Assembly (NCBI GenBank): GCA_951406725.2
Contig: OX597828.1
Span: 57,846,001 to 57,910,000, forward strand
DNA length: 64,000 nt
Origin: Octopus vulgaris
Lineage: Eukaryota
Direction: 5' to 3'
Of the stretch, positions 1 through 64,000 are shown one piece after another. Every line of letters begins with the position of its first letter. Positions within the stretch are counted from its first letter, which is position 1. The translations under genes were made by a program, and so were the position numbers. The notes under the pieces were generated by a model. That model searched no databases. It worked only from the letters and a program-made list of their open reading frames with translations, and was not told the origin of the DNA.

Positions 1-440
1 CCCTTCTATTGCTATCTCTGCCCACGTAGTCTAGATGCGTGTCCAGGGTGGCATTCCAATCCCCCACTAAAAGTAAAGGACGAGACGTTCCCATGAAAGA
101 CTCTAGACGTCGAAAGAAATCTGGTCGGCCTGTTAAGGACGGAGCATAAACTGCTATCAGTCGAAAAGCACACTCATTGCTGCCATCGACATCCAAAACG
201 ACCAGCCTACCCTCCGGGTCTAGGAAATTTGCTCTTACTTTGAGATCCAGACTCTTCCGGATAAGCACCGCTTATGTTGAAATGTGTACCGAAAATGTGC
301 TGGAGTGCCCGCAAGCTGTGGAGTCTGGTCTCACTGATGGCTATGATATTCAGATTTAGTGACTTGATGTCATTTAACAGGTAGCCTTGTTTCCAAGGCG
401 ACCCCAAACCACGTACATTTATACTGCCTATTCTGAGCAT
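1..440 (-). pseudogene. ORF2 APE endonuclease N-terminus, frameshifted near 270
   Basis: ATG at 440 gives MLRIGSINVRGLGSPWKQGYLLNDIKSLNLNIIAISETRLH. After a shift it reads AVLIRKSLDLKVRANFLDPEGRLVVLDVDGSNECAFRLIAVYAPSLTGRPDFFRRLESFMGTSRPLLLVGDWNATLD. Confidence 0.88.
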
Positions 441-578
441 GTTCCGATAAAATTGTGTTTTACACACGAAAAGAAAGTGCAAAAAAGGAAAGAGAGAGAG
501 AAAAGGTTACTTGTTGTTCGAAAGTCCTTTGTCTTTCACGTCACGGTCTTCTTCTATGAGGCTTTTGTACAGTTTTTT

Positions 579-2569
579 TTATGAATACTTTTGAAATCTC
601 CCTACTGCATCAGGGTAAAGAGATTCCAGGGTGCTGTATGTGTTCTGTGTTACGTGTATTATTTTAATGTGTTGTGGTGGTGTTGTGCGTGGGTGGTTAC
701 TTGTTTTTATGTCGTTTTCAGTTATGTTGGTGTTTGACCTAATGTGTTCCATTAGGTCGTGGTTGTTTGTGTTTATGGCTGTCAACATTGCTGGGGGTTT
801 GATGATGGTGTGTTTGTGTTGATGTGTTTGTTTTCTGTGGATGTTTTTGTTTCGGGAGTGGTGTATCTTCCTGCTTTGTTTGTTATTTTTTCTTTTCTTT
901 TTTTCCCCTTTTTCTTCTCCCCACTCTGGCTATTTGCCAATCTTCTGTGTCTTCTTCGTCTAATGACAAATCAGACGAATCAGAGCATGGAAGAGGGAAA
1001 ATATTGGGGTCTATTGTAGACTGTGTTGATTTCGTTGTTGGTGTTGGTTGGTGAGCGTTTGGTTGTGGTGTATGCGGTTTTGGAGGTGGGGTGTGGGTAT
1101 TTTGTGTTTGAGTGATTGTAGGTATTGTTGTGTTGTTTGGGGTCTCAATTTTGTGGGAATTTGGAGTTGTAATTGTTTCTTCATTTTCACTGAGTGTCTT
1201 TTTGGCAGATGTCCTTGCTTTGGGAGTTGGTTTATTCTTGGTTGTTGTTGTTGGTGATGTTGCTTCTGTTCTTGGTGCTGCAGTTGGTGTGGTTGTTTGG
1301 TTGGTGAGTTTTGTTCCTGCAAAACGTGGTGTGGGTAGTAAACCTGGTTTATTTGTTTTTTTTCCGGCTGCTGTTGTTGTTGCTGTTGTTTTCATGCGGC
1401 AGATTTGCAGTCTTTTTTAGGTGTTGCTCACTGCCGCATATGTAGCAACGTGGTCTTCTGCCATCGGCGACCACATACAACTTGTGGTCTTCTGATACAC
1501 ATATCTGGGTGGGTATTTTTTTATGTCTTCTTGATTTACGTGTAGTAGAAATTCTACTTTTTTCCCACCCAGTTTTTGTGCTCCGTGACCGTGGTTTCCA
1601 AAATAGTGAAATTTTTCATTTTTACACATAAGGCCTTTACTAGCCATAGATTATTAGATATTTTGGGGACATTGTTTAAAGTGATCTTAGTCACTTTCTG
1701 TCCCCGATAGCTTGGTGTTAATGTAAGTTCATCTGAATGAAGAGTTAGCGTTGAGAAACGTCTTGCTAACTCTTCAGTGTGGAAAACCACTTTTATGTGG
1801 GCGAACTTGTTCCACCAGGTCACATAGTCTTTGTAGTTCCAGATGGGTTTCAAGCATTTTTCTATTTTGCTTGTGTTAGCCTTCTCTGAGCTTTTTGTTT
1901 TCTTATTAATTATTTTATAAATAATTGTTCTTTTTTTTCATCTTCTAATATTTCTTCTGGTATGTTTATCTTCACTATACCATCTAATTCTGTTATTGTA
2001 ATGTTCGTGTCTTGTATTTGTTGAGCAGTAAAATATACTGTTGTTTTTTTTTCTTTAATCGCCCCAGCGAAATTTGTTGTTGTTTTGCTATTGTTGTTGC
2101 TGGTGGCGATGTTGTTGTTGGCTGCAGTTTGTAAAATTGGTGTGTTTGGTTCGATTGTGCAAGTAGGAAGGGGTGGAAAATTATTTTCATAATTTATCCC
2201 TGTATTCGAGCAGCTTTTGTCAATTTGTTTGGTGGTTACAGTTTTTTGTTTATTCACTTCAGTTCTTGTTGTTGGAGTAAAACAGGTCTGAACGGAATTG
2301 TTGTTGTTGTTATTGTTGTTTTTGTTGTTGGTGGTGGTGTCAGTGGCAGAAGAGACAGCCGAGGCAGCAGATGTCGAAATGGTGGCGCAATTTTTATTTT
2401 TGTTGTCATTGTTATTGTTGTTGCTGTTGGTAGTTGAGGTAGTGGATGAGGTGGCGGTGGTGGTGGTGGTGGTGAAGGCGGTGGTGGTAACAGTAGAAGT
2501 CTCTATGTTGTTCTTGCTAGCGGCGGTGTTGGTGACAGGGCTGTTACTACACGTAGTAGTAGCGTTCAT
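579..2569 (-). pseudogene. ORF1 (gag-like, Thr/Asn-rich, CCHC zinc knuckle), several frameshifts
   Basis: Collinear ORF pieces at 1910-2569, 1554-1853, 1417-1647, 883-1395 and 579-788. GRRPRCYICGSEQHLKK(DC) at ~1405-1465 becomes CX2CX4HX4C if one A is restored in an A-run. Confidence 0.75.
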
Positions 2570-2877
2570 TGCAAATTCATTGATAATTTTACTTTGCGCG
2601 CAAAATTCTTTTTTTTTCTCCTAGCGTTTCCAGTCTAGGAGAAAGCTGGTCGATAAAGGAACGCGACCATCGTTCTACAATACAATTTCTTGACATTTTG
2701 AAAATGTCTAGAAAGAAATTACAAAAATTAAATAGGGTTGAATTCCTCCCTTGGAAAAGCACTCAAACGAAAGTTGGGTGCCTTACACAACTTATTTACA
2801 AAAATGTACACAAAAATTGGGCTATAAATAGTCAAAATAAACGATTATCTTCGGAGTCGAAGTGACAGCACGTCCAT

Positions 2878-3458
<581 letters not shown>

Positions 3459-3717
3459 CCTTCTTTACTTCAGTCATTGTATTGAGGCCGAGTCTTATAA
3501 ATATATACCAGTTTTCTTCCACCAAATTCACTCGAGATTATGGTTTCGGTTTGTATCATGCATGACTGCATGTAAGTACGTATCTGTGAGTACGCAAATG
3601 TAGGGCAGTGTGAATGGGTGTATGTTTATCACTGTAAGTTTCTTTACAGAAAGAACATATACAATCGAGACGAAGAATTCGCTGTTTGAAGTCAAACTGT
3701 TTTGTATTCAGTTATTG

Positions 3718-3934
3718 CAGTTCTATGTTTAAGAGATGGGGAAATATGTACATTATTTACATTATTTACAATTGACGGATATTTGTCCTCGTCTTGTTTG
3801 TTGTTAACACAACGAACCCAGGTTCGAAATTTCCCCGAGACACCTGATGAAAGCTGGAGGGTATATCAGCCGAAACGTTGTGATAACAACAGCGATGAGG
3901 ACAAATATCCGTCAATTGTAAATAACGTAAATAA
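3718..3934. mobile_element. Penelope pLTR-like or retrozyme-like fragment in inverted arrangement, with HHR and TSD
   Basis: Arms ~3746-3813 and ~3876-3938 are imperfect reverse complements. Flanking duplication TGTATTCAGT[T/C]ATTG at 3703-3717 and 3935-3949. Confidence 0.7.
3839..3884 (+). ncRNA. Minimal type I hammerhead ribozyme motif
   Basis: gacac-CTGATGA-aa-gctg(gagggtatat)cagc-c-GAAAC-GTT-gtg. Palindromic stem III (ACGT); predicted cleavage after 3879. Confidence 0.7.
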
Positions 3935-3954
3935 TGTATTCAGTCATTGTTATG

Positions 3955-4006
<52 letters not shown>

Positions 4007-4050
4007 GGGTAACACTGTTTATATATTGGTTAATATCGCATAAATTAAAA

Positions 4051-4277
4051 GGCGGTGAGCTGGCAGAAACGTTAGCACGCCGGGCGAAATGCGTAGCCGT
4101 ATTTCGTCTGCCGTTACCTTCTGAGTTCAAATTCCGCCGAGGTCGATTTTGCCTTTCGTCCTTTCGGGGTCGATAAATTAAGTACCAGTTACGCACTGTT
4201 TGTCCCCTCTCTGTTTAACCCGTTGTAGGTAGTAAAGAAATAGGTATTTCGTCTGCCGTTATGTTCTGAGTTCAAAA
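4051..4277 (+). mobile_element. tRNA-derived SINE family 1, internally deleted, plus the start of a headless second unit
   Basis: Head GGCGGTGAGCTGGCAGAAACGTTAGC, B-box-like GAGTTCAAATTCC, core GCCTTTC.TCCTTTCGGGGTCGATAAATTAAGTACCAG. More than 10 copies in the window. Confidence 0.85.
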
Positions 4278-4473
4278 AATGTCCAATGATGTGCCTGGGT
4301 CGGGTGACCATCATTACATCTTTTTATTTATTAATCATACATCTACACATTCGATTTTTTCTCTTTTTGGTCTCACATGTAATATCCTGCATCGTCCACT
4401 CTGTGTTGAGCCCTGTGTGGCCAATACAAGAAATAGTACGTAAAAATATATAGAAGACAATCAGTATTACATA

Positions 4474-4900
4474 TATTTCTTTATTGCCCACAAGGGGCTA
4501 AATATAGAGGGGACAAACAAGGACAGACAAAGGGATTAAGTCGATTACATCGACCCCAGTGCGTAACTGGTACTTATTAAATCGACCCCGAACGGATGAA
4601 AGGCAAAGCCGACCTCGGCGGAATTTGAACTCAGAACGTAACGACAGACGAAATACTTATTTCTATTTCTTTATTACCCACGAGGGACTAAACACATAGG
4701 GGACAAACAAGGACAGGCAAAGGGATTAAGTCGATTACATCGACACCAGTACGTAACTGGTACTTAATTTATCGACCCCGAAAGGATGAAAGGCAAAGTC
4801 GACCTCGGCGGAATTTGAACTCAGAACGTAGCGGCAGACGAAATACCGGTAGGCATTTCGCCCGGCGTGCTAGCGTTTCTGCCAGCTCGCCGCCGCCCTT
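4474..4900 (-). mobile_element. SINE family 1 tandem dimer (full unit plus headless unit) with TSD
   Basis: TSD TCAGTATTA[C/T]ATA at 4461-4473 and 4901-4913; internal junction at ~4655. Confidence 0.85.
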
Positions 4901-5980
4901 TCAGTATTATATAGTACATCCCATATTATCACAATCATTGTCATCATCTTCATAAAAGTATAAAAGTATTATTCACTCTTTCTCAAAATTAGTTTCCGGA
5001 TTAATAAGTTTTTTAGAAACCCTTAGCTCTAGGAACACATCTAGATCAAAATAGGATGCTTCGTTTGTTGAAAATTAATATTTCTTTTTATGGATTGCAA
5101 CCTTCAAACTGCTTTTTAAGTAGTCTGAAAGGCATAGAAATATATTTCGAAAGACATTCTGATAATGATATCAATTCCGGAATGTGTCTATTGTAAGTCA
5201 AATCGTCTCTGGAAATTTTATATATAATGATTCGAAAAGCTTGCTTGATCAAAAGGAATTCGTTATCTTTTTCAGTATATCCACATACATTCCACGGTTA
5301 GTGACGAAAAGCATAACCTTGTATTTAATCACTCAAACTCAGCACGTTTCATACAAAAAGTCATCTGTCGTGGCTTGCTTTGAATCCTCAATACTGATAA
5401 TTAGCAACATATCTAATCTATTAAAACCACTTCATATATACTATATAGAGATATTCCTTATGACCTCTGAAATAAACTTTCTCCAGCAAATTATTCATGA
5501 AGTAAATCTTTGTAATAATGAAACAAAATATCTCATAAATATCAATTTTACTGTTCTTTTGAATAATAAGTTAGCTAAGAGGCGTTTTCAAATGAAGAAA
5601 CTATGTATAAATGTATGTATTTTAATTTTACCTTATCTTGAAGAAGAAACCTGTTTGTTTTGTGAGTCACAGATAATTTAGACCTTCAGAGCGAGAAGGA
5701 AACTGGGAGTTATAATTTAATGTGAATATCTCACTGATAAGAGAAGGAAGAAATCTAATTTGGCTTTGCATCTAAAGAAATACCCTTATTAAGAAAATTA
5801 AACGGCATATTTATTTTCATTAATTTATATGAGAATGTAAGATCAAAGACTACACTAACTTGTGTTACGAGCGTACTTTTCACGGTGAGGGAAAATGAAG
5901 GAACTTGTTTTAGGTGAATAGAAATAATATTAAGGATATCGCTGAAAAGAAGTAGTAGCATTAGTACATATATATATATA

Positions 5981-6018
<38 letters not shown>

Positions 6019-6049
6019 GAGAAAGAGAGGGAGGATTTTATGCATGTTT

Positions 6050-6085
<36 letters not shown>

Positions 6086-6964
6086 CATCGTCATCTACTC
6101 CACTTCGTGTCCGAGTATTTCTTTCTTTGGTGTGGTAATTAGATTTGATTGGGGGGGGGTGAACAATTTGAAATGTGGCACATTTGAAATATGACATCGA
6201 TGATTAGTGAATGAAACTATAACAGACTGACATCAATCCAGGTGTGCTTCAGTTGCACCTTCAAAGCCTTTCTGTCTGTCTGATATCAGCCTATTTTGCT
6301 ACGTCAGCAGATGAAATTATAGGGTTCGTCCCCTTGTCCTGCTGATGGAGATTTCACCTATTTTGTACATGGTATGCACCTTTAGATCCGCCCGTATCAC
6401 TAGTTATATGTTCTTCTCGTGAAGATTTTAGTTACGACAGTCTTAGTAATAAATCAAATGTTCAATTCATAAGCTGTATATAAATGACCACCTAGGACGT
6501 GAAATCCTGTGAAATTAGGAGGTTATATACAACGCGCTCCACAATGAAGGGTACCAACTACACACGACCTTATAATCCATAATGTGTGTGTATGTGTGTG
6601 TGTGTGTGTGTTAGGTTGTTTGTATCTATGTCGAATAATAATTTTACATTAAACTGAAAGATTACCGAATGCTTTTTGTAGAATACATATTTTTTATTCT
6701 TTTTCAAGAATAATGTTGACAGTGAGTTCAATGTCTCGGCCGGTTTAGCCTTCCTCGGGCATTATTGCATTTAAGTCCAACTTGGCTTTTTTTAGATTTC
6801 AAATAACATCAGCAACAATTAAACCTAGTTACACATATTGTGACTAAGTGAACTTTTACTTAACTTCATTTATTTGTAAACCATGAAATCAACCTTATGA
6901 CCTAAATCGGACATCTAAACATACTCATTTGATTACACAGTTTTACACACTACCTATCTATCAG

Positions 6965-6965
<1 letters not shown>

Positions 6966-7058
<93 letters not shown>
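6966..7058. repeat. (CT)n microsatellite at the 5' end of the CR1-like LINE
   Basis: Directly visible. Confidence 0.97.
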
Positions 7059-7059
<1 letters not shown>

Positions 7060-7080
7060 GAATCTACTGCTACTACAGCC

Positions 7081-7788
7081 AGAATAGAAAAACCACTACT
7101 ACACCTACATAAAACACCCAGCCGTTACTATTCTCAAGGCAACTGTAGATTTGGCCCCAGCGGCACCAACAACAATGGACGCTGTGCTTTTTTCCATCCT
7201 ACCTTATGTCGTAGACTTGTTAAGGGCACCTGTCCATATGGTATAACGGGAAAAAACTGCCCTCACCTCCACCCCAAATACTGTCCTAGATACAGAGTCC
7301 ATGGTCCTGATCCCAAATATGGATGCACAAAAGGCAATGAATGCACCTTTTTCCATCCTAAACTGTGCCAAACGTCTGTGTCACTATAGATGTGCCTGAA
7401 CCCAGAATGCAACCACCACCATCTGAAGGGCACAAAACGATCGCAAAATAAATATAAACAGCAACAGAGGAAATCTACGACAACAACAAGAACAAAATAC
7501 AACCACGTTTCCCCTCCTACAATCAAACAACGTAGACAGAACCATGAAAAAACCATAACACCAAATAACACCAGCATGAAATATGTATCCTCTGACCAAG
7601 TGGCAAACCAAAGATATAACTCTTTTTTACTGACTTACCTAGAAAATATGAAGGCCGACCTAAGCCAGGAGATCCAACGAGCTATCAGCAACCACCTATG
7701 TAAATCACAAGGACCACACACCCACTACCAACAAGAAAATCATACACACACAGCTCCATACAAGAACTACCCACATTGTTACCACTGA
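7081..7788 (+). pseudogene. LINE ORF1 with about four tandem CCCH-type zinc fingers, one internal stop at 7387
   Basis: Translation: SRYYSQGNCRFGPSGTNNNGRCAFFHPTLCRRLVKGTCPYGITGKNCPHLHPKYCPRYRVHGPDPKYGCTKGNECTFFHPKLCQTSVSL*MCLNPECNHHHLKGTKR. Confidence 0.8.
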
Positions 7789-7799
7789 ACAACTTAGAA

Positions 7800-10770
7800 C
7801 AATGCAAACATCAAACTTCACTTACCTCGACATTCCTATTAAATGTACGTGGCATCAACCCATCAATTATTGCCCAAAAATGGAAGATCCCATATATAGA
7901 GAGTTGGCTTGCCGAAACGGCACATTGCTTCCCTTTCTTTATCCTTACCGAGACTCACCTGAACAACACCCATATGGACGCCGAGGTGAAAATAAAAGAT
8001 TTCACCATTGTTCGTGCGGATCACACAAACCGAAATAAAGGAGGGACAGCCATCTTTATCCATGACTCCTTCTCACTTGATGCCAGGAACATATTTTCCA
8101 ATGGTTACTGTGAATCGGTATCACTATTTAGCAAGGCCAAGGACATAACCATTGTTGGTCTTTACAGGCCTCCCCAAGCACCTCTAAAGTGCTTTGAAGA
8201 GTGCCTTAGCAAAGTCAAGTCCTTCCTTTCGGAAGTACCACTCCGGAAACATACTAGTGATGGGTGATTTTAACCTCCCTCGTGTGAACTGGCCCACAAA
8301 TACTCTGAAGTTAGGCAAATGCTCTACATCAGATAGAGCAACAGCAGAACTGCTCTTTAATCTGATGGATGAATACTTCCTGACTCAGCTAGTATTCGAA
8401 CCAACAAGACAGAATAAAACGATCTTGGATCTGGTATTGACTAATCACTCTAGCTTCGTTCACAGTATTTCAGTTGAAAAAAAATCTCCTCTCAGACAAC
8501 GACATGGTACTCTGCAATTTTAATTCCCGACATATAAAAACCAAACCAGCCAATCCCACTCCATGGCACTCATTTGACAACATAAACTTCCACAAAGCGG
8601 ACTGGGGAGCAATCAGAAAGGATCTGTCTTTCATCGACTGGTCCTTTACTCTCAATTCCACCCATATTGAGACCGCATGGCAGCACTTTGAAAATATTGT
8701 CACCTATACATGCTCTAAACACGCTCCCACGAAATCTACTAAAACAAACAGAAACCGGCTCCCTAAAAAGAAAAAAACACTCATCAAGCGCATCAAAAGA
8801 CTCAACAAAAAAAATCAACCAATTAAAATATTCCCACACACAACATCCACATTCAACAACAATGAAACGGCTAGAGCTGGAAAAACTTCATCTGCTGACC
8901 GACATGAAAACCTCCATTGAAAATCAAAGAGCTGTGGAGAATCAAAAACAGTGGGTAATCAAAAACATCAGACAGAACCCAAAAGTGTTCTATTCTTATG
9001 CAAATAAGCATAGAACCACTGTCTCACCCATTGGGCCATTGATTGATGATAACGGCATTCCCCAACACGATGCTAAAGAAATGGCAGAAATACTGCAGAA
9101 ACAATACTGCTCTGTCTTTAGTGTTCCCACTGATATTGACGTTAGAGAAGCGAACGAAGTTGACTCCCAACATAAAATCTCAGACATAACCTTCACTGCC
9201 ACTGACATCGTAGCAGCAATAAATGAGGTCAAATACTACTCTGCTGTAGGCCCTGATAGATTCCCCGCTAGTCTTCTGAAGGAATGTAGACACCAACTTG
9301 CAGTCCCTCTGACCAACCTCTGGAGAAATTCGTTAGATGCAGGTTATATACCGAAACAGTTTCTATCCCAGTCGGTCATCCCGGTTTTCAAACAGGGAAA
9401 CAGATCCCTCGCAGTCAACTATCGCCGAATCTCACTCACCTCCCACATCATTAAAGTGTTTGAAAGAGTGTTAAGATCAAGGATAGCTGACTTCCTAGAG
9501 ACCCAATAACTCCTAAATGCAAATCAGCATGGCTTTCGCTGTGGCAGGGACTGTCTAACACAGCTCTTACACCACATTGAAGATGTACTCAAAGCCTTGG
9601 GAACAAGTTCGAACTCTGATGTCATATATCTTGACTTCAGTAAAGCGTTCGACAGGGTAGACCATAATATCCTACTCTCAAAATTGGCAAATGTTGGAAT
9701 CCGTGGAAAAGTTCTACACTGGATTAAGTATTTCCTGGCGAATAGAACACAACATCTTGTAATTGATGGAGTCCACTCAAGGCCAGCAAAAGTCACCAGC
9801 GGTATCCCCCAGGGGACTGTCTTGGGTCCGCTGCTCTTCATAATTTACATAAACGACCTTTCTAGTGTCGTACATTACTCCAAAGTGAAAATATTTGCTG
9901 ATGACACTAAGCTCCAGCAAATCGTCAATGAAGAAGCAGACCGAACTCAACTTCAGTCTGATCTATATGCTGTGAGTCAATGGGCAGACAGAAACAAAAT
10001 GCAACTGAACGAGGGAAAATTTGAGCTGGTGCATTTTGGAAGAAATTCCTCACTAAAACAGCCATACTCTCTTCCTTCAGGGGAACCGCTCACAGCCTCT
10101 AACAATATCAGAGACCTGGGTGTAATTGTTGATTACGATCTCAGTTGGAGTGTACACATCAACAAGAAGGTCGATATAGCTCGTAGGATGAGTTCCTGGA
10201 TCTTAAGAACTTTCCGGTCCAGAGAACAAGGTGTCATCATACCACTTTTCTCCTCCTTTGTACGGCCATACCTCGAATACTGCTGCCCACTGTGGTCTCC
10301 CCATACAAGACAAAACATTTCGAGGATTGAGTCACCCCAGAGGGCACTCACTAAACGAATTGAAGGCATGGCTGCTCTCGATTATTGGGATCGCCTTAAA
10401 GCCTTGAAACTCTACTCTCTCCAGCGTCGCCGTGAGCGGTACATCATTTGTACGATGTGGAAAATATACCGCCAACTTTGCCCAAACGACCTGAACATTA
10501 GCTTCAAGGTTCATCCAAGACTGGTTCATACGTCCCCTGTCCAATTCCAGATCACAGCATACATGTACACTGCAACATAATTTCTTTTCCTCAACAGGTC
10601 CTGCCCTATTTAACATTGTCCCGAAAGAAATCAAAGAGGAAAAGGATCCCATCAACTTTAAACGGAGTCTGGATAGATTCCTTCAAAGAATACCAGATAA
10701 GCCACCCATAATTGGATAACACTCACCCAACAAAAACTCACTACTTGAATGGACCATAAACAAAACTTGA
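7800..10770 (+). pseudogene. LINE ORF2 (APE endonuclease plus reverse transcriptase), disrupted
   Basis: ORF pieces 7776-8267, 8194-8523, 8474-8920, 8667-9509 and 9597-10580, with NVRG, LTETHL, YRPP, GDFN, LDLV, QHGF and FADD motifs. Frameshifts near 8235, 8480, 8810 and 10530; stop at 9507. Confidence 0.92.
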
Positions 10771-10885
10771 CTTAAACAGGATTCGAATAATCCAATCAGG
10801 TGGTGCTATTAAGTTAGACATGACCTGGACCAATCTTTGGTCGAAACATATCTAAGTTTATCTAAATTTATACATATATATATAT

Positions 10886-10942
<57 letters not shown>

Positions 10943-11094
10943 CATACAGAGAGAGGGGTATCTTTATGCATGTTATATGGTTTGTAACCTATATATTATT
11001 GGACTAGTTGCAAACTGTAGAATGCATAATACCAGCAACTCCTTTCTTCTCTTAGTATACACACACACATACACACGCATACATACACACACGC

Positions 11095-11202
<108 letters not shown>

Positions 11203-11381
11203 TATCAGCCTCCTCGCATGCTTTCGAATCAAAAAATTGGCTTCTAAGAACAGCTTGCAATAATGCACCTAATTTCTGTTGGTTGAAGTAAAAATTTTGG
11301 AAAGGAAGTTGATTACCTTTTACAGTATGAGTAATCCTGGATCTGTGAACTTATTTGATTGCATCTAGATGGATGTTGCCT

Positions 11382-11847
11382 ATGTCATCAAAGGCCAACT
11401 AAGATGGAGCGGCCACGTGGTTAGAATGACTGACGAACGACTTTCCAAACAGATCTTCTACTCCCAACTCAAAGACGGCAAGCGTACAAAAGGAGGCCAG
11501 AAGAAACGCTACAAGGACTCCCTGAAATCGAACCTCAAAAAGTGTGACATTAACTTCACCAACTGGGAGGAAACGGCAAAAAACAGACCACTCTGGAAAA
11601 CCACCATCCAAGAGGGAACGGCGAATTTCGAGTCGAAAAGGTCTGCAGAGCTGGAGGAGAAAAGACGACGACGGAAGGAGCGCCAACAACAACCACGTGC
11701 GATTCTCCCTTCCGGCACTAGATGTCCGCACTGTGACCGATCTTTTCGAGCAAGAATTGGTCTTATCAGTCACCTGCGGACTCACCAATAAATTTGCGCG
11801 AAGACCATCATCCTCGACCTTGAGGTATTGCCATAGTAGTAGTAGTA
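11382..11847 (+). mobile_element. RTE-clade (BovB-like) LINE, 5'-truncated 3' end
   Basis: QLRWSGHVVRM..GGQKKRYKD..CPHCDRSFRARIGLISHLRTH, (AGT)n tail, and a perfect 11-bp TSD GGATGTTGCCT at 11371-11381 and 11848-11858. Confidence 0.92.
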
Positions 11848-12745
11848 GGATGTTGCCTTATCGAAACATCTCATTTCATATCTTCTGTATATTTTATGTT
11901 CTGAACATTTTTTTCATAATGGGTTCTACATAAAATCAGATTGCATTCACACTTGCACATTACCTTCTTTAAGAACTGTCTCGAAAAAATAACTTTTCGC
12001 TTTCGTTTTCTTTTCTCTGTAGTTGTTGTTGATTTTCCTTTTGATTTTTATTGTGGGTGGGGGTTGCTTACTTACTATAACATATGCATCGCTAGTGTAG
12101 CTTCCTTCGAGGCAAGAGAGGTTGAACCAGTTAGAAAAAGTTCTATTTATTTTAATTTGCAGCATTTAAGCAACATCGTCATTGGTTATAAATCAATATT
12201 AATCAATTACCTACCATCTTCCCAACATAGCTACAGCCTTGTGTTAATTTGATAAATCAATACTGAAATAATTTTGCTGTTTCCTACACAAAATAACAGG
12301 CAATATCTGTGAAATGTCATTTGAAAAATATCTGGTTTTGAGAATTTTAGAATCAATACTATACCGAATGAATCCCTTAGAATTTTCTCAGTTGTCTAGA
12401 TTCCTGTCATAAAGCTTACGATTCCGGAATAAATAAAGCTGAAAAACTTCCGATTAATCTGTTATTATGTTGACAGATTTGATTTTCGTTCTTTCGTTGA
12501 TAGCAAAGCCGCGGCTTCATCCGTGGCGCAAGACATATATTATATATTATATAAATATCAGCGGAGTAAACTATATATAATGTTATCAATTCCTATAGAG
12601 GCTTCCAAAGAATATAACCACAAACACGCTGCTAATGTCGAATATAAAGGTGAAACCTGTTGAAATTTTGTCAAATGCTTCTACATGAAAATAGGGATCA
12701 CATCTCTTTGGATATGGTCTTGCTATGGATACGAAAGAGAAATTT

Positions 12746-13173
12746 CGGATCTTTTCGGTTTGAACGGCAGTTTTTAACATAATTTCTAGGTAACTAAAAA
12801 AATTTAAACTTCGTATACTGGTAGAATGTGTTTATAAAACATCTTTTTCTCTTGGCTTTTTGAGAAAATTCTATAGTTTGTAAGATATTTGTTGTTTTTT
12901 TCTTCAATTTCTGCAATTTCAACCAATCAAATACGTCTATTAAGGTAAAAAAAACATTCTGTGCCGTATGAATATGTCCCTCGTTTAAGAAACAGATTGG
13001 GTTTATTTACATTTGTGAAGAAAAAAAGATACCTTCCCCCCACCCCTAACCCTAACTAACACTAACCCTAAAACAGATTGAAATGCAATAGATCGATACT
13101 AGGGTCATAATTATGGGTGACAATTTCATATAGCACCGTTAGAAAAAACTGCCGTTCAAACCGAAAAGATCCG
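12746..13173. mobile_element. MITE / non-autonomous DNA transposon
   Basis: Perfect ~30-bp TIRs CGGATCTTTTCGGTTTGAACGGCAGTTTTT; internal CCCTAA-like repeats; partial second copy at 54373. Confidence 0.85.
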
Positions 13174-13527
13174 CAATTTACAGTGAAGCTGTCTAAAACC
13201 ATGTCTCCTGTTGTTTTTATTTCTTTATTTGGTTTGCTATTGTAGTTTCGGTGGTTTGAGAAATGTTCGAAATCGCCTGACAAAATGAATGATTTTGTAC
13301 ATCTTAAAATATATAATTTAATAACATAACGTTTCTGGCAGGGGAGAAATTAAATAAATACTTTGGAGAGAGTAAAACAAAGGAAAATGGAAAACAAGAA
13401 GTTTTAGAGAAAACCGAGATTTACAGGGTTTCGACATTTATGTTAATTCAATAAAATACAGAAAAGTTTCCCGGTGGTATCTAAACAAATAACTTAGCCA
13501 AACGTCTGGAAAAAACAACGACATCAC

Positions 13528-13543
13528 TAATAATAACAACAAC

Positions 13544-13587
<44 letters not shown>

Positions 13588-13619
13588 TAATAATAACAAT
13601 AATAACAACAACAATAATC

Positions 13620-13653
<34 letters not shown>

Positions 13654-13661
13654 CAATAATC

Positions 13662-13694
<33 letters not shown>

Positions 13695-13762
13695 GTAATA
13701 ATAATAATAATAATGATAATAATAATAATAACAACAATAATAATAATAATAATAATAATAAC

Positions 13763-13821
<59 letters not shown>

Positions 13822-13841
13822 TAATAAAAAACTGCAAGAAC

Positions 13842-13885
<44 letters not shown>

Positions 13886-13901
13886 CTGCAACAACAATAA
13901 C
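13528..13901. repeat. (AAT)n/(AAC)n microsatellite
   Basis: Directly visible. Confidence 0.97.
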
Positions 13902-14215
13902 ATCTTATATTTACTAAAAAGTAGGTATATTAAATTGAGTCAGCGTTGAATGGATGACAGGAATCCAGGAATATAGTTCAAGCTTAGAAAATATATTTTC
14001 GTCTTCTCGAAATAAACTTTTTTTCAACTTCTCACTTCAAAAATTGCATTAGATACCTAGTTTTGCTTTGCTTTGATTTTGCTTTCATTGTTGTTCGGCG
14101 CAGCAGCATTTGTACAAAATACATTACCTACCGCTACATAAAAGATCTGTGCTGAGAATGTTACAACAAAGCAAGTCTGTAAAATATACGTACCCTTTTA
14201 TTTATTTTGTAGGTA

Positions 14216-14219
<4 letters not shown>

Positions 14220-14250
<31 letters not shown>

Positions 14251-14547
14251 TATATATTTATATATATATTTATGTATATATATATATGTATGTATATGTA
14301 TATATATATATATATATATAAATATATATATGTATGTATGTATATGTATGTATATGTATGTATGTATATGTATGTATATGTATGTATGTATAGGTATGCA
14401 TGTGTATGTATGTATATGTATATATGTATATATATATATGTATGTGTTTATATGTATATATATGTATGTATATATATGTATATATGTGTGTATATATGTA
14501 TATATGTATGTATATATGTATATATATACATACACCACAAACCCACG

Positions 14548-14581
<34 letters not shown>

Positions 14582-14598
14582 CGTGGGTTTGTGGTGTA
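14220..14598. repeat. (TA)/(TATG) low-complexity tract ending in a perfect 68-bp palindrome (14531-14598)
   Basis: TACACCACAAACCCACGCTT-(AT)n-AAGCGTGGGTTTGTGGTGTA. Confidence 0.9.
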
Positions 14599-14957
14599 AG
14601 TAGGCATGTTTCTATTTCATGTGATTCTGAAATAAGTGTTTTTAAGCTGAAACGAATTTTACATTGTTGTTGGAATAATGTTTGTTACTAAAAGAGCATT
14701 TGCTGTCTTTTATTTCCTCTTTCTTGCTTGTTAATGTGAATATAAGTTGTTCACAGTAAATATGACATCTGCATTACAAGAAGTAATATGCTAATAAACT
14801 GATCCCACGCTGTGGTTTCGATTATCGTTTCAAACTTTACCAATTCTAAGTGGGTGTTAATATTCATGAGAGATAATTGAACGTTATGATTTACTATTTC
14901 AGTAGAATGCGTAAAACTTTAATATAAACGTGCGTGTATTGAGTGTGCGTATACCTA

Positions 14958-15569
14958 TACGAGGTGCGTCCAAAATGTGTCGGTCCTACTTTATTTTTTT
15001 CCAGCAAAAACCAATGCCTCGTCGTCAAAATACTTTGGATTGGAGGTGACATCACCCTTTCTGCGTATGTGCAAAAATTGTCGAGCCGGTAAGTCACGTT
15101 AAATGCCGGCTGTTACGCCTAGAGTTCAGACGTGTAATGCATGCTCATCAAATTATTGTTTTCAGGCAAGATGACCAAACACATGCCTCATCACCAGTGA
15201 TGGTGGTTTTCAGGAAGTCTAGGTCGTGGTTTGCACAGCCCAGTATGTCCTGAGCAATTTCTGCTGCTCCGCCAGCATCTTGCGGTCAAGTTTCGCCGAC
15301 ACTCTGAGCATGCACAAATTTTTCATTAAAATGGAATGCAAAGATTATTTGCTTATTCCCACTTCATGAGCATTTTTCAGGATTGTCACAGAACAGTCTT
15401 CCATGACTATTCGTCGAACCTTCTCAATCGGATTCTCGTCTCGACTTGAGTCTGGCCTTCAGGCATGCACAGGAATGATGGTTCCACCTCCGACCCAAAG
15501 TGTTATTCTCACGCAGCATTAGATTTTGTGAATAAACCTAAATCGGGTACTTTTCGAACGCACCCCGTA
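14958..15569 (-). mobile_element. Internally deleted mariner transposon
   Basis: TA-flanked imperfect TIRs TACG[A/G]GGTGCGT[C/T]C[A/G]AAA. Minus-strand transposase remnants LCMLRVSAKL..MLAEQQK and IAQDILGCANHDLDFLKTTITGDEA. Confidence 0.8.
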
Positions 15570-16805
15570 TATGTATAGATATGCATATGCTTATATATAT
15601 TTACATATGTATGCACACACTGACACACAACTACATCAACACATACATACACACATACTTACATGTATACATACATACATACGGACATACAGACATACAA
15701 ACAGACAGACGTACATACATAAATACACACACGTATAAATGTATGTAAACAATTTTGCGGATAAGTAAATTGAATATATTAAATATAACAGCTTGGGTAC
15801 GAAATATGAAATATGTATATATGTATACGAGAAAAACGAGAGAAAGCAAAGAGTTGAGACTTTCAGACGATGAATATTTAAGTATATAAATATATAGGTA
15901 TTTATATTAATAGATCCAAGTTACAAAGAGTACAAATGACAGAGAAAATTAAATGGGAGGGAGTAAAGTGTTATAAGTCCAACGGTTACTTCTGGGGACT
16001 CGGAGATCCATCATAATGTTGGTAGATATAGTTCATCACAATATGCAGGCCATGATGGAAGCCATCAACATTGGATAAATTCAGTATCCGCCATTAGAGT
16101 AGAAAACCTTGAATCATTTGAGCGTTACTAAGTGTTTTCTATACTGAAAATCACTGGATCCTATTTATTGACTGTATGTATGTATGTATGTATGTATGTA
16201 TGTATGTATGTATGTATGTATGTATGTATTTATGTATGTATACACCTGCGTATGGGAAACGAAACGATCTAAGAGAAATAATAAAGACAAACTGCATATA
16301 TTAAATGGAGGCAGTTAATATACTGTATACATTTAATATATTTCAATATATATTAAGCTCTATAGTAACTCTTTATTAAATGACGTACACGATAAACTCA
16401 TAAGTTATTGAAAAGATTTCTGCTTCCAGAAAAGTAGAACAATCGACTTGTAGTAAATGTGACCGATTGCAAATGAAAAATTGAGTAACTTTCATATATG
16501 AAGATTTCTTCACACTTGACAATGCATAATTGATAGACGCTAGTAATATAGATGGACTCATTCAGTCCATGGTAGTTCTTGTGTAAAATAAATTCTTGTT
16601 AGTTTATTTAAGCGAAAAATAAGTCATTCTTTTCTCATAGTTACCAAATTTTCTTTTCGATTTTAGCTCTCATTACTTCCGCTTTTTCCCCCATTTTCCT
16701 CTTGACCGCATATGTAGTGATATGAGGAAATCGTGTTACTACAAGATGAGTTCGTGAATAGTTTGCAAATTTATTTCTCTTATTTAATTGTAATTCCTTC
16801 CATAG

Positions 16806-16970
16806 GTGCGTGCTGTTGAAACTAAAAGTGAAGAGAGGAAAGTGAGCAACCCTAATGCAAGGATCCTTCTGGAAGTAAAAGATATTAATGATAATGCGCC
16901 GAAATTCAGAAAGCAATTCTACAAATATGAAATAAAGGACAACATTCCATTCAATGAACCTGTACATTCG
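16806..16970 (+). CDS. Cadherin-repeat gene, internal exon A (phase 0-0)
   Basis: ttccatag|...|gtaaga. VRAVETKSEERKVSNPNARILLEVKDINDNAPKFRKQFYKYEIKDNIPFNEPVHS contains DxNDNxP. Confidence 0.9.
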
Positions 16971-17116
16971 GTAAGATAAGAATACAATCTAAAAAAATAA
17001 ATAATGAATGTATAAATAGAGTTCTCATCCTAATCGTTTAATATCGATGTGCAAAATCTCATCATATATTGCTCTCACAATATAGAATCACTTTACTTAC
17101 TGGTCTTACTATATAT

Positions 17117-17396
17117 ATTTATTTACTACCCACAAGGGGCTAAACATAGAGGGGACAAACAAGGACAGACAAAGGGATTAAGTCGATTACATAGACCCCA
17201 TTGCGAAGCTGGTACTTTATCTATTGACCCCGAAAGGATGAAAGGCAAAGTCGACCTCGGCGGAATTTGAACTCAGAACGTATCGACAGACGAAATACCC
17301 ATTTCTTTACTACCCACAAGGGGCTAAACATAGAAGGAACAAACAAGGACAGACAAAGGGATTAAGTCGATTATATCGACCCCAGTGCGTAACTGG
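17117..17396 (-). mobile_element. SINE family 1 dimer, 5'-truncated
   Basis: Same core and tail as 4474-4900, with the same internal junction at ~17298. Confidence 0.8.
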
Positions 17397-19147
17397 ATCT
17401 GCAAAGTAAATTATTATATATCAAATGATGTTTCAACTTTTGTTATAAGGCCATTAATTTTAGCGGAGAGGGATTAGTCGAATTAATTGATTCCAGTACT
17501 TGACTGGTACTTTATTTGATTAACCACGCAAGGAAGAAAGGCAAAGTTGGTCTCAGCTGGAATTGAACTATCAGCATAAACAGACTTAACACCGCAAAGC
17601 ATTTTCTTGAGTGCTATGTAATGAGGAAGGGCAGTAATTTGGCAGAATGCGGCGAATAAAATGCATTTGGATATTTAGTTACGGGACTTTGAGTTCTGAT
17701 CTGAAACCCTTTCAATGTCAGCTTTGTTTTTCATCCTTCTCAGCTCGATAAATATATTCATGTACTGAAATCGAATTGATAGACTCTAACCTCTCCCCAA
17801 AAGTGTTTGGTCATATGCCAATATTAGAAACCAATGTTATGTAATAAGAAGTCAATTGTTTTGTTAATTAAAAGTAGAAATATTTCTCACGTAGCCCACC
17901 TATAATTGAAAGCAAATTTAAAGGTAGACGAATGTTTAACTATTTGCACAACGTAGAATACAAATCTCATTAGTCAAATAGTTATACACTTGGTAGAGAT
18001 CTCTGTTTAAATATTCATTGGGGTTACTCATTGAAATTCTCCAAATCTAATCTTCATCTCTCAAATCCTTCCAACAAAAATTACATTTGAATTTTTGAAA
18101 TAGATTATGAAGTTTGTACAGAAGATGACATCATAAATTAATTAAAAAGCTAATCATCACCACTATATTCAAAAGGGTTGAATAGATTTCTCCGCTCTGG
18201 ATTAGGTTAAGTTGACTTCCTAAAAATATATATCTCTACCAGACTTATCAGTTCTTCTCAATTCTCTAACAAAAAGAACTTTTTAGATCTATTTTAACGA
18301 TCTTTCTTCAAGTTTAGACTGATTCTATTCCAGTCCTTTACTAATCAGAGAAACATGTTCTGCTTGATCTAATCATTAATCATTTTCTTCCTCCAGTGGT
18401 ATGTACCTGAGAAAAACTTGATACGAATTTTTTTGCTTTATTCTTTTTGTTTTTGACTTTTACGGTGTATAGTAACAATTTACTCAAAGTTTTGCTTATC
18501 TGATTTCACAATTTCTATTTAAGTTTGTATTTTGTTAAAAACTTGTCATTACCCGGTGTAATCAAAATTAATCCTATTTTATTTTCAATGGCTGATGGAT
18601 TGGAAAACCTGGATTTTCAAGACTTTTTTCCATTCGGTTAGCCATAGCCTACCCGCATTGTCAGGTGTAGACTATTCGAGATTTTTTGAGGTACATATTT
18701 AAATATATCTGCCGTGGAGGATATGATCAAAAACTCAGCCAAATAAAAAACTTAGCTTATGAGAACTAACTTCTAACTCTAAGGGGTGAGATACCTGTGT
18801 AACTGGAACTCTCCAAAATACAGCATTGTTGTAACCTACAATTCTTATCAGTTGTCGTTATTAAAAGTGTTTGATAGTACTCTCCGGCATGAGAGTCGGT
18901 TTCTTTAAATATTGATATTAACCAAAATCGATTCTTATAGAGGATATTAGTCTAAAACCACACATTCTGTGGAAGAGTTTTGTCCATTAAATTGACCGGA
19001 AATATAAAAATGATTTTGACTTCGACGGAATTTCAAATCAGAACATAAAAATCGTAACTAAATACTGCAAAATTGTTTGTCCAACTTCTTCAACAATTCT
19101 ACCAATTCATTGTCTTTGGTTTCTTATCTACATTAATATTTCTTCAG

Positions 19148-19395
19148 CCCACAGAAAGCATTGATGCATTTGATCCTGATTTAGCAGAGAACGGTACCGT
19201 TGCTTACACAATTATTGAAGTCACCAGAAAAGGTGGAGGAACCTCCTTCAATGACATAAGCCGTTTCAAAATGGATGAAGGCGGAAATCTTAGAGTGGGT
19301 CAAAGTCTAAGAGATTTACGGCGGAAAGGTATTTTTCCAGAGTATCGAATCCTTATTAAAGCAGAAGACCAAACAGAAGATACCAGTTTGCGACG
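19148..19395 (+). CDS. Cadherin-repeat gene, exon B (phase 0-2)
   Basis: ttcttcag|...|gtaagc. PTESIDAFDPDLAENGTVAYTII...EYRILIKAEDQTEDTSLR contains AxDxD..NG.V.Y and Y...I.A.D. Confidence 0.9.
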
Positions 19396-20436
19396 GTAAG
19401 CGATTTTCATCATGAAATGTTTTTAATTGTTTGAATTTTATAATACTGAGATTGATTTGGTTCTTTGTAGTCTAATCTCTATGATTTAATCTTGCTTACT
19501 TCTAAATGTAATTGTATCAGGATATTATTAAACACCAAAAACGTTTCAAACACAAATATTAAATATTTGCAACGCGCATGTTTTGTGTGGTTAATTGTGT
19601 GAATGTGCCTCAAACAAATATCTCCTTGTGGCATTTATTTAAATACTTGTTGAATAAACTCTGGCCTCGCCCGTCAATTGTAATAGCTGACTTTTCACAC
19701 AGCAGATAACCTCTGAATAACAGGAAAATAGTTTTCATGTATGCTTGAATGCATATATAGAAGATCATTAGATTTTATCTTCCAAAATCTTCCAAATTTC
19801 TCACCAATAGAGAAAGGTCTGTTTTCCAGCCTTGAAGCGGTTTCTTTCGTTCAAATTTACATAACAACTAGATGGTGAAGAAAACATGTATGGATGTGCA
19901 TATGTTTGTATGTATCTGGACATGGATGTAAGTATATAAGATGTTTTATATATATGTGGGTTCTCTATGGTTTGAGCATGGTAGTGTTCAAAAACATATG
20001 CATGCATGCTTGCTTGTGTGCGTTTATACACTTATTATCTGCTTATACACACCGCGTTTGTTTACACTTATCGTATGGATAAATGCACTTACTACAAATT
20101 ACATATCTGAAATTACATATGCTTGCAACTATTATTTCTTAATTAGCCAGTTTCTGATGATTAGGGTAGAAGCAATCAGCTACATATCCAAACGTCGCAA
20201 TAATTCCAAGTCTAAGTCTAAAAATATAATCCAAATTGTATACTTGTAGACTTTTATTTTAGATTGACAAAAGTAAGTTTCATATAATTGCCAACCAAGT
20301 GTGGCATCCTATACTGGACAGTGCTACTGACGTTTATAGAAAGACATCTCTTCCAGCTGGCTAACGACACACATTCTGTGTCTGATTAGTATTTGCAAGG
20401 GGAGGTCATTACTCTCATCTCCAGCCTTACGTGATA

Positions 20437-20483
20437 CACATGGCCTCGAGTTCCTGGGTGGTAACCCGTTCTCAGCTTGTGTT
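20437..20483 (-). ncRNA. Degenerate copy of the type I HHR
   Basis: Reverse complement acacaag-CTGAGAA-c-gggt(tacc)accc-a-GGAA-ctcgag-GC-catgtgt has three core substitutions relative to 20774-20820. Confidence 0.65.
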
Positions 20484-20773
20484 AATCACCAGCTAGTGCT
20501 GAAAACTCACCCCACTCGTAAAAGGCTATATGCTTTTTCCAGCGACGAAACGTCGCTGAACTCGTAAAAGGAGAAATAAGCTATATTAAATCTCTGAGCG
20601 AGATGTATACAGTAGCAATACGGAATCGTAACATATAATTGCCAACCAAGTGTGGCGTCCTATACAGGACAGTGCTACTGTCGTTTAGAGACCCAGGAAG
20701 ACATATCTTCCAGCTGGAAAAAGCATTTAGTATTTTGCGAGTGGGGTGAATTTTCAGCAGTAGCTGGTGATTA

Positions 20774-20820
20774 ACACACGCTGAGGACGGGTACCCACCC
20801 AGAAACTCGAGTCCATGTGT
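20774..20820 (+). ncRNA. Type I hammerhead ribozyme, intact core
   Basis: acacacg-CTGAGGA-c-gggt(accc)accc-a-GAAA-ctcgag-TC-catgtgt. GUC site after 20813, palindromic stem III, stem I extends through gtgat/atcac. Confidence 0.85.
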
Positions 20821-21284
20821 ATCACGTAAGGCTAGTGGTGGGAGCGATGACCTACCCTCTCAAATACTAATCGGACACAGAATGTGTGTAGTTAGCCAGC
20901 TGGAAGGGATGTCTTCCTGGGGCTATAAATTTCAGTAGCACTGTCTTGTATAGGACGCCACACTTAGTTGGCGATTATATGTTACGATTCCGTATTGCAA
21001 CTGTTTACATCTCGCTCAGAGATTTAATGTAGCTAAAAGTAAGTTTCCTCACTAATCTAATATTTACTAAATTTGGAGAGTCATGCTGAAAGGTTACTTT
21101 CCCAGCGTAGCGAATCATTTTAATGAAGGAGATCAAAACAATATATCGATTCTGGACCTTAAGAGATTATCAACATTCATGAGAGAATACTTTCTGAGGG
21201 ATCCTCGTATAATTTGCCGCTTGCATGCAAACGAAGATTTTGCTCTTCAATAATAGTGGGATTTCTCAATGTCGTCGAATGGAT

Positions 21285-21625
21285 CGGGACCCCTTTCGGT
21301 CACGACACTGACCACGAGATTGCACCTAGAAAGTAACCCTCCAAGTCACAAGTCTGAGCAAGGTGGTTTATGGAAGACCAGCAGTCGCCCATGCATACCG
21401 GCCTCCCCTCTCCACGCCACCAGTGTTATCCAAGGGAAAGACAAAGGTCGATACAGCTTGGCACCTGTGACGTCGCAACTCATTTCTACAGCTGAGTGAA
21501 CTGGAGCAACGTGAAATAAAGTGCCTTGCTCAAGAACACAACACGCAGCCCGGTCCGGGATTCGAGCTCACAACCTCATGATCGTAAGCTCGACGCTCTA
21601 ACCACTGAGCCATGCGCCTTCACTA
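21285..21625 (-). mobile_element. Full-length tRNA(Arg)-like SINE (family 3)
   Basis: Head GGCGCATGGCTCAGTGGTTAGAGCG..TTACGAT..GAGCTCGAATCCC; TSD TCGAATGGAT at 21275-21284 and 21626-21635. Confidence 0.88.
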
Positions 21626-22604
21626 TCGAATGGATATAAAGTGGTATTCAAAGGACGTTTGAATTGATACTATGTCTCTGCATTTTCGTTATCAGACAGA
21701 AGCAGTCGATGTCATCACTAACGTGAAAATGTCAATTAATGGTTAATGGTTGTCTCAATTTCCTTTATTATCCACTCTACAAATCCAAAATATTGATCCA
21801 CCAATCAGTAGAGTAAACTTTGTGATAGATTGATTTATATCATGCAGAGTGTTCTCAGTGTTTTCTTTCCTGATTCATGCACCTTTTTTATTTTAACTAA
21901 GTCGTAGATATATTTTCTTTTACGCCTAAGTACAAGTAGCATTCCCTATAAGACATCGGGAAAATAGTCGGTCGATATTTTACTAGCTTGGCTTACAGCT
22001 AGCTTTCCCTCGGCTTACAATTATGTTGACCCAAATCTATCTTTATATCCTTTGAGAATGACGTAACGAGATCAAGACTCCTCTTCACGCTTTCTTTATA
22101 CTTGAAATATACTTTGTCCACAGGTGAGTTATGTATTAGTTCGAGGTTTTGGTGTCTTCTTCTGAGCTAATTACGGACTAGATTTCTCCAGCAAAATGAA
22201 CAAAAGGATTATCAAATGAATAATCAGCATCTCAGATAAAAATCTTTCCTTGAAATACAGAATCCTGTACTCCATTAGAGACAATACAATCACCCTTTAA
22301 TTTAACTTTAGGATGGTAACCCAGCACCGAATCATGTTGCATGTCACATAGATGATGGGTTTTTTTTTAATTTTAGATGTCAAAAGAATCTCTGTTGTCG
22401 AGGAGCCTTAAACAATCCACAAATTAGCAACGGAATTGAATAATTTTGATCACCAGAGACTCTGACCACATTCCTACTATGCCACAGCACTTTTGCTGTC
22501 ATACTTTTGATATTTAGCAATTGTTCAGCAAATCTCCAAACTTGTTCCCTTCAAACTGCTTCTTTATTTGTAATGATATTATCATCATCACAAAGCAACA
22601 CGAT

Positions 22605-23275
22605 GACGGAATCGTCAGCACGCCGGGCGAAATGCTTAGCGATATTTTATTCGTCTTGTAAGGCGGCGAGCTGGCAGAAACGTTAGCGCGCCGGGCGAAA
22701 TGCGTAGCCGTATTTCGTCTGCCGTTACGTTCTGAGTTCAAATTCCGCCGAGGTCGACTTTGCCTTTCATCCTTTCGGGGTCGATAAATTAAGTACGATT
22801 TACGCACTAGGGTCGATGTAATCGACTTACTCCCTTTGTCTGTCCTTGTTTGTTGCCTCTATATTTAGCCCCTTGTGGGTAATAAAGAAACGGATATTTT
22901 ATTCGTCTTTACTTCTGATTTCAAATTCCGCCGAATTTGACTCTCCTTTCATTCTTTCAGGGTCGATAAATTAAGTACTAATGGAACACTGGGATCGATG
23001 TAATCGACTAGTGCCCTCCCTTAAAATTTCAGGCCTTGTGCCTTTAGTAGAAAAGATTATTATCATCACATGTTGGCGCAATCGTTAGCACACCGGCTGA
23101 AATGCCTTAGCGGTAGCTTGTCCGTCTTTATGTTCTGAGTTCAAATTCCGCCTACGTCGACTTTGCCTTTCATCTTTTCGGAGTCGTTAAGATAAGTACC
23201 ATTTGAGCACTGGAGTTGTTGTAATCGACTTACTTCTTATCTGAAATTGCTGGCCTTGTGTGTAAATTTGAAACC
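22605..23275 (+). mobile_element. Nested and tandem SINE family 1 cluster
   Basis: A young copy at ~22659-22890 sits inside an older copy with TSD GATATTTTATTCGTCTT (22641 and 22893). A further diverged copy lies at ~23070-23275. Confidence 0.82.
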
Positions 23276-24234
23276 ACTATTAATATCTTAAATGAATACG
23301 TTCGGACTTTTTATGAGTGTATGTTTACAAGAAGGCGGGTAGGTAGGTATGTGCGAACATATGCATGTATGAATGAATGAATGTATTTATGCTTGTTTAC
23401 TTGTTTCAACCAACATGAATCGCTCACCCATGTACGAAGGCTTTCTAATAAATTAGAAATGGGAATACTAATTCAGTAGAGAATAGGGGAGAATAGTAGA
23501 GAATTTGCAAAATTCATCATTGTTGCTTTCCTCTCGTCTATCACTTCCTTATGACCGTACAATCATCATCACCAACAACAACATCCGCGAACATCATCAT
23601 TATCATCATCATCACTGCCAATATTGAGAGTTGTGTGAATTTTGCAATAAAGTCCTTTGTTTCATTTTGTCCCTTTCTGGAAGATCGAATGAAGTTGAGA
23701 AGCCATAAATATCATTACTTAGGTGTCATTCTCAAACACAGTAGCTTTATCTAACTCTACCGTTAGGCAAATATTATTTAGGAGTATGGAATTACTAAAT
23801 TCCATATTAATGAACAAATCGCACACACATACACACACACACACACACATACATACATACACATATATATATATATACAAGGCCGCACTTCAAGTTCGGT
23901 CGATCCCCTCATACACAGATGTTAAACTTCATGAAAAATCACCAAATGTACATCTTAATATCCGTCAATTACATGTAACTGTTAGCATATACAAAGTTTA
24001 AAAGCATCTACCAATGCAAACTTTTGCTATCTAAACGAGGTACACCATATTCACCAACAATATACTTCTACAATCCATACAAAAAAAATTCTTTGTACAC
24101 AATTAGATGTTCCCAAACTTTATGGTCTTTAGAACAATGCTCTCTACATCGAAGATGCATTTAGTCCTTCATGTATCATTATAGTTCTCAGATTTTTTTT
24201 TTTTTTGTAATCCCAATTAACTGAATAATCTCTA

Positions 24235-26250
24235 TCCTGAACGACTAGTGACTGTTAAGTTCAAATATATTCTAAGAGCTACAACAACAGTTAGAAAGGT
24301 TTCGGCAGTTTCTGCCTTATGAGATGAAAGTGCCCGTTGATATTGGACGAAACATGACCTGAACTTAAAAAAGACTAAAAAGTACTACAATTATTTATGC
24401 TATGAAAATTTTACTAAACACACTTGCGAAAGCGGTGATGGGTTTCTCAGCTTCGGTTCTTATCTCTGCATCAGATAAACTGTATAACTTCACAATAACT
24501 TTGAATTTTCCGTGCACCGATTAATATGCTACCCTGGGTTTTTTGCAAGGTGACAAACAAATGATCTAAAATGACATCAAAAGTCTCGCACCTAATTTTT
24601 TCTCCTACAAAAGGGACAGCATACTCCGAAGTTGTCACTAGAGGGGCATCAAAGTTTTGTTTTCCCTTAGTCGATCTATCGTTGCTTCATAGACTATGTT
24701 TCCACACATGTTCCTGGCATCCAGTTTCAACTCTTCATACTCTTCATACTTATCCCGATGTGACTTCAGAATTTTTCCCACCGAATCAATTAGATCTGTC
24801 ACTTTATTCAGATGAACTTCAACACCTTGAAAAGAATTGTTTTTACTGTTAATCCTTCAAGAATTAAATTCCCGCCAGATCTTAGTCATTAGCGCAGTTT
24901 CAGGACAGTCCATTTTGTCTACCAATGACTTCAATTTTTTGCTTCAGTTGTTTGTTCTAAATCATATTCAATATCTCCAAGTGCATTTTAAATGCAGATA
25001 TAATCGATCTACGATGGTCTAAGTAGCGCATGCTCTTGCTGACCAACGAGTTTCTGACAACGACTTCAAAGTCAGTTCTCTTTTATTTTCTTCCAAAGAT
25101 TTCATTGATTTTTTCTCTCTGTCTTTCAACGCAGAAAAGAAGTGTATACCTTTGGTATGAAGCCAATATAGCTTCGACATACCATGAAGCATTAGCGTCT
25201 CATACAAGATTCAATGAACGAGTAGCACTGGTAAAGAAAACTGTAACCAAGTTCTTTTCCTTAAGTCTGGCTTGCATTTCTGTGTCGTGATCAGACATAT
25301 TACTAGTGTTATCGTAGGACTGACCTTTGCAGTCTTCAAAATTTATACCCGATTTATTTAGGAAATCTTAACACAGATGTAGCCAGTGTTTCCACTTTGT
25401 GAAACCAGTCTGCAGAAAAGTTAAAAGCCTTTCTATCGGCTTCCCAGGAACAATATAATGCACAGTAACTGTTAGCTGATAAACTTCGGCGCGGTCTGGT
25501 CTGGTATTAGATACTTCGCAGTTTTAAGTTTTGATACAATATGATCCCCATATCTTAAATATAACACAGCCATGTTTTCGTTGGTGGTAATTATAAGTAC
25601 GACAGCTGACGACTTCCGAAATTGCCGAATACTTTCAAGTGACCCATTAGAAATGGATCAAAGTGTGCAATAAATTCCATAATTGCACAAAAGCTCTCAT
25701 TTTACATAGATCTATGATTTCTTCACTCATCTTAAATGCCAGATTTCTATCGGCTAGAATTATTGTATACGGCCACAACACAGCTCAATACCTCAGCACA
25801 GTATTTCGTGTTTCTCTGTACTGTTTTCCTACTTGTTATTAATATGAAAACAATCCCCGCATAGAAGAAGATTAAACAGCAACATAGACCTCTGTGTTTT
25901 CATTTTCTCCCCTGCGTTTTTTCTAATCATTAAATCCCATCCTTGTTGGAAAACCTTCCAGGGTAGCTTGACATCAAAGTAGAGTAAAATCAATTAACTG
26001 CACTCCTTGGTGGGCTGTACAAGATCCACTTTGTCAAACACTGCCCATCATTGTCACAAACAGTACAAAATTGAATTTTTAAAATAATGAGTGCTCACCA
26101 TTTTTTTTTTTATATTGGCGTCAATATTCAGTATTCTGAAAAAAACAGGGACACTTTTTTTCTGGACGGAAACTATCTGGTTCGGTGTAGATCCGAAGAT
26201 AACACTTTGCTATCCATATCAGTAGAATGCGGTGATCCTTCGTTTTCAAT
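24235..26250 (-). pseudogene. Degenerate hAT (ZMYM1-like) transposase
   Basis: Minus-strand fragments DCKGQSYDNTSNMS, QLTVTVHYIV, LKSLSETRWSAR, and the hATC-like TVVVALRIYLNLTVTSRSG*R. Confidence 0.8.
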
Positions 26251-28104
26251 ATCTTGAGCTTATATGTTTCTCCTATGTTGCAAATGCACTTGAGAGTACA
26301 GCTAGTTTCTCAAAAGAGACATCTGTTACTGAATCTTCATTATCTTTTAAATTGTCCTTTTCGAAACAAAGAAAAATTGTGCAAGGTGTTGTGTCTTTGC
26401 AAATACAGTAGCATTTTTTTACTTCTTTCTTTGGAAATTTTTCTGGAAGCAGCTGAATATTGTGTGGTATACAGTATATTCTGTGTGGCAATATAATCTG
26501 AAAAAAAAGCAAAAAGAAAAAGAAAATCAAGAGAAACAAATGACAACGGCCATGGAGACTCACTTTGTTTAAACCAATTACAGGCATACTAAGTACTAAG
26601 CTAGACTCTTTACACATACTTCTATCATTTTTACAGCTGGGACAGATAAGTAGGCCTGCAGCCAATTTAAATCAAGTGTTAATGGAAAAGAATTCAAGCA
26701 ATAAAAAGCAAATTGAGGATTGCAAATTAAGGATTGCGTATCCATTAAATTACTTTTCCTCAAAATTACTTTTCACCTTCATGAAGCCAAAGAAACAAAG
26801 GAACGCCATAAACGCTTCAAAAATGATAGGCCTGCAAAGGAACTGTGTATTTCAAGGATCCCTTTAAATTTCAATCATGTAACGATATTTGAGCTTACAG
26901 TTATACTTTTGTTAATAAAAATGGCGTCTGCACATGTAACGGTTCAAATAATTTTGTGAGGGAAGGGTATTTTGTATTGCAATTAAGATGGGTTGTTGTT
27001 AGTGACGTCCTTGTGCTTATTTTTATGTTCAACATTTTTTCGATCTCTTTATTTTTTAATCCACCATTTACGACCAAGAAATTTCAGTCGTAGACATCCG
27101 CATGCAATAACATTTTATGTCTCAACAGAGACACCTGAAAATTTGTGGCCACTGATACATTGAAAAATAAAGTTAAAAAATAGCACCAGCGACAGTGATA
27201 GGTCCTAAACATCACACTCATCTTTGAGAATGTAACACGAATATAACGATTACAAACTGGTAGGCCAGTATCTCAGGAGGCTGGGTAACACATAAACATT
27301 AAAAACGTAGGATTTCGGTGAAATATTTTTCCACCTTTTAGCATAGAAATTTCAAGAGCTTGACGAATTGGAATGACGAAAGATATTGAAAAAAAAATGA
27401 AAAAAAATATATAGTTTGATATGAAAAAATGTTTGAACACATCATATTCTAAAGCTGAAGGAAAACCGATTTTATCTGTAGCATGATGATATGACAAAGA
27501 GATAATTTTATAATTGAGACAATAATTTGAAAATTAAAATTTTGGAAGTCAGACAGTCTTACCTTTTACTCGTAAATTTTACCAGCGTACGAAAAGACTT
27601 CTATGTGATGAAGTTTAGAGAGTGGCAACAATATATGTGACCATGTGTGTGTGTGTATGTGTGTGTGTGTGTGTGTGTATGTGTGTGTTTTAATCGCAAG
27701 AACAAACGTCTGAAATCTATTTATATAAACAGATAAATACATAGAAGTACTGACTAGGTTTTAGAAAGCTTTCGTTTGTGTTACTCTGGTTTTCCATTGT
27801 TATTTTTTCCCATTTATCCGTTATTTTATTCCAAAGGGATTGAAAAACTGATTTTGGAGAATTGCGTTGTAGATTTTGAAGGTTAAGTAACTGCTTTAGC
27901 TAAAGTGGAGAAAATGTATTTTAAAGGATATTTCTTTAAGCAGAACTTTTAAGAATTAGGGGATGGCTCTCTTCCTGTAAGGTTGCTAGTATGGGGGAGA
28001 CTCTCAGGGCAGAAGGCCCACAAACCATGGTAGGGGGCCCCCACTATTAGGGGGAATGGGGCAGGTGCGCTTTTTGCCTCCCTAGAAATCAGACTCTGTG
28101 TGTT

Positions 28105-28199
<95 letters not shown>

Positions 28200-28375
28200 T
28201 TGTGTGGATTCTCAACAAAGCATCTATTGTAGATGTATTCTGATTTAAGAACAAACGACATGCAGATTGAAGACCATATAGAAATTGAAATAGGAGGCGG
28301 TGCTCCAGCATGGCCACAGTCAAAATGACTGAAACAAGCAAAAGAGTAAAAGAGTAAAAGTAAAGAGTAGAAGAC

Positions 28376-28565
28376 ATGGACGAATCTGGAATACTATATC
28401 TGCTTCGTTTCCAAATCAGGGTCACGGAGGAGAGCTCTATCAATACTAACTTTTACAGGAAAGCTATCACTAGGGACCTCTTCTTACACAACGAGTCATC
28501 CCTACCACCAGAGCCAAATTCGCAAACGTGTAAAAGGAAATCACACGCAAAAGCGACAGATGCAG
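28376..28565 (+). pseudogene. Penelope-like element RT C-terminal (thumb) fragment
   Basis: SSINTNFYRKAITRDLFLHNESSLPP matches the PLE pattern T.(F/Y)RK.T....LH..S.(H)P. Confidence 0.7.
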
Positions 28566-28616
<51 letters not shown>

Positions 28617-28632
28617 TACATACATACATACA

Positions 28633-30240
28633 TCCGATTCAAAATTTTAGTTCATCACAAAACCTCGCTAAGCTAAGTATATATATATTTATATTTAAGA
28701 TCTTTGAATTTTAATATTTTATAAGTCTTATGGTGTAATAATGTTTTTTATGTAAATATCGTTGTTTACGTAATGATCTAACTATCGTAATTTTCTATAT
28801 AATTATTAGATATTAACTTTAAGTTTATTCGTAAGAATTTACTTAGCGATAGATACGTTGTTTGATAGCAAGTATACGAGTTGTTTGAAGTTAGGTTTAA
28901 TAAATCTTATAGTATAGAGTGATTCTATTCTTTATCTGTAACTTCATTCTATTTACATTTATTGATAAACCATAACTGTTCCCATTCACAATCTACATTG
29001 ATAAAGCGTATTTGTTACTCACGCTTAATGAATTCTTCAACAATTCATTCTTTTTTTGCTTATAACGTAATTCCACGAGTATTCTTATAAACGCTGTAAA
29101 GACGTTTTCCGATTCAAAATTTTAGTTCATCACAAAACCTCGCTAAGCTAAGTATATATATATTTATATTTAAGATCAATGAATTTTAATATTTTATAAG
29201 TCTTATGGTGTAATAATATTGTTTTTTATGTTAATATCGTTGTTTATGTAATGATCTAATTATCGTAATTTTCTTTATAATTATTAGATATTAACTTTAA
29301 GTTTATTCGTAAGAATTTACTTAGCGATAGATTTGTTGTTTGATAGCAAGTATACGAGTTGTTTGAAGTTAGGTTTATGTATATACATGCATTAATAGCA
29401 TTAATTGTAGTTTTAAATTTCTTATAATTATTATTTTAACTTATCTATTGTCTTTTTAAATTGATATTTGCTAGATTTATTATTCCCATTGATAAATATA
29501 TTTATAGTATTTATTTGATACTATATAACTACGAATTGATTATTTCTTTAAGTATTTTAAATATAAAATTTCTGAAAGTTATTATTTAGCCAACGAGATA
29601 TAAAGATAGTTAATTTGATATAGCGTTCGTTTACGATTGTTTGTTTGTTTTTTTTTAAATTAGCTATTTCATCTTTAAATATGAAGAATTAATTTATTAG
29701 GTCTTTATTATATGTGCATATATATATTTATAGAGATCATTTTAGATCTTAATTATAATACTTATATACATTTATATATTTTCATTGATAATTTATATAT
29801 TATTTGAATTTTATATTTTTAATAATATAATAGTTTTTTTTGTAAACTATTTATGTAATTAGATATTGACTATTACTGATATTAGATTATTGGAGGGTTT
29901 CTTGCCTTAAAAATTAATACTTAAAAATTAAAATTAATATTTAACATTATAATTGATGTTTTGATTTAATCATAATCGTTATGTTTCTAGTTTGATAATA
30001 GAGTTTTTTATAAGTAAAATTTTTATATTATTTATTTCTTTAAAATATTGTTTAAATATTTCTGTTTACTTATTAAAATATTACAATTAACCTGAAGATT
30101 GACTGTAACCATAATTCGAATTCTTAATTGAATTTAAATTATTGTTATTCGAATTGGTTACGGGCATGTAACGATCGTAGTGTTTTTACTATTTATCTTA
30201 TATTAAACTTTTAATACTTTTTGATAGTTATATAATTTAC
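28633..30240 (+). mobile_element. Very AT-rich Penelope-like 3' region with a ~267-bp direct repeat and a terminal degenerate HHR
   Basis: 28633-28899 is repeated at 29108-29377. HHR-like CTGAAGA (30092), long stem II tgactgtaacc/ggttacgggca, G[T]AA-cgatcg-TA; A-rich tail after 30240. Confidence 0.55.
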
Positions 30241-30278
30241 AAAAAAAAAAAAAAAAATAAATAAAATAAAATAATAAG

Positions 30279-30314
<36 letters not shown>

Positions 30315-30797
30315 TTTTTTTTAAATATATATATATATTTAAAATTTATAAGTTTAAATTATTTAAATAATTTTTAAAATTTTGAATTTAATTTAAATAT
30401 TTTAATTTGGAATTTTATATTTTACATATTTTATATTTATATTTTATATTTTTTAATTAATTTTTTCTATGTATTGGCTTATGATTTTCAGTTTGATTTG
30501 CCTAATAGTGGTTTTATATCTAATTTAATATATATATATATATATATACATTGATGTGTGTGTTTTTGTGTCTGTGTTTTGTGCCTCCCCATCACTTAGA
30601 AACCGTTGTTGGTGTGTTGCGTCCCCGTAACTTAGCGGTTCAACAAAAGCTATTGATAGAATAAGCACCAGGCTTACAAAGAATAAGACGGTACTCCAGC
30701 ATGGCAACATTCAAATGACTGTAACAAGTAACAGAGTAAAAGAGTGCTATATATGTATATAATATATATATATATATATATTATATACATATATATC

Positions 30798-30878
30798 ATA
30801 GCCTCAGGCCAACCAAAGCCTTGTGAGTGGATTTCGTACACGGAAACTGAAAAAAGACTGTCGTATATATGTTTATAC

Positions 30879-30954
<76 letters not shown>

Positions 30955-31180
30955 ATGTCTGTATGTCTGTGTGTCTGTGTTTGTACCTCCACCATTGCTT
31001 GACAACCGATATTGCTGTGTTTACGTTCCCATAAATTAGCAGTTTCGGCAAAAGACATTGACAGAATAAGTACTAGACTTACAATGAATATATCCTGTTG
31101 TCAATTTGTTCGACCAATGGCTGTGCTTCAGCATGGCTGCAGTCACATGAGTGAAACAAATAAAACTATAAAACAATAAA
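30798..31180 (+). mobile_element. SINE family 2 (internal GT microsatellite), partial
   Basis: ATAGCCTC.GGCC.ACCAAAGCCTTGTGAGTGGATTT..GGAAACTGAAA, and a 3' part ending CAGCATGG..GCAGTCA.ATGA.TGAAACAA. Other copies at ~30560, 34230, 39360, 44540, 47270, 52575 and 62550. Confidence 0.75.
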
Positions 31181-32460
31181 AAAATTATGCCATTTTAATC
31201 CCGAGCAAGGCCAGATATATATAGATATATACATATATATACAAACATAACTAAGTGCCCACTCGGTGCGCTACAATTTTACCGTTGATGTTTCAGCTAT
31301 TATAGTTAATTAGATGAAACTCCCACCGCGTCGGGGTCCAGTGCAGTCTCAGAATGGTTGTAACGTAATATAAGACGCACGTCAATAATGAGAGAAAATA
31401 ATCCGTGCTTGAACTCTGTATTCCTTTATGTCATCTTTGTCATATGTTTCTATATCCGGTAGCATATACTTCTAGTTTTCATCCGGTTTTGTCCGATAGA
31501 ATTACAGATCAATAGCGCAGCAGGATTTGCTATATTTAGTTACGGTCGTTATGATTCCGGGCTTAAAATCCTTCCAAGGTTAACGATTTTGACATCCGTC
31601 TCTTCGGAATTAAGAAAACACAAACGAGTAACTTTCATTTGTTTTGCATCGATCTACAAGATATAACAGCCAAATCTCTCTCAAATCAAAATTTCTTCAT
31701 AAATAAAGCATATGCATTGAATAATTCTCTCATTTATAAATAAACATTTCATATTCTCTGATGAAGGTTTTTCATAGTGGACATCATCGGTCATCGAAAC
31801 CTTAACCTCAACTGTAACTAATAATAACAACACATTGACTTATTTCTTTTAAATACTTGAAAATCTCATCTCAAATTTCACTTCATTTCCTTCGCGTAAT
31901 TTAAAGCTGTCATCTTGTGAAAAATACTTGAAACGAGTCCTTTTCACAAACTTCTTTATTTCGTAGTCAGATTTATTTTTATGGATCTTAAAAATAAATT
32001 TTTATCTCCTCTCACCATTCCTTCATTATTCTTCTGCTTTCTCAGCTTTCCGATTTGTGTCAAAATCAATTGGTAATTTTCTCGAGATAACCTCTTTTAT
32101 ATTGTTGCTGAAAGGCAATCAGAGATGAGCAGAATGCAAACTATTTCTGTATTTGCCCGATATTATTGATATGACAAACCTGAAATCTTGTTGATTACAG
32201 GATAACTAAGTTTTTTATATCGTTGCAATTATTCTCTTCTGTTTATCCCATTACAAACAATCCTATTTTATATTACAAAGGATTTTCTTGCTTTCATCTT
32301 TTCTCATTCATTTTAAAATCTTTCAGCAGGCATCCATTTTATTTCATATCAATACACTATTTTAGCAAGCTAAAAACAAGTTTTAAAATATTTTTCTTTT
32401 TTTTCTCTTCCAACGTCCCACTCTCTCACTTCATATATAAATATATGTATGTATGTATCT

Positions 32461-32584
<124 letters not shown>

Positions 32585-32868
32585 ACTACTTGTTACAGTG
32601 ACAAACTTCGTTAAAATAAAAGCTATTACTTATATAATAATCTTAGAAAAACTGAATGCGACGAACCTTTTGGAAGCAAGTTCTTGTATAGTGTGTATAA
32701 GAACTTAAAAATTTTAAGACCGAAGTCCTTACACTCACAATACAAAAACTCCCTACCAAAATGTTTGTACTATTCTGTTTTTATTTTCAAAATTTACATC
32801 GTTAACTTAATTTAAACGAATCATTCTTCACACACACTCACACTTATGTATGTGTGTATATATATATA

Positions 32869-33383
32869 TAAACAACTTATAAATAAGGGCAGACGAAAAT
32901 ATTTCTAATGCCAAATATGCCGAAATTAGACACCCTGTCCATAACCATATTATTTTTTCACAATACGCACGCTACTTAAAAAAGGTTGACAGAAACTTCT
33001 AAAAAATTCCATTATTACCACATCGGACCGATTACAGGGTTAGTTCATCAGAACCCCCCCCCTTCGTCAGTGATAAATGTGGCAAAGAAATAAATGAAAT
33101 ACCTACTCGTACCCATGGAAGAAGTAAACACTAAGTCATGAGCACAATTAAGTACCCCAAATACATCCAAAATAGAAGTTCACTGACAAAGGGAGGGTTC
33201 TGATGAACTAACCCTGAAATCGGTCCGATATGGTAATAATGGAATGGTTTAGAAATTTCTGTCGACCTTTTTTGAGTAGCGTGCATATTGTGAAAAAATT
33301 ATATGGTTATGGACAGGGTGTCTAATTTCGGCATATTTGGCATCAGAAATTTTTTCGTTTGCCCTTATTTATAAGTTGTTTAT
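32869..33383. mobile_element. Inverted pair of ~200-bp Penelope pLTR-like arms, each with an HHR motif
   Basis: Arms 32869-33072 and 33180-33383, spacer ~107 bp. Inferred consensus CTGACGA-aggg...ccct-GAAA-tcgg-TC. Confidence 0.75.
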
Positions 33384-33503
33384 AATTTTAACCTTTAAAG
33401 GTATTTTTTAATATGCTGATCATTAATAAAATTTTTTATAGAAAAAAATTTTATCCAAGATTAAATATAAATAAAAAAAAAAGTATATATATATATTAAT
33501 AGT

Positions 33504-33727
33504 TATTGCCAAGCTAATATGGCAGTCCAGAAATATAGGACGAATGCTGCCGTTGATTAGTTCCAAGAGGCCATCGCCGATAGCTAGCTATGTGACACAC
33601 GAACCTGTGTCCATTATAACCTTCGAACAGGGGAGGTCGGCCGCTTCACCTTGCTGGTCAGGCATCTGCAGACTAGTTTCAGGGTATTTGTCCCTTATCA
33701 ATGTAGAGTAGCCGAACCCAGCAGGTT
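33504..33727 (-). mobile_element. Second retrozyme-like family fragment (degenerate HHR plus shared structured domain)
   Basis: Reverse complement tctaca-TTGATAA-ggg(acaaata)ccc-t-GAAA-ctag-TC-tgcaga at 33665-33707. Downstream motifs are collinear with 20850-20975. Confidence 0.7.
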
Positions 33728-34537
33728 ATATATATATATATATATATATATACGGATTAGATGTGTACAGTGAACAAATATAAACTTCTTACCAATTCAA
33801 ACATCCTTTAAGCATATTGAAACCCGTATGAAAGCTATTCACTGTATTTTTCGCTGTATTTTGTCATGGAGAAAAGGTTTTACTGTAGACAAGTAGGTGT
33901 AAACATACAAAGTGAGTTCGAAGCTTTCTCTACCCAGACTGATGCGTTTCAGATTAGTTATCTTCTCTTCTGCGTCAAGAAAACTAGAGACGGATATTCT
34001 GTATCTGAACACTAGGATTGTTCCCTGTATTCAATCGATTGCTAATTTACCAACGTCTTTCGAAGAAAACCCAAAAGAAACACATTATCCATGATTTTGC
34101 TCCTGTTCATAAGTCACAGGCAATGTGATACTCATGATTTCTAAAAAAACGAATAGAAGAGTGCTGTACAGCGTAAACAATGACAAGAAATTTCATGAAC
34201 TCCATCTTCTGCGAGAAAAAAACTAATAGAAGCTTGCTTCCCTACCACATGGTTCTGGGTTCAGTCACACTGCGTGACACCTTGGGCAGGCACCACCAAA
34301 GCCTTGTGAGTGGATCTGGTAGACAGAAACTTAAAAGAAGCTCGCTATGTGTGTGTGTGTGTGTGTGTGTGTGTCATCACCAGTTGAGAAGCAGTTTTGT
34401 GTGAATTTAAAACAACCTAGATTTTTTTTGATTATTTAATTTTTTTCACTATAATTATTGAGGTTGTCCGGCAGCCGTTTTGTGACATGACCGTTTAAGT
34501 TTAAATGGTTGCTTTGATATTAGATTTATTTATGTTT

Positions 34538-34768
34538 AAGTCCAAGGTTAGAAATCCAAGGTTCGAAAACCGAATTCGTGAAGCCAGATTTTATGAAATC
34601 CAAATTTTCGGAAACCATATATATTTTTTCTTTTGTAAACCAAATTTGTGAGGCTAGGTTTTGTATGAGGTCAATTTTGGTGGAACCAAAATTTGTGAAT
34701 CCAGAGTTACGAATCGAAGTTTGTGAAATCAAGTTGAAGCCGAGTTTCAGAGTCCGAATTTCTGAACT
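34538..34768. repeat. Degenerate ~14-16-bp minisatellite
   Basis: Periodic units such as aaatccaaggttcg, aagccagattttatg, aaaccaaatttgtg and aatcgaagtttgtg. Confidence 0.6.
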
Positions 34769-34984
34769 ATATATATATATATATTGCCTTTATAAATATT
34801 TTGACTGCACATGTAGTGTAGCATTAATTTATTTTTGCTCGTATATATTTGTTTTGTATCTAGGCTGGGTTTTTTTGCTGACACTTAATTGTTAATAATA
34901 TTTTACAAAACTTCATGGTGTGTTATTGTTTTGGGTTCATCTCATCCATCCTTGCTGCTTGTGTAAATTCGGGTTATAACCACC

Positions 34985-35065
<81 letters not shown>

Positions 35066-36210
35066 GTGTGTATGTGAGTGTTTGCGTGTGTTTACTTACG
35101 AATGTAAATATGTCTACATATATTCCTGAGGAAGTAGATGTATTCATATATATATATATATATATATATACATACATACATACACATATATATAGTGTGA
35201 GAGAGAAAGAGAGAAATATTTCTTAGAGTAATTATATAAAATGTTTTGCAATATTAGTCTTTATTTTCCTTTTTAATCATCGCCACTCCATTTTTTTTAC
35301 TACAATTATTGTTATAGATTCTCTAAATATCCAGCATTTTTTAGAAACATCCCAATGTAGCTTCGGCAGATGTTGGCGTGGGGGTGGGAATGAATAAAAA
35401 TTAATCAACATCGTAAAATACGAAGAAGCAATACGTAAGTTTTGTAAACATATGAAACTCTTGAATGTCGACGTTTTTAAATTGTATTCTTATCCACCAG
35501 CGATTCTTTTCTCTGCAAAGTTTGGAACTGCTAAATTATATAAAAATGTCCAAACCAAATTTCATAACAGTACATTAGATTACTTTGAAGACACAATTTC
35601 AGCAAATAGTTTCTGTAATATTATTTGCATCAAAATATTTTTGAAATGTGTTTAATACGCAGTTGCTCCCAGGTTTATATGACAGTCGATTTCTGCAGAT
35701 TCACCTACATTCAGTTTGGGTTTTGGACACTTTCTTTAATTTTTGTGTATTATTGAGAAACCACATCGCCTCTTTGTGTCTCCAGCTTTTCTTCTCTTTT
35801 ATCTTTAATTTCATTTTCACTTTTTCGATAATGAAATAAAGTGCACTGTTAAAGTAGTGTAATACACCAGTTTTATTTTTTACATCTTACATATTTTCTA
35901 AATAATAGAGATTCATAAGCCAAACCAAATTGAAATTTTACGACAAAATATGCCAGACAATTCAATGTATATGAAGCAGGTGCTAGACCCATCAGGAGAT
36001 AACATCAGCGTTAGTATAATTGCAGGAACTTCAATAAGTTCAAACATATATCATACAGAATTGCACGCTGGAAAAACCTTTTAATCTGGATTAGTTTTCA
36101 GCAGAGGTGAAGATGAAACAACAAAACATCTAAACACAAACAAAATCAGTATTGTGTCTTCAAAAGCAGTTGAAGAATTGGATTAGTTGTCAAAGAAAGT
36201 GGGGTAACGT

Positions 36211-36612
<402 letters not shown>

Positions 36613-38139
36613 GATGTAGGGTTGGAACCGTCCAACACATCCCAGGATGATGGCAGAGAGGAGGCGAACATATAAAGATTATTTTCAGATTTTATAATCC
36701 TATGTTTGCTGGCTCAATGATTGTATTTTTCATCCCAAATCTCATTAATGTTTGGAATTTGTTTGGTTTCCTTTATAAATAATATAACCTGTAACCTTAC
36801 CTCGAATTACTGGATTTAGTTTTACGTTGTAATTCATAAAACCAGTCTGCTGTGTAAACCCGGCGATATCTGCATTTCGTGAAGGATGGATTTTTGCTAA
36901 CTATCCAAGAGAGATATCATATGGAAAACTTTAATTTGTTGTCAGATGTTAGTACCATTCCTTTCGTTTTCTTTATGTTAGTCCCATAAAAAAGAAAAAT
37001 GAATTCATCCCAGTAGTGAAACAGCGTATTTGCTTTTTTTCGTTTTAATTCTTTTTTTTTTTCTTTTTTCTAGTCGTATGATTTCTGTGTACACATAATG
37101 CGTTATACATCGAGATGATCTGATTTTGTGAAAGATATATTGCTTGACTATTGACACATCATGTTCCTCGATAAAAAGCTACATTTGAATATATTTGTCC
37201 TACGGATACAAAATTTAAGGAAATTATTAATAAAACCCTTAGGGGATAAATAACCATCAGCTTACGAAAAGATAATTTCCTAATCGAAGAAAATCGATAA
37301 TATAGAAAGAGATAACAAATGACAATTTAAACATTAAAATACTAAAAATCAATGCACGCGCGTCGTCTCAACGGTATTCAACTCACGAAGGTTTGTTTTC
37401 TTGAGCTAAACACTTCGTTTCAAGAACGATCCTGTTTGATGAGTACCATCCGGGTAATGAATGCAGCCCTCTTTTCCACAGACACAAACTAATGCTCTGC
37501 TGGATCAAGGTCAATGGGGCTTAATGGATTTCTCTCTCTCTCTCTCTCTCTGCTTGCAACGAATAGGCACATCAATCAATTATCGTCAGCATAACGCATG
37601 CTCCCATACTCACTCGTCATTGGCGGCTGGTCGTGTTCTACTGTTGTAAAACAAAAATGCTCTGAAAAATATCATAGCTTGAATGATTTTATGAAGTTCA
37701 CCTGAAATGATCAGATTTTCATAAGCCGTGTGAGAAAAAAAAAACGATTTCTATGTCGACTATTGTACATTATTGCACATTTAGTTAATGACATCCTAAT
37801 CCTTTCTTTGACCGGTACAATGAAGCCTACGCTTACCTGATGAGGTCATAAGATGATACTAGTATTATTAATAATACTAGACGGTAGGAAGACATGTGGA
37901 GAACATATTAACCAAAGATAGGGGCAAAAAGAAGAATACGATTATTAATAATCTATAAAAACCAATGTTTAAGGTTGGTGTATACCAGGTTCGATATAAA
38001 TAAAAAGAGATGCTATATTAATAACACTAGACAGTTAGAAACTAGGATGAGAATATATCGAGGTTCACATTAAGACATTAATCACTATAAGGAGGGTATT
38101 TAGTGATTTTGATATGTGTAACAGGTGTGATGTTTATAT

Positions 38140-38586
38140 TCTAAAATAACCAGATAAACGTAATAATCAAGGATTGCAAAAAATATACTTCCTTTCTGAT
38201 AGATATTGCAGTCCCTTCTGACTGGAATATTTCCCCAAAAGAAGTGAAAAAACTGTCAAAGTAGAAAAATCTTGATATTTGAAATATTGAAGATGTGGAG
38301 CATGGAGGTAAAAACAATACCAGTTATAACTAGAGGGTTAGGTATGATAAAAAAAGCGTATGAAGAAAAAGGCAAAGACCATACTTAGATCCACAACACA
38401 CTATCAAAAAATAGCTCTACTAGAAACAGCCTACATCCTACAGAAGACACCATCAACTCAACAGCACAATCCAAATTAAATAATCTACAAACACAAGACG
38501 CATTCTATAGATTAAATATCCAATGAAATACACACACACCACAACATGTACTCTACATGCCAGATACCCAACAGAACACAACTCGC

Positions 38587-38651
<65 letters not shown>
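38140..38651 (+). mobile_element. Dong/R4-clade LINE 3' fragment (REL endonuclease) ending in (AAT)n
   Basis: VIIKDCKKYTSFLIDIAVPSDWNISPKEVKKLSK*K..MWSMEVKTIPVITRGLGMIKK..QKIALLETAYILQK. Confidence 0.8.
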
Positions 38652-38652
<1 letters not shown>

Positions 38653-38865
38653 CTTTTCTACTATAGTCAAAAGGCCTGGAATTTGGGGTAAGGGGACTAG
38701 TCGATTGCATCGGCACCAGTGTATCACTGGTACTTAATTTATCGACCCCGAAAGAATGAAAGGTAAATTCGACCTCTGCGGAATTTGAACTCAGAACGTA
38801 GCGACGGGCGAAATACCGCTAAGCATTTCGTCCAGCGTGCAAATGATTCTACCAGCTCACAGACT
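38652..38865 (-). mobile_element. SINE family 1 variant
   Basis: Core ACTGGTACTTAATTTATCGACCCCGAAAG and GAATTTGAACTCAGAACG. Confidence 0.8.
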
Positions 38866-38885
38866 TATATAATAATAATAATAAA

Positions 38886-38933
<48 letters not shown>

Positions 38934-38989
38934 GCTGTATCCAACGCTATAAATCCTTTCCTTCACTATATACATTCTCTTCTCAACAG

Positions 38990-39119
38990 GTCAGCTAAGG
39001 CTGAAGTATCCGTCAACGTTCTCGAAGCCAACGACTATTCTCCTCAGTTCGAAACGCCACATGTATCGGTATCGATAAGTGAGGCAACAGCTATAGGATC
39101 GAGGGTGACGAAACTACAA
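38990..39119 (+). CDS. Cadherin-repeat gene, exon C (phase 2-0)
   Basis: ttctcaacag|g...caa|gtatgt. (R)SAKAEVSVNVLEANDYSPQFETPHVSVSISEATAIGSRVTKLQ; phase matches exon B. Confidence 0.92.
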
Positions 39120-39779
39120 GTATGTATCCTATACAAATATTGCTATTATTGGCATCCGTAACTGTCGTGTGGTTATATTTTTACAATTTTTAAGCATTAT
39201 CATCACTTTATTTTTATTCTTTGTTTATGCATTTATGTTTGTCTTTCAGTGAAATTATTTCTCTCCTACACTCTTCTACTGTTGCATTTTTACACGTGTT
39301 CCTTCATTATGATCGTCTGTCCAATACAATGACGTTTCTAATGTTCGCTTCTACAGTTCTTAGGTGTGACTGTGTGGTAAGTAGCTTGCATTTCAACCAC
39401 ATAATTTAGGGTTCAATCCCACTGTGCCCCACCTTGGGCAGGTGACTTCTCCTAAAGCCCCGGGCCAACCGATTCTAATGAGTGCATTTAGAGAGATGCA
39501 TACTAATAGAAGCCTGTCGCATATGTGTGTGTGTGTGTTTGTCGACCACTACTGCTGCCTAACACCCGATGTTGGTTTATTTCGTCCCTGTAAGTTAGCG
39601 TTACAGCGATACTGCAAGTAGCAGGTTTAAAAGAAAAAATAAGTAGCTGCATTGATTCGTCCGACTAAAACTCACCAAGAGTAGCTCGACCTTAGAAACT
39701 ATAACTCTGTAAATGCATACGTACATACATTCATACACGCTTACATACATATATGCATACAAACATATTATATATACTC

Positions 39780-39992
39780 TCTCTTTACTCTTTTACTTGT
39801 TTCAATCATTTAACTGCGACCATGCTGGAGCACCGCCTTTAGTCGAGCAAATCGACCCCGGGACTTATTCTTTGTAAGCCTAGAACTTATTCTATCGGAC
39901 TCTTTTGCCGAATTGCTAAGTTACGGGGATGTAAACACACCAGCATCGGTTGTCAAGCAATGTTGGGGGAACAAACACACACACACAAACAT

Positions 39993-40065
<73 letters not shown>

Positions 40066-40220
40066 CGACGGCCTTCTTTGAGTTTCCGTCTACCATAACC
40101 ACTCAGAAGGCTTTTGTCAGCCCCAGGCTATATTAGAAGACAGTTGCCCAAGGTACCATGCAGTGGGACTGAACCCGGAACCATTGGTTCTCCCCTTATC
40201 ACACAGCCACTCCTGCACCT
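39780..40220 (-). mobile_element. SINE family 2, near full length
   Basis: Tail TACTCTTT repeats, CATGCTGGAGCACCGCCTTTAGTCGAGCAAATCGACCCC, internal microsatellite, and head with GGGACTGAACCCGGAACCA. Confidence 0.82.
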
Positions 40221-40296
40221 AATAGAAGCCTGTTGCATATGTGTGTGTATGTGTTTGTCGACACATATATATTTAGTTTATATATATATATATATA

Positions 40297-40490
40297 CACG
40301 AGGGGTACCGAAACGTTCCTGGCTTCGGGTAAAAGAAAATACAGGAGGATCCGTTAATTTTGATTTTATCCAATCCCTCTCAGATTCACACACTTATTCC
40401 AGCGGTCTTTCAGATTTTCTAAGCGCTGTAAAAGAACTCGGAAGATTGGGCCTCCAGCCAAGCCTTCCGTAATATCTTTAAATCCAATTA
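40297..40490 (-). mobile_element. Mariner 3'-terminal fragment
   Basis: TIR-like CACGAGGGGTACCGAAACGTTCC; minus-strand transposase C-terminus ENLKDRWNKCVNLRG. Confidence 0.7.
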
Positions 40491-40828
40491 TGAGTACCCA
40501 TTCGTGTGTAGATAGATAGATGCATGGGTGGTTGGGTGTTTAGGTAGATAGGTAGAAAAGTTTCTTTATTAGCCACACAGGGCCGGACACAGAAGGCAGA
40601 AATACAATGTAGAGCTTTTCTTTTCGGAAATAGAAAAAATAGGAGACAAAGTTCCGATCAAACGGTATCGTGAGAAAAGAAACGATCAAAATGGATCGTG
40701 TATCAGAGAAAATATTAAAAATGTAAAAAGCAAGATTGGGTTTATCCGTGGAAAGAAGAGATTACGGAAAAGAATACGGTAACTTCAAGCAGGGAGGGAA
40801 TAAACACATGAGAGCAAAGTGCTCTCTC

Positions 40829-40859
<31 letters not shown>

Positions 40860-42202
40860 TCGATTTAAGGGATCATGCTCGACACTATGACGGTGACTGT
40901 CAGAGATAGACACATACATACATACATTACTGAAGTGTTCTTTGTTAGGATGTAATTGCCCAGTATATTGTGTAAATGACAAATTTGCAATGCTATGTTT
41001 CGACCCGTCTATGCACATAACCCTCAGTTGCCCAACAAAAAAAATGACTAATGTCAAGTATGTAACGACTATAAATCGGTACTAATTTCCGTCATATCAC
41101 AAAATATTCTAATAAGAAGCCAGTTGGTTAATAAATAAATTAAACAGAATCCTGTTAAAATATCTCCTGCGAATAAAAACTAAAATGCTAAACACCGTTT
41201 GTTGTTTTACTGGCATTACTCGTTGCACTGTGGACATATAGGGACACTGCTTTCAAAGGAATAATCAATTATATCGATTTCAACCCCAATACATGTCGAC
41301 CTGTGCAAACTTGGAAGGACGAATAGCAATGCTCACCTGTGCCAGAATTAAACATAGTACATGTCGAAAGTTCTGTTTATTCTATTAGGTGCAGGAGTGG
41401 CACTCTACATACTCAGAATTATTCCATAAGCAGTGATATTTACAATGAAACGTGATTAATGAAATATGATTAATTTTAATTAATCAAATTTATGATTGAT
41501 CATAAACTGGAATTGATCAAACTTAAAAGTTAACATTTTGAAGAGTTCTTGTGATAGGTATATCGTGAAATTGTATATTAAAAGTCTTACTATTAGAAAT
41601 GCGAAAGTCACATGGATTCTTGTCTTCAGCACATGTAGAACTGGAATCTTAAACTGCGCCATAAAATACCTAAATGACAATAATGAAAGTGAAGAAAGAA
41701 TCGTTCAGATCTCTGCAATATTACTACTGTCACGTGTACAGCATTATGATTAGTTCAAATATTAATATCCGGTTTCTGTCAACGTTACTGGTTGAAATGA
41801 AAAACAGCTGTAGAATATTGACCAATGAAATGCGTGCATTACTGCTATAACATAGTAATAGAATAACTAGAGCTGTGCACGTGGATAGAGATTGAATACA
41901 TCCTAATTAGATATGGTGTCACAATAGAATTGGTTTTAGTTTATTTATCTGTTTCCTCTCTGCAACTAAATAGGTTAATCTAGTTAAATATTGATCCAAG
42001 AATTCAAATAATTATACTTTTCAGGCAACACGTATATGAACATAAGACGCCTCTCTATGAAAGAACAATCTCAAAACGCAGATGGTAGACGTATGCGTAG
42101 AATATATACGATTCATTACGATACACATCAGAATATTGTATTAAACATACGCACACACACATGTATACTAGTGTATACATTATCTCTCTCTCTTTCTGCC
42201 TT

Positions 42203-42289
<87 letters not shown>

Positions 42290-42438
42290 GTCATTTAAAA
42301 ATATATTCCGCCTTTAACCATCATATATCGTTATTATCTACCGTCGCACATAACGTACAAAGACACATTGAATAATTCCATTCTGGTTCTTTTGTCCAAA
42401 CTTTATACACACACATGCAGATATATATATATATATAT

Positions 42439-42552
42439 ATTATATAGAAGGAGCTTCTACAGGACTAGAACTGTTTCATTCAAGAGAAATCTTCAGGAAG
42501 ATTTCTCTTGAATGAAACAGTTCTAGTCCTGTAGAAGCTCCTTCTATATAAT
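42439..42552. repeat. Perfect ~56-bp-arm palindrome (2-nt loop), probably an inverted pLTR-like fragment
   Basis: ...AGAGAAATCTTC-AG-GAAGATTTCTCT.... The minus strand reads CTGAAGA-tttctcttgaat-GAAAC. Confidence 0.8.
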
Positions 42553-42622
42553 AAATTAATTTTACTCTGCTATGTATTGAGTACCTTACTTACTGTGGTT
42601 AACCCCGAATCAACCCGGGACC

Positions 42623-42688
<66 letters not shown>

Positions 42689-43393
42689 TATGTGTGTGTG
42701 TGTGAAAAGATTGAATTATATTTCATCCTTTAATTTGGAGGGTTCCAAAAAAAAGCGATTCCTGGTAAAGATTCTTCATATTTTGCTGGTCGCTTACTGG
42801 CGCAAGTTTGCGAATATGAAAATAATACTTGCATGTGGTGTGTTATGAGAATTTATGAAAAGGTATCCCATAGAATCTCTTTCTCTTTTTCTCTTTTTCT
42901 CTTTTTCTCAAAAATTTGTTAAAAATGGAGAAGAGATGTTAAAATTTGAAAGAAATTTAATACATGCATGCGATCGTTTCAAACAGCGATATTAAAACAT
43001 GTAAATTTATGATATATATACAGATATATACAGCACCAGGGAAGACCCTCGAAATTGATAATAATCAACCGTCAATGGCTTCATAGTCGCACATCGTCAA
43101 TCCTCTTATCCTTCCAACCATCCACCAAGTCAACTTTGGTATTACCTTACCATTACAATCAATCAATTTTATGATTCAACTGTATTACTCGGCAGCATTT
43201 GTAAATCTATCCCACGTCACCGTATATTTGTAAATTTATTTCTAATTTATACGGGAACTGAACAGGGAACGGAATAGGACATGAAACAGTGTAATGGGAA
43301 CGGGGACTGGAAATAACCCCCGCTTTTCTGAGTATTACCGAGTAATGCAGCTAGTGTATTTATATGTGTGTGTACGTGCGTGTGTGTGTGTAC

Positions 43394-43438
<45 letters not shown>

Positions 43439-43487
43439 AAAAGAGACATGACAAAAGAATAAATGATTATTTTATGAACTTCATTAT

Positions 43488-43566
43488 CTTACAACTGTTT
43501 CTGTTATTAGACGTAGTGGACTGATAGTTGAGTGCCTGAATAACACCTTATAGCTTCATCGGACCC
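43488..43566 (-). ncRNA. Degenerate HHR-like motif
   Basis: Reverse complement CCGATGA-ag..tgttatt..aataaca-GAAA-cagttg-TA; near-palindromic stem III; one core substitution. Confidence 0.45.
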
Positions 43567-43567
43567 T

Positions 43568-43608
<41 letters not shown>

Positions 43609-43614
<6 letters not shown>

Positions 43615-43913
43615 ATCACGTGACCGACCAGATCATCAGATGTTGCTACACATCGCTGGTCACAATGCGCTTCGCATTGTTTTTTAGTCTTCGAATGACG
43701 CCACCCCTCTAGCTAAGTGAGCAGGCCAACAGAAGAAAGAGTGGTAGAAAGAGTGGTGAAGGAGTACAGCAGGGACCACCACCCCCTGCCGGAGCCTTGT
43801 GGAGCTTTTAGGTGTTTTCGCTCAATAAACACACACAACGCCCGGTCTGGGAATCGAAACCGTGATCCTACGACCGCGAGTTCGCTGCCCTAACCACTGG
43901 GCCATTGCGCATC

Positions 43914-43915
<2 letters not shown>
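43609..43915 (-). mobile_element. tRNA-derived SINE (family 4), full length
   Basis: Head GCGCAATGGCCCAGTGGTTAGGGCAGCG..GGTTTCGATTCCC; tail TCACGTGA repeat; inserted in a TA/CA microsatellite. Confidence 0.85.
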
Positions 43916-43957
<42 letters not shown>

Positions 43958-44020
43958 AGAGGGTTTTTTTTAACCACTATGTGGAAACCCTTGTGCTAGA
44001 AGATGCGCTAAAGCGAGAGG

Positions 44021-44404
44021 ATGGATGAGGAGCGGATGATAGGGATAGTGATGAAGGCTGAAGTGGTAGACAGCAGAGGCAGACCTCGGTTTGTGTGGAC
44101 AGATGGAGTGAGGAAAACTTTAGGGGTTGGAGGTGTTGGAATGAGAAAGGCAAGAGAGTTTATAAATGATAGGAAAGCTTGGAGAGTGTTTGTGGATGGA
44201 TGAGTGAATTTTAATGTTACTGAAAGGGGTTCGGGAGTAAACCAGCATATACTGTCAGGTCTCGCTGCTGATATTGGGGATTTCGTTCTATGCTTGATCC
44301 GACCATAGAACGGGTTTCGCCCCTTTGAGCTGAGAAATGAATGGAAGGCCTGATGTGTGTCTTGCTATGGTTACCCACTCCTAAAAAGTATGGAGATAGA
44401 CCTG

Positions 44405-44405
<1 letters not shown>
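44021..44405 (+). mobile_element. RTE-type LINE 3' fragment (second family)
   Basis: MDEERM..RGRPRFVWTDGVRKTLG..AREFINDRKAWRVFV*. Confidence 0.72.
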
Positions 44406-44490
<85 letters not shown>

Positions 44491-46439
44491 ATATCTTGGA
44501 CGAGTGTTTTTTACAATAGCTCCAGACTGTTGTAGATATATGTGTGTGTTCGTCTACCACCGCTTGAAAACTGATGTTGGTTTGTTTGCGTCCCAGCAGC
44601 TTAGCGATCCAGCAAATGATACCGATAGAAAAAATATCAGGCTTAAAATTTACACTGAGGTCGATTTGTGCGGCTAAACTTTTCAAGCACTGCCCCTGTA
44701 TGGCAGCAGTTCAAAGACTGAAACAAATATATGACAAAGATGCTAATTCTTTCTGTCTTTTTTCAAGATAGGAGCAATGGGTACAATAATTTCATCAAGT
44801 GGATGGAATTAAACTTTTAGTTAAAAAATCTTTGATTCATTGTCTGAAAATAAATAATTTCTCATTCCTCTGAATGGAACCAAAACTTTTCGGCATTATG
44901 TAAAACAAGATTATTGGGAAAGCAGCCTTAGATATTTCTTGTCAATGAAATAACTTCAATATTAAGAAAAATCTATTGTTGCTTCCACTTTTGTTTTGCT
45001 TCACATAATGCTAAGTAGCTTCTGGGGTGAAACGAAAACTATGAAATCAAGCAACCAAAGAAAAATGATCAAAATTCAATATGCAGAGACAGCAACCAGC
45101 CGTGATATCTAAAAATAAGATATTGTCTGTTTTTCTTTGGTGAGTTGAAGGTGGGATGTGCAACAATCAAAACCATTGTGAAAATATAGAGGAGATACAA
45201 CGCACGAAAGATTACATATTTAACACCTAAATGCCCAAAGAATATATGATCAGTTCTTTATAAAGAGATGTCAGAATGTGCTTTACATTACCCGCAAATA
45301 ATTTCCAACTCTTGGTTCACTAGCATGCACATAAATAAAGGTTGTCATAATCGTGTCAATAGATACATCATATGCTTTGGAGGTAATCTAGAAAATAGAC
45401 TGAAGCTGTAAAATCTAGCTCATATTCCAGTTCACTGCTTTCTTTTATATTCCGGTCTCTTAGAAAAAGGATATTATTCTTAACAATAAACTTAGAATAT
45501 AGTTATTTGGATTTAGCTTTCATTTTTGAATCCTGAAAGATATTTCTATACGTTTTTGTTTACAACTTTATGAAAATATCTATATTTCATAAATCTCTTG
45601 AGTTATGATATAAAGTTTTCATCGGATGAAAAAAAAAACTTATGAGATATTTTGTGACTCTATCAGCGGTTGAAAAATTCCCTTCGTCTATTATTTCCGT
45701 TCTGCTGTTTCTGTTATGAATTGCATTTTAATTTATATAACCATACATTCTAGTATAGCTGGACTGAATCAGCTGACACTATTGTATATGTTCTTTGTAT
45801 TCTGCTATAAAAAAAAATATTTTACGCTACGTAGACGTAACGTCTGCTTAACACAAGTGAATAAAAACTTTTACGTTGCGGAAACCTGAAAATGATAACA
45901 ATAAGGGTTGATAATGCCTCACGATGGTATTGTTGTCAGAACTAATCGGAAATTTGCGACTAAGAATAGTGGTTTCTTTTAATGACCCAAAATAAATTTA
46001 TCGAAGGCGGATATATTGATCATAGAAAGGCGAAACATTTTACAATACATTCTTTTAAGTGCTATATTCAAATTTCACATAGTTACCATTAGTCCTTCGT
46101 ATCTTGTTGAAATAAATAGTAAAACTGTTGAGTCGATTCAATTAACTGTTATTTCTCATAACAATTTGTCGTTTCCTTGCGGTAGTGATTGAAATCCTTT
46201 TATAAATCAAAAACTTTGATCAAGTCAATGTGAAGATGAATTGTTGCATGGAATATATTCTAATGTTTTATTGTTACAAGTAAGGGTAACACGGAATATC
46301 TGGAGTTCTTTGATTTTCTTTGGATTGTTCCTTTTACTCTTAGTTTTCCATAATCCATTCTGTGTAAAACTACACTGTTTCTGTAACTTGATCTCCAAAT
46401 GTCCCCTCGTCCATTGCCCCTGTGGCAAATAAAGAAACT

Positions 46440-46795
46440 TTTATTATTCATATGTTTGACTTTTGCTTTGTATTCGTACAAGTTGACTCCAAGTCTCACC
46501 CAGAGACTTCAAGAGGCAACAAGTTAGAAGTTCAAGTTGGTGTTATGCCTAGGGTATCATATGTTCGGTTTTGGACACAGTATTGTTCTAGAGAGTGTTT
46601 AAGAAAACAAGAAAATTAGAAGTTTGTTTTAAAATTTGAGATTATATAGACAGTATTTTACGTAGGATATGGGCAGTTCCCGTTTGCACTATCTTTTGAA
46701 TGTCTCCCATTTTGGGGTTTCTTGGTATCTTGGTATCTGAGTTAGGTAGGAATCAGCCCCTTTTGCTATCATTTCTAGGGTACCTATGACAACAA
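46440..46795 (-). mobile_element. Dong/R4-clade LINE 3' fragment
   Basis: VVIGTLEMIAKGADSYLTQIP..NPKMGDIQKIVQTGTAHILRKILSI*, then a 3'UTR ending in AATAATAA. Confidence 0.8.
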
Positions 46796-47192
46796 ATAAA
46801 TAAATAACTCGTTAAAATTACTGTTCCGTAATTCAACTTTCCGTTTTGTAGAGAGAAAGACAGACAGGCGGAGGAAAATTCTTCATATCTATAGAAGATC
46901 CAAAAATAAAATTGCAGAAGACAAAAAAGGAAACGAACACTTAATTCAATGAGAAAAATACTGAAAATAACCGTTAACAGATATGTATGTATAAACGTCC
47001 TCGGGCAAGCCGCATGACACGAGTACACACTTGAGATGTTAGGCACACTCATGATTACAAAGCGAGCTAGATATTTATTCTCGCATATTCCATCTTCTGT
47101 CTTTCGTTTGTTATTTACCTAACGATCACTCTGAAAATGAACGTGGTTTACCAGTAAGCTACCAGGTGTAAAGCATTCGCTTTATTATCGAT

Positions 47193-47265
<73 letters not shown>

Positions 47266-48087
47266 TGAGCTTCTTTCAATCTCCTTCTACCAAGTTCACT
47301 CACAAAGTTTTGGTCGGCCCGAGGTGATAGTAGAGAGCACTTGGCCAGGGTACCATGCAGTGAGACTGCACTCGGAACCATATGGTTGGAAAGCAAGCTT
47401 CTTACCACACATATTCTTATTCTTATATAACCCAGTACTTTTGAGGGAGAGGCTAAGACAATTACATCAATCCCAGTGCTCAACTGGTACTTATTTTATC
47501 GGCCCCCGAAAGGATGACATGCAAACTCGACCTCGAAGGAATTTGAGCTCACAAAGTAAAGACGGACGAAATGTCGCTAAGTAGTTTGTCCGGTGTGCTA
47601 AAGATTCTGCCAGTGTATCGCCTCAATAATAACTAACTGGACCCGTGAATATTTCACAGAATTAATGGTAAACCTACCGGGTTATTGCTGAAAACTTTAT
47701 CCAAATATCTGAAAGCGCAGCCTGTGTTGTGTTTGTATACAAAGATAGTCGCTCATCCGCTACTCATTGAAGATGGAAATAAATTGGAATACGATGATTA
47801 CTTAATGCACTTTATATATACACTTTATATATTTTATGCACAATTATATAGACTTAATACACAGCACTCATAAAATAAATATTCACTCCTATTTTTCCAT
47901 TTTCCACATAAATAAAAAAAATATCCTGTACATTTGATACAACCTTTAGTTAAATTCCATATATCTGCCACATAAATAAGCGTGACTATTTCGCGGAATT
48001 GCACTTCTGAGCATGCGTTAAATGATAGGTGATATAAAAAAAAACATAGTTCAATTAAAATAAAATGCACTTTTCACTATCCAGTCA

Positions 48088-48200
48088 CCACCAGCAGCGC
48101 CTCTACCACCAGCAGCGCCTCTACCACCAGCAGCGCCTCTACCACCACCATCTCTATCTCCACCACAACCACTTCCATCTCCACCACCACCACCACCATC
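48088..48200. repeat. 18-bp tandem repeat (CACCAGCAGCGCCTCTAC)x3 plus a (CAC)n tract
   Basis: Directly visible. Confidence 0.85.
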
Positions 48201-48794
48201 ATCTCTTTCTATCCTCTCTCTTCTCTCTCTCCCATAGTATTTCTCTCTCTTCTCTCTCTCTCTCTCTCTCTGCCTTTTTTAACCTCACCATCAGAACATC
48301 ATCCCTCTGGTAAAATTATATTTTTAACTCCCCTCCTCTACTTTTAACTAACTTTCTTGTCACGTAATAAATATTACGTTCCCCCTACCTCAAGTTACGG
48401 ACGCTCCTCTCTCCTTTTTTTCTTTCGTCCTCTTTCTGTCTCACTCTTCGCTTATCCTCTTTTTCTATCTCCTTTTTTCTTTCTCCTCTTTTACCCTTCA
48501 ACTAATCACGTGGAAGCGTTACAATTTACATTCCTTCTATCCCACGTTATGGCTGCTTCTCTCTTCCTCTTTTTCTCTCTTCTTCTTTTTCTCTCTCACT
48601 CTTTTTCTCAAATCACGTGAAAGAGTTAACAACGGACTAAGTCACGCAATGACAAGCGGAATTAATATACGATAATGATAATAATAACAATACCTTCAAA
48701 TTTAGCTGGTATTTGGACGCACACACCCCGAACGAATTACTACTAAGCATTTTCTTCGGCGTGCTAACGATTTTGCCGGCTTGCTGCCTTATGA

Positions 48795-48886
<92 letters not shown>

Positions 48887-49267
48887 GAAGAAGAAGAAGA
48901 AGAAGAAGAAGACCCCATGCTGTAATATGCATTTGTATTCGAACTCAGACGATGTAGAGAGAATTATACAACGTGACACAAATCAGATAAAGAATTCGTG
49001 TTCATTATTGGAAGACAGCATGAAAACATAAGTTCCGACTTATGGATTATAAAATGGCATTAGAAAGAAATGTTAAAAAGAATGTTGTAGATTTTCTATA
49101 AAATGGATTCTGAAGCAATTAATAGTTGGTGTGCTTATTCTTGCATTTTATTTTTTTTTTTTTTTGCGTGTATTTTAGTTTGGTGGGGGTATTTTTTTTT
49201 TTTGTTTTTTCTTTCTTTCGAAAAGTAGGCAAAACAACTCATTAAAACATTTTTGCAATCGTTTCAG

Positions 49268-49356
49268 GCGACGGACAAAGACGGAGATGAGGATCTTTAT
49301 CTAACTTACACTATTATTGGTGGGAATGAAGATAACACATTTCGCATCTCTAAAAG
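49268..49356 (+). CDS. Cadherin-repeat gene, exon D (phase 0-2)
   Basis: gtttcag|...ag|gtaaac. ATDKDGDEDLYLTYTIIGGNEDNTFRISK contains AxDxD and Y.I.GGN...F.I. Confidence 0.93.
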
Positions 49357-49897
49357 GTAAACCAAAATAGTTTATTCTTAAATTATAACAATCAAGACTG
49401 CACATGCTAAAAAAAACCCTAAAAACATTTCTTATTCGAGTAATCTTATAAAAGAGATCCCAAAGAAACCAACCTACCATTAATTGTAACAAACTTCATT
49501 CCATCGACCAATAAGTGCAGAATGACCTACTGCATCCCACCCAAATATTGGAAAAAGTCAGCAAATATCAGACCCTAGCATACTGAAACTCATGCAAATC
49601 TCATGCATTTTAATTAAAATTATTTTTTCTAATTACTTATATATTAGAAACAAAAGACTGTATATGTATTTATTTTGCAAGGTTCTTGATATGAAATCCC
49701 GTGTTGAAACAGATATTGTTATATAAGAGGATGTTTTCTTTTCTTTTCTTGCCAATTAACCACACGCACTATATATTTGGTCTTCCCTTCAGCCGTACTA
49801 TTTTCTCATATTTTAGCGCCCTTTGTCTGCAGATTACATACATACATACGTACCTACATACATACACACATACTTACATACCCACAAACACACACAA

Positions 49898-49958
<61 letters not shown>

Positions 49959-50058
49959 CCGCATTATTTATGGGATAACCCAATACTTTCATAGATGATG
50001 TCATCTCTAAAATGGTGGACGGACTAATGCTGGAATGCAAACGAGCATATGACTTCTG

Positions 50059-50285
50059 AGGCGGCGAGCTAGCAGAAACGTTAGCACGCCGGGCGAAATG
50101 CGTAGCCATATTTCGTCTGTCTTTACGTTCTGAGTTCAAATTCCGCCGAGGTAGACTTTGCATTTCATCCTTTCGGGGTCGATAAATTAAGTACCAGTTG
50201 CGTACTGGAGACGATCTAATCGACTGGCTCTCTCCCCAAAACTTTCGGGCCTTGTGACTTGAGTAGAAAAGAATAGAAAAGAATA
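50059..50285 (+). mobile_element. SINE family 1 variant, full length
   Basis: Head, B-box and core as above, with an AGAAAAGAAT tandem tail. Confidence 0.85.
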
Positions 50286-51994
50286 CAATTTATGACTTCG
50301 TATGTATGACAGAAACTGCTAAAAGGCAACCAAGATTTGTGGAATAATTAGATTTGTTCCAGCAGGCCTTGTGCATAAACTAAAACTATTATTGCTGCTG
50401 AAACTGAGTTACGCTAATCTACTTGCTAAGTTGTTAAATAAATCTAAACGGTATGCAAGAAAGTAAAACCCACACAATGATTGTAAAGTAAATATTTTTG
50501 AATATATATTCAAAGTAACGAATTTCTCTGAGAAGGTATTGTCGAGTTTATCAACTTCATTAATTCTCTGGTCATCAATTCATCGACTCTCGAAGACTGG
50601 AAGATTAAAGTCTACCGCAGCAAAATTTTAATTCAGAATGTCGAAGACGAATCTGATTATTCCGTGGCATTTCAGCAAACGTTCAACTGATTCCACATTA
50701 TTATTCACCAGCTTGGCTTTTAACAGAGCTTTTGTCATGTATCAAATTGAATAGTTCTATTTCTATTGTCTACTTACCTATATATTTTTGTTGTCTTACG
50801 ATTAGTATTTTCCAATAGTTTCTTGTTACATTATCTCTTTGCGTATCTGTAAATACACTTTTTTAGGCCAGCTTCCAACTGATATATTCTAAAGCAAGTA
50901 ATATTTTTTTTTGTTATTTGTTCCTGGTCTTTCTAATTCATTTAGAGTTCGGTTTACAATATTATAACTTCAACTTGTCACAAGGGTATCTAGATTATTG
51001 ATGACAATTTATTATTTTTAGTTTGCATTTTACTTTGTTCCCAATATTAATCTGAAACCTCTGTAGAGCATCTCATTAACGACGTGCTACCTGTTAGAAT
51101 GGCCATTTAAAATTTCATCGACGTGAAATACGAAAGTTGCTTTGCAAGATCTGAGGCCCACGCGCTAAAAGAGAAGTAACCGAAACTGTTTGATGGTCTC
51201 GCAGTCAGAGGCGCAACCTTGCAACAAAGCTATAATTCGTTCTTCGAATAACTAGGAGCGGATGAGCTATATGATTCCATGCAAATGCATGAAGCCTATG
51301 TGCAGCTCTTTGATCGACTGCTCACATTTAAGTACGCTACTCTCGCAGAGTTTAGTGGTTATCTTGGCGGATGAGATGCGATTTTGTGAATCTTTGAAAT
51401 TGTTAGAGCGTTGCACATAATATATTTGTTTTGCAAGAGTTTTGATGTGAAATCGTGTGCTGAAGCAAAGTAACACCAAATATATAGTGCGTGTGTTTTT
51501 ATTGGCTAAACTGGCAAAATGACCGTTCTTAAATACAACAATAGTTGCACAAAATACTTTAAGGTATTTTAGCTGCGGTTCTTTATATACTGAATTCAAA
51601 TCACTGCAATTTTGTTCTAGGATCGATAAAACAATGAGGCTCTCAACGGTAGCGAATAACCAATGCTCTTTCTTAAAATTTGTGTCTTTGTTCCCATATC
51701 AGAAATTATCATTTGAATAATTTTACTCTATACACTGACTGTACAACGGAGCAGTTTTATTTGCCTTTGATACTTGCTAAATCTTCTTTACCATTTCATT
51801 CACAGTTATCTATGTAATATTTCTTGTGTAGGATGAGTAGTGTGATTTTTTTTTGTATATTTTCTTCTTCAACTGTTTACAGTAAATTGTCCAAGATTTA
51901 TTGTATAATTTTCGTACATAATAACTCATTAATCACAGCAATATTTATAAATTTTAGATTTGATGTTCACAAATGAAAGTGGCATTAATTTATA

Positions 51995-52222
51995 CACTCT
52001 TTTACTTTATTTTTTATCTTTTACTCTTTTGCTTCTTTCAGTCATTTGACTGCGGCCAAGCTGCAGCACCGACTTTAGTCGAACAGATCGATCCCAGGAC
52101 TTATTCTTTGTAAACCTAGTACCTATTCTACCGGTCTCTTTTGCTGAACTGCTAAATTACGGGGACATAATCACACTAATATTGGTTGTCAAGCGATGAT
52201 GTGGGGACAAACACCGACACAC

Positions 52223-52295
<73 letters not shown>

Positions 52296-52441
52296 CATAC
52301 ACGACGGGCTTCTTTCAGTTTCTGTCTAACAAATCCACTCGCAAGGCATTGGTCAGCCCGAGCCTATAGTAGAATACACTTCTCCAATGTGCCACGCAGT
52401 GGAGTGGGACTGAACCCGGAGCCATGTGGTTGGGAAGCAAG
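51995..52441 (-). mobile_element. SINE family 2, near full length
   Basis: Homologous to 39780-40220. Confidence 0.8.
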
Positions 52442-52780
52442 CTTTGTTGAATTTATTGCACATGTACCATATCTGTGGGCAACGAGATTTGAAATCTTTG
52501 CGATATACAAATATCAAAATCGTGATAATTAGTATCGTCATCAACTCTGCTGTCAAAGGAACAGGGAAAACAATGCTCTGTGGTAAGAAGCTTGCTTCCC
52601 AACCACATGGTTCCGGGTTCAGTCCCAAGAGAGACCGATAGAATAAGTACTAGGCTTACAAAGAATAAGTCCTAGGGTCGATTTGCTCGATTAATGCGGT
52701 GCTCCAGCATGGTCGCAGTGAAATGACTGCTACAAATAAAAGAATAAATGAGTGAATTTTCAAATGAATACTCATAAACA

Positions 52781-52848
<68 letters not shown>

Positions 52849-52990
52849 GTAGCAAATCTAAATAATTGATAATAACAACAATAGTAATATTAGTGGTAGC
52901 AAGTGATATTAGTATATATTCAGTAAAATTGGTGGTTAAATCGGGGGTCTTTACTTCCACTTTCTAACAAGCCTGTGCTTCGTGTACCCT

Positions 52991-53027
<37 letters not shown>

Positions 53028-53221
53028 CAAGCAACTCTATATATATATAGAACGTTTTGAAAAGGTTCCTACCGATAATGGTTATATTTCCATACCGAAA
53101 TCTACCTGGAAATAATTGTTGATTTTGAAATTAATAATTATTTACCCATATATTATTAATATATATATAGAGAGAGAGATAGATAGACAGACAGACAGAC
53201 AGACATTCAGACAGACAGATG

Positions 53222-53305
<84 letters not shown>

Positions 53306-54072
53306 TGTATATATATATAAAGTTAGATTGAGCTATGAAAAACAGACAACAGAATGACAAAGTCACAGACAAGGCAGCAAGAGAACGGTTATTTTTACTT
53401 CTATTTCAGTAATTTAGTTTCTTTTAAGGATACATTTTCATTTATTGAGACTGATAGGGACACACTTCTTAGCCTCTATCCCCTATCGTTGTGAATTGGC
53501 ATTTTTCAGAACAGAACATGGTGGCCTTGTCACTCATCTCAGACTTTTCTTTGTATCTGGTTACGGCAGCTGCTTTTGTTGACATTTGTTAAGTCTGTCA
53601 CAGTTTCCAGCGACCGAAATCCGAGACTACGGCATGACCAAGAGTGACAACAAGACAGAGTGTGGTTAATTGTTTCTTCCCAATCTAAACATATTTCTCA
53701 CTAACTTTATTAAACTATTATAGGCATCAGCGGTCTCTGTTGCGATTACAAATGCTTTGAGTCTTCTGCTTCTCAGCCAATTTATATTTCAGCTTTTTAA
53801 AACTTTACTACAGAGTGATTTTCTGCCATCATTTTACCACATCATTGTTCAAAGTCAGCTACGTTTTATGATTTTCCGCAATTTCTGTTTTACTTGTCTT
53901 TTCTTCACACATCTCTCTATTTCTTCCTTTATTCTTTCTTGTCTTGGAGCCATTCGAATTACTTTTCAATCGTTCTTCACTATTTCTTGTAGTTTTACAA
54001 TAAATAATTTATAATAGATTTCTAATTGCCTGTATTTGTAGTAAATATAATCTGTACCGTTTCTGGGTATTG

Positions 54073-54126
<54 letters not shown>

Positions 54127-54130
54127 ATAC

Positions 54131-54180
<50 letters not shown>

Positions 54181-54225
54181 TTTTCAGGATTAAATAAAAT
54201 GGCAACAAACAGAAAATATGATATA

Positions 54226-54278
<53 letters not shown>

Positions 54279-54372
54279 TTAAAATGAGGGTGAGAAATTG
54301 GATATTAATTTAATTAACATCAATTTAACACCAGTGGTCGAACATATTAAAATCTGAAGGTCCAGTGAATTG

Positions 54373-54595
54373 GGATCTTTTCACTTTGACCGGCAGATTT
54401 TTAAAATAATTTCTTTGTAACTAAACACTTTTAAACTTCGTATACTGGTAGTGTGTTACATAAAACATCTTTTTCTCTTGGCTTTCTTGAGAAAATTCTG
54501 TAGTTTGTAAGCTATTTGTTGTTTAATTTCTTGCATTTCGGCAATTTCAACCAATCAATGACGTCTATTGAGGTGAATACAATTTCTGCCGTAGT
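54373..54595 (+). mobile_element. Partial copy of the 12746-13173 MITE
   Basis: GGATCTTTTC..TTTGA.CGGCAG..AAACTTCGTATACTGGTAG..CAATTTCAACCAATCAA. Confidence 0.8.
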
Positions 54596-55065
54596 TTGTC
54601 AACAACATTTTCTGGCGGTGTCATATCAATGTGTATATGTATGTATGTATAGCCATATGTGCATATGTATGACTATATTTAAATATACATATATATATAA
54701 ACATATATATATACATTTATACACGTATATATTTTATATAAATACATACACTACACACACAACGCGTGGTTTAGTGGTTAGAGCATTTGGCTTACGATAG
54801 GAAGTTTGTGAGTTCGATTCGCGGTGATACGTGTTTTCCTTGCAGAAATCACTTTATTTCACATTACTCCAGAACATTCAGCTGGCAAAAATTATTAGTA
54901 TTTAGATTTCAAAGGGCCAGCCTTATCACATCCTATTTCACCCTTAGCTCCCTGAGAAGTACGTTAAGGGCACACGTGTCTGTGGAGTACCCAATCACTT
55001 CCACGTTAATTTCATGAACAGGCTGGTACTCTCACCGTAACCGACGGAGTGCCAGTTGTTTATTC

Positions 55066-55099
<34 letters not shown>

Positions 55100-56467
55100 A
55101 TAAAGAGTTTTTATAGTCTATCAAACAAACGTATATACATACATAATTCCTGTCTTAGTGTGTTTGTGAGGTATCAATTCTGTATGAAGATTTACTACTT
55201 CAGTCCTACGTTTAACTCTCTCTATCTCTCTCTCTCTGTCTCTCTCGCACTCATTTAATGAAGTCCTAAAATCTTAAGCAATCCGCTTCACTTCTTTAAA
55301 ATGCTTGGTAGAAATACAAAATAAATCTTTTGATCAGCACTCACAGTCTAAATTAATCGATACTAAACACAGGCTAGTCTGAGTACCACGTAACGTTGCA
55401 CTATCAAACCAAACTATCACATAAAACATCTGAATCTTTCCCATAATCTACCTCTGTCTGATCGCTCCAATTAACCGCAACATTCTTTTGAATTTCAGAT
55501 TTCGTACCTTTCTATTTATTTCTATATTATTATTATTATTATCATCATTATCATCATCATTATTACACGTTCCACAAAATTGTTTTACTCTTTGATGAAG
55601 TTTGATTCAAATAGGTGCAACTTGCCTTATTAATTTAATTACTTTATTCAAATTATTGGTTTTTGCACAATAATCTTTGCAATCTTTGTAACCTTTTGAC
55701 TGTTGTTTAAAAAAAAACATTTATTCTTGGAAAAAAATTTCTACTTGAATACATTTTTGTATTTCCTAATATAATAATTTCGTGCAAGTAGTTAAAAACA
55801 TTCAAACGCTTCATTTTGCCAAATTAGATATATGTGCAAATGGAAGTTCGGTTAACCTTATTAGAAACGATCTCACTTATGTGTAAACAACAATGGTTTT
55901 CTTTCTCGCTGCAATGTTAATATTCGTCAGAGAATTTTAGTTCTAATTTATAAGAGAGGGAGACATACAACATTGCGAACACATTAATCAATTATTTAGT
56001 GTAACAAGGACAACACGGTGACTGAGAAGGTAAACCGTGTGACTAAATTTCATGAATCCCTGCTATGATCAAGTTTGGACGTTATCCAACTATGTAGGGT
56101 AAATAAAGAAATCGGAGTACATAACAATACAGTTTCCTTGGAGAATCTAATTTCGTGCATAATTAACAACATTCTATAGTTTCTTAAATATATGAATAGA
56201 AAGACTATACCAGCCATACTACGCAACGTAATTAAGTGGGCCGAGCAACAAAGTTTATAAATAAAATAAAATTTCCTGGCTATTCTTGTAACTACTTCAC
56301 ATTTTCTTCATTCCAAGAAGTGCCTCTGCTTGTCTTAAAGGTCTTGACTTCGATTTTTAATTAACAATCGTGTCATTATTATTAGAACGGACAATGTTTT
56401 ACAAATTTTTTATTTAAATTTTCAATGCACATAATTCTAATATTTATTTTTGTTTTTTTTTTTATAG

Positions 56468-56552
56468 TGGCTATTTATCTTCTGCTAAAGCCTTGGACAG
56501 GGAAATGAAAGACAAATATAAATTGATTGTTCAAGTTTCTGATGGTGTTCAC
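56468..56552 (+). CDS. Cadherin-repeat gene, exon E (phase 2-0)
   Basis: tttatag|t...cac|gtgagt. (S)GYLSSAKALDREMKDKYKLIVQVSDGVH contains LDRE and Y.L.V..SDG; phase matches exon D. Confidence 0.93.
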
Positions 56553-57607
56553 GTGAGTCATAGTTTAATTGTCTGTTTTTAGACTTAAATATCAAAACTG
56601 TTGCGCTGTTTTACAAATGATTAGCTAAATCCATGGCACTTAAATTCTTTTGTTATTTTCTTTGGAGAGAGTCTTATTTTTTCTGGTATTTAATTCTCAG
56701 TGGCTAATGGATTCAAACTAACAATTCTCTTCAATTTACATTTCCTTCGTTCATTTTCTTTTTGACTTCCCATGCTACTCATTCAATCCTGATTTGTAAT
56801 TTCCTCGTTAACTTTTCATTACAATACACCATTATTTAATTCAAGTCAGGTACAAGGCTATAAATATTTCGGACTGTGAAAATGGGATCTGGCGACGTTC
56901 GTATATTCCTCCTCGTCATTAAGATTCAATAAAGTCAAATGACTATAACATCTGTCCAACTAAATAACAAGAGATTTCACTGAACAGGAATTTATTCCAA
57001 AGTAATGTCCCCGTGTTCATATATTATGATTAACTACAACATAATGGTAATGAACTGGTGGAATCGGTAGAGTGTCGGACAAAAATGTACTTTACGCTGT
57101 GCGATCAAATTCAACTGGAGTCAACAGGATTATTCTTCCTTACAAGATCAATAAAATAAAAGTTGATGTAATGGACTATTCTTCTTTCCTAAAAACTGCA
57201 GGTCTTGTACCCTATTTAGAAACCATCATTAACAAAAATATCTTTATTTCTTGCAAATGAAAGTAAGAGCCAAGTAAGAGATTCCATATTCAGGCCCCTT
57301 TACAAACATCTCAACTCTTACCCCACATTCTCTATTATATCTTTAGAAATGCCACACTTAGTGATCTCTTTTACCTTTGCAGTATTTAGTTAAGCATTAT
57401 TCGGTAGTAATGCTTATCTATATACAAGTATGGTATCGATTAATTAAACATATGAAGCTTGCCACATTAAATACTTTGTATTTATTTCACAAGTTATTTC
57501 CTTTGCTGATGATAGCGTGGTTTTTATTGTTTTATTACCATAATAATGTGTGTACATTCTCGGTAAATGCATGTTTCCCGCCAGTGAATAACTGTGTCAC
57601 TAAGGAA

Positions 57608-57764
57608 ATCGACCCCAGTGCGTAGCTGGTACTTAATTTAACGACCCCGAAAGGATAAAAGGCAAAGTCGACCACGGCGGAATTTGACCTCAGAACGTAA
57701 CGGCAGACGAAATATGGCTACGCATTTCGTCCGGCGTGCTAACGTTTCTGCCAGCTCGCCGCCC
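57608..57764 (-). mobile_element. SINE family 1, tailless copy with TSD
   Basis: TSD TCACTAAGGAA at 57597-57607 and 57765-57775. Confidence 0.85.
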
Positions 57765-58299
57765 TCACTAAGGAATTCTATAATACAGACGCATGTACCA
57801 CTGTATCTGCTCATATTGTCTTTCCCCTCCCGTCATTTCCTACTTCTAAGGATACAGTAAATTGCGACAAACGTGTTTCAAGTATTTGAAAAATACTTTT
57901 TTCCGTTTCGTTTACTTTGAATTGTCTCCGTTTCCTCTTTGTTGAGAAAATTTGTCCAACAATGTTTATTGCTCTTCTTGGTGCGAGTAGCAGTGTTGAT
58001 TAATTAAAATCATCATTCCTGCAAGACTATGTATAACAGCATTTATTTCACAATTATTGTGTTGAAATAACTATACAGTATGAAGCAAACTCGTGACAAG
58101 CTGAAATCTCGATACGCTTTTAAGTGCAAGTCGAAAACAATTACTTCACTTACGCTCAAAGTTCCCAGTAAATTGCTGGAATTAATATTCCAACAGCTGA
58201 TTAATCCTTGTTATTTATTATGTTCAAAGATATTACGTTTTTCGAGTTGTCGGCGGCAGACGTGGGTTTACTTTTTGAATTGCCAAAGATATCAGAATA

Positions 58300-58930
58300 A
58301 TAACGAATTACCGGTGGAGATGATACGTCACATTCCAGACTATAGCCTAGTATTGGAGAGGCGAGATACAAGGGCCATAGTTGTGATGCTGATTCTAAGC
58401 TTATAGTAAACTTTGCAGCAGAGTACAGGGAAGTAGTGAGTGCAGATGACTCAAGAAATAACATGTGGTTGAGTGAGAGCCTGCTAGAACATGCAAGTTC
58501 TGATGGCTCAGGAAGACCATTGTTTGGGGGAAAAGTAAAATGAATAGATTGGTAGGACAATGCAAAATACCCAGCTGCTATTCATGTAGTAGTAATATCC
58601 ACCCGAGGGTCTTCTGCTCAGAAGAGCAGAAAAGCGGAAAACGATGTCTAATAACAGCAGAAACGCACCACAACTTTTTTGTTCCTGTATATTAGTAGTC
58701 TCTTCTCTGAGGGTAGCCAGAAAATTCGCTTCGTTTTCAGTGCCAGAAGTCGATAAGGCAGAAGCTCTTGGGATCCACACCAGTTGTATCATTCCATTAT
58801 CTTGCAACGATAAGAAGGAAGGCGGATAATGGCAACAAGTTATCTTGAACAATGGTAAAATGGCAAACGTGCTCCAAGAAAGGTGAATTTATGTGAAACT
58901 TGTGAGAGAAAACCCGCCTTCCTCGAGAAC
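58300..58930 (+). mobile_element. Possible piggyBac relic
   Basis: C-terminal-like RKVNLCETCERKP at ~58880-58918; the rest is highly degenerate and the boundaries are approximate. Confidence 0.35.
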
Positions 58931-61239
58931 TATAAGAATTTCATTTCTTTGAATCAATGATCAAGGAAAAGATAAAGTACAAACTGAGATGATGCCCACG
59001 CGTGTAGAAGATGCAGGCCCAAAACTATTAAAGAAAACCATTTTCAGAGATAATAAACGTTTATGCTGGAACTATTAAGAAAACAATTTTGAAACGTTCA
59101 GAATTTTCATGATGCGTTGTTCTATTTCCAATTTCATATCAGTTCCTTTGGTAAATCTTTGCAATTTCTAAAGGAATGTTCTTTGTGTATTATCTGTGCT
59201 GAAGAACTTGAGGTCATCTTTGTTGTAAACGATTGTTTTAGTACAGCATTTGTACATAAGCCCATTTCTGTCGAAAAGTTTTGATTATAGGTGATGCTAA
59301 AATAAGTTTCAAGCAAATAATGGAATCAGTTAAATTGACTGAACCTCTTTTCCTGACGAAAAAGTGCGTGATCATCGAACTGTTACTGAACTGGTAACTT
59401 TTGTTGTTCTGTCGATAAAATAGCGGTTACTGAAATACTGGGATCGAGGGACTAGGATAGAAATCATTATTAATGCTATTGTTTAACGTTTGATAAAATA
59501 TTGTACTCGTGTGTATGTGCATACATCTATGTGTGCGTGTATATGTATGAGTGCGTGTATGCGTATATGTATGTATGTGGCAAGGTATATATACCTGCGT
59601 ATACAGGAGTGATGATACATGCAGATGAATGTATAAGTGAGCGTGCATGAGTGCATATGCATGCGAGTAAGGATTGTATGCGTAACTTGTCTGATATATA
59701 CATGTATATGCATCTTCACATATATATTTTCTTATATTACTAAGCACTGAACTGCTAAACATATAGATTCCTTAATTCTTCATAATACTAACACCATCTC
59801 TCTGCCCCTACACTTAGACTCTACTACTATACATTTGTCATTCCTTTTCCTCTTACCCCCCCCCCCCCATTCCTTCTATACAAATATTGAGATCTTTCTA
59901 CTCATCTATATCCCTCCTTCTATAATGTGCGACATCGTACTCAAAGTTAGAAAATTCTATTTAGATTTGTTGTTGTTGTTGGTGGTGGTGTTGTTTTAAT
60001 GGACATTTCCAATTTGGTTAATTGTTTTCTTCTCGTTTGTTTTCTAATAATTTATAAATGTATTATTTAAAATGAGGAAAAAATTGTGTCTAGAAGAGTT
60101 CGGTTTTTGTGTTCGTTACTTGTTTCCACCTTCGAGGCTGAGATTTATTTTCAATATAGCAACGATGGTGATTGCTATTGAAGACGATTCCCAAAGCAGT
60201 AGCGAATGTTTATTATATTCCCAGCAGTGAGAAAAAACAGTAAATTATTATGCTAAAAATAATATTACTAAGTTCTGCAATATTCACGCACAATTAGAAT
60301 GCAAAAGATATAAACGTTAATACTAACAATTACAAAAATAAACAACAGCAAAACCCACATTCCCGTGGTCTCTCGATCTGGTAAAATAAATAACTAAATA
60401 CCCACTTTAAATTCTTATGAACATCAGATAATACTGGTTTTCAATGTTGGAACAAGGCCAGTAGGTTGGGAGTAGGGGATAGGTTGATTCCATCGATTCT
60501 AGTGTTCAAATGCTACATATATTTTGCTGACCCCAATAAGGATGGATAGCAAAGTCGACCTCGGAAGGATATGAACTCAGACCGTAAAAAGGGGTCTGCC
60601 AGCTTGCCCTCTTCTTACATTCAGATAATATTAACTCTAGATACTCCTAAAAAAATATAGAATGATCTCCGTGTGACGTCTTTGATAAGTCTGCTCCATT
60701 AGGGTTTACCTGGGGTTAAACTGCAGATATACTATCGACAAATGCGAAAAAAATATAGTATCTACACAAAAATGAACAGCAACAGAAAAATACATTTTAT
60801 TGGGGGTTAAAATTTTTTTTATAGAAGCGCGTACGGCTACATGTGAACAGTTAGAATCAGATAGTTTTAGGGTGGATCGATTAAAGATAGAATGATATTT
60901 ATGTTGTCGAGGGAAGTTAGTCTAGTATTCTAAAGAAGGATTTAGCTAAGTTCTTAAAGTTAAGTGAGAATAGTGGTGTGTACCATAAAATAGAGCGACC
61001 GCCACTTTTTTTAGGGGGTCTGGGAATAGAGCTATCTAAGTTGTTTGATAAATGAGTGGTATCTATGTTTCTGGGTAAGGCGTGGGGTAAGCGAGGCCTG
61101 TTAGTTTTAGGTGTTTTATTTATTTTCTTGTTTTTGACCTAGTGTTAAATGAATGCGCGTGGGGTCTAAATTGCCTGGGTGCAAGGCCTTCCATGGTTTC
61201 ATCGACTGTGTGTGGTTGGCTACGATTGTGATAGTTGTT

Positions 61240-61465
61240 GCGTGTTTGAGATGTGATTTGAGATATGTATAGTTTGAGCCTGGTGTTATGGATGTATTCG
61301 ATCTGTTAGGAAAAGCCGCCAGCAGCGAGTGCTTGATTATAATATGGTGCGTGATTATTGAAGAGGCCTTCAGTGGAAGAGAGGTCAGATATGCGGGTTG
61401 AGATGCCCTTGATTATGTTATTAAAAGTGGATGTGTGGTGATTGGAATGGATGTGTGTGCGTGTG
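61240..61465 (-). pseudogene. Penelope-like element RT C-terminal fragment
   Basis: [52 protein letters not shown] matches the PLE pattern SNHP...I..RIS.LSS...F...AP.Y..AL...G. Confidence 0.78.
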
Positions 61466-61816
61466 TATGTTTGTGTGTTTTGTGGTAGTGGGGATGTTAT
61501 GCGTGTGTACGTGAGTGTGTGTACGAGAGCGTATGTGTAGGGGAATGTGTGTTTGTGTCTTTGTCTGACATATATATATATATATATATTGATGTATATA
61601 TGTTTATATGTATATGTGTATATGTATATCTGTATATGTGTGCATGTCTGTATATATTTATATGTATATGTATATGTATATATATATATGAATATATATA
61701 TACACACACACATATACATACATGAATATATATATATGAATATAAATATATATATATACGCATATATACATGAATAGAAATATATATATATCCTTAAATA
61801 CATGAATAGATTTATA

Positions 61817-61860
<44 letters not shown>

Positions 61861-61871
61861 TTCACATAAAT

Positions 61872-61913
<42 letters not shown>

Positions 61914-62277
61914 GTAAATGCAAGTATGTGAAGTATTATTACTGCTATAAACATTAATAATGAGGCTGTTAGGAAGACTTCTACCTATACAGCTACAATA
62001 TATAATAATTGAATAAAAGATGAGTAAAGTTACTGATTGCTAAATATCAAAGCTACAGCTTCAAGACACCACCAATCTTATTAAATTCAATAACCACCAC
62101 AAACCTTAACTCTAGATATTTTCCACTTCACGTCCATTCAAATTATCGAGTCTGGGATTTAACAATCTAACTTATAAAAATTAAGCACATAACTTATATG
62201 TACTCTTATATATGTGTGTGTGTATGTATATATATATAGACACACCCACCCACGGGCACGCACACACATATATACGC

Positions 62278-62308
<31 letters not shown>

Positions 62309-62494
62309 ATAGTTCAAAATAAACCGGTAACAATATTAACGGACATGAGTAGTGCACAAGAATTGCGTTACCTCGGTAAAAAATGAGTTCGATGTTTTAA
62401 TCATAACTCTTCGTCAGAAAGGAGAAACTGAAAATTTTAAAGAACGAAACGAACTCACCAACTACAGCACGTGTGTAGCACATTACTATGTATG

Positions 62495-62547
<53 letters not shown>

Positions 62548-63047
62548 TACAGGCTTCTTTTCAGTTTCCCTCTACGAAATCCAACCACAATTCTTTGGTC
62601 GGCTCGTGGCTATAGTAGAAAACATTTGCCCAATGTGCTACTCAATGCAACTGAACCCGGAACTATGAGATTGCGAAGCAAACTTCTTACCACACAGCCA
62701 CACGCCTTTATACATACATATACTGTTACATTATTTACTATTGTGTGACAATCCATTTATATAAATAAATTGTTAAATGGAAAGGATACAGCATAGCATT
62801 ACATGTATTACTAACCATACGTAACTCTTTCCCCGAGTAATCAGTTGCGTTTAAGGTTGTTCCTTCGTCTGAATATTTGTAGATAGTAAGTTCATTATAT
62901 AGTTATCTGCAGCCATATTCAGCATAGTCCTATACATTTGAATATGGAAAAACAAAACGCTGCACAAGTTGTCTTTAGAGAAGAAATTATCCTTATAGAT
63001 CATATAGATATAAACACACCACTAGGATATAAACGACATCACCGGAT

Positions 63048-63092
63048 CGTAGGACGTATACATTTCTGCGTCGTTGCACTTCATCAGTTACG
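63048..63092 (-). ncRNA. Type I HHR motif
   Basis: Reverse complement cgtaa-CTGATGA-ag-tgc(aacgac)gca-GAAA-tgtatacg-TC-ctacg; near-palindromic stem III; GUC site. Confidence 0.65.
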
Positions 63093-63772
63093 TATACCGA
63101 GCTGTTGTTCATGATCACTAAGAGACAGTAACGATGCATAACAACGAGTAACGATGCAAAAACGCACGCGTTCAGATGTCTGGTAACCTCATTCATGGTC
63201 TAGTAATGCTTTTAGACCCATCATGTCTATGAAAAAATTTCCCACAATGTCTATGACAAAATTCCTCCTAAAACTTGTTCAATATCTCGTCATCTATTTC
63301 CAAATCACACGACCATTTTATATATGACTGCTTTATTCAACAGTTCTTTTTTTTTTTTTGTTAATCATTCGCAGTTTCCCTTCTTTGCTTCATACAATAA
63401 TGCTGACACGCTTTTGATTTTCTCTGTACGGGTTTCAAACTATTACGAAGTATTCTAAATAATGGAGCACACTCATCAGTTTCTTGTCTTCCCACTGAAG
63501 ATTACGAAAGGCCGGGAAACTTTGGATTTAAACACATGGAGTAATTTTAGTATATATTTACCATTGTCTTCCTTGTTTATTGATTCCCATGCTAGAAGAA
63601 ACTCAATGGAAAATAGGTTTTACGTTACGGAATTCTAAGTTACGGCAATATTTTGAGAAATTCTAAGCTACAGCAATATTCAGTAACACAGGAAATGCAT
63701 ATATGTATATATATATATATATGTGTGTGTGTATGTATGTAAGTATATATGCATGTATGTATGTATGTATAT

Positions 63773-64000
63773 ATTTCTTTACTACCCACAAGGGGCAAAA
63801 CACAGAGGGGACAAACAAGGACAGATAAACGGATTAAGTCGATTACATCGACCCCAGTGCGTAACTGGTACTTAATTTATCGACCCCGAAAGGATGAAAG
63901 GCAAAGTCGACCTTGGCGGAATTTGAACTCAGAACGTAATGGCAGACGAAATACGGCTACGCATTTCACCCGGCATGCTAACGTTTCTGCCAGCTCGCCG
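63773..64000 (-). mobile_element. SINE family 1 copy running off the window end
   Basis: Homologous to 4660-4895. Confidence 0.85.

Follow-up and report, generated by a model that had tools for sequence, protein, structure and literature searches.

A 357-nt non-coding hammerhead repeat in Octopus vulgaris, likely inserted in trans by a Penelope-like enzyme

Introduction

Metazoan non-LTR retrozymes, as described by Cervera and de la Pena (2020, PMC7229834), consist of a short, non-coding tandem unit of low GC content that carries one type I hammerhead with a palindromic stem III and is bordered by a target duplication of more than 4 bp. Unit sizes given there are 350–390 bp in mussel and 330/350 nt in axolotl. 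The octopus repeat analyzed here shares each of these properties and has a unit of similar size. It differs from the described retrozymes in its arrays: these are of low unit number and scattered, and most consist of two arms whose ends are fixed. RNA and cleavage, demonstrated for the described retrozymes, are predictions from sequence in octopus. The words ‘Octopus’, ‘cephalopod’ and ‘inverted’ do not occur in the main text of that paper.

Penelope-like elements carry an inverted, 5′-truncated copy and a tail of 30–40 bp at one end (PMC8557442, PMC3846280). The enzyme of the anole element cleaves AT-rich DNA on both strands and initiates reverse transcription from two sites inside its RNA, the spacing of which equals the tail; uncut RNA was used in vitro (PMC11167929). 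Descriptions of Penelope pseudo-LTRs with a tail (Arkhipova 2013, PMC3846280; Craig 2021, PMC8557442; Frangieh 2024, PMC11167929) contain the same head-to-head 5′-truncated copy, the tail at one end, two starts downstream of the hammerhead, AT-rich targets and a duplication near 10 bp that we find in octopus. Compared with these pseudo-LTRs, the octopus unit is without an ORF, its tail is about 45–55 nt rather than 30–40, and no sequence link to a coding element was found. In vitro, the enzyme from anole used its start sites without regard to strand (PMC11167929), whereas the octopus genomic copies use one of each.

Both the Penelope link and the circular template have already been proposed in print. 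For Penelope elements, Cervera and de la Pena (2014, PMC4209133) tentatively suggested hammerhead cleavage, ligation and reverse transcription of the circle over more than a unit length. We make the same proposal, and the private variants shared within octopus insertions are sequence evidence that bears on it. For vertebrate retrozymes, Li, Clavereau and Pollet (2026, bioRxiv 10.64898/2026.07.22.740005) likewise propose dependence on Penelope machinery, arguing from co-occurrence and phylogeny and calling the mechanism unresolved; ‘tail’, ‘Octopus’ and ‘mollusc’ are absent from the main text. Our literature search, which covered the main texts of papers that were largely open-access, returned no cephalopod retrozyme, and the main text of an octopus repeat annotation (PMC13282606) contains neither ‘retrozyme’ nor ‘ribozyme’.

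Results

The window, by which we mean the whole 64-kb stretch of O. vulgaris DNA under analysis, contains a non-coding insertion of 753 bases (20282–21034) between two perfect 13-mers (Table 1). The 13-mer, AAAAGTAAGTTTC, is present exactly twice in the window, and two matches were obtained in 0 of 100 shuffles, in agreement with the perfect target-site duplication claimed in the initial annotation of this DNA; base 20281 is compatible with both the duplication and the repeat unit. Positions within the unit are counted in hammerhead sense, starting at the predicted cut. The insertion is composed of two arms, 86–91% alike and inverted head-to-head, with the hammerhead-sense 3′ ends pointing outward and the 5′ ends meeting centrally; each arm passes through one cut site on its way from its 5′ to its 3′ end. 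The annotation was correct in placing neither end at the cleavage site and in its head-to-tail period of 351 (20281 and 20632), which in the window copy corresponds to the usual 357-nt monomer minus 6 nt. It had further placed the flip in orientation at a palindromic microhomology. The 12-nt palindrome exists, yet the arms overlap by 5 nt only, and we rejected the palindrome as the junction microhomology.

Table 1 Features of the insertion in the window
Feature	Position	Strand	Basis
Left target-site duplication copy, 13 bp	20269..20281	+	exact match
Left arm, 1.2 units, 3′ end 168 (short-end class), 5′ end 83, 6-nt deletion	20282..20717	-	
Decayed hammerhead, G8/A13/U16.1 changed, predicted inactive	about 20436..20482, bounds approximate	-	sequence
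Inversion-junction overlap GCTGG, 5 nt, within palindrome 20708-20719	20713..20717	.	
Right arm, 0.9 unit, 5′ end 257, 3′ end 221 (long-end, ‘tail’ class)	20713..21034	+	
Type I hammerhead, all core bases, one stem I mismatch	20774..20820	+	sequence
Right target-site duplication copy, 13 bp	21035..21047	+	exact match

Contigs from a DNA sequencing run span both insertion junctions with 3 and 4 differences, bridging the right junction by 63 bases and the left by only 29, just below the bridging standard. No ORF of 120 codons lies over the element, no tRNA was found, and the insertion has no poly(A) or simple-repeat tail. The copy differs from the majority sequence of subfamily A (see below) at 39 of 686 sites. 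It is an aged, dead copy of a many-copy hammerhead repeat, useful because it is located in unique DNA and displays a 13-nt stagger. Elsewhere in the window and unrelated to the insertion, LINE-type reverse transcriptase frames occupy 8586–10580 on the plus strand (Pfam RVT_1 in 9510–10577).

Unit searches of the genome (2.8 Gb, 227 contigs) gave 2149 and 1320 candidates, of which 40 of each were scored; these figures are not copy numbers. The repeats fall into four subfamilies. Subfamily A has a 357-nt unit with a GC content of 0.449 and was studied at 52 distinct loci, 8 of 60 having been dropped as duplicates of the same place. At non-CpG sites its copies differ from the majority by a median of 7.1%, and the subfamily is therefore old; exact matches to its core pattern occur at only 26 places. 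A relaxed core pattern gave 575 matches, mostly subfamily C among the first 100 listed. Subfamily B (357 nt) is 76–77% identical to A, and subfamily D (360 nt) about 50%. Subfamily C has a 353-nt unit about 72% identical to A, copies only about 1% apart, a hammerhead with a canonical G-C pair at the base of stem II and arrays of up to about 7 units. Judged by its sequences (L150, L183–L197, L233–L252; for example G000:C15:31689339-31691931), it is probably still active. Two loci near 21.14 and 22.18 Mb of one contig (G000:C1; L134 and L139) hold the same subfamily C insertion inside a 98% identical inverted segmental duplication; L139 was left out of all counts as the duplicate of L134, and overlapping loci were counted once. 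Subfamily D (L163–L182) has a compensated U3-A8 hammerhead core, an ACAUGU palindrome and ends at positions 176 and 235. The longest stop-free frames in subfamilies A and B are 44–91 codons (53 and 81 in A). With a type I hammerhead, a tandem unit within 150–450 bp, GC below 50%, no coding capacity and a target duplication longer than 4 bp, the element corresponds at the sequence level to the definition of a metazoan non-LTR retrozyme.

The right hammerhead of the window copy comprises CUGAGGA (20781–20787), GAAA (20802–20805), a palindrome (20805–20812) and GUC (20811–20813), with the cut predicted after 20813. The mismatch at the second pair of its stem I is C.A. A further C.A at the base of stem II is the majority state of subfamily A, and the loop II difference in this arm is a substitution. 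One type I hammerhead per unit had been annotated: the type I layout, the GUC site, the palindromic stem III and the bulged extended stem I are confirmed on the plus strand, whereas the left, minus-strand hammerhead has lost G8, A13 and U16.1, leaving a full core in 1 of 2. Among the subfamily A units covering the core, 44 of 68 have it intact. A scan of the window region against Rfam yielded no hammerhead match at E ≤ 1, only three chance hits; a young relative scored 32.2 bits against Hammerhead_1, under the 34-bit cut-off. The minimum-energy fold of the window hammerhead reaches a z of only -1.7 and mispairs the core. The base of stem II is C.A in subfamilies A and B and G-C in C, and this C.A may weaken cleavage in subfamily A. 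Stem III is palindromic in all four subfamilies, with a different palindrome in D, which fits the cleavage by paired hammerheads described in PMC4209133. The CUCGAG stem III recurs in a further set of hammerheads (L156, L199, L200 and L202), the flanks of which are unlike each other and unlike the sampled coding elements.

Compared with 40 shuffles each, the majority monomers of the four subfamilies fold with z scores of -7.5, -6.2, -5.9 and -7.0, forming a long rod that joins both monomer ends plus a set of hairpins. Compensatory pairs exceed expectation when the C structure is applied to A (10 against 3.0) and the A structure to B (9 against 2.4), tests that are supportive rather than strict because they are pairwise and on related sequences; for the C structure in D, 16 pairs against 12.6 expected are not significant. 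On these models, the four subfamilies appear to share a common conserved fold.

We mapped the ends of the copies on the unit. Outward 3′ ends of subfamily A fall at positions 162–177 (34 of 78) or 217–227 (26 of 78; 60 of 78 together, 52 loci), roughly 170 and 220 nt downstream of the predicted cut. The first search could favor the first end cluster, and we therefore repeated the count for loci selected solely by the hammerhead region. At these, 21 of 31 ends lie inside the two windows, against 7.6% expected from their share of the unit, the windows having been chosen after seeing the data. Two-armed insertions combine the two classes: one end of each occurs at 14 of 27 such loci in subfamily A, with the same class twice in none, and a short and a long end in 32 of 38 in subfamily C, where the other six have a single end outside the clusters and a pair of like ends never occurs. 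This one-of-each rule supports the annotated priming from both target ends. Single-ended subfamily C insertions have the short end in 22 of 26 cases, part of this set having been picked with a query ending there. The same two ends recur in subfamilies B and D, and both start sites are AT-rich. The initial annotation had predicted circularly permuted insertion starts. The inner 5′ ends do vary, being scattered in subfamilies A and C, whereas the outer 3′ ends form two narrow clusters in all four subfamilies, so that permutation of the start points is not borne out. Shared fixed ends had been named in advance as evidence against the annotation; they are nevertheless no refutation of a circle, since what they indicate is the point at which reverse transcription begins.

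The insertion targets are for the most part TA repeats, and subfamily C insertions have TA-rich flanks at both ends in 49 of 64 cases and at one or both in 62 of 64. A search for target duplications at the 52 subfamily A loci found matches in 14, mostly within TA repeats, compared with 37 of 150 for shuffled flanks, and therefore only a few loci are informative. Clear, non-repetitive duplications are present at only a few of the 52, TA repeats hiding most others.

The template was addressed with subfamily C, 72% identical to A, from which, and not from the window copy, the evidence for a circle is drawn. Here 93 of 107 arms (64 insertions) cross the cleavage site, and 5′ ends within 10 nt of the cut number 6 of 107, with 6 expected by chance. 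Since arms cross the cut and 5′ ends are not enriched there, we rejected the cleaved linear monomer as the template. At 187 crossings of the cut site no indel occurs (0 in 1118 positions against 0.37% overall; about 4 expected), which argues weakly against jumping across a nick. Arms extend up to 2425 nt, about 7 units. The variant analysis excluded arms with less than 88% identity as well as positions close to gaps or to the ends of arms. Among 70 variants observed two or more times, 33 are limited to a single insertion (2000 shuffles gave a mean of 0.49 and a maximum of 4). Of the 99 repeated variants at sites covered at least three times, 83 are present in all units that cover the site, reaching 8 of 8 across the two arms; the remaining 16 occur in only some units. 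Among the rare repeated variants, 21 of 33 are in every unit, and 134 single-unit variants are unshared. Insertion-private variants found in every unit over both arms imply that the arms copy the same or sibling molecules, and that most lineages were reduced to one monomer immediately before they were amplified, the outcome expected of rolling reverse transcription. A literature look-up found no earlier use of this private-variant argument. In the window copy, the arms share four variants, three common in subfamily A and one rare. Together, the cut-site crossings and the shared private variants in subfamily C support the annotated circular or multimeric RNA template, and the insertion reaction probably ran on a circular RNA monomer.

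The most serious alternative, which we nevertheless consider unlikely, retains twin priming at two fixed sites and replaces the circle by an uncut linear multimeric transcript of a genomic array, with homogeneity arising from earlier amplification or homogenization at the DNA level. One variant of insertion L183 is absent from the same turn of both arms, in register, which points to a multimeric template there, and haplotypes switch midway in L208 and L217, so that a few arrays look as though copied from mixed templates. The anole element, moreover, inserted in vitro without need for hammerhead cleavage (PMC11167929), and cleavage by a single hammerhead is poor when its palindromic stem III has just two pairs (PMC4209133). 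Against a linear multimer stand the 21 rare variants present in every unit together with the 134 that are unshared, since a new mutation in a single unit of a linear source must pass a monomer bottleneck to reach all daughter units. Arrays would, moreover, become shorter with each round of 5′ truncation, and arms of 7 units nonetheless occur. Three sequencing runs of presumed RNA gave short contigs, mostly below 95% identical, and are uninformative on strand, ends, level or circle.

Intact ORFs with reverse transcriptase and GIY-YIG domains occur in the genome, among them 781-aa frames at many places. These belong to a young autonomous Penelope-type family (L091:1745-4087 and 5066, L092–L094), which targets TA repeats and combines the 781-aa frame with an upstream frame of 308–378 codons and, close to the 3′ end, a U3-A8 hammerhead. 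A second Penelope-type coding family is 46% identical to the first; its example (L095:1321-4483) has 766-bp inverted arms that are 100% identical and a hammerhead core beginning CCGAAGA. The hammerhead of the 781-aa family and subfamily D have the same U3-A8 core and ACAUGU palindrome, a hint, for D only, at a common origin. We compared sampled coding-family ends with the units by nucleotide BLAST, nhmmer and local alignment against shuffles. They share no sequence, and the helper is therefore one that we infer. From 6136 endonuclease candidates, 150 were scored and 42 loci examined; at these 42, no unit matched the terminal repeat of an autonomous element. Two unit matches at endonuclease loci were separate sister-subfamily insertions and were rejected as terminal repeats. 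A coding Penelope ORF attached to the unit as its own terminal repeat, which would have told against the initial annotation, was likewise not found at the loci examined. Four independently picked loci (L020, L041, L126 and L196) have fragments of Penelope protein nearby; these are at inconsistent positions and, at this element density, look by our estimate compatible with chance. At L126:886-1735, a Penelope reverse transcriptase fragment directly adjoins a subfamily B arm at its 5′ end, both on the same strand, as the product of either a template switch or nested insertion.

The unit itself has no ORF with reverse transcriptase and GIY-YIG domains, as an autonomous Penelope-like element would. 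Its inverted 5′-truncated copy, one-sided tail from two fixed starts and AT-rich targets are those of a non-autonomous one, and it appears to work like such an element. The tail and inverted-copy footprint and the TA targets support the annotated Penelope-type enzyme as the likely mover. The same footprint matches ordinary pseudo-LTRs, and the copies could be solo or tandem pseudo-LTRs left by 5′ truncation of an autonomous Penelope-like element outside our sample, which covered 150 scored candidates and 42 loci out of 6136. This we regard as improbable: upstream of the hammerhead lies the previous unit, not an ORF, for up to 7 turns; stop-free frames in A and B are short; and the Penelope fragments are near just four independently picked loci, in no consistent position.

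L1 twin priming also yields a target duplication, a 5′ inversion and junction microhomology, and it leaves two parts without overlap, with the second primer at variable internal sites. That another LINE mobilized the RNA in this L1-like manner is very improbable, even with a LINE-type reverse transcriptase in the window; the window copy ends in neither poly(A) nor a simple repeat, neither start site varies, and one region has been copied into each of the arms. Barely plausible is a DNA-level minisatellite, born from a Penelope end and grown by unequal crossing-over, a model discussed for vertebrate retrozymes (bioRxiv 10.64898/2026.07.22.740005). The octopus copies are dispersed, short insertions at TA targets, with inverted arms whose outer ends are fixed and whose inner ends vary, and their RNA fold is conserved with compensatory changes. 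Reverse transcription from random points of a circle with freely permuted ends, to which the scattered inner ends and the distance of the ends from the cleavage site might point, is scarcely credible and was rejected on the two fixed 3′ sites of the end maps.

Discussion

We favor, with modest confidence, a reading in which the window holds an aged copy of a non-coding 357-nt hammerhead repeat, likely inserted in trans by a Penelope-like reverse transcriptase/endonuclease, probably on a circular RNA monomer. In the proposed sequence of events, (i) a tandem array would be transcribed and its hammerheads, probably paired via the palindromic stem III, would release monomers that are ligated into circles; (ii) a GIY-YIG endonuclease would make a staggered cut in AT-rich DNA, by 13 nt here, exposing two 3′ overhangs; (iii) one overhang would prime near unit position 170 and the other near position 220; (iv) each enzyme would circuit the template for a variable length, past the ligated cut site; and (v) the two cDNA ends would join via 0–6 nt of microhomology, host repair filling in. 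A more specific form of this scheme is plausible, though short of probable: two reverse transcriptases of one complex would start about 45–55 nt apart on one hammerhead-made circle, one per target strand, and roll round it.

The window copy itself is an ordinary dead insertion, and the importance lies in the family, which matters because it makes two points testable, the movement of retrozymes via RNA circles and the origin of the tail, tandem and inverted structures of Penelope-like elements. Subfamily C offers a small, defined substrate: its copies are nearly identical, its rule of one end per class is strict, and the genome also contains intact candidate enzymes. If the two-enzyme scheme is true, the tail, tandem copies and inverted arm of Penelope-like elements would all follow from one mechanism, and this young subfamily, with its 353-nt unit, would serve as a minimal natural substrate on which to prove the circle mechanism.

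Follow-up and report, generated by a model that had tools for sequence, protein, structure and literature searches.

A covarying RNA domain downstream of type I hammerheads in octopus repeat units and its possible role as a signal for a Penelope-like reverse transcriptase

Two sites in a stretch of 64,000 nucleotides of Octopus vulgaris DNA (contig OX597828.1; hereafter the window) raise the question of which fold, and which function, could be shared by two repeat elements that differ in their hammerhead stems. An earlier note on this DNA had listed a series of ordered motifs on opposite strands of the two sites and had proposed that they form a functional RNA. All of the named motifs were found in this order, at 33611-33508 (-) in an element of a family here designated A and at 20874-20972 (+) in an element of family B, and local alignment of the two domains gave a score of 63, which was equalled by none of 2000 dinucleotide shuffles (mean 18.3, maximum 35). 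Upstream of each domain lies a type I hammerhead, at 33701-33671 (-) for A and 20781-20813 (+) for B, and the distance from the predicted cut to the start of the first hairpin is 60 nt in A and 61 nt in B, in line with the claim that the domain keeps its position 3' of the cleavage site.

Both sites are decayed copies of dispersed, non-coding repeat units of ~350 nt with a type I hammerhead. The 5'-truncated A copy (33493-33725, minus strand) covers unit positions 74-306 of 358 and is 96% identical to the family consensus. Its hammerhead (33671-33701) has the U3-A8 core variant of family A and a palindromic CUAG stem III, with predicted cleavage after 33671, and is followed by the 3' arm of an extended stem I (33613-33670) that includes the GACCTCCCC motif and has a 5' partner partly missing from this copy. 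Further along the minus strand come the hairpin P1 (33594-33611, 6 bp), P2 (33558-33590; a 5-bp stem, an AGCU/UGG internal loop, a 6-bp stem and a GAUG loop), the 5' strand of helix P5 (33546-33552), the hairpin P3 (33525-33541) and the hairpin P4 (33508-33523; 4 bp, 8-nt loop). Three changes in P2 are specific to this copy, one of them G>A at 33561. The copy stops just before (TA)n at a position termed end 1, and lacks the tail that holds the 3' partner of P5. The B copy (20713-21034, plus strand) covers unit positions 27-348 of 348 at 94% identity to its consensus, and no long ORF was found at this site. Its hammerhead (20781-20813) has a C3-G8 core and a palindromic CUCGAG stem III, and the domain consists of P1 (20874-20890), P2 (20893-20925), the P5 5' strand (20933-20939), P3 (20943-20956) and P4 (20957-20972). 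The downstream part (20973-21034) holds a small stem-loop near end 1, the tail with the P5 3' strand (20997-21003), the P6 hairpin (21010-21022) and a second terminus, end 2, at which the copy stops. An inverted partial B copy (20579-20717, minus strand) is joined at the CCAGCTGG palindrome of P2, and a second inverted B copy (20281-20543, minus strand) stops at end 1.

In the assembly of this genome (2.8 Gb, 227 contigs) the first searches returned 2839 candidates for A and 3050 for B, which are not copy numbers (40 of each were scored). Five further families with the domain (D, E, I, G and F) were exposed by profile searches in the flanks of fetched loci, a route by which family discovery is incomplete, so that the total of seven is to be read as at least seven; their candidates numbered 2543, 2081, 2650, 364 and 1640, respectively, with possible overlap between related families. 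The consensus units are about 346-365 nt long and 49-88% identical in pairs (A/B 57%, B/D 74%, F/I 88%), and homology between families extends along the whole unit. Copies occur as head-to-tail units (spaced 363 nt in tandem copies of family E) and as solo truncated copies, with inverted pieces. The hammerhead core is present in all seven consensuses, that of family F with a weak stem II, and an extra base before stem II together with a palindromic stem III was recovered by script in six, the longer palindrome of family G being clipped by the pattern. Further relatives were seen at L120:1785-1879 (-), designated H; at L074:890-980 (+), an E-like element in which P3 is present (E2); and at L005:2536-2690, a D subfamily with an AGTG loop. 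Words of family E occur in sequencing runs under four organism labels. Scans of viral and metagenome contigs with the P2 pattern yielded no homologue beyond close kin of this genome: there was no stretch in the viral contigs, and the 76 in metagenome contigs were treated as chance (four with a 4-bp inner stem; best profile E-value 0.024, none good).

When each of the seven consensuses was folded singly, one architecture was obtained. The 5' part of the unit forms a hairpin P0 (6-7 bp) and then the extended stem I of 44-51 pairs, with the hammerhead at its tip; P1 and P2 follow, and P5 closes a multiloop holding the optional P3, P4 and a weak small stem-loop, after which comes P6. The domain does not stand alone: it makes up the 3' half of an architecture that spans the whole unit and that the families share by common descent. 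Domain folding z-scores ranged from -2.7 to -5.6 (100 shuffles each), and in circular folds of the seven families six of the seven named helices had mean pair probabilities of 0.61-1.0. The remaining helix, P4, reached 0.86-1.0 except in family G, where its pair probability was 0.01 and its assignment is doubtful. A covarying pseudoknot was unsupported, loop-loop complementarity being 5.0 within versus 4.7 across families in one comparison and 3.7 versus 3.3 in the other.

Several details of the fold as first proposed had to be revised. The GACCT(C/A)CC motif, listed as the start of the domain, belongs to the 3' arm and bulge of the extended stem I, and only its (U)CCCY part is common to the families; GACCTCCC is likewise part of this long hammerhead stem I. 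The pairing of TAG-CYA with TGG-RR-CTA around a 2-purine bulge came out 6.5-6.7 kcal/mol less stable than an uninterrupted UAGCY/RGCUA stem with a 4x3 internal loop, AGCU/UGG (A, -15.8 versus -9.1 kcal/mol; B, -14.9 versus -8.4 kcal/mol for the 5-bp-stem and bulge models, respectively), and the consensus P2 accordingly has 5 bp, the AGCU/UGG loop, 6 bp and a short loop. This last loop, held to be an invariant GATG, reads GAT, GGCG or GTCGAT in other families. G(T/C)AGCA does exist as a motif and is reassigned here as the 5' strand of the 7-bp helix P5, whose partner lies downstream. The GTCC/GGAC hairpin (P3) holds at the two window sites and is not universal, being absent in families E and F. 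Across the internal loop of P2 runs a palindromic 8-mer, CYAGCURG (20896-20903 in the window), in six of the seven families (A, B, D, F, G and I; absent in E), which in A is preserved through a double change; several inversions in copies are joined at this palindrome (window 20713-20717, L005, L038).

The families differ enough for covariation to be counted. Over 39 pairs in seven consensuses, 266 of 273 cells were paired, against a mean of 237 and a maximum of 248 in 5000 partner shuffles; the helix positions were placed with patterns written after the folds had been seen, and the strand chosen as the P5 partner was the most complementary one; these counts therefore lean towards structure. 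Both sides had changed at 21 of the 39 pairs (19 without the doubtful P4 of family G), four of the 19 being in CpG context, and the nine paired positions at which A and B differ are all double changes. Between families, double changes made up 162 of 214 differing family-pair cells, which are not independent events; pairing is kept in 178 of the 214, and in the other 36 a pair is broken. To gauge neutral change, 240 genomic copies were compared with their own consensus, and among 697 changed pairs 441 were broken and 23 were double changes. Unguided RNAalifold, applied to 20 copies aligned with MAFFT, recovered just P5 and P1, in which 9 of 11 pairs showed double changes. With P4 added to P5 and P1, 91% of the cells in this alignment were paired, a value equalled by none of 500 shuffles and contrasting with 23-49% in slid registers; P2 was left out of this count, families E, F and I being out of register there. 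Since double changes are common between families and rare (23 of 697) in decaying copies, neutral divergence of a single family, which the earlier note had named as the explanation that would undo its proposal, is unlikely. Selection on RNA structure is well supported, and the functional, conserved fold proposed from two sites is borne out by strong covariation in the deeper seven-family alignment.

The domain was also compared with known RNAs and element classes. The Rfam scan of the window returned only microsatellite-driven miRNA matches, and at the two sites nothing near a gathering score (best E-value 0.33), the HDV-like, twister and pistol ribozymes included, in scans that also missed the hammerheads and thus were of limited sensitivity. 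No tRNA-derived SINE head was found either (ARAGORN, 0 genes in the window; no tRNA match in the Rfam scans); the earlier note had judged by eye that the domain matches neither tRNA nor HDV-like, twister or pistol consensus. Each unit has a type I hammerhead, falls within 150-450 nt, is arranged head to tail and has no coding frame of its own, features that at the sequence level agree with a non-LTR retrozyme, and the element would work like a passenger with the pseudo-LTR (pLTR) of Penelope-like elements (PLEs); the class is already known, and the families may already be in Dfam or Repbase, for example as Unknown or Penelope. Animal non-LTR retrozymes (PMC7229834; bioRxiv 10.64898/2026.07.22.740005) share the type I hammerhead, 150-450-nt non-coding units, head-to-tail copies and co-occurring PLEs, and the units of mussels, at 350-390 nt, come close in size to those described here. 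Unlike these, the octopus copies are often solo, truncated or inverted and have two defined 3' ends, and in the available parts of these accounts, whose retrozymes are compared here with units known from genomic sequence alone, no covarying domain common to families is described. We found no description of such a domain in the literature searched, nor in passages of a cephalopod repeat survey (PMC8967140). PLE minimal hammerheads (PMC4209133) share the extra nucleotide between 9 and 10.1, the palindromic stem III and the U3-A8 variant; unlike them, the core here sits at the tip of the extended stem I.

The 3' ends of the copies connect the fold to PLE mobilisation. In a sample of 276 copy ends, biased because copies were chosen by similarity to queries with particular endpoints, 55 were at end 1, 120 at end 2 and 24 elsewhere, and 77 ran on into the next unit. 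End 1 lies between P4 and the P5 3' strand, with 48 of the 55 falling 12-19 nt after P4, and end 2 lies after P6, although BLAST-defined ends blur in AT-rich flanks. The two are 45-55 nt apart in families A, B, D and E and flank the P5 partner strand. (TA)4 was present in 76 of 175 end flanks compared with 331 of 5000 28-mers drawn at random from these loci. Inverted truncated copies and an optional tail are part of standard PLE anatomy (PMC8557442), and the families have 5'-truncated copies in inverted orientation, partial tandems, targets that are AT-rich or microsatellite, and an optional tail delimited by the two 3' ends; two ends, (TA)n adjacency and tandem plus inverted pieces constitute the PLE tail signature. 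A third hammerhead repeat family, C (2159 candidates), lies in the window at 33180-33460 (+), with an inverted piece at 32867-33073, tail to tail with the A copy, and has a GACA/TGTC hairpin. Family C, too, stops at two 3' sites, which are separated by about 73 nt, and has (TA)n flanks, and the domain model did not match it.

Candidate partners were sought among the autonomous PLEs of the genome, which comprise at least two groups with RT, Cys linker and GIY-YIG (with open frames 781 aa and >1000 aa in length) and also terminate at (TA)n; judged by the linker alone, they may be of the Neptune/Nematis type. The domain model gave no match to their own pLTRs in 38 + 40 + 10 loci, 88 in all and a small sample from thousands of candidates, and the significant matches at PLE loci were neighbouring copies of families A, B or D. 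The GIY-YIG loci and a second PLE RT family have their own hammerheads and no domain match, and two ends occur in the 781-aa PLE, which lacks P1 and P2. Since both this element and family C have two ends without the domain, the domain is not a general requirement for a tail. In the 781-aa PLE (L227:about 845-960, L230) a segment after the hammerhead containing GCAGCATT appears by eye to be complementary to a segment spanning the start codon of an upstream ORF, possibly an analogue of P5. PLE protein matches occurred in 5 of 143 family loci, in flanking DNA only. Fragments of PLEs adjoining copies of E or F (L141, L146, L276) were considered as partners and look like independent neighbours. At L297:1033-1815 (-), a locus identical with L020, 316 nt of a PLE RT run directly and in the same orientation into a family A array; the junction lies inside P2, and the PLE sequence does not resume beyond it. 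It is one case in 143 loci, possibly a template-switch chimera or an insertion with deletion.

We infer, as the somewhat probable explanation, that the domain is a binding and start-site signal for a Penelope-like RT borrowed in trans, and that the units are non-autonomous, retrozyme-like PLE passengers. The fold is likely a grip and start handle for the RT because paired changes keep the fold and the copies mostly stop at two fixed points; among the functions offered earlier, RT recognition thus fits best, the element ends mapping to fixed points of the fold, and promoter or new catalytic or ligation roles found no support here. By analogy with published PLE and retrozyme work, tandem units would be transcribed, the hammerheads would cut, probably as dimers via the palindromic stem III, and the monomers may become circular; a PLE RT-endonuclease would then bind P1-P2-P5 and nick AT-rich DNA. 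Two points would serve for starting the cDNA: end 1, which lies in the P5 multiloop 12-19 nt beyond P4, and end 2, immediately beyond P6. The stretch between them would be the PLE tail and the supplier of the P5 3' strand, so that the full fold would be out of reach for a solo copy that stops at end 1, as the one at 33493-33725 does.

The closest precedent is PAc of Anolis, where the PLE protein requires RNA just downstream of the hammerhead and begins cDNA synthesis at two internal positions, by which the genomic tail is defined, on AT-rich targets (PMC11167929). The likeness extends to a pLTR and tail in which a hammerhead is followed by an RNA segment with two end sites, and to partial-tandem and inverted copies. 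In PAc, however, this segment is the ORF start and the tail is 30-40 nt, whereas here the segment is non-coding, 45-55 nt separate the two ends, and a covarying helix pairs the tail with the domain. Chlamys/MRC1 elements (PMC8557442) are likewise non-autonomous PLE passengers with pLTRs and head-to-tail insertions; their 3' ends generally resemble autonomous families, in a clade without canonical hammerheads, whereas no autonomous match was found here. Against the reading as an RT signal stand several observations: the PLE loci examined gave no partner carrying the domain, family C and the 781-aa PLE have two ends without it, and the spacing of the ends is longer than the published tail of 30-40 nt. 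On how animal retrozymes are copied and which RNA feature a PLE RT recognises, the literature consulted offers co-occurrence, pLTR similarity and one in vitro deletion series. Here a covariation-backed structure and mapped 3' ends come from a genome that also has young long-frame PLEs, which makes the pairing directly testable.

The main rival, which we regard as unlikely though still to be weighed seriously, is that the fold serves the RNA itself during its lifetime and not the RT: it would stabilise the circular or linear monomer, bind a host protein (e.g., at the AGCU/UGG loop) or aid ligation, and the ends would be set by simpler AT-rich cues. In its favour are the abundance of animal retrozymes as circRNAs (PMC7229834), the structure throughout the unit, including P0 and the 44-51-pair stem I far from the ends, the good pairing of six of the seven helices in all seven circular folds (and of P4 except in G), and the lack of the domain in the autonomous PLE pLTRs examined. 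It sits less well with P5, which links the domain to the tail, and with the fixed distance of end 1 from P4 in families whose sequences differ by up to half.

PLE RTs form the sister group of telomerase RT. A bolder proposal, for which the chances are rather poor, is that these retrozymes have acquired by evolution an RNA module of their own for recruiting the RT, one that is lacking in the autonomous elements on which they are parasitic: the fold would be a template-positioning scaffold for a telomerase-related RT, as telomerase RNA is for TERT, with opening and closing of P5 picking the start site and the P2 palindrome CYAGCURG pairing two RNA molecules to suit an RT that acts as a dimer. 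If a fold that positions the template were defined, this would be relevant to the way in which the telomerase-related RT family reads RNA.

Very improbable is a reading of the conserved words as an internal promoter that acts at the DNA level, of the kind present in SINE heads; the sequence conservation of P1 and of the AGC-AGCT-GG words, and the need of non-autonomous units for transcription, speak for it, but the compensatory changes across helices point to RNA pairing and there is no tRNA-like head. Lower still ranks a second catalytic or ligation motif. The conserved internal loop and multiloop, and the lack of an Rfam family that accounts for the domain, are compatible with one, but no pseudoknot covaries, P3 is lost in two families, the loops vary, cleavage is already supplied by the hammerhead, and RtcB is far better than self-ligation for retrozyme circles (PMC7229834). 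Least probable, and largely refuted already, is that the similarity reflects common descent and neutral decay only, for although whole-unit homology, close kin among the families (F/I, B/D) and CpG decay, which can mimic compensation, would suit it, decaying copies mostly break the pairs that the families keep, and few double-change pairs are in CpG context.

Other repeats were observed in the window. A hammerhead-like motif at 42460-42530 (-) lies in a short inverted pair before (TA)n and also occurs in L107, L324 and L325, and a solo hammerhead-like motif lies at 63040-63090 (-). A SINE-like repeat of ~190-240 nt, which may be an octopus SINE, is present in many copies (4474-4894, 22660-22897, 17111-17298, 38649-38867, 50059-50275, 57608-57763 and 63774-64000). 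At 24369-25657 (-), broken frames resemble by eye a hAT-type DNA transposase.
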